From Iphione sp. A-MEVVRFRX5 (Eukaryota), in assembly GCA_976226885.1 (NCBI GenBank), contig OZ320320.1, positions 66,030,001-66,094,000 of the forward strand: 64,000 nt of DNA, written 5' to 3'. A program made the translations under genes and the position numbers. Of this stretch, positions 1 through 64,000 are shown in pieces. The notes under the pieces are model-generated. The model made no database searches and was not told the origin of the DNA. It was given only the letters and a program-made list of their open reading frames with translations. How positions within the stretch are numbered: position 1 is the first letter of the stretch; every line of letters begins with the position of its first letter.

Positions 1-14000: not shown

Positions 14001-15404
14001 CGAGAAGTGGAAAATTGAAACAGCTGGGCACGTCTCCATCAGTACTATGGGAAAAGCTTATAACCAAATCACTTTCTGTTAATAAAACGATAAGTTCTGG
14101 CTATTTTTGCTTGAAATTTGAAGAGAAAAATAGGTTTAAAGATGGGTATTATTTTGATCTGAAATAATTATCCAAAAATAAAATCTAAGATTACAATAAA
14201 ATGCTTCTCTATACTCGTAAATATCTACTAGATATTCATAAGTTCCTTTTCCCTGAAAGAGTTAACACGAAAGAGTTACGGATAATTTCCCGAGCAGACA
14301 TTTCTAGATCGAACATTGTGAAGAAATATTTGGTGTGGCAGAGCATGAGCAATCACACTCGCTCTGCATATTCATAGAAAATTCTAATCATTATCTTTCA
14401 AAATGTTGCAAATCAGATCCATCGAGGGAACTTTATTCCGTGGGTACAAAATCACGTTTAGATATTTACCTAGACGTTTGTCACACGGAAGTTATCCCTC
14501 GTTTCGGGGATGAATTTCATCAGCTGTAATTTTTCCTGCTCGGAAAGCTGTAGGTGCAACACCGCAACTTTGATGGAGCGTCCGCTCCGCAAAGAGTTAA
14601 ACTCGTGGAACATCAATAACGTCAATATTTGATATTGGTCGCGAAGTGACAAAGCAATATTTCTTTCGGTCAGCTAGTACGAGCAGGTCGAAGGCGGCAT
14701 CACTTGAGTCGGTTTCAATATGTTTCAATATGTTTCAATATGTTTCCTTCACGAGCTGCTCGCTTCAGAGAAATGTCCACATTGTGGGTTCTGCTGTAGC
14801 CCATATGTTGGAAAGTAACCCCCGTTTCAAATAACGCTCAAATCTATGACCCAATACAGATTTTACAACAACTTTCAATCGAGTCTTACACGTGACGACC
14901 GCACCCATTCTGAATTAAAATATCAGCTTTATAGGCCATATAGATATAAAGTATGTATTCGTTGGTATAAAGCTGAAATAATTGTCCTTATGTGTCCTTA
15001 TTGCACCCTGCAGGGAGGGAGTATGCATGTACAATGTACTTTATTCACTGTAACTATGGAGTATGTCTTAGATACCTTCCTGCAGTTAGTTCCAGCGGTT
15101 GATGGTTCTAGTTTGCGAGGACTTTATTAACACAGAACAAAAACCATGCACCATTTGCAATGCATCAATTCAATATATCCTTTTATTCATACAGTTACCA
15201 TAGGGATTTGTTTTCCGCAAGAACATCATGGCAACGTCTAAAACACAATCGGTAATACTTATCTTACATCCAACGTATTCGATATACCTAAATGAGGACC
15301 CCCTACTATCAACAGATCTAGAATGATTGTATATAATGAACGTAGATGACATGTGGGCGTGGCTGGGCGCCTCTGAGGCCGTCAGTCAAACATTCCCTGA
15401 GAAG

Positions 15405-15530
15405 TCAGACACTGTGTGAGGCCGCGGCGGGGCTGTCACACCCCGCGCGCGAGCGCTTCCTTCCTGTAGTGTGTGTACCCTCCATTGGAGGCGCCACTGC
15501 AGCCGTCACCAGATCACAGCTCGTCACAAA
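15405..15530 (-). CDS. Candidate terminal exon (FVTSCDLVTAAVAPP...ASHSV*)
   Basis: Acceptor TCTCTCGGTCCGACGTGTTCCCCCCCGCAG at 15531. It is phase-0 compatible with the donor at 16118. No homology was recognised. Confidence 0.25.
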   Translation of the reverse strand, partial: FVTSCDLVTAAVAPPMEGTHTTGRKRSRAGCDSPAAASHSV

Positions 15531-16118
15531 CTGCGGGGGGGAACACGTCGGACCGAGAGATAACAGCAACAAACCGGCGCAACGGACGCACTTCACAGAG
15601 GAACCACTTTATTTTCGGGATGTGGGGGGGGGATGCGGTGGGTTGGGGCGTGGGTGGCGTGTGGATGGGTTGGGGGGGGGCGTCTAATGTGAGAGATGGA
15701 AGGAAGAAGTAAGGAGGGGCACATATAAAGAACACGCACTACCATCTACCCTCCGTATTCTCTGCCTGCATGGAAGAACACAGAACTAAAACACTCTACG
15801 AGGAGCCGGTGGAAACGCATGTGACCGTTTGTACAATATTGTCACCCGGTGTTTTTTTTTCTGTACGAATGGAATCATCATACCAAACAACATCCTTGGG
15901 GAGACAAATCACAAGAAATTCATCATTTTCCACGTAATGATACATAACGATCCTCATAATAAGTGGATATATGTAATATTATTTTTGCTGGTGACGATAT
16001 TGATTCACTGCTGACGGCAAAAAAATTCCGCGTTGATCGATAATTTTCGGCGTACATATGAGCCTGTCTGATACGATAAGACTGCTAAATGGGAACAAAA
16101 TAACGATATGTTTCTCAC

Positions 16119-16261
16119 CGAAGGGTCTTCGGGGGACACGGCGATGACTTGTCTACATGCGTCGTTCTCGTTGTCGTCGTTACTGTCGTCACCGTCTCTG
16201 TTGTCGTCGTCGTCGTCATCGTCGCCGTCGTCGTCATCGTCGTCGCCGGGGCGGTAGCTAG
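16119..16261 (-). CDS. Candidate exon with Asp-rich (alternatively Thr-rich) low-complexity coding / (GAC)n-derived repeat
   Basis: The minus strand reads SYRPGDDDDDDGDDDDDDDNRDGDDSNDDNENDACRQVIAVSPEDPS, followed by donor GTGAGA at 16118. Acceptor TGTAG/CTAG at 16258-16263. It could be just an interrupted microsatellite. Confidence 0.3.
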
Positions 16262-19200
16262 CTACACATCCAAGTTACGAAATGATAGTGTTTGGGAGCA
16301 CAGTCATACACCATAGCACTTATTGACAATTAGATGGAAAGGTCCGGTGCAAACTGCAGCTGGCCTACTGACTAGTCCACGACCAAATTTCTACAATTTC
16401 CAGCGGCTGGCCGACTTGAAAGGAAATTGACGGTCGAATATGAACTTGGTGGCTTTAAAACTTAAAAAATAAAATAGCGAATAGACTGATCAATCAGAGT
16501 AGTGATAGGACTTGACTGACCCACTGGGTGATTACTGACCGGGTACTGACTGACTGTCCCGCTGTGAATAAGGTCTGTATACGTAGGAGTCCAACCAGTC
16601 AGCAATAGGCAGTGAATGTGTACCTACAGGCTAGACCTCATCCTCATGTACCTGTGTTTTCATGGGGGCTATACATGTCCATCTTCTTCCACGTTCTTTG
16701 CATCTATGCTTGACTGCTGCAGTGTCTCAATGTGTCTAGGGGAATCAGGGATGGACACGGACAGACACAGACAGACATGGACAAATGTGGACTGATTGGA
16801 ACATGTGCCAAATTTTCACTGCGCACAAACCATGTTTGCCTTCAAACAATTGGATATATCTGTCTGTCTTTGTCCATCTTTGTCCATGTTCATCTATACC
16901 CCCCCCCCACCTTTCCTCCGGATAAACAGCTTCATGAAGCGGCATGGGAACATGAAGATCTAGCCTTAATGTAGGTATTCTGCTGAATATTGTCATAATA
17001 TGACATTACATTCTGCCGCAATCCCTGCCAGAATGGCAGGCGTCTAGATATCAATAGGGATAACAGCGTAAATAATTTCTACTTCTTAGGTAAGAGCGGA
17101 TGTTTCTCAACGACTAGCACTCACTGGAAGATAGATATTCGATAATCGACGTAGCTTTTTAGAGTTACAATTTAGAGTGTACAGATCTTTATCAACTTGA
17201 CCAGGATTAGGTCGGGCGTAGCAAAATGTTTAATACCGAAGAAACCTACTTATTCCTATGATTTTCCCTGCAGTTCATAGCAATTGACCCAATTATACTT
17301 GAAGTGCTAAAGATTAACCTACCATTTGTATATAGATAACAGCATGTGGCGCTTAATTACATAATACTGTCATTGAAAAGATAAGTTGTGTTTCACAGTT
17401 GGAATTAACTTTTTCTTTTGTTTCCCAAGTTGCCGCATACCATCCATGTCACCTTTACCTTGGAGCAGCCAGACTGCGAGGCAAACTAACCATTCTCTCG
17501 TTCTGGTAAGGGATTTTGCTTTACGTCGAGAGCCTATGTCTTAGTTATAGAGGATATATAAAACGATAGAAAGAGTCTAGCATATCAGAGAAGAGAAAAG
17601 CCGGAGAACATCTGATAATAATGTATCGAAAAATATGTGGATATGAATATATCTGACTAACTGTATAATCTAATGTAACACGTAAAGGTCGACTGCATTC
17701 GCAGCGCCTCTACTGGACACAGTCTGTGTAACCGCCATTGATGTATGCATTTCCATACGGAAGCACTCTCTTCAAAATTCTCTATTCCATTGTACATGTA
17801 CATGGACTCCTCGTTTCTATGGGCCTTTGCTTGTACCAGAAGCCAGAGAGTCTTTCAGGTAAAATGTTCACAAACAAGAAAGTCTTCGTTAAAGATTTTG
17901 TGTCCATAGGTATATACCTATGGCTGCGGCAAAGTCAGCGTATTGTGTTCTCTCCTTGAGTCCGTTGATGGGTCAAAAATAATCTTCCCTGGTCGTCTCG
18001 ACTAGTTTGCCAATAATTACGTTAATCTTAATGAGGGCAATTATGCGTTGTGATTGAGTCGGGGGGTGTATACTCGAAACTTCAAGAGCTCTACCCTAGA
18101 GTGAGCGCGTAGTCAAAAGGTTCTTTGAGGTTGGTATTCTTCAGTGCAATAATACCTTATAAGAACTCTTGTCGCCTCAAGAGCGAGAGAAGAGAAGAGA
18201 ATGGGTGTTGAAGCTGTATGACTGATAACGTATCACGATTACCACTAGAGGTTCAAACTGTCGTCTGCAGTAGCACATTGTATATATCTCGATAATTCTT
18301 CGGACGCATTGTCATGGAGTTCACGGTCAAAATTCGCTTGACGGTCAACCTTGCCTTCTCCAATAGTCTTACTTTTTTTGCAGATGACCAATGCAACGTT
18401 GAAATTCATAGGGACAGCAGCACTCCATATATATACTGTGTACATGTATATATGTATATATATATACTGATTATGTATTATTTGTCCGTGACAGGTATCC
18501 ATATCGCCCTCACTTGTAACGGATACGGATGACGTCACACTGAGCGTATCTTTCACTTACTCAGCCACCTCAAGATGTCGCGGTGGTTGGTTGGTGGGTA
18601 AGTGGGTGGGTTAGGGTGGCTGGGGATGGGGTGGGGGTAGGGGTCGGTGGGTGCTTGGTCCAGGTTGGCTAAAGCACACTAAGCTGTCAGGTAGTGTGGG
18701 TGCAGATAGATGACCACGTCTGTAGAGGAGTTGGTCAATAGTTGGCGATTACAAATCTACGGCTACGAATTGATTTGGCCAGGAAAAGTCTAAGACTTGG
18801 ATAGTGCCAGAGCTCTAGTGGGACGAGGAGTTCTCCAGCAAGGACTTGGAGGGATTTAGTTCGATAAAATAGAGGCTTTTAAAAGGGGCATGTTGCAGGT
18901 AATAGCGCCAGTTGTGTGTTTGTTGCAGGTAGCCTTACTAGATGAGCATTTTATTTGTTTGTACTTACAAATACCCAGCAGCAATCAACTTACCACAGAA
19001 AGTAGTCTACGTGAGACCTACGATAAATGTTAGTGGGAATAGGATTCGGGTTGTGGTTTACAATCGGTTTTGTGAGACAGCCGCTGTGAGAAGCAGCATT
19101 GGGGTTGTTTCAATCTTGTACTTTATTACTTTTAATAGATGCTTTTAAGCAATCAGCATCCCGAGATCCAAGGTTAGCGCGGCTTCCAAGATCACTAGGA

Positions 19201-19700
19201 TGCATCAATTAGACTACCAAAGAGACCTATGGGCGTGGGAGGGAAGAGAACTCGAAATTATCATTTACCCAGTGATCATTAATCAGCTTTTCTGTTGTCG
19301 TGCAAATAAAGGGTTAACAGAAGGCGGTATTGGTTATAATAATTCCAAGCATTTTGAGCCTGGTGGTAAATCTTTTAAAGAGCCATGTTCTAGTCTTGTG
19401 CATGTGGTGTGGTTGGTGTATGTACTTATACATCCAAGTATATGATAGAACTAAGAAGGGGTATACTTGTGTGACGTAAGAGTGACTGAGCTAGACAATT
19501 TGACTCATGAAAAAAAAATTGGTAGTGTCATAATGAAGAGGACGGGATGGAGTTAGGTTGGGTGATAAGGGATTTAGATTGACTGGGATACAACGAGATC
19601 GTGACAACTGAACCCAAACTTGGTGTATGTTAGGGTGGGCGGGCAAACGGGGGGATATGGTGTGAGGGAGGGGGGTGTTAGGTCAGGCCAGGCGGGCCTA

Positions 19701-21053
19701 TCATCGGCGAGCAGCTGCGGCCACCATGTTACACAGTGTGTCGAGCTTCTCGTCCATGCCCTTGAGTCGCTGCTCCATGTCTCCGACGCGCGCCTTTAGC
19801 TCCTGCTGGCGCAGGTCGAGCTTGAGGCAGGCCTCGTGCATGTTGTTCTGCATCTTACTCATCTCAACCAGGGTGATGGAGCTGTCCATCAGACGGCGCT
19901 GCTCCTGCTTCACCTCGCGGATGGAGTGGATGGCCTTGAGCAGCTTGCGCTGGTGCTTGCGCACCACGCTCGTCTTATGGAGCTTCTTGTTCTTGTAGAT
20001 GAACCAGCCGGCCTTCAGGATGTTAGCCGCAGCGTGCTTGTAGCGTTTGTCCAGTTCCACGTCGATGACGAAGTTGTGCACGTACTTCTCGGCGCGCGAC
20101 AGCTCGAGCTTGCGCGCCAGCACGGCGACAACGAGCGCCGTGCATCCGGCACCGAACACGCCGGTGAGGACGGCGATGCCGCGACCGCAGTACGAGTTGG
20201 GCACGATGTCGCCGTAACCTACGGAGAGGAAGGTGATGGCGATGAGCCACATGGAGTTGAGGAAGTTGGCGTGCACCTCGTCGTGGTACATCTCGCAGGC
20301 GCGTAGCAGCCAGCTGGAGATGACCAGAGCGGACGTCATGAGAACGGTCAGCACGTACTCGGGATAGAGCGTCATCATCGACTTGAAGATGAACTTGAAG
20401 TTGAAGTGGATACGGTTGAGCGCACCCAGACTCTGCGAGGAGGCATCCGTGAAGAGCTTGCTGTGAAGCATGAGCACGCGGCACAGGAGGTAGAAGCGCA
20501 GGAACATTGGCATGGAGAAGATAACGTCGACGGGCACGATGACATGCGTGATCTCGTGCCGGTTGGCGTCGAGATTGGCCATGTCGAAGTCGTAGTCGCC
20601 CGGGATGGGATGGATGGCGTACGTGGTCAGCTCGATCATGATCTTCAGCACTCGCTTGCGCGACATGGCGAGCCGCCAGTCCTCCACCGAGTTGTCGCAC
20701 ATGAAGAGCTTGACGTCGAGCGCGTGGTACCACACGACGAAGCCGAGCAGCGTGACGGTGGAGATGGTGATGCAGGACTTGACGAGCAGCGAGGCCGTGT
20801 CGGATTTGGTGTAGACGCCGCCCATGAAGAGCTCCGTCTCGGCCACCATCAGCACGATGCCCACCATGGCGAAGAAGAGCGCAAAGTCGCACACCACGCG
20901 CCGGCGCCGGAAGAGCTCCTTGCGCTTGGCAAGGCGGTATCCCACGTTGTCGTACTTCCTCTCCGGCTTCTCCGAGCTGTCCTGTGTGTACCGGGCGAAG
21001 CCGCCATTGCGACCCACCAGTGGGATGCCAGGGTCCTCCACCACGGTCGTCAT
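19701..21053 (-). CDS. KCNN: Small-conductance calcium-activated potassium channel (SK/KCa2-like), 450 aa, single coding exon
   Basis: Six hydrophobic TM segments, S4 region FLRFYLLCRVLMLHSKLFTDASSQSLGALN, pore WLIAITFLSVGYGDIVP, S6 GAGCTALVVAVLARKLEL, calmodulin-binding domain AEKYVHNF...AAANILKAGW...KHQRKLLKAIH, and a C-terminal coiled coil. The ORF is uninterrupted from ATG to TGA. Confidence 0.97.
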   Translation of the reverse strand: MTTVVEDPGIPLVGRNGGFARYTQDSSEKPERKYDNVGYRLAKRKELFRRRRVVCDFALFFAMVGIVLMVAETELFMGGVYTKSDTASLLVKSCITISTVTLLGFVVWYHALDVKLFMCDNSVEDWRLAMSRKRVLKIMIELTTYAIHPIPGDYDFDMANLDANRHEITHVIVPVDVIFSMPMFLRFYLLCRVLMLHSKLFTDASSQSLGALNRIHFNFKFIFKSMMTLYPEYVLTVLMTSALVISSWLLRACEMYHDEVHANFLNSMWLIAITFLSVGYGDIVPNSYCGRGIAVLTGVFGAGCTALVVAVLARKLELSRAEKYVHNFVIDVELDKRYKHAAANILKAGWFIYKNKKLHKTSVVRKHQRKLLKAIHSIREVKQEQRRLMDSSITLVEMSKMQNNMHEACLKLDLRQQELKARVGDMEQRLKGMDEKLDTLCNMVAAAARR

Positions 21054-21420
21054 GTCGGCCTGCAGGGAGTCGTCGGGCCCACGCCGGGTCGGGTCGGAGG
21101 GCCGCCGGAGGACGGGGGTCGTGTGGCCGCGTTCACGGCGGTCAGTCGGCAGGGGTCAGCACCGGAGCCGGATGTCAGTGAACGACGCGCACCCGACTAG
21201 ACCCCAGGCGGGAGGGCGGGCGGGCGGACGGGCTCGCGGCGGAAGCGAGAGTGCGGCGAGCACACTGCGCGCGCACTACTCACCAGCGACGTCTGGCGGA
21301 GGTCGAGCGGATCAGCACCGACGTGAGAAAACTCTGTAACAGAAGCAAACTGACGGTTAATGACTCCTCGGCGGATGTTCGACACCTGCTGCTAGGCAAT
21401 TTGACAGAAGGGTTAATAAC
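21054..21420 (-). promoter_or_regulatory. CpG-rich 5' region of the SK gene (5'UTR/promoter)
   Basis: GC/CpG-dense segment directly upstream of the ATG, with GGGCGG boxes near 21210-21230. CCCTGCAG|GCCGACATG may be a 5'UTR splice acceptor. Confidence 0.5.
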
Positions 21421-24400
21421 GTGTCAGGCGCGCCTACACTTCCCAAGAAACTTGTCTAGAGGGTTTTCTGTTAATTAAAATCCTTTTTTTATGTAAGGAT
21501 CGAAAGATACTACAAATTTTGAAGCTCATTCTTAGTTATCACATATTATACAATATAAATATTTGTATATTAGATTAGAATGATGTACGCCCTCATAATC
21601 TCCATGTCGTACCTTATTGTATATACATTAATACATTTATATTTATATATATGAAGACTTATGTGTTATATGCTTTATTAATGTAGCATACGCATATAAG
21701 ATAGGCGTATATGTTAATCTATGACAATATATGTACATGCATAAGGATAATTCTTCTATACAGCACCAATCATTGAAGTCACCTATAGGTACACTTAGAC
21801 TGCGTCTTAACAGAACACAATGTTATTGGACGACTTTTCCTCTGTTCTTTTAACATTTCCAGTTATTTTATGCCTACCTCATCTACTTTCTGAATCAGAT
21901 TTTTTTCCTCAAAGGACGGGTAAAAAGCACAGAATTTTGAAAAATGGCTTTGATTACCAGGAAAGTGTCAAGGCGCAAGTAAGCTTATCAGAATTCCATT
22001 ATTCAATCACCTAATAGAACTGTTAAAAGAATCCTCCCTGAAGACATTATGTTCCTAATGGAATGGAGGTTCATGTTCAGTTTATTAACAACTGCATCCT
22101 CCATTCCCATTGTGTCTGAAGGACGTGTTCGGTTTCCTCTCGAAACTGAGTTTATTTGAGTGTGCAAAAAGGGTTGATAAATTGATTTCGAAGGTGATTG
22201 ACAGTCAATTGTATTACATTTCGGGAGTCTATGACCAGCGTCCAGCACATTTGCCATTGTGTGACATAAATTGTTTTCCAAGTGAGTGCAAGAATTCTGA
22301 GCAAGTAAACAAACTGACATGGGGCTGTCAACGACAACGAAAAATCTATTTTTCAGGGCTCAATATAGCTATATTAGCTTTTGTTCATAACACATATTAC
22401 TGTCCCTGTTCTGCGCCGTCGACACAAACCTTCATCTGGTTTGGCTTTTTGCTGCCGCTATCGGAAAACGTAGCAATCTAGAAAGTGTGTTTAAATCCAG
22501 GCATGTTACTCAAAAGTCAAGGAAGCGATTGTCATCTAATGTAAATCAGCCACGTCAGCGGGTGGCTGGCCAAACAAGAAGCTGCCATGAGTTCCCCCAC
22601 CCCCCGATTATTACAGAAGCTGTTCATTTGGTGAACAAGCGACTCCTGCCTCCTCTGCGGCCTCATGGCAAAGGGGTGCAAGGCGGGCTTGTAACCTGAA
22701 CTGGGAGGCTGTCCTCGGGGGCGACCATTAATGAAAGGTGATGGTTAGCTAATTGGCGTCTTCACGGAGGCCCATAACGCCATTTCACGCCCCATGTGGT
22801 GGCAACACCAGTTCTCGTCAGATTTAATCCTAGCGGCGGGCCAAGGGTGATCCATCATTGCCGTCAGAGGTGTGTGCTAAGTCGGCGCCAGTCGCGCTCA
22901 GTCGGACGATCGCGTTACAAATGAGGAGGGCGATGGGATAAAAAAAGGTAGGTGTGTGTGTGTGTGGGGGGGGGTCGAGAAGCCTGGTCGACAATTGCAG
23001 ATGGGAAGGATGCCGACGGGACATGTCATAATCGCCCGCAATATGAAGCCATATACGTCTTCTTACATCAATAGGTGCGTACGTGAGGTGTTACAGCCTG
23101 GATGGGGATCTATGAAATGAAAATGAGGTCAATATGTTATGCTTTTTCATATCTTACTCCGGCTGTCCATCGCTATGAGATAAATATTTTGTAAGAATGT
23201 TACACTGCAGCTTTCATCAATGCTATGACATGAGCAATATTTTTCTATATTGTTCTACAATTAACATTTCATCGGGGCATTGTGTTCTTTATTGCCTCAT
23301 AAATAATATATCAGATCCCAGTAAATCAGCCGCTGCATTGGTTTATTACCCCGTGATGAGCAATTACTGATGCATCACACCTCCGATCACATGACATCGT
23401 CTTCACCCGTCCTTCTTTGATCGATCAGGACGCTGTAGAGCGAGGTAATATGCAGGTACATTGAGGACTATGCTAGCATACACCCAATCCCCACATTAGA
23501 TGAGCCCGTCGAGTTTGTCCGGCCGCTCCTTAGACGGCGCCCGGTCGGGGAACGGCCATCCCTTCGGTACGGATCGGCGCTCAATTACTCGGCATCCGGC
23601 CTGCCTTATTAGTTTTGGCCGCAGGAATCAGATTTCCCCTGCCAACAAAGGTCGCGAGCAGCTTTGGCGAACATCGACCACTAATTGAATTGAGACTGCT
23701 CGTAGGTAGCTATACAAGGAGCAGCTCACTATACGGAGCACCACCCGACGACCACGCCCTCATCAGCAGCTGGTGCCACTGTCTCCCGCTGTTTTTTTTT
23801 TCAGGGGACATGTTTACATGCAAGTATACATACATGTGTATGTTAAGAACCTCTAATTCTGAGGTTCCCTTTTAATGTAGGCAATCTACCCTCCAGACAT
23901 GGAAAATAGAAGCCTTATATATTTTTTTTTCGGAAGGCGAGAATGAGTTACTGAGCCACGTATTCCCACTGAAACCTTATGTAACCTGTATTTTAACACG
24001 CCTACCTTCAGGGACAACCCTCATTATGGACTGTTCCTGAACAGTTGAAAACCACTGTCTGGAATAGAGAATGTATGTGGTACATGTATATACAAATATG
24101 CACAGTTAAACGTGACTCTCTGGTTAGCTAAACAATTCAGCGGCATAAGAAATCAGGTCACCCCAGCTCAGCCTGGAATTCTCCCTTACACCAGCAAATA
24201 CATGTTATTTACATGTATATGGAACATTCAATAGAAGGGTCAGAATGCCAGTTAGTTGACTGAATAGTTTTATAGCGCAATTTTACTATTCCAGTTAAAA
24301 AGGTTACTCTTATTTCATCATACTGCTGGTTAATTCTGATCCTCTCCCTTTTGGTGTTCTATAGCTTTTCGTTTTTAAGACTTCATTTAACCTGATCATT

Positions 24401-25493
24401 ATAACCCGGGTTTGAACGTTTATACAGTACATAAATAAGCATTATCCTTGTATGAGCCTAACATTTTTATGATGGTAGTGCTAAGCGCTTGTTATAGTTT
24501 GACTTACAGATGTCTCTCTGGTACTACAGAGGGAGGTCATTATTATATTACATGGCGGGAGCGGAGTAGGTCGGACTTTGCAGGATGTGGTCTCGAAAGC
24601 TTATCTAAAAAAGTACCGGTTGAAATACGAAATCGAAGGAAAAGGGACAAACATCTCGAGGATCAATAACCACACACTTATCTGCATAAACGACAAGCTC
24701 TTGTCCAGAGGATCCAGACCACATTCGCACACTGCAAAAGGAACAAGGAGATCCCACAACGGGAAGAGGAGGAAAATGTCAGGGACCATGATCCCCCGCC
24801 TCAAAACAAGGTCAGCAAAACGATGAGGTGCTCAAAAAGGACAAACGAGATGAACACGCAACGAGGTAGAGACTACGGAGCAGGCAAGACAGAGATGCGA
24901 GGATATAAAACGGGAAGAATTACCAAGAATCCCAATGTCAGCAAGAAAGCTACGAACAATCAAGGTACATGTTCTTGTGAAACGGGTGCTGGTCTGTGTC
25001 CCGTCACCCATGTTCTCTCGGACACACCGAATAATATTTCCGCGGGCCTTTCAAGCATTTCTGAGAAGTCCCTCTCACAAAAGAAGACGACAAGGTGACC
25101 AGACTGCTTCAATTATCCGACTACGAAGAGAATGATGGAGACGTATAAAGCTGTGGGTAGTGACTTCAAAGACCGGGGGACCGCCCAGCACTGAGACCAA
25201 GAACAGGAAACCCGGTAACAAAAGGAAACTGAACAGCACGTGCTCTTTGATTGAGGACACTGACAGTAAAATAGTGATGAGGATGACAACGCCCCTTGCA
25301 TTACGGATAGACCTAGCCTAAGGGATCTGATGGGGATGATGAGGAAGTTAATGGACCACTGAAGAAACATCGTTCCCAGGTCAGAACCAAATTGAAGGAA
25401 GTAAAGCCATAGATTGAAGGCACTCACGACGTACTTAAGGACAATAGCGGATCTGGTCATTGAGAATGCGACAGATATAGCATCAATAAGCCA

Positions 25494-25837
25494 GGGTTTC
25501 CATGTAAACATGTAGGCATGTCCGTGCATGGTGCATGCATGTTTCAAACCATGGAAAATGGGTACATAGAGTACCAGAAGGAGTGTGTCCATGTAGGCAC
25601 CTACTTGCATGTCTGTAACATGTCTGCATGGACCGTGTTTCAAAAATGGGAAATGTCCCGTTCTTCCATGAAAGACGCATGTCTGGCATGTGTATTTAGG
25701 AAACACTCATTGTTACAGGCATGTAAATATGAAAAACACATGCCATGGCATGTATATGATGATTATTGCAATAACAGAAACACGCCCTGACATGTTCTCA
25801 TATACATGGACATGCCTACATGCGTACATGGAAACTC
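25494..25837. mobile_element. CATG-rich MITE-like element with ~30-bp terminal inverted repeats
   Basis: Left end GGGTTTCCATGTAAACATGTAGGCATGTCC; reverse complement of the right end GAGTTTCCATGTACGCATGTAGGCATGTCC. No clear TSD, so the superfamily is undetermined. Confidence 0.55.
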
Positions 25838-25959
25838 GGCCTAAAAGAATGGGTATCAACTCTCAGACAGGAGAACGCACGACGACGGGCGGAGTCAGAG
25901 GCACACAGGGCGATTCAGTCATGCATCCAGCGAGACAGTGGGCCGGAGGTTAAAATCGA

Positions 25960-26350
25960 GCGGCTGGATGATGAAGAATAAGCCAGCGAGACGAAGGAAC
26001 ATCTGTATTGCTGGCGTCAAAGAAAAAGAAGGAGAAGCATCAATCACGTCGGTTATGGAAACTACTGAGAGAAATACAAGATCTGAGGATGTGGATCAGT
26101 GCTACCGGGTTAAACAGAAGAGAACCGCAGAACTCTCGTGTTACATGTATTTTTTCGTCTGTATAGACGGACGGATATGACGTCCCAAGTCATCAACGCA
26201 AGAAGTTTAGTAGTAAAGCTAAAGAGGACTTGACCGACCGACAACAAAAACGACCGTCTGACCTACGCTCAGAAGCCAAGATGTTCAAACTATTGGAAGC
26301 TAGTGTGGAGGACTGCAAGCTGGGTTATCCGTAGATCGAAATACAAGCAT
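25960..26350 (+). mobile_element. Decayed LINE ORF1 (L1/CR1-type RRM-CTD-like) remnant
   Basis: RRRNICIAGVKEKEGE...EDVDQCYRV and, downstream, KEDLTDRQQKR resemble the ORF1p motifs RRxNlxIxGvxE...DidrxHRl...EDLT..qr. The segment is broken by stops and frameshifts. Confidence 0.45.
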
Positions 26351-26881
26351 GAAAACCCGAAACATCTCACGAATGGATTAAGTCATGGAGAGTCACGAAC
26401 CCTAACTAGCAACACCATCGCGGCCTTTACTAGGGTGCCAATTGTTTGTCAAATAACCGCAATCAGAACTGAAATGGAGAGAAAGCAGATTCTGGCGTGC
26501 CGACCAGGCCTACCGATATCTGAGGGACTGTATATTCAAACTTCACACAGCAAGAAAATGAGACACTTCAGGACAGGACGGTCAAAAGGAATAGGCACCT
26601 GGGCCAAGAACAAGGTTCATGTCGTGAATGACTTACTGGGACACAAGTGGACCCAGGACAGCTGCGGCCACCAAGTAACTTAGTGCAGGGGATCGCCTAC
26701 CGGTCGAGGTTACAACGAAAAAATATTGGGGTACTGGAATAGGCCTATAGGACTTGGACAAAGACAAGTTGTTCTACAGGGTGAATATACATTAGGCCAC
26801 ATATTGGTAGAGGTGCGGAAGAATTATGTTGATGTGTTGAGAGAACAGACACATGGCTAGAATATGGTAACACAAGTCTTA

Positions 26882-27534
26882 GGCCAAGGTAATTATCTGT
26901 GTTTCTGGTAACATGTTGAAAAAATGTCGAATCGGTAGGTCGATGGTTTCTTCTTTTTTGGCATTCAGCACAAATACCCAGTGAAAATGCTAGACAGTAC
27001 TTTATAGTCCTAGAACTATCACTTCTACTGCCCAGATTTTAATATAATATCATATGAAAACCGATGTTCTAAAGAGGGACACTAGGTATTGCATCAGTCT
27101 CTATCTTTTTTCATTCTGAAAATATTCAGGCCTAAAAAAAGTTCTGTGTTTCCGGTAACATTGCAAAAAATTATGGGGTCGGTCGGTAGGTGAATTTTTT
27201 CAAATTTTTTCTCAATGTTAATGACCTCTCAGAGAAACAAATATATGTGGGAAGATATGTTCTACTGCTTAGATCTTGATAAAATATATATCAAATGAAA
27301 GGTAATAATGAGAGCAACAAAATGGTGTATAGTATGTGTCCCTATCAGTTCTCATTCCAAAGATATTCACAAAACAATAAAAAATAAAATTTTCCATTGT
27401 TACTAAAATGAGGGTCGGTCGGGTTACCGGAAACACAGATATTTTTTGTTTAGGCCTCACAAAAAAAATGCTCCACTAGTACACAAATCAATGTCGGTCA
27501 GGTAACGGGAAACAAAGATATATTTTACTAGGCC
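26882..27534 (+). mobile_element. PIF/Harbinger-like MITE (copy 2, outer) interrupted by a same-family copy
   Basis: c-TTA|GGCCAAGGTAATTATCTGTGTTTCTGGTAAC ... GGTAACGGGAAACAAAGATATATTTTACTAGGCC|TTA-g. This gives a 3-bp TTA TSD in a CTTAG target, typical of PIF/Harbinger. Confidence 0.7.
27129..27456 (+). mobile_element. PIF/Harbinger-like MITE (copy 3, nested; 328 bp)
   Basis: TCA|GGCCTAAAAAAAAGTTCTGTGTTTCCGGTAAC ... GTTACCGGAAACACAGATATTTTTTGTTTAGGCC|TCA, with a perfect 3-bp TCA TSD. Confidence 0.8.
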
Positions 27535-28449
27535 TTAGTAATCCCTGACAGTCATAGGAGAGATCTGCAAGAAGAATTACGGGACACCGATACCAATGTT
27601 GATGAAAACTTCTATCCGGGAGGCACCATCCAAAGGGTCCAAGGTTCAAGGTTCAAAGGTTTATTGAGCATAATGTCATTACAGAGTGAATGATATTCCT
27701 GTTATGCTCAGGCAAACGAATTATACAAGAATTTGACTTGATTTTCTGTTTCCTTTCGTCTTGGTAACATATTTCCTGTGATAACCAGTTCAATGCTGCT
27801 TTATTAATTTTGGACTAATCTTCTTATATCTCGCTGATCGCGGGTCGCTGATAAGGCAAGCAGACTGCATTTGTCCCACACACCAGACATTATATTACTA
27901 TTAGCCGACATAAATTATCTGCCTAAGCTCATCCGTGAGAGGGTAAGTTATAAAGGGAAGCTGTGGATAGTTTCCCGATTTGCCATTTTTCTTATTTTTC
28001 CAGTCAATAAATGCGCTGGCACACACTGGTCTGCGCTGGTTGTCAAAGGGCACCCATGTGCATGAGGGTGCATGGGAAAAAATATAAGCCCCCACACTGG
28101 AAATGCACATGGAAGGAATCACATACAATTGAAGGTAAGGAAATCGGGTCTACGGCATAAAATGAAGTGATAGTGCAATAAAGCCAAAACTTGATGTTCT
28201 TACATTTCCTGCAGATAAGCAAAATCATGATATTAGATAAATAGATTGTCGGTGACTCTAAAATTTCTATCAACAGAACTACACATTCATGGTACCATAA
28301 TTTCTCTTGATTTGAACAGCATGTTTTTAAGGTTTACCCTGCAGCTGGCAGACAAATAGCATGATCAGCTGGTGACAATGTTACGTATATAGACAGCCAT
28401 TGTTCTCAAGTCTTAATTGTCTCAAGTCAGTTTTACAAGCATTACTTGA

Positions 28450-29000
28450 GATTTAAATCGTATTTCTACTGACCGTGTAGAAGTTAGTCCCTCGGCAACA
28501 TCTTAAAGTGCATAGGGTACTACCCAATTGAAGAAACATTATAGTACTCCATAGCTGGTGACCGTAGTACTTGTATAGTAATATCATTCCGATCGTGTAT
28601 GGCATGTGGAATACCAATAGTAGAGCAAATAAAACATTCCTTGGACGTTTGTACATTCTGTTGCTCATTAACAAATGAATTGCGAGCTGCATACGCATCA
28701 AACTTTACTACAGGATAGACCCTGGTTAGACGTCGTCTTTCTAGGGTCCATGTAGCACTTCATAAAGGATCTCAAACTGAGAACACTAAAACGAAACAAT
28801 TCCTTCACATTAACAGTCACTATGTCCAGCTCTTTAATAAGTACGGGATGTTGTACACTGGCAAAAGGCTTTTTGTAGTCTAAAAAGACTGCAAGGGCTA
28901 TTTGTCTATTGTTCAAGGCCCCCATTACAGTTGTGATTACAATTCTTCATTCTATGGTGGAGTTGATAATAGGTTATTTTGTTGATAATAGGTTATTGTT
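28450..29000 (-). mobile_element. Decayed CR1/L2 LINE RT fragments
   Basis: IALAVFLDYKKPFASVQHPVLIKEL (track ORF 28698-28925) matches the VFLDlxKAFDtVxHxxLlxKL motif. Other fragments are degenerate and the boundaries are approximate. Confidence 0.55.
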
Positions 29001-30756
29001 CTCAATGAAGGGATAGGTTTGTGAGTGAACAATCAATTGTACTTTTTATTGGCATGGGCAAAATAGAGACAGATCTGTAAATATTGCCTTCGTTTTTGCC
29101 TCCCTTTTTCTTATATATGGATATGCAGTGAAGACCCGGATTACTGATTCCAGCCACTGTAGACGACCCTTACAATGGATGCTTTTAGTCAAGTCCCAGA
29201 CACAAACTCTATACATCATGTTTAACCTTGCACACCTTAGACAACGAATACTACTTCAAACATTCTGTTAGGGAAGAGTGGTCAAACTAACACCTCTACC
29301 CACGCCTTAGGCAATAAATAACACTTCAAACACTCTCTTAGGTAGGAGTGGTCATCCTGACATCTTTTCCCTACAGCTTAGGCAGTCTTAACCTGCTGAT
29401 TCACGGTTTAAACCCACCAATTTACAGTATAAACCTGCCAATTTGGTCTACAGAATATAATGTCTGTAATTTGGTGAGAGACAGCGAGAAGGGGAAATCA
29501 TTTCCTTGTTCGAACACCCCCCCCCCCCACTACTGGGTAGCTCGGCTACAAAAGACGCCCCCTTCTATGGATGCTTTGATGCCAGTCGCTCCGAGGTCTG
29601 CTGTAGGCAGGTCAGTCTAATTGCAGCTCTTTCCCATGTTGGTTACCTAGGCATGGCATGACAAGGGAAGTGCTATATAATATCGTTTTTTATTTCTTAG
29701 GTGAAGAGTTGACATCACAAGAAAGCTTTAAAACTGCTTTATGTTTTGTCAGGAAATCATACGTGTTCAGTGCCGGTTACAACAGAACTATGGGAAGCTA
29801 ACAACAACCTCAATCCACAAGACATGGACATTTAAGCAGACCAGCAGGTCTCAAACCTTCCACCACTATCTCTCCTGCAGAGGACTACTAAAAGTTCTCC
29901 CCTCGGTGTACGTCTGTATGACATGTTGATATTAGATAAGGTACAAAACTTTATTTAAGGTACTACCGCTCTACTGAGGACAGCCTTGTTTCCCAGTGAA
30001 AGTGTCACTATTTAGATGTCTCCAGTCCTTGATTGTACTGCATATGATGCTGTACTGCTAACAAGTGTCCCTAGTCTATGTGTGTCCCTTGTGTTGGATG
30101 TTACCCATTCTGAGTTTCTATTGTATAATTTTATTCTAAGCTTCAAAGGGAGTCCCTCCAGGCGGACATCTGATTCTCATATAATCACATGTACTTTAAA
30201 AATGACTTAGTATCTGTTATATAGAAAAAAAGACCGTCAAGAACAGATGTGAGTCATGTAATGAGACATTACTGTACACAGGCATATATATACGGTCTCA
30301 GCCGAGCTGCTCCATATTTGGAGCGAGTTTCTCATACTACGCGACGCCGGGAACAAAGACCAGTCGGAATAAGACTAACATATTCTAAACGGGGCTCCAT
30401 TATAGACAAGGTGACGAATCGGATGACTTTACCCGACAGTGCATCCCAATCCGTTTTTTAACATCGTGTCATCTTCGTTTTGTTGCCGAGTTTTCCTTGT
30501 CAGTGTTTGTCTCACCCCGCGCTATGGATATCGCAAGCTGATTTCACATACATGTCCATGTATGACTCTGGCCTTAGTGCTGAGCATACACATACATACA
30601 TATACATGTAGATACATGTGTACATACACACATACGAACGAACATAACCACATACACACACTAACGCACACATGGTGATGGGAGCAGGTTAAGTGCGGTT
30701 ATATGAGCAAGCTGTTTCTTTGGTCAGAGGCTCGCAACCGAGCCTGACAGCTGTTC

Positions 30757-30868
30757 ATGGCAGTTTTCTGTCAACCGCTGCTGCTCTTAATGGGATTCAA
30801 CACGCCTGGCATGCAGCCTTTGCGGCGCACATTGCGCTCAGGCGTCACGTCCGCAGCACAACCACAAG
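30757..30868 (+). CDS. Candidate first exon of a small 2-exon ORF
   Basis: ATG...MAVFCQPLLLLMGFNTPGMQPLRRTLRSGVTSAAQPQ, then the strong donor CAAG|GTAAGG (phase 1). Confidence 0.25.
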
Positions 30869-31157
30869 GTAAGGTGGGTGGTAAGACAAAGGGTGGGCCA
30901 AGACAAAGGGAGGGGGTCGGTGGTGGTGAAGTTCGAGAGAGAGAGAAAAAAAATTAAGAAACGAGAAAAGGGCGGCATGGAGAATAGAGAATTCTTGTTG
31001 TCAGACTTCCACTAAACAAAGAGGGAGTTCACAAAGAGATACCTGCTTATAGATATACATACATACTAATCAAATATACATGTACATATATTTTAATACA
31101 GAGAGGGGGAAAACACAAAAGGGAAGAGAAGTATGTCAATGAAGAAAGACTTCTGTG

Positions 31158-31192
31158 CATACATACATATACATACATACATACATACATAT
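31158..31192. repeat. (CATA)n microsatellite
   Basis: Direct reading. Confidence 0.8.
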
Positions 31193-31490
31193 AGTAGAAC
31201 ATGTGCAGGATGGAAGGACCAGACCAAGAATCGCAGAGCTAAGGGACAAGGACCCGGCCTGATCAAACTACAGCTCCCTTAAAGATTTTGTTAAATAACC
31301 CTCCCACACACACGAATCTCCACCATCAGAGAGAGATGACAACTAGTAGTGCTATTAGTCATGCTTCTCCTTGGGTAAGGCCTGATCAACACCTCATTTT
31401 TGGTCGTTGTACAGAGAAGACCAGCACCCAAACACTGCTTAAATTCACGCCGAGCTTCTCCTGTTCATTCTGAGCTCCTCTCTGTTGCAG

Positions 31491-31576
31491 GCCTAAACCA
31501 CAATGGTGACAGTGCACCGCTGGAGGGTGACCCAGGAGGAACAAGCCGTGAGCAAAAAGGAGTCCCCGCGGTTTAA
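31491..31576 (+). CDS. Candidate second/terminal exon of the small 2-exon ORF
   Basis: Acceptor CTCCTCTCTGTTGCAG|GC. Phase-1 joining to 30868 gives GLNHNGDSAPLEGD... The end coordinate is approximate and no homology was recognised. Confidence 0.25.
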
Positions 31577-33010
31577 TTATACCTCCTCGTCCCCACCCCC
31601 TTCCTCGGTCGTGTGATCGAACTGCCTCCGCCTTATACTTAATGCAGTGAAATAATCACTGATACGGAAAGCCACCTGCTACAGACGAAAAAATGGCTTC
31701 CCGTAACAGATACGGAGAGATTGGCGAGGAAATTGATTTCGTAATCGTGTTCTCATTGATATCTGGGGAAACAATATCTCTAGAGCAGAGATAAAGTGAC
31801 AGTCTAACTTAACACGTCCATAATCCTCAAGTTCTAATATTCGCGCTGCACTAGTTCGTTTTCCTAATGAGGCGGTGTTGGCAAAAGGCTCTCTGCAATA
31901 CTATTCCGTATTATAGCTTCTTAAATATAAATACTCTGCATAAATGTCTATCTTTACTCAGTAGTAAGCCAGAAGGAACGTTTTGCTGTGTACAGCCAAG
32001 CTCCATCCCCTTCTTCTGGAAACCGCAAGTGCGACAACATTAGAGTAGCAATGGTAAGAGTAGAGATCGATTGTGAAAACTGCAATTTCATATGCCTGTA
32101 TTTTTCAGCAACGTTTCAAAACCGCGACCTATCTAACGTTAATGGTATGTGGAAAGTGTTTTGTCAACGTTCATTTTCCGCTCTGATAACCTAAGATAGA
32201 GACATATACATCCTTATTTTGGTCGCCGATGTTAGGTGGGCGATCTGTCTTGCTGAGTGGACGTGGGAGGGAAGATCTGGATCTAGACTAAGAATAAGCC
32301 ATAACATACTGTTCAGTCGACACACCTTTCGTTTATGACTACTGATGCATTAGCAGGTATAGGAGGCCCTTACCCCGAGGGACTCATTGCCTTTGCGGTA
32401 GTTCTACTCCAGATACATTGGTACTGCTTTAATAATTTCTAAATATATATATGACATCGCGGGCGGAGGATTGGGGTGGTCATCTCTGCTTGCCGTTGAG
32501 ATCGGACGACGCCGCCGACGGGTGCAGCTGTCAGCAGCGTATGGTGGGCGGGCCACTCTCAAAGGTCAGCGCAACCAATTTCCTGCCCGCTCTGCATCAT
32601 GTAGAATGCACAGATCAATCTACGTTTAGGGGAAGGAGGAAAGGTTTTGGGGGGTTGTATGTGCAGGTGGAGAGAGGTGGCCTCCTGTGTCAGTGACCAG
32701 CGGGAGACGGGCAGCAGGCAATGCGCACATGAAGCCTGCTACCAGCTCAAGTACAGAGGCTACCACCTGTAGACCGCACGCAGGGATTTACCACTATATA
32801 TATCCTGGATATGACGTATATGCAGATATAGATGATGACGTATCTGTTGTATTGCTATGTAACCTTAGAGCATTTGTTATCACTAAGCAACATGTTCCTT
32901 CCATGACGTTTCGTATGTATAACGCATTCACTTCAATTTTTTAGTGTGATTTGAATAAAGAGAGTTTGTTTCACTCCACTCTGCTTGTTGTCTACTCAAT
33001 CTATGTATAT

Positions 33011-33298
33011 TGTTGGCGGAGGGTTGTTACTTGTTGTGTTGGCGGAGGGATGTTACGTGATGTCGGAGGGATGTTCAGGAAAGGGGCGGAGGGACGGGAA
33101 GTTTAGTCTGGATTTGGCGGAGGGGCGGAGGCGCGGAGGTACCGCGGAGGGATTTGTTTGTGTATATAAGTGCGAGCGGCGGAGGTCGGAGTTGAGTTGT
33201 TGTTGGATTGTCGTTGCATGTGCTCTTCAGAAATAAATTACAAGTTCATCTTTACTCGCGGAGTGGAACTTCTTTATTCATAATGGCGGAAGCTAACA
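33011..33298 (+). repeat. 5' LTR (288 bp)
   Basis: TGTTGGCGG...GCTAACA. It is identical to 41828-42115 except at 33085/41902 (G/A) and 33180/41997 (C/G). TATATAA at 33163-33169 and AATAAA at 33232-33237. Confidence 0.97.
33016..33264 (+). promoter_or_regulatory. Array of GCGGAG(G/T) motifs in the LTR promoter
   Basis: GCGGAGG starts at 33016, 33042, 33086, 33117, 33125, 33133, 33144 and 33179, and GCGGAGT at 33258. Near-matches TCGGAG(G/T) at 33063 and 33186. The motifs are seen directly; their function is inferred. Confidence 0.7.
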
Positions 33299-33299
33299 T

Positions 33300-33317
33300 T
33301 GGTGGCAGCGGTGGGAT
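33300..33317 (+). other. Primer-binding site complementary to the 3' end of tRNA-Leu
   Basis: TGGTGGCAGCGGTGGGAT, 1 nt after the 5' LTR, is the reverse complement of ATCCCACCGCTGCCACCA, the 3' end of metazoan tRNA-Leu(AAG/UAG). Confidence 0.88.
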
Positions 33318-33390
33318 ACGGCGCCGAGGAAGGGACCAGGAAACTCAGGACCCTTCATCTGCTAAGCACTCGGCGTCGGCCCGACGGCCC

Positions 33391-34539
33391 ATGGAAGGAG
33401 ACGAACCCGAGAGAAGAGTAACTCGTAGTGGAGGAGGAGGGCGCTGAGCAGACGACGTGGAGGGACAACAAGGAGGAAGGCCCGAGCGGCCGGCTCGGAC
33501 CCCATCCCGCTTGTGGGGCGGCGGGGAGGGGACGGAGGCAGACGGCCCTCAGGGCCCGACTGCGGAGGCAGCGGAGGCAATTCCCCCGCGGGAGCCCCAG
33601 GATGCGGTGGCACCCGCGGGAAGGTCCACAGCGGTGGACGGAACTTTCTCTGAGTCCAACTCAGATCCCGAACTGGATATTACCAGCGGTGAGGAGTCGG
33701 CGGAGGAGGAGGAGGAAGTCGCCGTGGTGGAGGTAGGTGGGGCTCAGCGAGGCAGGGTCAAGCCAGAGTCTTTTGATGGGACCCAGGATTGGGAGGACTA
33801 CCTCCACCACTTCAACTTAGTGGCGATGGCAAATAAGTGGGGAAACCGCGAGAAAGCAGTGCAGCTGGGAGTTTGCCTCCGGGGTCCGGCGCGGGCAGCC
33901 ATGAGAGCAGCTAGAATAGATGTCAACGCACGGGCGGCATTCCGCACCCTAGTCAAGACATTGGCCGCAAGATTCCAGTCCCCTGAGCAGGTTGACCTCT
34001 ACAAGCAGAGACTCAAGTCTTACAGGCAGAAGGTCGGGGAGGACCTCCTCCAATTAGCCGATGAAGTAGAGCGCTTAGTTCGGAGGGCTTACCCCGGGAT
34101 CAAGGGCCATTGGGCGGAGGAGCTATGCCGAGAGAGTTTCGTGCAGGCGGTGAGGGACGAGCGCATCAGGCAGTGGATCGTTCAGAAGAGGGTGGAAGGA
34201 TTCCGGGCCGCAGTTTCCGAGGCAGCCTTTGCAGAAGCTTACTATAAAAACCGGGAAGAGAGGGAAGGTAGGAAGAGCACAGGCAGCAGTGTCTGAGCGG
34301 GGTGCAATGTGATGGTGACAGAGGAGGTGAACAAGGTGGCACCAGGGCCTACCCCCACAGCAACGGAGGAGCTACTCCTGAAGTTGGCCGAACGCATCGA
34401 AAGTCTGGAAGGGAAGTGGAAGACTTCGGGAAGTCAAAAGAAGACGGGATGTTTCCGTTGCGGGAAGGAGGGGCACTTTAGACGGGAGTGTCCAGAGAAA
34501 CCTAAGCCGGCGGAAAACGACAAGCCGTCCTCCCAGTAG
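33391..34539 (+). pseudogene. gag: gag (capsid-like region plus CCHC zinc knuckle) with two in-frame TGA stops
   Basis: ATG at 33391 is in the same frame as track ORFs 33457-34296 and 34309-34539, with TGA at 33445 and 34294. It contains PESFDGTQDWEDYLHHF...ANKW...LRGPA and CFRCGKEGHFRRECP. Confidence 0.9.
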
Positions 34540-37500
34540 GGGGAGAGGGAGACACGGCGGAGGAGCTCATCCCCAGGGTTGCGGTGGCAGAGACGAGAAG
34601 CGGAGGAGAAGATTATAATACGGGAGACGAGATAAGCGGGGAGATGGACCGAAGATCAGGGACTCTCACGCTGACTGGAACGGTGAGGGGGCGGCCACTG
34701 ACGTGGTTGGTGGACACGGGGGCCTCCGCGACTATTATTGCCCCTCAGGTCGCGGAGGAGGTCGGGCTGCAAGTTCGACCGAGGCCAGGACAGAGGATCG
34801 TGGGCGCCGACGGCCGCCCCCTCCAATGCAATGGTGAGACCGAGCTGGAGGTCCAATTTCAGACGACGAAGTGGTTGATCAAGGCGTTGGTCGCGGAGGT
34901 GGAGTACGCCGCCATCCTGGGGATGGACGTCCTCCGCCAGCGAGGAGCGGTGGTGGACACGGCAAGGGGGGTCCTTCGCCTCCCCGCCGGGGATCCCCCT
35001 TCTGCCGTCGTACGGGTAGCCAGGGACGTGCAGGTAGCTGCCAGCGGGAGGAGTGTCATCCCAGTAATAGTGGAGGGAGCGGAGGCAGACCACTGGATGT
35101 TGGAACCTGAGAGGCGGTTCGAAGTGGAAAACGGCTTGCGGGTACCCCGATCGTTGCTGCCGGGAAGGGTCGAGGAGACGGCCGTCCTGTGCATGAACAC
35201 GTCAGCGGAGGGACGTTGGTTACGGAGAGGAGCTACCGTGGGACGGGCGGAGGCTGCGGAGTCACCAGAGGCGACGAAAGGAACAAGGTTGGAGGACCCC
35301 GAGGCAGGAGGGGAAGTCGTCCAAGAATTAATGAAGACGGTGTCAGATGAATTTGCGGAGGATGAGAGGGAGGCCCTTCGCGAGGTGCTGTGGGACCATA
35401 GGAGGGTGTTCCAAACTAAGGATGGAGGAATGGGACGGACGGACTTGATCCAACACGAGATTCACACGGGGGACGCGGAACCCATTCGGCAGCGATTCCG
35501 GCGGCTCCCTCCTCATAAGCGCAGGATTGTCGAAGAGGAAGTGCAGAAGATGGTAGCGCAAGGGGTGCTAGAACCCTCGCGGAGCCCGTGGGCCTCCCCC
35601 ATTGTTCTGGTCAAGAAAAAGTCAGGGGAATGGCGGTTCTGTATTGACTTCAGACGGCTGAACGAGAAGACACGGAAGGACGCATACCCGATTCCCCGGG
35701 TCGACGACACCCTGGATGCTTTGGCGGGGGGAAAATACTTCTCCGTTATAGATTTGGCCTCAGGATATTGGCAGGTGGAGGTCAAGGAAGAAGACCGAGA
35801 GAAGACCGCGGTGTGCACCCCGGGGGGCCTTTACCAATTTAAAGTCATGCCCTTCGGGTTATGCAATGCACCCTCGACTTTCGAGAGACTGATGGAGGTT
35901 GTGCTTTGTGGACTGATAGGTGAGGGGTGCCTCGTGTACCTCGATGATGTGATCATCATCGGCTCGACCGTATGACAGATGTGCAGCCGACTTGGGGAGG
36001 TGCTTGGTAGACTGGAGGAGGCGGGAATGCGAGTGAAACCGAAGTGCCAGCTGCTGCGGAGGGAGGTGACCTATATCGGACACGTAGTCTCCGCGGAGGG
36101 AGTTCGACCAGACCCCGAGAAGGTGCAGGTAGTCGCGGAGTGGCCGGAGCCTGCCTCGGTGAAGGAAGTGCGAAGTTTCCTGGGACTCGCGTCCTACTAC
36201 AGGTCCTTCATTCGTGACTTCGCGCGGAGGGCGGAGGCACTGCACCGGCTGCTGGAAAAAGGGAAGAAGTTCGAGTGGGGGGAAGATCAACAGGCCTCGT
36301 TTGCTGATCTGCGGCAATGCCTCGTTACGGCCCCCATCCTGGGCTTCCCGACGTCAGAGGGTCAGCTTATCCTGGACACCGATGCCTCCGCGGATGGCCT
36401 GGGAGCGGTACTGTCCCAGCGACAAGCAGAAGGGGAGCGAGTGTTGGCCTATGCGAGTCGTACCCTCACCCGACCCGAAAAGCGCTATTGTGTCACCAGG
36501 AAGGAGCTTCTGGCGGTGATCTTCGCCTTAAGGAAGTTTAAGACGTACGTGTCAGGAAGGAAGGTGGTTATCCGCACGGACCACGGCAGCCTCCGCTGGC
36601 TGATGCACTTCCGCGAGCCCGAGGGGCAGATGGCCCGCTGGTTAGAAGAAATCTACTGCCGTGATGTCGACATCATCCATCGAGCAGGACGGGTGCACAA
36701 CAACGCAGATGCTTTGTCGCGGCGACCGTGTCGACAATGTGGCCGTCCAGAGGGAGTGTCGGAGGAGGAGGACGATTGCGCGGAGGGGGTCTTCGCACTG
36801 CAAGTTCTACCGGTAGTGCAGCCCTCAGAGATAGCAGCAATAGTCGACAAGGACGAGCATCTGAGGGAAGTGTTGCGCCGCCTGGAGGAGAAGAACGGAC
36901 CGCCGGAATGGGGGCCTGAAACCACGTGGGAGGAGAGGAGGCTTCTCATGGAGTGGAGTAGGCTGTCAGCCGATCGGGGGCAGATAACAAGACGTTGGGC
37001 GGCGGAGGACGGGCGGACTTGGCCCCAGACGTTCGTCCCTGAAGAGCTGCGGAAGACCTGTTGGGAGGAGGTGCATTCAGGGGCCTTTGGAGGACATCTC
37101 GGGCCAGTCAAGACAGCCGGTTTGCTACGCACGAAGTTTTTCTGGCCGGGACTGAGTCGAGACGTGCAACTGTGGGGAGGAAGCTGCCCGGTGTGTCTAG
37201 AAAGAAGAAGCCCTCCGCGGCGGAGGCGCACACGACTACAGCAACGACAGCCTGGGGGACCGTGGGAATTAATAGCTGTGGACGTCTTAGGCCCTTTCCC
37301 CGAAACAGAACGCCAGGCCAAGTACGTGTTGGTGGCATGCGACCATTTTACTAAGTGGGCGGAGGCGTTCCCCTTGCGCACACTGGCTGCGGAGGAAACT
37401 GCCTCAGTGCTGGTACGGGAGCTTATCTGCCGCTTTGGCCCTCCGCGGGTCATTCACAGTGATCAGGGAAGAAACTTTGAGGCGCGACTGGTGGCGGAGG

Positions 37501-38276
37501 TATTACGGCTGTGCGGAGTAGAGAAAACACGGACCACCCCCTATCACCCTCAGGCCGATGGACAGGTGGAGAGGTTCAACCGGACCTTGCAGCACATGTT
37601 GGCTACCACGGTGCAGGAGCACCAGGGGGATTGGGACCTGCGACTCCCGTACGTGACGGCAGCATACCGAGCTACGCCCCATCGGACCACCGGCTACTCG
37701 CCGAACTTCCTCGCCCTCCATCGGGAAACCACGCTACCACTACAGCTGGCTTACGGAGGACCGGAGTCAGCGGAGGAGGGAACACCCTCCGAGTTTGCTG
37801 GGGAGCTTCGAGATCGGGTCCGCGCAGCGCATCGGCTGGCCTTCCAGCGGATGAAGGAGGGGATCGCGCGGCAGAAAGACTGGTACAACCAAAAAGTGCG
37901 GCCGATCGCGTACAGTGTGGGGGAGGAGGTGTACGTGTTCCACCCCATCAAGAAACAAGGGCTGTCGCCGAAGTTACAGCGATTCTGGGGTGGCCCATGG
38001 ATTGTCCAGGAAGCCTTGTCAGAAGCAGTGTATCGGGTGAAGAAAGGGCGGAGGGAGCGAGTCGTCCACGCTGACCTACTGAAGCCAGGGCGGAGGGCCT
38101 CCGCGGAGAGGGCTGCGGGGAATCCCCCAGCTGAGGCGACCGTTACAGTAGCGAGCGCACGGCGGGAAGTCATAGCCAATCGCTGTGAGGCGGAGGGAAG
38201 CCAGCGGTACCTCCGCGGGCGCACCGCTATAAAACCGCGTGAGGAGCCATCGGTCGAGTCACTACGAATCCCATGA
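34506..38276 (+). pseudogene. pol: pol: aspartic protease, RT, RNase H and integrase; one in-frame TGA in RT
   Basis: The -1 frame relative to gag is open from 34506. Motifs: LVDTGAS (PR), SPWASP...CIDFRRLN...PFGLCNAP...YLDD (RT), DASADGLGAVL...TDH...NADALSR (RNase H), HSGAFGGH...CPVC, DVLGP, HSDQG, QVERFN (IN) and RFWGGPW (GPY/F). TGA at 35973. KPKC lacks one residue of the usual KPxKC. Confidence 0.95.
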
Positions 38277-38285
38277 CCAAGAAGG

Positions 38286-41200
38286 ATGCCACGACGGAGG
38301 TCCAGCGATGACAAGCTCAAGTGCCACAAGTGCTCTTATGTGTGCGACAGAAAGGATAACCTGAAGCGCCATATGAAACTTCATGCTCAGTATGGGTACG
38401 CGTGGGGTTGCCCGTCGCAGCGATGCCCCGAGAAGGTGTTCCAACGGAAAGACGATCTACGGCGGCACTTAGAGACTAAACAACATGACGCGGAGGGAGG
38501 CGTTAAGCTGATGAGGAAGTCACGGGAACGGTATTACCAGTTCTTCAAGGTGGAGGGGTCCTCCGTGCTGAGAGGAAGGCCCGCCGACCCGTCCGTGGTG
38601 GAGGGAAGCCCACGGCCCGCCCCCAAGAAGAAGCAGGCTCAGCAGGAGAAGGCGGAGGCACCCTCCACGGAAAGCGAGGCCGAAGAGGGAGAGGAGTCGG
38701 CGGAGGTTGCGACCACTTCGGAGGACGCGGAGGACGATCAAGACGACTGGGAGCCCCAGCCCTCCACCTCGTCTGCAAGAAGCCCTCCATGACCCCCGCC
38801 CAAGAAGAAAGTAAGTAAAACCAAGAAGGGTGCGCAGCAGCAGCCCCCGGCCCCGACCGGCCACGGCGACCCAACTCCGACCGATGAGACAGAGAAGTCC
38901 CCACGTTCGCTGTGCCGCGAGTTGAGAGACACGATTACGGGGTTGGAAACCAGGCATCCCGCCACGCCGGCCAGTTCCCCGGCCACGGTGGCCAGGCTGG
39001 TGGAGACAGCCGACAAGTTGGAACGGGCGATGCTCGGGTCCCCAGCATCTGGGGTTGTTCTGCGGAGCAGCCCCCTCGCTAAACGACGACTAGCGGAGGA
39101 CCCGAAGAAGTCGGAGGGGGCCAAGCGAGGTCGCGGTAAGGGCCCCACCCTTTCTCCGCTGGTAGGTCGATTAGGTGGGCAGCTCCCAAAAGTGCCGTCG
39201 CCGCTTCTGATGGAGGAGAGGACCCCACCAGCCCTACCAGCGGAGGCGGCCTCCCCTAGGCTCGTTACCCCGGAGGTCGCCAAGACGAAGACGGGGCGCA
39301 TTTCTGCACTGTCGACACCCAGTATGCCGCCGACCCCGGAGAACCTTTCTGAACTAGTCAAGCGCATGCAGGAAGAAGGGGGCCCCCGAGCCCCCCCCGC
39401 ACGGGTGGACGAAGTGGCGGCGATGTTTAAAGCCATGTTCGGTGACTCCATCGTCGTATCAGTCCCGGCCGGTGACGGGGCAGGGAGCACGGAGAAGGTG
39501 GGGAGTTCCTCGGAAGAAGAGCTTGCGGCCAAGCTTCCGGCCTCCGGGGATGACGAGGAGGCCGCCCCTGGAGACCAAGAACTTGCTGGACCCCCCGAGC
39601 TGCAGTACGTTGAGGTGGGTGGAATATTGGAAGTGCACGAAGCCGTCACGCCGGAGGCCCCTCCTCGAGTCTCGACTGAGCCCCCCCGGGGGGCTGACGA
39701 CGTGCCCGGGGCGGGCCCGGACCCCAAGAAGATGGCTGCGGAGGTGCTCCAGTGGGAGGCACAACAGGCGATAGCGACGGTCCGGGCCATGGAGCTCCGA
39801 CAGGAAGAACAAGAAGAGGCAGCGGAGGGCAGGCCATTAGCCCGGCCTGAGCTCCCGGGGGCGCCCTCGACTGTGGCGCGGAGGGCTACCACTCCTCCGG
39901 GGATCCCTTCGGGCACGGGGGAAAGCTCAGAACCAATCCAGGGAGGGCCTCCGCTGACAGGCCCATCACGGCAGGGGGGGCCCCCGCCGCCGGGCACCCC
40001 GAGAGCAAAGCAGCCGATGCCCGCAGAGGGACCGCAGGAGGAACCGGTCGAAGAGGGAGCACCACTGGACCAGCAGCCGATCCTCTCCCCGGCCTTACCA
40101 CAGGGAGGGGAAGAGCATGAGGAACCAGCCAGGCCGGCGCCCGCGGTCCTTGAGGAAGGCAGGAAGGTGACGGAGGCCAATACCCTTGGGCAGGAGCTCC
40201 CTCCGCGACCGGAGGGAGACGAACACGGGGGGGGTACCCGGCCGGTCCCTCCCCACGACGGGCGGCGCGGGAGCGGTCTCATAGGCGACACTCACGGGGC
40301 GGGGCCTCCGCCACGAAAGAGGGGCGAGCAAGAAGACGGAGGCGAACCAGACCCTCTCCTTGGCGACCAGCGGGGAGGCGGCTTGCAAGGCGACGTCCAG
40401 GAGGCGGAGACCCCTCCGCGTCAAAAGGGCGATGAACATGGGGAAGGGGCCAGGCCGGCCCCCCCTCAGGTCGAGCCACACGAGACCAGCGCGGGGGACA
40501 GTACCCAGGAACCCGACCCCTCTACACAACCGCGGGCGAGCGAGCCTGAGGGGGAGAGTGAACCGACCCGGCCTTCCGTCGAGAAGCGCGGAGGCGGCGC
40601 AGAGCTCCTTCCACGACGGAAGGGAGACGAACACGGGGAGGAGACCAGGCCGGTCCCTCCCCACGTCGAGCGGCGCGGGACGGGCGCGGAGGGCGATATC
40701 CAAGAGGCCGAGCCCTCTCTGCGACCGAGGACGGGAGAACCGGAGGAGGGGACCAGGCCGGTCCCTCCCCGCGGTGGGCCGCACGAAGGGGTTTCACCGG
40801 GCACGACCCCGGAGAAAGACCCCCCTCCATGACGGAGGGGAGATGAATACGGGGAGGAGACCAGGCCGGTCCCTCCCCACATCGAGCGGCGTGGGACTGA
40901 CGCGGAGGGCGACACCCGGGGAGCCAGGCCTTCTCCACGACGGAGGAAGGGCGGGCGAGGGGAGGAGACCAGGCCGGTCCTTCCCCGTGGCGAGCCGTTC
41001 GAAGGGACCTCGTCGGGCACAACCCCGGAGACAGAGCCCCCTCCACGACCGGGGGGGGACGAATACGGGGAGGGGACCAGGCCGGTCCCTCCCCACATCG
41101 AGCGGCGTGGGATTGGTGCGGAGGGCGACAACCGCAGGGCCAGGCCCTCTCCACGACGGAGGAAGGGCGGACAGGAGGAGGAGACCAGGCCGGTCCCTCC

Positions 41201-41816
41201 CCGCGGCGGGCCGCACGAAGGGGCCTCGTCGAGCGCAACCCCGGAGAAAGAGCCCCCTCCACGACGGGGGGGGGACGAATACGGGGAGGGAACCAGGCCG
41301 GTCCCTCCCCACAACGAGCGGCGGCTACCGGCAGCGGACTCCGCCCTTCAACTGGCGGAGGGCGGAGGGGCCACGGAGCAGACTACCACACCGCCTTCCT
41401 CGGGTTCACACGGCCCGGAGAGGCGGCAATGGCGAAGGACGATATCACGGGAGGCGGCACGACGGCCGAGCGACGATCGGCAGGAGGCGGAGATATGGGC
41501 CCGATGGGCAGCAGCGCGACAGATCACGTGTGATGCCGACCCTCCGCGGGGGTGGTCGATAAGGACAAGCAAGGGCCGTAGCCGGTTGGCCCGCAGTGCT
41601 GACGGACTAGTTATAGGAGTACGTCATGAACTCTCTCTCGCCCGGGAGGCGGAGGCAGCTGACGCCCAAGCACTGTCCCGGTGGTTTGGTCGATCCACGG
41701 AGATCCCCGAAGAACTGAGCTTAGAAGAGTTTATATTTGAACTTAGCGTAGATAAGGATTGTGCCGTTGTCGAAGCAGACGAAGTGTTTAGTGTTACTCG
41801 GGACGAGTTTGTCTAA
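38286..41816 (+). pseudogene. ORF3: ~1176-aa non-env protein with 2 C2H2 zinc fingers, NLS-like motifs, acidic/Pro-rich region, tandem repeats and a C-terminal domain; two in-frame TGA stops
   Basis: Track ORFs 38286-38792, 38922-40832 and 41586-41816 share one frame. I translated the gaps and the only stops are TGA 38790 and TGA 40830. Fingers: CHKCSYVCDRKDNLKRHMKLH (38322-38384) and CPSQRCPEKVFQRKDDLRRHLETKQH (38409-38486). PKKK occurs twice. The final TAA overlaps the PPT. No signal peptide or TM segment is visible. Confidence 0.85.
40600..41320 (+). repeat. Coding higher-order tandem repeat: 108-bp (36-aa) units paired into 216-bp (72-aa) units
   Basis: AGGCCGGTCC (RPV) recurs at 40647, 40755, 40863, 40971, 41079, 41187 and 41295, exactly 108 bp apart, and alternate units are more similar. 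Looser copies lie near 40239 and 40452. Confidence 0.9.
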
Positions 41817-41827
41817 GAGGGGGGCAG
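41815..41827 (+). other. Polypurine tract
   Basis: AAGAGGGGGGCAG immediately 5' of the 3' LTR. Confidence 0.88.
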
Positions 41828-42111
41828 TGTTGGCGGAGGGTTGTTACTTGTTGTGTTGGCGGAGGGATGTTACGTGATGTCGGAGGGATGTTCAGGAAAG
41901 GAGCGGAGGGACGGGAAGTTTAGTCTGGATTTGGCGGAGGGGCGGAGGCGCGGAGGTACCGCGGAGGGATTTGTTTGTGTATATAAGTGCGAGCGGGGGA
42001 GGTCGGAGTTGAGTTGTTGTTGGATTGTCGTTGCATGTGCTCTTCAGAAATAAATTACAAGTTCATCTTTACTCGCGGAGTGGAACTTCTTTATTCATAA
42101 TGGCGGAAGCT

Positions 42112-42115
<4 letters not shown>
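41828..42115 (+). repeat. 3' LTR (288 bp)
   Basis: 286/288 identical to the 5' LTR and followed by the TSD ATAT. Confidence 0.97.

Positions 42116-42143
<28 letters not shown>
42116..42143. repeat. (AT)n microsatellite abutting the 3' LTR
   Basis: Direct reading; its first 4 bp form the TSD. Confidence 0.9.
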
Positions 42144-42147
<4 letters not shown>

Positions 42148-44253
42148 GGACACGAGGCTAAATAATTCCAGTATAGTAGGAAGTCGTGTTAGGAAAAAAG
42201 CAAGAAGTAGGACGAATCAAAACTATGTACAGGTTGAGCCATAACTTTATACATGTACATGTCATTTCTATTTCAATACACCATGACGTTAGTTGAAAGA
42301 CAACGTGTTGGTCAGGCCATTTTAATGGCGAAAATCTCTCGTGACAAAATACAATACGGGGAGGCTATATAGAGACATTGAGAAATAAAGACAGCTGTCG
42401 TGTTTTAGATATACAATTAGATATATGACGTTTATTCAATGCACATCCAACAGCATTTCCTCCCTTTAGTTGTCGTACATTGCACTTTGTGTATTTGTAG
42501 AGCAAGTTAAGTGCATGTGATGAGGGATTTCACGCGTATTGTTACTCACGGCTGTTTTTGTATGTACGTGGTCACAACGAATTCTCGGAGCAGAATCAGC
42601 GAATTCACATACACAGTCAAAATAAGGATTCGTGCAAGGATTCGTTATCGATCGTATGACTCTTCACTTTGCAGATGAAATGTTTGTCTCCAGTCAGCCC
42701 AGCTGTTGTGGACATTGCGCTGTCCGCAGCGGAAAAGGCAACAAATCTTCCACGCCGGTGAAAATCTAATATGATACGATTCGCTTTCATAATGTCGCGT
42801 TCTTTTTAATTGTACATTGAGACGTGAATCCCCAAGTGAATACGGGTTCCTAGTTTATGTGTAGGCCTACATGATCAGACAATTTGGATTACAAAACACG
42901 GGCAGTTCTTACAATGGGCAAAAACATCAAGAAAAGGAGCTTATGACAAATATAAGCCTTCTAATAATCCTACGTGGCCTCTCTTATTACTTTTTCAGTG
43001 TAATACCTTAAAATCCTTTCATAATCCTAATGGTGAGCTAAGCTTACACAAAGTATAAATGATAAAAAAACGACTAATACCACAGCTTCTGTAATAAATA
43101 AATATATTTTTGTTCGGCAGGGAAATTTCTAGTGCCAGGGACATGATCACTGTTGATGTGTAGACGTGTATAGAATTTTTTAAAAAGAAAGACTATAGTA
43201 ACAGGTGTCCGACACGCGAATGCAAATCGACGTATGTATATGTATACGAAAGGTAGTTATAGAAATGGTTATTTTGTTTCTTGGAGTGCACTAACCAAAA
43301 TACAGAAATATATCCATTAAAGATACGTTTAAGGTCTCTAAAATGCATCGACTTCGTTTTACAGAATAAAGGGAATCCAAGTAGAACACTCGCACCCACA
43401 CCTCAGTGACCGATAACTATGTTCCTTATACAAACCAATTGCCTTGTGCTACTTATTGTAGCTTCCCCCTGAAAGAGGTCACCGCATGCCAATAACATAT
43501 TAGTGTCCCTTTTATGGAGCGTTTGCTGCTTTCCGTGTTTCAGACTCTTCGTGGACTAAAAACGATTTCCATGAATTTACCTCTCAATCGAAGACGGCCA
43601 TGCAACACAGCTTTTAAAACAATGTAAAATATATCAGGTGTACAAATCTTCCTGATGTATGAACAGAATATCAGGAGACGGGGGTGGTTCGGATAGCCAG
43701 GAGAGACTCTACGTACAAGGGCATATGACTGTCCGCGTAATATGTGCGTTCGACCGGAAGGGTGGGGCGATGGGCTCGGATGTGTTATGTCTGACTTCGT
43801 GTGTTATGCACAGCCGGTAAACTGCAACTACGACAAACCTTGAGATGTCGTTCCACAGCGCCGCCACAGACGCCAGGAGACTCCTTCACACTAATCCTCC
43901 GCTGAGACTTCCTTTCAAGAGGTGGGATGAATGTGACGGCACCGTCACTACTGGAGGAGGACAAGAAGGAAACCAGTCCGCACGGCCTTCACGGCTTTAG
44001 TTCGATATGCGAAATCCTCTGAAGTACCTTTAGAATAGTTGTCCTTTTAATCTTGTGACACAAGAATTGGCAAGTGCGAAACTTGAATATGTCAACTAGA
44101 AAACTCCAAAGGATGTATGGGCAGCTGGTTTATTTACGTACATGGATGGCCAGACGCATATTTCCGTCCATGTGTCCTAGGGTACATGTTTTAAAAGGAG
44201 TACGGCACCTGTGTGAAAAAGCAGACACTTTACGGATGGAGTGTATCTACTTA

Positions 44254-44427
44254 TAGTGCGCCCCCCACACTTATCTGACAACTTTATAACCGATATATAC
44301 AAATGTACATGACACACTCATGGGGAACCAAATATGAAAAACCAGTTGAAATAGTTCCCACAACTGATTCCCATATATCCGACGAAATATACAGGAACCA
44401 AAAGTGCCAGTTATGGAGGGGCCACTG
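44254..44427. mobile_element. Possible pogo/Tigger-like MITE
   Basis: TA|TAGTGCGCCCCCC ... GGAGGGGCCACTG|TA: an imperfect TIR with TA flanks. Confidence 0.35.
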
Positions 44428-44622
44428 TACATCTATATTTCATGGGAAAATATAGGAAATGCGTATGTAATTATATATGATTCTTTAATAATACATTGCA
44501 TATTCTACACAATATGTGCACTTTCGATGCAAACATTTTCAGGGAAAATAATGGCACCTAGTTGTTCAATATCTCTAGTATGAACTGCTCTGCCACAAAG
44601 GAATATATTTCTGTTCTGCTAA

Positions 44623-44957
44623 GGCATAAAGAAAAGTTCTGTGTTTCCGGTAACATGCTGAAAAAAGAGGGTGAGTCAGTAGGTGACATTTATTTCATTT
44701 TTCTTTTTTCAATGTTAATTACTTCTTAAGCTAATAAATATATATGGTAAGATAAGTTCTTCTTCTCAGATCTTGATGAAATGCATATCAAATGAAAGAT
44801 AATAGTATAAGCAACAAGATGATGTATGGTATGTGTCCCTATCATGATTCATTCTGAATTTATCCAAAAAATGAGAAAATAGAAAAGGTCACAGTTGGCT
44901 CTAATAATTATAGGGTCGGTCCAGTTATCGGAAACACAAAACTTTATTTATTAGGCC
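44623..44957 (+). mobile_element. PIF/Harbinger-like MITE (copy 4; 335 bp)
   Basis: c-TAA|GGCATAAAGAAAAGTTCTGTGTTTCCGGTAAC ... GTTATCGGAAACACAAAACTTTATTTATTAGGCC|TAA-g, with a TAA TSD. The interior aligns with 27129-27456. Confidence 0.8.
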
Positions 44958-47068
44958 TAAGTCCCAAATGGATAGATTGTCCGTACAGTAATAAATACTT
45001 TTAACTTTCTTTACGGACTGAAACGCAGCCCAACATATGGAAACACAGACTGAAACCGGACACATACCAAAAAGGGACACAAAGATTCCGGGCCTAATGA
45101 GAGCAGCTTCGACATGAAGAATGTCATAATAATACGTTCAAACACAATGCGCATTTTCCAAACCAGTTCCCATAATCCTTTGCGAAATTGATGTATAATA
45201 TTCACCGTTATCCCGCCGGTGTCCCACGGCCCTCGTACATCTTTCAGCTGTCCTTCTTCGGTTTGTTAACTATTGCTATAGCCCCTATACATTTCGTTCC
45301 TTGGTCCCACGGGAAGGTCTGCTGAATTATCTGTAGGTCTTGGAGATCCGTTAAAATCATATTCAACATTTAACTGACTCAGCTGCTATGGCCTCCCCCT
45401 CTGTTATGTCCTCTCCTCTCATCCCTGGTCTTTCTTCCCTTTGGTCCCGGCCTCACTGCAGCTGAGGCAAAATCAAAAACCGAATTTAATTACTAGAAAA
45501 ATAGTTAAAGCCTGACAGAAGGAGTGCTCGCATCGCTGAAATAATTCTAAGCAACCAAATTGATCTTTTTTACCTGCTCATAATGGTGTCCCTTGACAGT
45601 CTTACTCAGGACGTCAGCTCGACTGAGAAAAACTTGGAAACCATGCAGATAGGGTTATTTGTACAGAGAAAAGATCTCCAATTTAGTCTCTCCTCTATTC
45701 GCCTCTTTTGTGAGCCACGGGCCGTCACAAAAATGTCATGTCCTTAGTCAAACTGGGAGAACTGATATAAGATTTGAAGACTTGAAACCATTCATATCTT
45801 ACCGGCTTACAATTATCGTTTATACGTCTAGCAATAGTCAGTAACTACCCAACAGATAAGCAAATAACAATCCAAAGTGAAATGTTTTCGCAGATATATT
45901 AACGGTTGCGTTTTCATGCTTTTACTCTGAGGCATTCCTTCTTCATCCTCACCCAAAGCCCTAAACCCTACCGGTAATTGTTTATTCAAACACATCTACC
46001 TGTAGTTCTTTCTTTCTCAGCTTTCACCAGTTAATTTGCTATCCCACGCCCACGAACTTATCACTGTCCACTAAACAAGAGTCCGCACCTAAATGAAAGG
46101 ACCCTCCTCGACGCCCGACAAGATTGGTCATGTGTCAGCCTTTTATGTCGACAGGTGCTTACACCCAGTGTCCCGTTATAGGCTATATGTGACACTCGAG
46201 TAACAGATGGTTACAACAGAAATGCGAACCGCAATAATAAGCTTGTTTACTATTCCAAGCGTCAGTTAACCTTGTGGATGTTTTTTTTTCTCTAAATTCA
46301 GCTGTTTCCTGACTTGTATACAGGGATCACATGATCCCATCAAGCCTGAGTTCGACGTGTATGGCAGATGGTTTTGTTTTGGATTGGGCATATCATAATT
46401 ATACATTTTAAGATAAACGTTGTGAATAAGGGGAAAGATACAGCCACGACTGCATTTACATTTGTACTCAAATTCTGGGCCAACCAAAGAAATAAGCTGG
46501 GAGTAAATGAAAGGCTCCCCGTGTCGGCCAGTCTCCAGTTGAACCGTGAATGAGCCTTTGTTATTCAGAACGGTGGAACGACGCATGCCTCCCACATGCA
46601 TGTATTGTATAATACGCCGTATAATTGGTAGAGTGTTTCAACAGAGACTTTGTAATAAGAGCATCGGATATTATCCTCTACTTGGTAAACAGGTGTCGCA
46701 GCTTGTAAAAATAGTACAGTCCGCTTTGTGCGAGAGATGTGCTACTGTAGTTGCGCAGCAACGTCCTTGTTGGACATCTAGCGGCGAGACATTGTTGTAG
46801 CGCGAATCCCTTAAGTATTAGTTAAAGTACGAGGTCCGGCGTTTTCGCTCACTAGTGTACCTTCCTCAGGAGCAAAAGTTATATAATTTTGTATCACTCA
46901 AAGGACTAACGTAATGTCAACCTTTCTCCAGCCGTTGCTAACAAATTCATCGTTGATTTGGGGAAACTGGCGTTACTCTTTAAGAGCGCCTGGTCAAAAT
47001 ATTGCAGATAATATGAGCGGCGTGGTCGTCGTCGTCGTCGTCGTCGTCGGTGGGAAGCCATACTTGTC

Positions 47069-47164
47069 TGTGAAGAGCGACTCACCCAGCCCGCGCCATG
47101 TGTGAAGAGCGACTCACCCAGCCCCCGCCATGTGTGAAGAGCGACTCACCCAGCCCACGCCATG
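47069..47164. repeat. 32-bp minisatellite x3, preceded by (GTC)n
   Basis: TGTGAAGAGCGACTCACCCAGCCC(G/C/A)CGCCATG occurs three times, varying at one position. Confidence 0.9.
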
Positions 47165-50100
47165 TCTACAGCGCGCAGTACGCTGTAATCAGAGCCCACT
47201 CTCTGTACGGCACAGACACGGCAGGACGATCAATGCAGGAGCATGTGGTTCACACACATCACCAGGCGTGGCGAGAGCGAGAGAGAAAAAAAATCATTTT
47301 ACGAAGGGCGAGCGGCAAATGCTGGCAGCGGATGACTGCGCTTTTAGCTAAGCGCTACATCTGATTTAGGGGGACTTTAGTAGACTTTGCCAGCAGAATA
47401 GGCATGTAACGAGAGGATATGCTAAGGTGGATAATCGTTGTTGCAAATTCGGTCAGTTAAGAATAAAGAACGTGTTAGTTTTCTCATATTAATGGCCCAT
47501 GGGCGCAGGTAAACAGAGGCCTGTAAGCACGCTCTGTCGAATAATATTCATTAGATAAAGACAGGTGTCGACAGATACACAATTTAGTGTTGACGTATAA
47601 CCACAAAGAAGACAATTAGAAGTAAATAAAATTAATATGCACCAGAACGGAGTGCTGCCCGCGTTGTTGCTGTTGTTTCTGTACATGTGACAGAAAAGAA
47701 ACATGATTAATTTGAGTTCTCCGAGAACAGGAACTGCGTGCTAAATTTAGTGAGTTCAAGTGTTAGTCAATAACATCAACGACATTGTTATTGTCTCCTG
47801 TTCTGGAACATCTGCTGTGGATATGGATTCGGAGGTAACTACGAAACCGGGAAAAGGCAAGAGGCTAACAGACACAGGCGGACCTAATTTCAGCTGGCAA
47901 AGGAACTATTTTCGTTGAGGAACAATGATTGATTGCAAGTGTACCTTGTGAATAGAATATTGCCATCTGTTATCTCAAGACCCGAGCTAGACAGCGTGTC
48001 TCGACTCTCATCTAAAATGCCAGCTATCCTTCGGTCGGTTCCGTTTCTGTCGTTAAAGTATAGGCGGGTTCCGCGCCATTATTAGCATGTTAGACAAGAC
48101 GCCTGCCCGTGTCACATATGGCTGCTCCCAGAAGGAGCTGCGAACTCGCGCCTTCCTTACCGGGGGATATTAGTTGGGTAATGGTCCCTGCCAGGCAGTG
48201 TTGATGGGGCGTTAAGACATATGATGAGGGTGTGGTCTTCTGCTGATCGCTGCCCCCCCACCCCACATCGCTCTGTTGTGAGAGCAGCTCATATTGTGGG
48301 TGAGCGACTCCAGGCGGCGCCAGGGTAATGAATGGCGAATGGGTTTGCGTGTTAGGGCCGGCGACGGCGGTTCCCGGGGGCGGGCGTCGTGCCAGGTGCT
48401 TGTGAGGGTGCGACTTCTAGGAGGAGGGGGAGGGGACGTGGCCCACCTGCCATCTCAGGTGTGATCTGTCCACCGCCTGATTATTAGGTACAGACGTCGG
48501 TTACCGCCCCAGTGATGATGACACCAGACCTTCTTCAAGTAAGAGAGAGAAACAGGCTGCGGGGAATTCTAGAACCCGTAGGGAGAGATTTTCCCCCTCG
48601 TGGCTGCTCGGGGAGTACGTGACTTTTTTTTCAGTGATTGGCTTCCCTTGTGGACATATTGGGCACGTTTCGTTCCTCATGGTCTACTGCTTGGGGACCT
48701 GCCAGGCAGCGTGCTAGAAGGTCTGTGCTTGTGATCAAAGTCGTTCTGTGATAGACATATATATACCAGTATATATATACAAACAAGCTTAGATTCACAG
48801 CTAAATTCTTCAATGGCTTCCTCAAAGACCATGCCTAGACAGGCTTGCAAATCGCTTGACTCGTTCATTTTTGGTATCTAAATATTTATGGTTTCTTTAC
48901 ATTTTAGTCGATACAAGCATTTTATTGGACATTCATTATTATGTAACAACAATTTATATCAAAATGACACTCGCACTGTTTCGTAGGTGCTGACTAGTGA
49001 CGATTGACTGTCTACTCGAATTGTCTTTGGTGGCCTTTCTTCCTAAGCCCCTACAACCTTCCATATTTCATTCACACCATCACCACCAGCATCTTTAAGA
49101 GAACAATAGCAATGTTTTACTATCTTCCTCATCGCTTCTTTCATAGACTCCTGATTCTTCTGTTATTTTAAGCAGCTGTCTCCATTATCGCCACCTACCG
49201 CCGCATTTTCTCAGTAGCTCATCAGGGAGCGCTGCGGTCGAGGCCGATTTCTATGCCACTCCATCAACGGGGGTCTTCATCGAGGAAAGCATCGCGGGAT
49301 TGGTGAACGCTTTCCCGGGATTCCGCCTGAATACCTTTCGGGGACGCCGTGAATGAAAGTCCTAATGACCTCACTGAAACCTTCTCCAGCAACCCTTTCC
49401 GGGCGCCTCAAATAGCTGACCATGTAGATTCAATCTGAGATTGCCGTTTCCTTTCAAGGTGCACTCTTTTTGTCTATTTCGGACCCCCCGCTATTTTGAT
49501 AGCCGGATTACGGGTGCCTCACCTAGCTTTCCGCTGCACAAGGAGTACACTCTTTCATTATGATCGACGTTTCTCGGCTCAGTATCGGCTCCCGGCGGTG
49601 ATACATCCGGCTAAATTGTGTGGAAATTTCCTCATGGGATCCTTTTCTTCGATCTAACATTACATTTCTAAGCTCTGTTCTAGCAACACTGTCGAGATTA
49701 TGCTGACTGATGAACACGTATATTTCAGAACAAAACTCTTGAAAGGTACATTGTATTAGCAACGGCTGACTACTAACTACGTGTACTGTACATTGCCGCA
49801 CTGAGTAGGACGTTTTACTCGTTGGCAAGTGCATGATTGCCACATACATGTACATGTACAATATTCACTGACATGTATCGTATTAGCTGTAGATCTAGAT
49901 CTCTCAGGGCTATGTGTACAGTTTTGAACTCCAGCAGTTTTAATAATGCATCAGCAATCCAAATGGGAGACAGGATGAATCATACCATTGTCAAAATGTA
50001 CCTTGGGTAAAACATATCTCCGGGGACAAAAGACCCTATAGAGTTGGTGAACAGTATAGAATACTTTTAGAAATGTGAATTGGGTCACATTAAGTATTCA

Positions 50101-53100
50101 TAATTAGAGTTTGAATAATATGTTATAATTTTTCCAATGCCATCCTTTGTATTACGGCACACATCCTGCTGAGAGTATTTTTTTAAAAATGAATCTGGTA
50201 AGGTCGCTCTCTCTTATTTCTTCTTGGTAAAAAAACATATTTGTGTTTCTCAGTAACTAGAAGTTATGACGTCAGAAACGCCCGCTATCCGAGTTCACTG
50301 CTGGCTGCAATGATCTGCTATTTTTCTTTTAGATTGGCTCTTTAGTGACGCGAAAAGCGAGGACGTGAAGTAATATCACCCTCCCACTGGCTTATTTCTA
50401 GGAACCATGTCAATGGAGCTACCGCTTCCCTTGTGTATCCTGCAAAGACATTACACCAAGTCCTTTATTTACTCTCTGGCTTGCCAGATTTCTCAGGAGA
50501 ACTCCTCGTGATTACATTTTCGGTTGCTGTTCTCAGTATTTTCCTTTTCTCTGATGGTTACCGAAGAGCCACCGACGGATACGTCGTGTTTCTATTCACC
50601 CCCTTGATAGTTCAACCCTAGCTGGGGTTGCGCATTTCTGGACCTTTTTTACGACGCGTAATGTTTTTCCTGCCCGTTCATTGGTTTGGTTCCGATTGCT
50701 GCCATGTTTTAGCCTCTTACACAGGCAATCATATATTAATTAAACCAAACCATTTCAAAATAATTAATAATGGATTCATTGTGTCGATGCCAATGTTCGG
50801 TTTGCGCCGATGCTCTACTCCATTTACAGTTGTGTTTGGTTATAGGCTCTGTCAATACATGCTGTTGTTATCCAGATGTACGCTTCTGAATAGTATGGGG
50901 AAGGACATCTAAATAGAAACCCTTTGTGTGTACTTATGATACGTACATAGCTAAAGTAGCCCACTATACACGGTGCCTCGGCTGATACCGTATTGATCTG
51001 ATAGGCTTACGCCACATTGCCTCCATGATAATTATGACCATTCTTTGACAACCTGATATCAGGTGTCAGTAAGGTTATGTTACTGGCCGACATGACGACG
51101 TTTAAAACCTATTATTTGGGATTATTATGTTGCATATGTTACATTATAGAAAAGATCATATGAAAGTTGTTAAAATTTGCACTCGGAGTCAAAATGCTCG
51201 CCTAAAGAACAACTTTTAACTGGAGCTTGGTTTGGTACTGAACAAGATGTTGCTTTGTAGTGATATCCTTCGGAAATACTGACTCTATCTGCCACATGAA
51301 TACGGAGATCTTAGTGCACTATTTTGTGCGAGAAGCTATTTCACGAGAAGGCACAGATGTATGCTGCGGGCGAACAAAAAATGCCACGGCGCCCGCTATG
51401 TCGTTGGCAAAAGGGTTGAGATGATAGGTCCTGTGGCCTGGGAGGAACTGCTGGCAGCGTATCCAGAGAGCCTCAGGTGTGGTGAGGCGGTTTGATTGTC
51501 ATCGATGAAGGGCCACCAAAGGCAGGTGACTAACTCTTTGTGGGCGTCGTTACAAGATGGATGCTATTTGCCGGTGAAAAAAAGAGGAAAGGCATGAAAA
51601 CAAGCATCTATACTAGTTGCAAATGTACATGTATTAATACAGAGTATATCAGACAGAAGATGCACGACTTAAGTCAAATATCGAGTTGCACGCCTAGGGT
51701 CGATAGCAACTTTCTTCCTGAGATCAAGATCTCTTGAAACAGAGGTGTAGTTCCTATCAAAATTTCATGTTTACTCCAGCACTGCTGCATTTTAATTTCG
51801 ATTGGGAAGGCATGTGTTAAGACAGATTTTACATAAGATTAAATCCAAGTATCAAATCCCACCCCCAAAAAATCTTAAGAACCAACCGGGCATATTGTTC
51901 ATTTCTATCAGTGTCTTTTTTTCGAGAATAAATTTTCTATAAAAGAATTCCGACAGGGTTAGGAATGAGATAAAGCTGCTCCTAAAGAGGTCAGATGTCA
52001 TTGTCTGTGGCGTTTCACTGTATATAGTTCTAGTAATATAAATTATGATACCATTATATCTTATTTGAAGGAATTGGTAATATTGCTGCATGGTGTATAT
52101 AAAATAAGGCGTCCTAAATGTATATGTTGCTCAATAGCACCAGTCTCAAAGAAGCAACCATCACAGGGTTGATACCTGTTTTGGAAATAAAGTGGAGACT
52201 ATTGCCAAGGATGTTGCATTACGAACATAATACTTAAAAGGGCAATAACTGCTGCGTTGAAGGAAAAACAACCTGCAAACGGTAATACAAAACCGCTAAA
52301 TCCAGGCTGAAAAACAAACTGGGGGACAAGAAGGGCAACAGATGGTGTCCATGAGAAAATATCCAGGCTTGTAGTTTTTATATAGTGATTTAAAGTTCGG
52401 GGTTGAATGAGAAGTGTCCTACTGATCTGATGAAGTGCTGTTTTTCATGCAGATGGCCAAGCCTGGTTGAGGTGGGGGGGGGGAGGGTATCTGCAATCGT
52501 GGTCCCAGTCCACCTACTTCACAATAAGACTTAGAGCGACCATTGTTCTTCCTGAGAGCGACGAACCAACGGAAAATGGAACAGAAGAAAGCAGCTGTGA
52601 ACGTGCATTTCTTCTCAGAGTTCTTCCCCCATATAAATACGCTTACCATTCCCATTCTCTTTTGTCTTTACCGCAGGATTTCACCAGTATTTCAAGACTA
52701 TGCTCATTTCCCTCAGGCGCGCAGGTTTTCCCATCAGAGGAATGTGACAGCGAACAAATAAACACAATTAGTGCATCGCATGATGATTACCCCATTATAG
52801 CATACCAGTGAATGCTTTTTTTGCTTCAGGTGGCGCGTCTAACTCCGTTTCTTCTTCTTGTTCTTGTTCTTCTTGTGATGTGGATGGTATTTATATAATT
52901 ACTTCTTACGCGCTGGAACAAAACACAATCAACTGTACTGCGTTGGATCGAACACGCGCTGCTGGTCTGCCTCTCCCGTGCCGGCGCATGGAATAAACAA
53001 GACGCGGCTGCCTGCCGGACTGGCTGCTTATTCCAAAGCAGGTAAGTCGCTGTGTAAGAGTGTGCGAATGTAGGCAATGGTTGGGGTGGTAGGGGTGGTG

Positions 53101-55080
53101 TCAAGGGGGCCAGCGGTCTGTGGTAGAAACCAATCAAATATTTGCAACGCCAGCTAGCGATCAGACCCGGGAAAAAGGTCATCGGTGATTCAATTGGGAT
53201 CAGGCCTGTGAACTTTCCGTCGGCCCGGAATTCGATTGACTCGACTACTCCCCCCCCCCGGAAGCGCAGCGCCCCCCGCCCCCACCCCACCTTTAATCGC
53301 GCCTTTCTGACGAATATGATTATCCTCAGTGTGGACGTAGTCTTTAAACTAACCCTACAGGATCCTCTAAATTCACGTGTCTTCCTCATCATCATCACCT
53401 GTGATTTAATCCCCTATTCTCAGTATCAGTTTGGATGACCTTTCGTCCTGGCTTCCAGTTTTCTCGGCGTCTCTTTACTTCGTGTGTACGTGTGTGTGTG
53501 TATGTGTATTCCTCGTCCCCGAAAGGTCCTACCTCTTTTCCTGCACGTCCCTTGTTTACTAATTTGCTGATTACACAGAGGAAACCCACTCGGCGAGCCG
53601 TCTACCAAGGTGCCTGATTTGATTCGTACGGTAGAGTCGCCGCACGGCACGCTTCGGAGTTCACGGATTCGAGGCCACTGGTTCGACCGTACATCACCGG
53701 GAGACTACTCCAGCATCCAGCGTCAGGTCAGCACCGGGGGGTGGGGGAGGGGGGGGTTGAGTATAACTCGCCTACACTGATAAAACTAATATTTCAAACG
53801 CAGAAATGCATATGGAAGTGAAACTACACGTATTGATGCGGACGGCGTTCTGGAGATCGCTATCCGGGTCCGCTCCAGTTGACCTGCATTATTCTATAGA
53901 TTGAAGTTATTTTATAGATTCTGAGTTCTGGTGATCGACACAATCCATCGTCGCTGTTTATATTAAATTAAAGCTTACTAACCTGCGTATATTCATTATA
54001 TAATTCCTTTGCATTAAGTGCAGTGCTTGTAATACTTGTTTTTCTGGCATTAAAGGTGTATCTTCCGCTTGATTTAGCCAGATCAGGCGTAAACCTCGAA
54101 GTAACAATTAATTAGAATGCAGGTTGGATAAGTACAGTCTACATAGGGCAAAGAAACCAACTCTTCGAAGTTAATTGACAGCATCATGAATATTATCCAT
54201 GCGCGTAGCTTCGAATCTACGTACAAGAGGCGCCCTCGCTTTCATCTAATTGTATGACTATTTTGAAGCAGCTAAATGAATGCCTATCCCCCAACATCGA
54301 GCAATATCATTATTAAACAACAGTTTGATGCGATAGTAAACAAGCCATACGAAGCACTGTAGGCGTGAAAAGATTATTCAGAGTGGATGGAAAAGGAGCG
54401 AAGCAATATATTTATAATAGCTGTGAGACTGTGAAAACATCGTATGCATAAGTCATATACATTAATATATTATCAACAATTGTACAGTTGTACGTAGAAG
54501 TGCTAGTCGGTGACAGATCTTCAATAAGGCTGTGCATGACTACACAGTTCGAATCCCTTCACAGTGCGGCGCTTCGCTCACTCTGAGAGATTCGATTACC
54601 GGAGAGCTTGGCATTTCGAAATAGAATAAGGTACTCTGTAAGGCCGAGGTGGCGATGGAATGGCTGATGTATCTCCTATTCATGTCATGCCCCATTTAAT
54701 CAAGGCATGCGTTGACATTAGGGGAATGACATCTCATTCAGATGTTGTTTACATTCAAAACAAACATGTCTGATTGTCCAGTGTGCAGGCGCTCCATTCG
54801 CCGATCAGCATTTAATAAAGTCTCGCCCGTACAGGCGTTGTATTACCCCGTACCGTCCTCGCGTCAAACGAGTGAGTTTAGTATGAGCTACTGCAAGAGG
54901 CCGGCCGGCGTGTCAGGAACCTTGGGTCATGATCAAACTCCAAACACAATCACTGGCTCCGGGCTCCCGCAGCGCTCCGTCTAACGCTGTCAGGACTATT
55001 GTCCCATTTTGTCAATTCATTGACGCTGCCCACTGACCTCCCTTCCCCCAGGTAGATGGTCCCTGGGTGTTCTCTCCCCA

Positions 55081-55114
55081 CCTCCTCCTCCTCCTCCTCC
55101 TCCTCCTCCTCCTC
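55081..55114. repeat. (CCT)n microsatellite
   Basis: Direct reading. Confidence 0.9.
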
Positions 55115-58100
55115 GGGCGCACGGTTAAAAGCCCAGAGTGGGTTAACTTTTCTGAATGTTATTTACTTATGCAGAGCACTTCAGCTGCAATGCCTTTCTC
55201 TCGAGGGACCGCTGGAGGCACAGCCGCCGCATGGGAATATTTTTGTTTCCAGCAACAACAGCTGAATACTAGTACTTCCTTCTGGCCCGAGGGCTTTGAA
55301 AAGATGCAGACGACCACGGGAACTCAGGTGTTGTGTTTGGCATAGTATAATAAGATGAAAAACGGATTCAAGATAATGATCAGCTGTCCTGTGCGCAAAC
55401 AAATATGGTCAATGTTTAAGTAGGCAGTTCGGCTTAGATAAAAATAGTAGGGACACCATCGCCAACTAGAGGAAACAAAACATTTGGTTACTACAACTCT
55501 GTTTGTAGACTATTCTCTCTCTTCTAACATTTTAGATCTGGTTGACATCATCATTGTGCTTTCCGTCTATGGTTTACATGTCCAAGGAAAGTCAGAAAGT
55601 ATGGCAGTATCGTTTTGATGGAAGCGGGGGATCCTCACGACCTGTTATATCTGTAGTGCGTCCGACTGTAAAGTTCAGTCCCACCTGACAAGTGATGGGC
55701 CACTGCAAAACACCCACAAGGGTGACAGACCGGTTCATTATTGGCCCCTTGAGTTTGACCATCCCATCTAGTGTCGGGCCACCCTTCGTCGGCTCCCCCT
55801 CGTGGGGGTGAGAGAAGTCTTCCTGTCCTATGAGGCGAAAGTCATCGATGGACCATCCAAGAAGGGCCTGCCCGGTGCCAGTGTCAAAGGTCAATTTATC
55901 ACTTGCCATCAGTACTGTATCAATCGAATTCTGCTGGGAAATTAGACTGCGACTGAAGGCCTTTGGAACCCCATCACCCGCCACTCCGGCTGCAAGAAAA
56001 TGAATTGGCCAAAGTGACGGTGGCAGGCACCCCTCTTACTGATTGGTCAAGGAGTACAATGGTATTCAGATCTCAGCGACCTGACGTCAGTGAGATGGCG
56101 TCATTGAGGTGGGTGCGCCACCTAAAGCTGCTGTTAGCCATCGGATCGCTTCCTCGTACTTACCACATTATACGGAGTCTATTGGAACCTGAAGGGAGGA
56201 AATGAAGAAGGTCCGCTATGCAGAAAAGTGATGTGACAACCCAGCCCTGACTAGCCATTTTCCTTTCAAAGTAAATGTGTCCTGTGGCTTTTTAGGCTTC
56301 TCGTGATCTAGTAAAGGTCAACACCCATTTTGGTGGCCAATTTTAGGTTCATGTTGGGAAATAATGGAAGGAAATATTACAGCTAGGTGAATACAGAAAG
56401 ACAGAAAGTGTGCGGTGCACAGACAAAGGTTGCTAGATAGAAAAGTTATGTTACACAGTATTCTCCCATCGATATTTTTCAACCACAAAACAATACAGAT
56501 TACATAATCATTACTTATATACATGTATATAGTATATACCTATCAATGAATATATATAGATAGATTGATAAAGAGAGAGACAGGCAAACAGAGACATAGA
56601 TATACCGAAAGACAGAGGACAGAGAGACAAACAGAGACAGAGAACGCTCTTCGCATTGCTTAGAAATGGATCGTCGCTTAGTATTTGACTCTGCTCTGGC
56701 TTGAACTGTGGGTTTACCAGAAATTGAGATATTTTCCCGAGTGACTGACGGTACATAGAACTGCCAGTCAACGAGCAGTCAACGCCCAAATGACCAATAT
56801 GGGACGGTGGGGATGGTTAGTGCAGGCAAGTGTGTCCGGGCTGGAAGCTGTAAGGAGCGCCGAGGGAGGGACGTGCGCCAGTCGCCCTACATCTGACAGG
56901 CGACCTCCTGGCCATCGGTTTGGTTTGTCGGACATTAAGGAATGGCAGAGGGAATACTCCCCATGGAGCCATGCTGTGTACGGCTTACAGTAGAGCCGAC
57001 CTACGACCCCGGCGCCCGTTAACCCCACCTCTCGCCACACATAATGGACGACCGGCCTGGCACTACGAGTGGGCGGGCGGGAACTGTGTTGGGCTGTCGG
57101 AGGAGGGCGTGGCAAGATGGCGCCGGTATCCCACTATGCGGCGCTGTTTCCGGTCGGCAGATGACGCGTTGAGCATTCGGCGCACATAGCTACCGTCGCC
57201 GTAAACAGGAAGCGTCATCTGTAGTTCCGCTCCTGCCCTGCCTCCCTGCCTCCTACCTTTCTTATCTCCCCACCACAAAGCATAGACCATACCTCGACGT
57301 CATTCCCACCCACTCACCCACACCCCCACCCCGCTCTCGCACCTCTCAGCCTTCACCCCTAAAAAATGTTTCTCTTCCCATATTTCGGCAACATGTCCCC
57401 TGTTTCGCCTTCCCCGTGCAAGACGGCTAATGCGAGGGGCGGCGCGGAAGGATACTTCCATACGCCAGACCGGTGTTTCATTTATGCCGCGTTATTATCT
57501 TGGGTGGCGCCCTGACTGGCCACTGGAAGGCGCTGTGCTTAGCGACGGGCACTATCGAGGAGTCGCCTCTAATTCGGCTCTGCCTGTAAGGAGCACCCTA
57601 AGTAGAAACAAGGAGTACTAGGAGGAGGAGGAGCATGAGCATGACCAAGAAGAGGAGGAGGAGCAAAAGGGGGAGCAGAGAAGGGGGATGAGACTACGAG
57701 CAGCTGGAGGAGGATGAGCATTAGGCGGACTGTGCATGGCCAGAAGGACGTAATACACTAATGGACTCTCTAGAGCTCGGCTAAATGAGTCTAGTTCATA
57801 GTGCCCTCCACGCTAGGAAACCATCCCTTAAGAAGCACATCAACCACACAAATGCACTTAGACTCGACTAATTATAGTCTCATATATATGAATATGTGTG
57901 TATATTGCCATGCATATTTTCTATGAATATCATTTTCCGAAGTCATCACACCTGAAATGTCGCAGCGGCAGCGTTAGCAGTCCAAATAAGATCGGTTCCT
58001 CTACACACAACAGAGCTAGCAGGGAGATATGGCAGCCTCACGTGGCATGCAGCAGAACCAATCACACTAATATGGTCCTGTACTGCTGATCCTCATCCGC

Positions 58101-58251
58101 GTGAAATTAGACCATCTAAGGCGCCAATTACCCTTCCGTCAACACTTGCCAGCGTGAGTAGGTAGGCTCGGGGAGGGGGTGGTGGGGTGGCGGGCGTCCA
58201 GCAGTGTGATTAATAACTGACAGACTGTGCATTATAAGAAATGCGGCCAGA

Positions 58252-58330
58252 GCTGCTGCTGCTGCTGCTGCTGCTGTTTTTGCACGGTACAGGGCATTGA
58301 GAGACGGTGGACGGGCGTTTTCCGGTGGGT
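58252..58330. repeat. (GCT)n and (GGTG)n microsatellites
   Basis: (GCT)n at 58252-58276 and (GGTG)n at ~58304-58330. Confidence 0.8.
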
Positions 58331-61300
58331 GGGTGGGTGGGTGGGTGGGTCGGGTTAGGTTCAGGTGGGAGGGTCGGTGGTACGCTACAGGATGTCATAA
58401 TGACTGGCAGTGGCAGAAAGGGAAGCTCTGCCTCTCCCCGCTGCGCTCGGCAGAAGGTAGGGCCGGACCATGGCTTGGGAGTCCAGATTGACAAGATTGA
58501 AGCCAATTAGGCTCGCAGTATTGGTGCTCCCTCTAATAACAGGCTCGGGTCGGAACTATAATGACAATTCAAAAAGAAAACCACCACAGGATACTGATTG
58601 GAGATTCACATGACGGGGTGTTTTTTTACTGTCAAGATTGGTATAGAGATGAAACTATTATTGTGATTTGAGGGTGTTTATTTTAAATTACCAGTATTTC
58701 GCTGGTCTATTATCACACGAATATACTGGTGGTCTGCTCATGTTTATATCCAAAACTAAGGAGAAACTAAATGAAGAGTTCACTCCAATGGTAAAACGTT
58801 CTCTAGTGAGTATCAGCGCTGAATGATAGTCTTCTAGACTTTCATCAATGCACTTCAACTTTAAGGAATTCAATGATCACTTTTTTCGCTATAAAATTAT
58901 TTACCCTCCAGGATAATTCTCACATCGCTGACATTCGTTCTTTTCAACATTTGAGTAACATTTTAAAGTTTTTTTTTGCGGGGGGGCAGCTTATGATTTC
59001 TTTAGTGATGGAGATTGCTTGGAGTCAAGACGGAGATGGAAACTCGGCGAGCAATCATCTCTTCAAAGGTGATTCCAGGCTATCACGCAAAACGCTTCGC
59101 CTAAATGCCCTCTCCTGCACGTCTGTTGTTAGCCCGACCCCCGGCCATTAGTAGCACCTCCGTCTCTATACGACCATCCCAACTCCCTTTTCCTCTCCAT
59201 CATCCTGGCCCTGCATTACCAGCGACGCCTCCCTTCTTTATCCCAACCACCAACCCCGGGTATCACCACCATATGCAGAGGTAGTACCATCAGCGATGCT
59301 ACCTCAGCAGCTACACCTGCACTCTGGAGGGAGTTGCGGAGGGATAAGGGGAAGGGGCGGGGGGGGGGGTGGTGGCCGTGGCAGCGTCAGGATGTGCCGG
59401 CACCGGCAGTAAGCCAAGCGCCAGCAGCGCCCATCAAGCCAAAAGAAAGCCCAAGACATGATTACCGCCGCCTTGTATGTCCACTCTAATGGCGAGGCTC
59501 GGTGCTCACGGCTAGGCAGACGCCTGCCGCCGCAATGCTCTTACCGTTGATGCTAACGCCAATCTACCTACAGTCTACTCCACCGCCATCTTTCACCGGG
59601 GAGGGCCTCAGCTAGAAGCCCGTCGGTGGAGAGTGCGAGTGTGTAACGCCTTCCATCTTCGCCTTCCAATGAACTGGCTCTCGCTAGCGTAACCACTGCA
59701 ACACCACCACTGCGCGGCCCTGCCTGTGTGAACCTATTGCTTGTCGAACATTGCGTAGTTACGTTTTGACGAACGGTGAACTCGGCACCTCGATGTCAAG
59801 CTGTTTCCTACTAAACCAGGCCCCCTCCTTAACGCTGCCAACCGTTAAAGATGTTGCTGGGGGAAATCTATGTGTTGGCAGGTACCTCGTTACTGTCAGC
59901 CATCAGTCAATTAATTCACTGCACATTTTAGGAGATGCCGACCTCTCCGTCCTCCCTCTTGTTATGGACGAAAGTCTAGGGAAAGGACAGAACCTAATCA
60001 ACCACCTTCCGAACATCCCACACGTTAATGTCTCTCCCAAGGGGAAATTCCCTGTATTAAATCAGAAGATTGACGCCGTGCCATCATGGTATTGCATAGT
60101 CTACTGCATGTCACACCAGCACAGCCTGCACAAAGAGGTCGTACCCAGCTGTTCCTCGCCACCATTAATCATCTCCTCGACGCCTGCTGCAGTCTACTGC
60201 GTGCCGCAACCAGTACCTGCACAGGAACCATTAAGGTCATTCCAAAACGGTCCACCATGCCCCCCGCCTTAATGACTTGTCTCAAGCCTACTGCAGTATA
60301 CTACACGCCATAAACGCAACCTGCCCACCGACTGCGCCCGGTCTGCCCCCCCCTCCCCCCCCGATGCGCCCCAGCATCCGCTTCCTGCTGCCAATCGCCC
60401 GCAGCTTCCGGCGCCCTGTCGGCCGGTACATCGTAGCATGGCGAATCGCTCGAGCTCTTCCTGCAAACGCCTTCATTCGTTTACGTCGCGGGCGCCGCCT
60501 CACCTGCGGTTTCAGGGACCATATTGCCCCCAAGTGAGCTACTTTATGCCTGTTCCATGACATCTTATTACTCTTATGCCGCCTGTGCATGGTGTCTGGG
60601 TGAATGTTTCGGTTTGCTTTAATTACGACAATTTTGCTTCGATATATCTGCCATCAAATTGTCAGTGTTAGGGTCTGCGGAACGGGGATTGCACTACCCA
60701 CCTTCCCGATGTTCATTGTGAGTGGTACATAAATCACATGAAAAGAGACAGACATCCGAACCGATGGGGCCTCCCCTATCTAATCTGCATAATAATGTGC
60801 TTCTTAGTGGATAATGCTCGGCCGGGCCTGCATGCTCCGGTCGCGTGAATATACTCATCTAATGAAGTGTGATGGGCGGCGCGGATCAGATAGGCCTGCC
60901 ATACATAATTCAAATAATGCTGTCAAACCCAGCTAATAGGTCGAGCTCACCTGATCCGAAAGATAAAGCATGCATTAGGTCGACACGGCCGTCACGGCGT
61001 ATTTGTAGCGCTGTGAAAGGGTACGGGGGGAGCCGGATGGGATCGAGTGACTGCGTGTGTGTATGTGTGTGTGTTTGTGCGTGTCTCGAACAAGGTGTTT
61101 TAGGAGATGGTATTCGACAGTCTACCGTCAATGCCTATTGTCTGATGTTGCTGCACGTTCCCCTCTCATCGGCTCGCCATCCGCTATCGCCGGCCAAGAC
61201 GTTGACATCACTGCCACCGGCGCGCTATCGTCTACCATTGCTGCCGTCAGCTCCCATTAGGAAAGCCCATGACTCGCGCGCACACCTTTGCATGTCCTGA

Positions 61301-62975
61301 AGAACATGTACCTGTCATTACCAGTCAGGATCCCTCACGTTCCCTTCCAGCCCTGCTCCCGCCCACTACATCTCCTCCGTCCCCGCCCCTTCGTCGTCGA
61401 CCCCCCCCCCGCCCCGCTCGTCCGCATAATCCCATCCGCGCCAACGCCCCAGGATCTTTCTAAAGCCCCGACGACACGTTCCAGTGGGCAGCCGCTGTGA
61501 CTGGCGCAGGATCGACTCCAACCAGCTACTCATTTTTTTCCCCACCTCCTTACTCCCTCTCCTACCTATGACTCCCCAGTGAAGCCTTCCAAGCTACCGC
61601 CTTCTAGCCGGGATCATAATAAACCGCCATCGAACTGGCCCACCTTCGTGTACCGTGACCCCTGTGGCTTCTACCGCAGCCGCACTGCCTCCCACTCAAT
61701 TAGCTGCAGGGATTTCTCGTTCATTCAACACAGCGGCGGCGGGAGGCAAATTATGCCCATGAGCCGCTACAGGATCTTCATCGCTTAGCTTGCATTGCCT
61801 AAGCTCACTGCCTTCCCACCTTGCTTCTGCTGATACCTCGGCTGCATTGTCTGCATTGCTGTCCCTGCACATTTATGTTGTCTCTGCTATAGGTTTCCGC
61901 AAAGGATGTGTGCTATGTCGTCTTCTCTACTGTTTGCTTTTTTTAAAATCTACGCTCTAGATATTTTCCGTGGTCTACCTCTTTTTAAGTCCCGGATTGA
62001 CGTTTATAGATTATTCTTTTACTAGATTTTACCTGATGTCCTTGCCCTCTATAGCGGAAATGTCTTTCTCTACATGCCTTGGGTACCTTACTATCCCTCC
62101 TGGCCTTTTCCCACCTGTGCTCTCCACCTGCCTAGCTCTTTGACCCATTGATGTGGCTGCATATCTTACTTCGCTTCCACTTCCGCCGGTAGCACATGAT
62201 TAACTTGTATTGCCGCGGGGTCACGCTCTCTTCTCTATCTTCCTAAATGCAAACTGAATCGAGACCTTGGCCGACACGGTTATCAGGTATGGATTTCATG
62301 ATAAACGCGAGTTTATCATGATATCCTGTGGGGTGTGCGAGCAAACAAAAATTGTGACGAAGGAGGGTGTAAAAGCAGTGGGAATTACGCTACAGTTCTG
62401 TCGAGCAGGCGGCAGAATCGTTTGAAATGTGTGCGCGGACACTGAAGGAGCGGGATAACAGGCGTGCATACAGATGTGCCAGTGATAATGTCAACATTCA
62501 ATGGACTGGATTTTTTTTATGCGTACAACAAGCATCTCGGTGGAGACGCATCGGTTGGAAAAAAGAAACAGCAGGTCCTGAATGAGAACGTACTGCAGTG
62601 TGACAGGTTGGTAGTACAAATTAACTCGGCGAGTGGCCTACCGACACCATGGATGGCGAAGATAATACACCCGAATTCACAACAGAAGCCATCGCTTTCT
62701 TAGGTATAAGTTTGCGGATGGTTGTCACTTTACTCACTCTGGGAATGTGGAGATGACCCGTGTTTATTGCTGGATTTATCGGTTGATAGATCAATATGGG
62801 TGTTGTCTAAGTCAAACAAAAAAGAGGTGTAACATACCAGCCCTGTCTTTTTTATTGTTTTCGTTCATGTTCATTTCATTATTTAAAAAAAAATAGTATC
62901 AAGGCACTTAATCGACAACACACACATTGTATGGTGTGATGACGGTCAGGACGCAGGAGTTGAGTTATTATAACA

Positions 62976-64000
62976 ATGGGTAGTGAAAAATTGAATGAGG
63001 TAAGATTATCCTTAGGCCTTCTAAATACTCGTAGTCTACTACCAAAAATAGAGGAGCTTCGATATTTGGTAGATATGAAGAGGTTTGACATAACTATGCT
63101 GACATAGACGTAGTTAAAGGCGGAAATACCAAAAAGTATAGTTAATGTAGAAAGCTATAGATTATTCCGACAAGATAGAAGTGGAAAAAGATGAGGTGGT
63201 GTGTGTATTTATCTTAAAAATTACTGGAAAATAGTAATGTTAATACATGGTTTATTCTCAGAGACGAGTTCATTAATGGAGATGCTTTGTAAATGCATAT
63301 ATTAGGTAGGAAAATTACCTATATTAGAGTTATTTATAGACCTCCTAATACTAGCTTAAGGATGTCTGTTTCTGGTAAAGTTTCTTGAGTTTGTTGAGAA
63401 CGAAAATGTTACAGTGGGTGGTGATTTTAATGTTGAGTTACAAAAACACATTGTATAGGGAGTTAGAAGAAACTGTCAGAGGAAACTGAAACGAACATGC
63501 AAAGTTATGAAGGATAAAACACTAAAGCATTTAATTGAAGCGAAAAATAGATTGTATCGCAAAATGAAATCAACAACTTCAATAGAGGAAAAAACTCATG
63601 TTAAGCTAGCAAAACATACGTGTTAATAAATCGAAGCGGGAATCCCTCACTAGGATATACGTAGTTAATAACGCTAGCCCAGTTAAATTTTGGACAGAAT
63701 CTAAGAGAGAAGTCATTCCTAGTGATGGAAGACAGGAAGACGCTGTAATATGTTTGAAGAATGATGATGTTACAGTATCGGAAGAAGATATCCCCAACTA
63801 TGTGAACAGTTATTTTTCTATTTAAAATAGGGAGTAATATTGATAAGAGTGCTGATACCAGGCCATCACCCGAGTTGGATGTGGCCTACCGTAATGTATT
63901 GTTTGGATTTAGACATGTTACGGCTAGTGAAATCATTGAAAAGATAAATGGGCTGAAGAACTCAAAATCAATGAGTATGTATGTTTGGAATTCGAATGGA
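62976..64000 (+). mobile_element. Decayed CR1/L2 LINE ORF2, N-terminal AP-endonuclease region; runs off the window
   Basis: LLNTRSLLPKIEELRYLV...FDITMLT*T*L...ESYRLFRQDRSGKR*GGVCIYLK, then GVIYRPPN and GDFN, match APE motifs (NxRSL..K..EL, ETWL, RxDR..GGGV.iY, YRPP, GDFN). Multiple stops. Confidence 0.8.

Follow-up and report, generated by a model that had tools for sequence, protein, structure and literature searches.

A Ty3/Gypsy retrotransposon with a gene for a predicted two-finger protein that matches a word in its own DNA

Does a retrotransposon encode a protein that reads the DNA of the element itself? This question was raised by a stretch of 64,000 nucleotides (hereafter the window) from Iphione sp. 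A-MEVVRFRX5 (assembly GCA_976226885.1, contig OZ320320.1, positions 66,030,001 to 66,094,000, forward strand), which contains a Gypsy-type element with an extra gene, ORF3, downstream of pol. An earlier note, made from the sequence alone, claimed that ORF3 starts with two C2H2 fingers whose predicted site, GCGGAG(G/T), is arrayed in the LTR, and inferred that the element encodes its own sequence-specific regulator. We confirmed the observation, and a comparison with relatives collected from public assemblies (designated L followed by a number) supported the interpretation. Based on sequence features and the recognition code, ORF3 most likely encodes a self-recognising DNA-binding regulator. 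We found no published description of such a system.

As shown in Table 1, the element has the organization of a Ty3/Gypsy (Metaviridae) retrotransposon. The two LTRs are 99.3% identical, with 2 mismatches, and the nearest pol proteins are Gypsy-type at 44-51% identity. ORF3 starts 9 nt after the pol stop and is not a 168-aa gene, since the same frame stays open to 41816 (about 1,176 codons) and is interrupted by two stops. With the stop in pol, this copy has three in-frame stops and could at most make the 168-aa finger domain alone.

Table 1. Features of the element (positions in the window).
Position	Strand	Feature	Basis
33007..33010		Target-site duplication ATAT (5' copy); the 3' copy is at 42116-42119, inside an (AT)n microsatellite	Read from the sequence; TRF reports (AT)14 at 42116-42143
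33011..33298	+	5' LTR, 288 bp, TG..CA; TATATAA at 33163-33169 (LTR position 153), AATAAA at 33232-33237	Alignment with the 3' LTR
33016..33150	+	U3 array: seven GCGGAGG upstream of the TATA box (33016, 33042, 33086, 33117, 33125, 33133, 33144), plus one TCGGAGG	Word counts
33179..33264	+	Sites downstream of the TATA box: GCGGAGG at 33179 (16 bp after the TATA start), TCGGAGT next to it, GCGGAGT at 33258	Word counts; L126 has a GCGGAG at the same offset from a near-identical TATATAAG..CGAGCG core
33299..41827		Body-wide seeding in the internal region: 42 GCGGAGG on the + strand and 13 on the - strand; about 34 of the 42 sit in the coding frame as Ala-Glu, written GCG-GAG	Word counts and shuffles
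33300..33317	+	Primer-binding site TGGTGGCAGCGGTGGGAT	The same 18-mer follows the 5' LTR in L001, L002 and L003
33457..34296	+	gag (capsid-like), in a frame different from pol	Weak PNMA and Retrotrans_gag matches, below the curated cut-offs
34584..38276	+	pol: protease, reverse transcriptase, RNase H, integrase; in-frame stop at 35976-35978, just after the YLDD motif	Pfam hits to gag-asp_proteas, RVT_1, RT_RNaseH, Integrase_H2C2, rve and Integrase_p58_C; ORF list
38048..38234	+	Candidate internal promoter for ORF3: five motif copies (38048+, 38090+, 38098-, 38190+, 38210-), including the palindrome CCTCCGCGGAGG; TATAAAA at 38228, 58 bp before the ORF3 ATG	One of three internal 200-bp windows tied at 5 sites; one of only four TATAWAW boxes on the + strand of the element
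38286..38792	+	Intact N-terminal piece of ORF3 (168 aa, ATG at 38286) up to the first internal stop (38790-38792), with both fingers and a basic KKK stretch	Translation
38322..38384	+	Finger 1, C-X2-C-X12-H-X3-H; helix RKDNLKR (-1 R, 2 D, 3 N, 6 R), code GAG with G/T as the next base	Pfam zf-C2H2; best PDB matches CTCF ZF3 and Ikaros ZF3
38409..38483	+	Finger 2, C-X4-C-X13-H-X5-H; helix RKDDLRR (-1 R, 2 D, 3 D, 6 R), code GCG	Alignment with tandem C2H2 pairs and Zif268 finger 1; helix core RK.DL..H shared with L126, L002 and L003
38793..41816	+	Rest of the ORF3 frame: low-complexity Pro/Glu/Ala-rich region, second internal stop at 40830-40832, natural stop at 41814-41816	Translation in frame; no Pfam domain
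40601..41323	+	Tandem repeats of 216 bp (72 aa), 3.3 copies, inside ORF3	TRF
41469..41813	+	C-terminal region of ORF3, weakly conserved across the clade; ends here in an acidic, hydrophobic tail	Alignments; AlphaFold2 pLDDT only 62; no Pfam hit
41815..41827	+	Polypurine tract AAGAGGGGGGCAG	Similar tracts before the 3' LTRs of L001 and L126
41828..42115	+	3' LTR, 288 bp, with 8 GCGGAG; one of the two LTR mismatches removes a copy	Alignment with the 5' LTR; word counts

We first examined whether the two fingers are of a type known to read DNA. Finger 1 was matched by Pfam zf-C2H2 at 27.6 bits against a cut-off of 25.2. Finger 2 was missed by Pfam, but it aligns ligand for ligand with tandem C2H2 pairs and with Zif268 finger 1. 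AlphaFold2 modelled both as beta-beta-alpha units, with pLDDT of about 92 and about 78, respectively, and all top Foldseek hits were tandem C2H2 DNA binders, including the two-finger proteins ZFP57, ZBTB10, ADR1 and Tramtrack. The linker AQYGYAWG, however, has 8 residues from His to Cys and is not TGEKP-like, although its G-aromatic-x-C end is conserved in the clade, the spacing of finger 2 is unusual, and two fingers alone give low affinity. The helices match the GAG and GCG modules RSDNLVR and RSDDLVR (PMC5260015) at positions -1, 2, 3, 4 and 6. The recognition code, which is a rule of thumb, therefore reads the pair as GCG-GAG-(G/T).

This predicted word is the commonest word of the LTR. 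The 5' LTR holds 9 GCGGAG, all on the + strand (8 GCGGAGG and 1 GCGGAGT), whereas dinucleotide shuffles gave a mean of 0.26 GCGGAG (largest 3 in 1000) and 0.10 GCGGAGG, and GCGGAG and GCGGAGG are its commonest 6-mer and 7-mer. The internal region is 63% G+C with G at 36%, and three or four body copies come from the 216-bp tandem repeats, so an artefact of base composition or repeats had to be considered. The earlier note had raised the G-richness as a caveat. The enrichment held under dinucleotide, synonymous-codon and codon-junction-preserving shuffles, it held in gag plus pol alone without the ORF3 repeats (30 vs 9.8; 9 vs 1.2), and equally GC-rich relatives showed nothing for these words. 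This explanation was thus rejected.

The word is also seeded through the coding sequence, which the earlier note had missed. When protein sequence and codon usage were kept, GCGGAGG was the most over-represented of all 7-mers in gag, pol and ORF3 (41 vs 11.5, z 10), and its reverse complement was also high (13 vs 2.4, z 7.3). Both survived a shuffle that preserves codon junctions (41 vs 17.2, largest 27 in 1000; 13 vs 3.3). Ala-Glu is written GCG-GAG in 37 of 46 cases, while Ala elsewhere uses GCG in 25%. The sense-strand excess, 42 vs 13 in the window element and 25 vs 12 in L126, might suggest that the motif acts in the RNA, as a purine-rich splicing enhancer or an export or packaging signal, with the fingers as an RNA-binding or protein-binding module. 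C2H2 fingers can bind RNA. This is very unlikely. The reverse complement is itself strongly enriched (z 7.3 and 5.9 in the window element, z 4.7 in L126), the antisense form is the enriched one in L127, antisense sites occur in all three codon phases, and the U3 arrays lie upstream of the TATA box and are absent from the 5' end of the transcript. Enrichment in both orientations points to duplex DNA rather than RNA.

A cluster with a TATA box lies just upstream of ORF3, which the earlier note had also missed, although this cluster is tied with two other internal 200-bp windows. L126 has 8 sites in the 200 bp between the pol stop and finger 1, L127 has 5 sites after the pol stop, and L003 has a TATAAAA about 55 bp before its ORF3 ATG. 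In total, 76 GCGGAGK are present in the 9.1-kb element against 8 in 55 kb of flanks, and the element offers the word at about 1 site per 120 bp against about 1 per 8 kb in the flanking host DNA. It is possible, though unlikely, that ORF3 binds its motif with a job other than activation, such as a copy-number repressor, a protein that coats or marks the double-stranded cDNA or provirus for protection, nuclear entry or tethering, or a partner of integrase. The spread of sites through the whole body in both orientations suits a protein acting on the whole DNA molecule, ORF3 abuts pol in the window element and in L126, and broken copies such as this one may make a finger-only product that could compete for sites. 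On the other hand, the densest arrays flank TATA boxes in three elements, and selection should not build up sites for a self-repressor to this density. No motif lies near the insertion sites; the nearest are 550 bp and 1.8 kb away in the window, and the L126 flanks hold 1 in 9.5 kb. Integration is therefore not aimed at the motif.

Relatives were then used to ask whether LTR motifs co-vary with finger helix residues, the test named in the earlier note. The six elements that carry ORF3 form one clade in the pol tree with 99/99 support, and the finger modules align across them. ORF3 homologues were found in only four assemblies besides the window. ORF3 is a clade-wide gene of roughly 480 to 1,200 codons and not a short peptide, which the earlier note had not recognised. 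L126, from another assembly, has pol 44% identical to that of the window element. Its fingers, RKANRDR and RKWDLLR, keep the same -1/3/6 residues and give GCG-GAG. The L126 LTR has 6 GCGGAG around TATATAA against 0.2 expected (0 of 2000 shuffles reach it), and GCGGAG is the top 6-mer of the body (23 vs 6.9), with CTCCGC at 9 vs 2.4. L127, the sister of L126 (pol 63% identical), has Asp instead of Arg at position 6 of finger 2 (REEDLLD) and Ser instead of Arg at position -1 of finger 1 (SKYNRER), which give CCG-GAn. The top 6-mer of its LTR is CCGGAG (6 vs 0.19) and that of its body is CTCCGG (12 vs 2.3), while GCGGAG is not enriched in the body (12 vs 9.0). Counts of NCGGAG were G 83, A 15, C 14 and T 11 in the window element, G 49 in L126, and C 40 and G 13 in L127. 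Base 7 follows position 2 of finger 1. With Asp2 in the window element it is G in 70 and T in 6 of 83 sites, and with Ala2 in L126 it shows no preference (A6, C16, G14, T12).

Fingers and motif therefore co-vary as the code predicts. The window element and L126 may share fingers and motif by common descent, so independent co-variation rests mainly on the L126/L127 contrast and on base 7. In gag plus pol of L001, L002, L003, L125 and L128, neither GCGGAG nor CCGGAG was enriched, and L125, the one relative examined without ORF3, has no LTR array. L001, L002 and L003 have LTR arrays but non-canonical finger-1 helices and long linkers, and L001 lacks finger 2. Their LTR words are not enriched in the body, so the model cannot be checked there.

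These comparisons also bear on whether the arrays are sites for host transcription factors, for example GC-box, EGR, E2F or YY1-like proteins, with the match to the fingers a coincidence and ORF3 doing something unrelated. G-rich boxes upstream of a TATA box are common in promoters, fingers with Arg at -1 and 6 always predict GNG triplets so that only 16 GNGGNG words are possible, and other clade members also have arrays of short words in U3. However, L126 and L127 come from the same ENA assembly, presumably one host genome, yet use different words, each matching the element's own fingers, which is hard to explain with host factors. The match of base 7 to position 2 of finger 1 and the lack of an array in L125 also argue against it. 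The conserved core is CGGAG with a variable 5' flank, not the GGGCGG of a GC box, and synonymous-site seeding of the body in both orientations is not expected for host promoter factors. We consider this explanation improbable.

We propose, as more likely than not, that the finger pair docks on double-stranded DNA in the canonical Zif268 geometry and reads GCG-GAG-(G/T). As two fingers bind weakly, occupancy would depend on site density, which restricts the protein to copies of its own family. The most likely consequence is family-specific positive control of expression; binding, expression and the direction of the effect are inferred. ORF3, with its finger pair, long disordered repeat-rich middle and weakly conserved C-terminal region, would be made from the internal promoter, feed back on it, and then switch on or keep open the LTR promoter and the element body. 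The acidic C-terminal tail is not conserved in relatives and is weak evidence for activation, and sites inside coding sequence are not needed by a plain promoter activator. The CpG observed/expected of the host flanks is about 0.8, so heavy CpG methylation is unlikely, as judged without epigenomic data.

It is about as likely as not that a whole lineage of animal Ty3/Gypsy elements carries a re-programmable self-recognition system, in which protein and word co-evolve so that each family switches on, or shields from silencing, only its own copies. That would be the first retrotransposon and animal counterpart of VANC, and would show that LTR retrotransposons of animals, like complex retroviruses and plant VANDAL transposons, can encode their own sequence-specific DNA-binding regulator. 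The change of Arg to Asp at position 6 with G to C at base 1, and the pairing of Asp2 with G/T at base 7, give a clean natural example of finger residues and target bases changing together. Seeding of sites at synonymous positions is an unusual, measurable form of selection on a transposon and would explain a striking codon-pair bias. If the proteins act only on their own family, they are ready-made orthogonal pairs of DNA-binding domain and site, and would help explain how related families co-exist in one genome.

The ORF3 fingers have the same base-reading residues as Zif268/Egr1 and engineered GNN modules, in which R-D-D/E-R (Zif268 finger 1; RSDDLVR) reads GCG and R-D-N-R (RSDNLVR) reads GAG, and the two-finger repressors CreA and Mig1 show that two fingers can give site-specific binding to words that include GCGGAG (SYGGRG). 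Those are host transcription factors with TGEKP-type linkers, and in a search of its 168-aa N-terminal piece ORF3 shows no similarity to them outside the fingers. Like the foamy-virus transactivator Tas (Bel1), which acts on both an internal promoter and the LTR (PMC4411673), ORF3 is an accessory gene downstream of pol; the element here has site clusters at the LTR TATA box and just upstream of ORF3. The internal promoter is inferred here only from a TATA box and site clusters. Tas is not a zinc-finger protein and shares no sequence with ORF3; a search of the 168-aa N-terminal piece against 1.84 billion representatives found only generic C2H2 proteins, and Pfam found no Tas or Bel1 family in any ORF3 piece. 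Foamy viruses also have env, which these elements lack. Like VANC of the VANDAL (Mutator-like) transposons in Arabidopsis (PMC5735166), for which loss of silencing has been shown, ORF3 is a transposon-encoded protein predicted to recognise a short word that is dense in its own family and rare elsewhere, with site density rather than a single site setting specificity, and related elements have changed protein and word together. VANC belongs to a DNA transposon of plants, is not a C2H2 protein, and has its motifs mainly in non-coding tandem repeats. Here the only recognisable domain of ORF3 is C2H2, the carrier is an LTR retrotransposon of an animal, the specificity of the finger pair can be read from the code, and many sites are written into coding sequence at synonymous positions.

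The element is a 9,105-bp LTR retrotransposon, and the positions of its features and of those found around it and in its relatives are collected in the table below. Its two LTRs begin with TG, end with CA and differ at only 2 of 288 positions. A primer-binding site, TGGTGGCAGCGGTGGGAT, follows the 5' LTR and a polypurine tract precedes the 3' LTR. Pfam found a weak capsid-like gag, followed by protease, reverse transcriptase, RNase H and integrase in Gypsy order. The internal region is 63% G+C and forms an island in host flanks of 43-45% G+C, where CpG observed/expected is about 0.8, unlike heavily CpG-methylated vertebrate genomes. No other copy or solo LTR of the element was found in the window, which has no N runs, and no copy of the motif lies within 500 bp of either end of the element. 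This copy is broken by three in-frame stops, although its LTRs are nearly identical. The 168-aa piece of ORF3 that keeps both fingers is intact, so this copy could make a DNA-binding domain without the rest of the protein.

Coordinates of the features of the element, its surroundings and its relatives
Sequence	Position	Strand	Feature
Window	33011-42115		LTR retrotransposon
Window	33011-33298 and 41828-42115		LTRs, 288 bp each
Window	42116-42143 and 33007-33010		(AT)14 microsatellite into which the element is inserted, with a 4-bp duplication, ATAT
Window	33280-33295		ATAATGGCGGAAG near the 3' end of the LTR
Window	33300-33317		18-nt primer-binding site
Window	35976		In-frame stop in reverse transcriptase
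Window	38228	+	TATAWAW box, 58 bp before the ORF3 ATG
Window	38286-41816		ORF3 frame, starting 9 nt after the pol stop
Window	38790, 40830		In-frame stops in ORF3
Window	1-33010 and 42116-64000		Host flanks
Window	19701-21050	-	Single 449-aa ORF with SK_channel, Ion_trans_2 and calmodulin-binding domains; a small-conductance calcium-activated potassium channel gene or a large exon of one
Window	9738-10637 (+) and 9000-11000		GC-rich stretch (52% G+C) holding a 299-aa ORF with no Pfam match
L004 (copy of the L002 family)	878-1619 and 12107-12848		LTRs, 100% identical
L004	10001-11239 and 11217-11756		Two called ORFs into which ORF3 is split
L127 (relative)	about 1090-1112		Polypurine tract directly before the 5' LTR
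L128 (weak sister; ENA ERZ27283105)	7494-7976 and about 1900-2100		ORF after pol with a C2HC finger plus a C2H2 finger; array of CATATATCC words downstream of a TATA box in the leader

The 5' LTR contains 9 GCGGAG (8 GCGGAGG and 1 GCGGAGT), all on the + strand, and seven of them lie upstream of TATATAA. Dinucleotide shuffles of the LTR gave 0.26 (largest 3 in 1000), and these are the commonest 6-mer and 7-mer of the LTR. ORF3 is in the same frame as pol and begins with two fingers. Finger 1 (helix RKDNLKR) passes the Pfam zf-C2H2 threshold and resembles CTCF finger 3 and Ikaros finger 3. Finger 2 (helix RKDDLRR) has slightly long spacing, but it still aligns at all four ligands with tandem finger pairs and with Zif268 finger 1. 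AlphaFold2 modelled two beta-beta-alpha units, and all top Foldseek matches were tandem C2H2 DNA binders, among them the two-finger proteins ZFP57, ZBTB10, ADR1 and Tramtrack. At positions -1, 2, 3, 4 and 6 the helices equal the engineered modules RSDNLVR (GAG) and RSDDLVR (GCG) tabulated in PMC5260015. As fingers bind antiparallel, the predicted site is GCG-GAG, and in Zif268-type complexes Asp2 of finger 1 is expected to favour G or T at the next base. The earlier note, which had proposed that the two fingers predict the word arrayed in the LTR, therefore read the sequence correctly.

ORF3 is not a 168-aa gene. Apart from the two stops, the frame stays open to its end and encodes the fingers, basic KKK stretches, a long Pro/Glu/Ala-rich region with 216-bp tandem repeats and a C-terminal region that is weakly conserved in relatives. 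Pfam found nothing in the middle and C-terminal parts, and the AlphaFold2 model of the C-terminal region (pLDDT 62) was too poor to search with. A word-indexed search with the 168-aa piece found nothing in the 92-294 aa length range. A full HMMER search of 1.84 billion representatives with the same piece gave 105 hits, all of them generic multi-finger proteins matching residues 4-66, with no homologue of the rest of ORF3. A profile search with a full-length ORF3 alignment, which was swamped by low-complexity words, returned only one near-copy of L002, a relative described below. The shared frame 3 codons after the pol stop suggested that ORF3 might be a C-terminal extension of integrase. This was rejected, because in relatives ORF3 is separated from pol by 0.07 to 4.9 kb, and in the relative L126 it lies in a different frame from pol.

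The word is also seeded through the coding sequence. The internal region has 42 GCGGAGG on the + strand and 13 on the - strand, and about 34 of the 42 sit in the reading frame as Ala-Glu. Ala-Glu is written GCG-GAG in 37 of 46 cases, although Ala elsewhere uses GCG in only 25% of cases. When synonymous codons were shuffled with protein and codon usage kept, GCGGAGG was observed 41 times against 11.5 expected (z 10, the highest of all 7-mers) and CCTCCGC 13 times against 2.4 (z 7.3). When codon-junction dinucleotides were kept as well, the figures were 41 against 17.2 (largest 27 in 1000) and 13 against 3.3 (largest 9). In gag plus pol alone, the 6-mers gave GCGGAG 30 vs 9.8 and CTCCGC 9 vs 1.2. 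Antisense copies fall in all three codon phases. Enrichment in both orientations points to a reader of duplex DNA, and an RNA-level explanation is contradicted by this antisense enrichment and by arrays upstream of the TATA box. Site density is about 1 per 120 bp in the element and about 1 per 8 kb in the flanks.

Only four TATAWAW boxes lie on the + strand of the element, and the one before ORF3 has five sites in the 200 bp upstream, including the palindrome CCTCCGCGGAGG. This is suggestive only, because two other internal windows also reach five sites.

The closest pol proteins in a 5.8-billion-protein collection were only 44-51% identical, and their contigs were retrieved for comparison. 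An IQ-TREE tree of pol gave a clade of six elements with 99/99 support, ((L126, L127), (window, (L003, (L002, L001)))), with L128, an AT-rich element, as a weak sister. The element L125 (P0006 locus), a Gypsy element without ORF3 used as a negative control, lies outside the clade. All clade members have an ORF downstream of pol that opens with the same finger module, but L001 has lost finger 2. The 18-nt primer-binding site is widespread and not diagnostic, and is shared by more than 120 metagenome contigs carrying diverse Gypsy elements. Among the 120 loci found by a metagenome scan with LTR end plus primer-binding site, none has an ORF3-like N- or C-terminus, and pol identity is at most 42% over full length.

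Finger helices, code readings and enriched words in the window element and two relatives (observed vs expected; residues at positions -1, 2, 3 and 6 in brackets)
Element	Origin and pol identity	Finger 1 helix	Finger 2 helix	Code reading	LTR	Coding body
Window	this window	RKDNLKR (R, D, N, R)	RKDDLRR (R, D, D, R)	GCG-GAG-(G/T)	9 GCGGAG vs 0.26	GCGGAGG 41 vs 11.5; CCTCCGC 13 vs 2.4
L126	assembly ERZ25072730; 44% to window	RKANRDR (R, A, N, R)	RKWDLLR (R, W, D, R)	GCG-GAG	6 GCGGAG around TATATAA vs 0.2 (0 of 2000 shuffles)	GCGGAG is top 6-mer, 23 vs 6.9; CTCCGC 9 vs 2.4
L127	same assembly; 63% to L126	SKYNRER (S, Y, N, R)	REEDLLD (R, E, D, D)	CCG-GAn	top 6-mer CCGGAG, 6 vs 0.19, as (C)TCCGGA(G/C) either side of TATATAA	top 6-mer CTCCGG, 12 vs 2.3; GCGGAG not enriched, 12 vs 9.0

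In the engineered CNN modules an acidic residue at position 6 goes with a 5' C; for example, RNDALTE reads CTG (PMC5260015). NCGGAG counts over whole elements were G 83, A 15, C 14 and T 11 in the window, G 49, A 14, C 10 and T 4 in L126, and C 40, T 14, G 13 and A 8 in L127. Base 7 is G in 70 and T in 6 of 83 sites in the window element, where finger 1 has Asp2, while in L126, where it has Ala2, base 7 is A6, C16, G14, T12. L126 has a core promoter close to that of the window element, TATATAAG..CGAGCG..GCGGAG. Both L126 and L127 have clusters of their own word between the pol stop and the fingers or ORF3 start. L127 seems to follow another copy in tandem, sharing an LTR. A host-factor explanation needs two different host proteins in what is presumably one host genome, as L126 and L127 come from one assembly, each matching the fingers of the element it serves. 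Neither GCGGAG nor CCGGAG is enriched in gag plus pol of L001, L002, L003, L125 or L128, and the LTR of L125 has no array. A composition artefact is excluded by the shuffles and by the GC-rich relatives.

L001, L002 and L003 each have a U3 array of a different short word upstream of a TATA box, but their finger-1 helices are non-canonical, their linkers are 10-16 residues long and their LTR words are not enriched in their bodies. Reading the L002 and L003 arrays from their finger-1 helices with the simple code gave no convincing match. Finger 2 of L002 and L003 keeps R/D/R-or-K (code GCG) and their arrays contain GCG, whereas L001 lacks finger 2 and its array lacks GCG, but this loose fit is weak and we do not count it as support. 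The simple code cannot read the L128 fingers either. The pol proteins of L001 and L002 (ENA ERZ25767047) are 93% identical, but their LTR arrays differ completely (GCACCGGGCW repeats against GCGCGT(T)ACG words) and their finger-1 helices differ, which looks like modular exchange of LTR plus ORF3. In L004, gag, pol and the start of ORF3 were called as long ORFs. It looks like a very recent insertion, and the family may still be active in that genome.

The code-predicted word, the top LTR word and the top synonymous-site word agree in three elements and shift together where the fingers differ. The window element and L126 may share fingers and word by descent, so that the independent events are the L126/L127 switch and the base-7 difference. 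We conclude, from indirect evidence only, that ORF3 very probably binds its own element. The downstream function is less certain. The arrays around both TATA boxes and the acidic tail of this element favour positive control, but a repressor role or a cDNA-coating role remains possible.

Full-text literature searches found no report of a Gypsy or other LTR retrotransposon encoding a zinc-finger protein matched to its own LTR. The principle is known from VANC and Tas, but the protein family, the class of element, the animal host and the synonymous-site seeding are new. The body-wide sites favour a density-dependent, element-wide action like that of VANC, in which motif density sets localisation and protein and motif co-evolve (PMC5735166). 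The pairing of the LTR with a candidate internal promoter recalls foamy-virus Tas (PMC4411673) and favours a Tas-like circuit.

Follow-up and report, generated by a model that had tools for sequence, protein, structure and literature searches.

A C2H2 zinc-finger reading frame in a gypsy retrotransposon of Iphione as a candidate regulator of its own element

In this study we describe a young Ty3/gypsy element of Iphione sp. (33011-42115) that carries, in the env position, a long third open reading frame (ORF3) with two C2H2 zinc fingers, and whose LTRs and coding regions are enriched in the hexamer GCGGAG, the target predicted from the finger helices. We consider it probable, on the strength of this predicted binding, that the ORF3 protein regulates the retrotransposon family from which it comes by binding DNA sequence-specifically, most likely as an activator or anti-silencer. 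Positions refer to the window, by which we mean the whole 64,000-nt stretch analysed (contig OZ320320.1), and all results rest on one broken copy of the element.

Results

Structure of the element

Two LTRs with TG...CA ends bound the element. The 5' LTR (33011..33298, + strand, 288 nt) holds a TATA box at 33163 and AATAAA at 33232, and shows two differences from the 3' LTR (41828..42115, +). The primer-binding site (33300..33317, +) starts with TGG one base past the LTR and presumably corresponds to the 3' end of tRNA-Leu; the polypurine tract occupies 41815..41827 (+). Both LTRs are bordered by ATAT, which lies inside an AT microsatellite and is likely a 4-bp target duplication. According to Pfam, gag (33391..34539, +; start inferred as the earliest in-frame ATG 3' of the primer-binding site) has a PNMA/Retrotrans_gag-like capsid region and a CCHC knuckle, and is interrupted at TGA 33445 and TGA 34294. 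The same database finds protease, RT, RNase H and integrase in gypsy order in pol (34506..38276, +), which has a break at TGA 35973 and ends at TGA 38274. The paired LTRs, primer-binding site, polypurine tract and duplication (the last within a microsatellite), together with a CCHC-bearing gag and the pol order PR-RT-RH-IN, are those of Metaviridae.

The pol relatives show 43-66% identity, and their tree is one without named reference elements (errantivirus, Mag, mollusc clades and others). A bacterial genome scan also returned distant gypsy-like pol genes on two contigs (32-34% identity), with no ORF3 relative among the listed ORFs of these contigs. An Rfam scan gave two matches, both sub-threshold.

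The element contains five premature stops, every one TGA, and the present copy is probably inactive. From the LTR divergence 1.2 lesions would be expected, or as many as 4.3 if that divergence is set to its upper bound, a figure computed before the fifth stop was counted. We did not adopt a reading of TGA as a sense codon, because an element of this age can have gathered several lesions.

ORF3 is a single long frame without env features

ORF3 (38286..41816, +) had been described as one frame of 1176 codons, and this is the case: its only stops before the terminal TAA at 41814 are TGA 38790 and TGA 40830, and the TAA overlaps the purine run 41815-41824 of the polypurine tract just 5' of the 3' LTR. 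The remaining two + frames contain 24 and 35 stops over 38286-41816. Dinucleotide shuffles (n=1000) gave a mean of 23.9 stops per frame; their best frame always held at least 10, and 0/1000 reached 2. The non-repetitive 5' part alone, with one stop, was matched in openness by 0/1000 shuffles, and the C-terminal 483 nt, more weakly, by 11/1000. A 3.5-kb frame with 2 stops against about 24 expected is unlikely to be neutral filler, as the preliminary description had argued. Its further statement that the frame is retained by selection holds in part: the open frame and the DNA sites described below speak for it, but the repeat block carries no frame-specific purifying signal (dN/dS between repeat units 0.64 in the ORF3 frame vs 0.59 in another frame).

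The absence of env features also stands. A hydropathy scan revealed neither a signal peptide nor a TM segment (best 19-residue value 1.42; best 9-residue value within the first 30 aa -0.01), there is one N-glycosylation sequon, and Pfam places no env family on ORF3.

Domains of the ORF3 protein

Of the two C2H2 fingers claimed for ORF3, the first was recovered by Pfam, and the second is an atypical, putative finger. Finger 1 (38322..38384, +; aa 13-33) follows the classical pattern C-x2-C-x12-H-x3-H with a base-reading helix. It matches zf-C2H2 (E 4e-4) and zf-H2C2_5 (E 7e-6), both under the curated cut-offs, and its AlphaFold model reaches a pLDDT of about 64-73 across aa 11-30. Finger 2 (38409..38486, +; aa 42-67) has the atypical spacing C-x4-C-x13-H-x5-H and no Pfam match of its own; it keeps the ligands and the F-x5-L-x2-H signature and aligns to the Egr1/Zif268 fingers at E about 0.02. 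Its single-sequence AlphaFold model shows only the helix, at low confidence, and Foldseek with the finger model returned nothing at E <= 0.001. The linker between the fingers measures 8 residues; the limit used for finger arrays in PMC7293014 is 7.

The low-complexity features of the preliminary description are likewise present. Within 38622..38819 (+) lie a basic motif (aa 113-117), an acidic stretch (aa 129-155), the first break (aa 169) and a second basic motif (aa 170-178); the basic motifs resemble a familiar type and may act as NLS. A Pro/Glu/Gly/Ser-rich region of low hydrophobicity follows (38820..40170, +), and then a tandem block (40175..41323, +) that begins with more diverged copies from 40175 and contains the second break. 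The 36-aa repeats noted earlier are real. Their 108-nt units alternate into a higher-order unit of 72 aa (period 216 nt, 85% matches, 0% indels). The C-terminal region (41415..41813, +) closes with a tail both acidic and hydrophobic, which by composition is a candidate activation domain.

No ORF3 homolog was obtained in the word-indexed, ESM Atlas, HMMER and shorter-protein searches. For the C-terminal region, a PDB sequence search gave three matches at E 0.37-0.61, the word-indexed search 0/1208 candidates and the ESM Atlas no usable match. Two matches from the full HMMER scan were rejected as summed short matches in unrelated repeat proteins, and the AlphaFold model has a pLDDT of 40. For the N-terminal region, 0/32 candidates among shorter proteins reached E <= 1e-6; ESM look-alikes (0.91-0.94), small and mostly fungal finger proteins with few shared features, serve as a lead only.

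The predicted target is enriched in the LTR and along the element

The helices of finger 1 (RKDNLKR, positions -1 to 6; base-reading residues R-1 D2 N3 R6) and finger 2 (RKDDLRR; R-1 D2 D3 R6) are predicted to read GAG and GCG. They agree at all four base-reading positions with the modules RSDNLVR (GAG) and RSDDLVR (GCG) of PMC5260015, and RSDNLTR is listed for GAG in PMC1920264, where finger 1 reads the 3' triplet. For this reason the pair should read 5'-GCG GAG-3', a match of helix to motif that was not blind, the LTR having been inspected before the code was applied.

The 5' LTR contains nine GCGGAG sites (33016, 33042, 33086, 33117, 33125, 33133, 33144, 33179 and 33258), compared with a mean of 0.27 and a maximum of 3 in 10,000 shuffles, and the 3' LTR contains eight. 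GCGGAG is the joint top hexamer of the LTR, tied with its one-base shift CGGAGG. In the coding regions without the repeat block we counted 58 sites on both strands vs 17.1 under synonymous shuffles; GCGGAG ranks first among 1772 strand-pooled hexamer classes, with a z of 11.0 against a null maximum of 6.1 (200 shuffles). In pol there are 36 sites (27 + and 9 -, vs 9.8 expected), and GCGGAG and its reverse complement head the hexamer ranking there. The 5' non-repeat DNA of ORF3 (38286-40172) holds 12 vs 3.9 expected, and gag is not clearly enriched (4 vs 1.9; 40/500 shuffles as high).

Ala-Glu pairs are written GCG GAG in 19/23 cases in pol and 15/19 in ORF3. Out-of-frame or minus-strand sites, for which an Ala-Glu coding role is impossible, number 24 vs 6.3 (maximum 15 in 1000 shuffles). 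An excess of Ala-Glu at the protein level (23 vs 11 in whole pol) was dropped as evidence, its z in the RT-IN core being only 1.45 (10 vs 6.3; maximum 7 among 117 relatives). The enrichment is specific: 0/18 one-mismatch variants are enriched, and neither the reversed-order nor the gapped forms show enrichment.

Altogether the element has 83 sites in 9.1 kb with a largest gap of 498 nt, and the flanks, the window being the only background, have 10 in 54,895 nt. Three control ORFs contain 0, 0 and 1 sites; they are weak controls because two of the three come from AT-richer DNA.

These data support the earlier proposal of a transcription-factor-like accessory protein, not an env, in so far as the motif predicted from the helices is the one enriched specifically in LTR and body. 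Nuclear localisation and activation we infer from motifs and composition.

ORF3 and pol share a reading frame

A feature absent from the preliminary description is that pol and ORF3 lie in one frame, separated by the single TGA 38274. As a gene ORF3 may be only partly independent of pol, because the two are in frame and because relatives exist with finger tails fused to pol. These relatives (P0066, P0101, P0106, P0109, P0110, P0111, P0117 and P0122) resemble ORF3 in carrying, in frame after the integrase, a Met, a finger pair, an acidic patch with a W/D-x-x-P-like end motif, a Pro-basic patch and a disordered region. They differ in forming a separate clade and in having tails of 111-306 aa, a C2HC first finger and different helices, and homology to ORF3 is not significant.

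The 3' end of pol (38000..38234, +) contains six GCGGAG sites (4 +, 2 -), and a TATAAAA at 38228 lies 3' of them, 58 nt before the ORF3 ATG. This hints at an internal promoter for ORF3; a second TATAAAA occurs at 34243 and an equally dense GCGGAG cluster near 36000. The roughly 150 nt that precede the ATG contain no pyrimidine-rich splice acceptor; the closest candidates lie further upstream, at 38134 and 37951.

Discussion

A possible scenario is that the ORF3 protein would be made from a subgenomic or internal-promoter transcript, enter the nucleus through its basic motifs, and bind the GCGGAG cluster upstream of the LTR TATA box together with sites along the whole provirus. Its long disordered and acidic regions might recruit host activators or keep silencing marks off, and the outcome would be a family-specific positive feedback loop.

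It is conceivable, if unlikely, that ORF3 serves, solely or in addition, to extend Pol at its C-terminus. TGA 38274 would then be one more lesion or a leaky stop, and the fingers would form a module tethered to the integrase, there to recognise double-stranded cDNA of the element or to guide integration. The shared frame with its single TGA would fit, all five premature stops being TGA too, but a shared frame arises by chance in one case in three. GCGGAG on both strands over the whole element would suit recognition of cDNA; the insertion site, however, is AT-rich and its flanks show no GCGGAG excess. Among 120 pol relatives, 8 carry a finger pair with acidic and basic patches fused post-integrase, and all 4 of those scanned have a sub-cut-off C2H2 match in Pfam. 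Yet all 8 tails start with Met 7-9 residues past the usual pol end motif, and therefore separate initiation is suggested there too. Moreover, these relatives form their own clade apart from the present element (SH-aLRT 96), in two of the three relatives nearest to it pol stops soon after the integrase C-terminal domain, and the tail profile gives ORF3 only 4.9 bits (1/500 shuffles higher).

Slightly less probable still is a negative role, in which binding of ORF3 to GCGGAGG would repress or limit the family to which it belongs, as copy-number control, or scaffold silencing. Sequence alone does not separate activator from repressor: the motif evidence is neutral as to sign, and the sites are spread over promoter and gene body alike. 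Self-restraint has also been argued to be common in transposons (PMC6719617). Against repression, 7/9 sites of the 5' LTR lie upstream of the TATA box, the usual location of activator sites, the ORF3 protein contains acidic stretches and ends in its acidic, hydrophobic tail, and Pfam finds no repressor domain on it.

We judge it just as improbable that GCGGAG serves a host factor (e.g. of Sp/KLF type) with a coincidental helix match, or that ORF3 is a captured host finger pair of little role. R-x-D-x-x-x-R helices are common in natural fingers, and 2/9 LTR sites read GGGGCGGAG, which resembles a GC box. However, the three bases 5' of the motif carry no information (GGG or TGG at 2/58 internal sites), and GGGCGG (z 1.0), KGGGCGGR (z 0.4) and GCGGGG are not enriched; the motif thus covers 6-7 bp, as much as two fingers span. 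On the same counts we reject an Sp1-type GC box as the motif, and only the predicted one of the 16 GNGGNG hexamers is enriched. Finally, a degenerate env, fusogen or neutral filler, for which the env position and the unconstrained repeat block could speak, is very improbable and largely refuted by the missing signal peptide, TM segment and glycoprotein features in the hydropathy scan, the missing env family in Pfam, 2 stops in place of about 24, and intact fingers with a matching motif.

In our best reading, the DNA-binding regulator proposed here would work like foamy-virus Tas or plant VANC while being related to neither. According to PMC4929722, Tas/Bel1 is, like ORF3, an accessory gene that follows the structural genes and precedes the 3' LTR. 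It joins an N-terminal DNA-binding to a C-terminal activation domain, a layout to which that of ORF3 is likened from its sequence, and its targets are the LTR of its own virus and an internal promoter, to which predicted sites and TATA boxes correspond on the ORF3 side. Tas comes from an enveloped retrovirus and has about 250 aa in the bovine virus, whereas ORF3 belongs to a gypsy retrotransposon without env and would bind through a C2H2 pair to sites throughout the coding regions; the word 'zinc' is absent from the text of that paper. No Tas family was found on ORF3 in Pfam, pol is of gypsy type, and a relation in sequence was neither seen nor to be expected.

VANC of Arabidopsis VANDAL (PMC5735166, PMC6719617) is likewise an element-encoded accessory protein with a short motif that abounds in the element itself and is scarce outside it (for GCGGAG, 83/9.1 kb vs 10/54.9 kb within the window), and both proteins have variable regions with tandem repeats. 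VANC stems from a plant DNA transposon with its motifs in non-coding tandem repeats, whereas the present element is an animal LTR retrotransposon with most sites inside pol and ORF3 through codon choice. Demethylation has been demonstrated for VANC, whereas ORF3 is a putative anti-silencer. On ORF3 Pfam shows nothing but C2H2 matches and no VANC domain, and the element is not a Mutator-like DNA transposon.

An extra non-env ORF in invertebrate LTR retrotransposons is a known situation. Published cases include GDSL and DEDDy ORF3s in bdelloids (PMC5408684), domains in a non-env ORF3 of planarian Burro (PMC6431247) and CERV of C. elegans Cer1, a nuclear regulator of its own element (PMC10309623). 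Their products range from enzymes and membrane proteins to an RNA-export factor, and none is described there as binding DNA through C2H2 fingers and having a matching motif in the LTR of its element. Searches of Creative Commons PubMed Central papers and bioRxiv listed no prior description of such a regulator.

The 2019 review PMC6719617 counts three transposon-encoded anti-silencing mechanisms, all from plants, and calls this scarcity surprising. ORF3 would be an animal candidate whose target is predictable from a published code and under apparent selection in the DNA of the element, and therefore protein-motif co-evolution becomes testable across families by computation. Comparing the finger helices of retrotransposons with motif excess at synonymous sites would offer a route to detect such regulators. 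Tentatively, it might be that one class among animal gypsy elements supplies itself with a C2H2 factor for transcription or against silencing, and that its LTR, and in pol even the choice among synonymous codons, has been rewritten into sites for this factor; the clade with finger tails of differing helices fused to pol may hold further members. If this is true, each family would possess a private finger-motif pair readable from the recognition code, which would mirror the zinc-finger repressors of the host and parallel VANC among the retroelements of animals.

Structure of the element and of ORF3

The element at 33011-42115 is a full-length LTR retrotransposon whose two LTRs, each 288 nt long, differ at only 2 positions, and the insertion is hence young. 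It has a PBS and a PPT, and the ATAT at its ends is a probable target duplication. Because Pfam places a CCHC knuckle in gag and the order protease, RT, RNase H, integrase in pol, we assign it to Ty3/gypsy; its nearest pol relatives by match show 53-55% identity. Both an SK potassium-channel gene elsewhere in the window and the named relatives of pol indicate an animal host. The whole analysis concerns this one copy, which is decayed: five premature stops, all TGA, interrupt gag (33445, 34294), pol (35973) and ORF3 (38790, 40830). From LTR divergence 1.2 stops are expected, or 4.3 at the upper bound, an estimate framed for four stops with the fifth not included. That the five are of a single type suggests a biased mutational process after insertion. 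The stop at the pol-ORF3 junction (38274) is also TGA; no frameshifts accompany these six stops, and in four of them the following base is C.

ORF3, in the env position (38286-41816, + strand), is a single frame of 1176 codons, interrupted at its two internal TGAs and ending in a TAA that overlaps the PPT, just as the preliminary description had it. The remaining two + frames hold 24 and 35 stops over the same stretch, and none of 1000 shuffles had a stop count as low as two. The earlier view that the protein lacks the marks of an envelope was likewise confirmed: neither a signal peptide nor a TM segment was found in ORF3, and it carries one glycosylation sequon. The 36-aa repeats noted before are present and alternate to form a 72-aa unit; dN/dS in the repeat block was 0.64 in the ORF3 frame versus 0.59 in another frame. 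We found no ORF3 homologs in large protein sets, whose coverage of eukaryotic repeat proteins is uneven; two matches there were rejected as homologs, and proteins that resemble the finger region in ESM are a lead only. An ATG overlapping the pol stop (ATGA) opens a 12-codon frame (38273-38311, +) that spans the ORF3 start and could affect ORF3 translation.

Predicted target of the finger pair

The recognition helices (positions -1 to 6) read RKDNLKR in finger 1 and RKDDLRR in finger 2. At positions -1, 2, 3 and 6 they agree with RSDNLVR and RSDDLVR, tabulated as GAG and GCG modules, respectively (PMC5260015); another table lists RSDNLTR for GAG, with finger 1 contacting the 3' triplet (PMC1920264). 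Given this agreement and the placement of finger 1, the target of the pair should be 5'-GCG GAG-3'. The code itself was fixed independently and was applied after the LTR had been inspected, so that the match is not blind. With Asp at helix position 2, G or T is expected next after the site. Only in part did the structural check bear out two fingers: in a single-sequence model finger 1 is folded, of finger 2 only the helix is, and Foldseek with the finger model gave no match at E <= 0.001. Finger 2 has H-x5-H and a linker of 8 residues, exceeding by one the limit stated for arrays (PMC7293014).

GCGGAG in the LTR and coding regions

The 5' LTR contains nine GCGGAG sites, followed by G (eight) or T (one), seven of them upstream of the TATA box. 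The hexamer shares the top rank in this LTR with its own one-base shift, and in 10,000 shuffles of the LTR it averaged 0.27 occurrences and never exceeded 3. At one LTR difference (33181/41998) a site is lost from the 3' LTR, which has eight.

The coding regions offer a test that is independent of the LTR. Here synonymous codons were shuffled with protein and codon usage kept and the tandem block (40173-41330) excluded; on both strands 58 sites were observed versus 17.1 expected, the highest rank among 1772 hexamer classes (z = 11.0; null maximum 6.1 in 200 shuffles). When pol is taken by itself, GCGGAG (27 sites against 8.6) and its reverse complement (9 against 1.1) lead the hexamer ranking, which points to a signal in double-stranded DNA and not to codon preference or RNA. 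Minus-strand or out-of-frame sites number 24 versus 6.3 expected. Segment by segment, an excess is seen in pol (36 sites, 9.8 expected), in the 5' portion of ORF3 (12 sites, 3.9 expected) and at the ORF3 3' end (6 sites, 1.4 expected); gag has no clear excess (4 sites, 1.9 expected; 40 of 500 shuffles as high). Three control ORFs, two of them in AT-richer DNA, hold 0, 0 and 1 site, with top hexamers within the null. Altogether the element carries 83 sites with a maximum spacing of 498 nt, and the flanks 10 in 54,895 nt.

The signal is exact. None of 18 one-mismatch variants is enriched (highest z 1.7), one of 16 GNGGNG hexamers is, and reversed and gapped forms show no enrichment. G follows GCGGAG in 48 of the 58 coding sites, compared with 66% in shuffles. 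A three-finger motif of the Sp/KLF type was rejected: GC-box forms are not enriched and the triplet preceding the site is uninformative, which leaves a motif with the span of two fingers rather than three. We regard it as quite probable, judging from sequence, that ORF3 binds GCGGAG.

Finger modules after pol

A live alternative is that ORF3 is a Pol fusion. It lies in the pol frame, starting four codons past the pol TGA, and in eight of 120 pol relatives the protein runs on past integrase into a tail that begins with Met and carries a finger pair followed by acidic and Pro-basic patches (two further relatives have long tails without fingers). Together with the ORF3 fingers, these tails show that modules of this kind follow pol repeatedly in this region of the gypsy tree, whether through common descent or through convergence. 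However, in a quick, midpoint-rooted tree of 120 rows without named reference elements, the eight (P0066, P0101, P0106, P0109, P0110, P0111, P0117, P0122) form one clade (SH-aLRT 96) that excludes the element, and their tail profile scores ORF3 at a non-significant 4.9 bits, with 1 of 500 shuffles higher. The relatives are protein sequences only, in which a separate downstream ORF3 would not be visible for the remaining members. Six of the eight have gag in the same ORF. All eight tails start with a Met 7-9 residues past the pol end motif, preceded by F/C/L/S or similar and then R, residues that could conceal a splice acceptor. At the C-terminus, three of the tails carry a second finger pair, and four share another region.

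Other features

Two contigs from bacterial MAGs are probably eukaryotic contamination. One (L002) bears an AT-rich gypsy-like element (148-9457) in which gag and pol are followed by two ORFs, the first Cys-rich (503 aa) and without Pfam match, the second (727 aa) containing RING-like and Tudor domains; an LTR pair was not seen in this element. A Tudor protein on a retroelement may bear on piRNA counter-defence. The other (L001, Sedimenticola MAG) has a gypsy pol (814-5179) in which a long insertion separates RNase H from integrase. The window itself holds an SK calcium-activated potassium channel (19701-21155, minus strand; three Pfam domains, uninterrupted 484-codon frame) and an open frame of 379 codons (9498-10637, plus strand) that contains 5-residue repeats rich in Lys and Pro and matches no Pfam family. 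A dispersed repeat family (6773-7088, 27045-27457, 44632-44886; both orientations, 72-83% identity) is probably a small non-autonomous element, and at 47069-47175 a 32-nt unit is repeated in tandem, almost perfectly, three to four times.

Possible function of ORF3

The simplest account would be that ORF3 binds its own provirus. The fingers, the code match and the motif excess are seen in the sequence; beyond these, the basic motifs would direct nuclear import, ORF3 would be expressed from a subgenomic RNA or from one started at an internal promoter, and its acidic and disordered stretches might serve activation or protection from silencing. TATAAAA at 38228, with six GCGGAG sites in the 228 nt ahead, is a weak candidate for an internal promoter, since gag has a further TATAAAA and an equally dense cluster lies near 36000. 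The full reading of ORF3 as an activator or anti-silencer appears to us moderately likely. Counting against it are the unusual linker, H-x5-H and weak model of finger 2, the similar dN/dS of two frames in the repeat block, the lack of ORF3 homologs in the protein sets searched and the dependence on a single broken copy.

In its proposed working, and only there, the element resembles foamy-virus Tas, described as binding the LTR and an internal promoter of its own virus (PMC4929722), and VANC, described as recognising a short motif that has accumulated within the element encoding it (PMC5735166); ORF3 belongs to neither family. Non-env ORF3s are already reported from invertebrate retrotransposons (PMC5408684, PMC6431247, PMC10309623), and the available portions of PMC12440569, PMC6238403, PMC3597677 and PMC13269885 contain no C2H2 ORF3. 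A 2026 preprint on transposase-driven self-activation leaves retrotransposons unmentioned (10.64898/2026.08.24.746577). We found no prior description of the present arrangement in Creative Commons papers of PubMed Central or in bioRxiv, sources that do not take in Repbase or most subscription journals.

The finger-motif match and the lack of a detectable signal peptide or TM segment uphold the preliminary description of ORF3 as a nuclear, transcription-factor-like accessory protein and not an env. The finger-motif match makes this reading a precise, testable claim.
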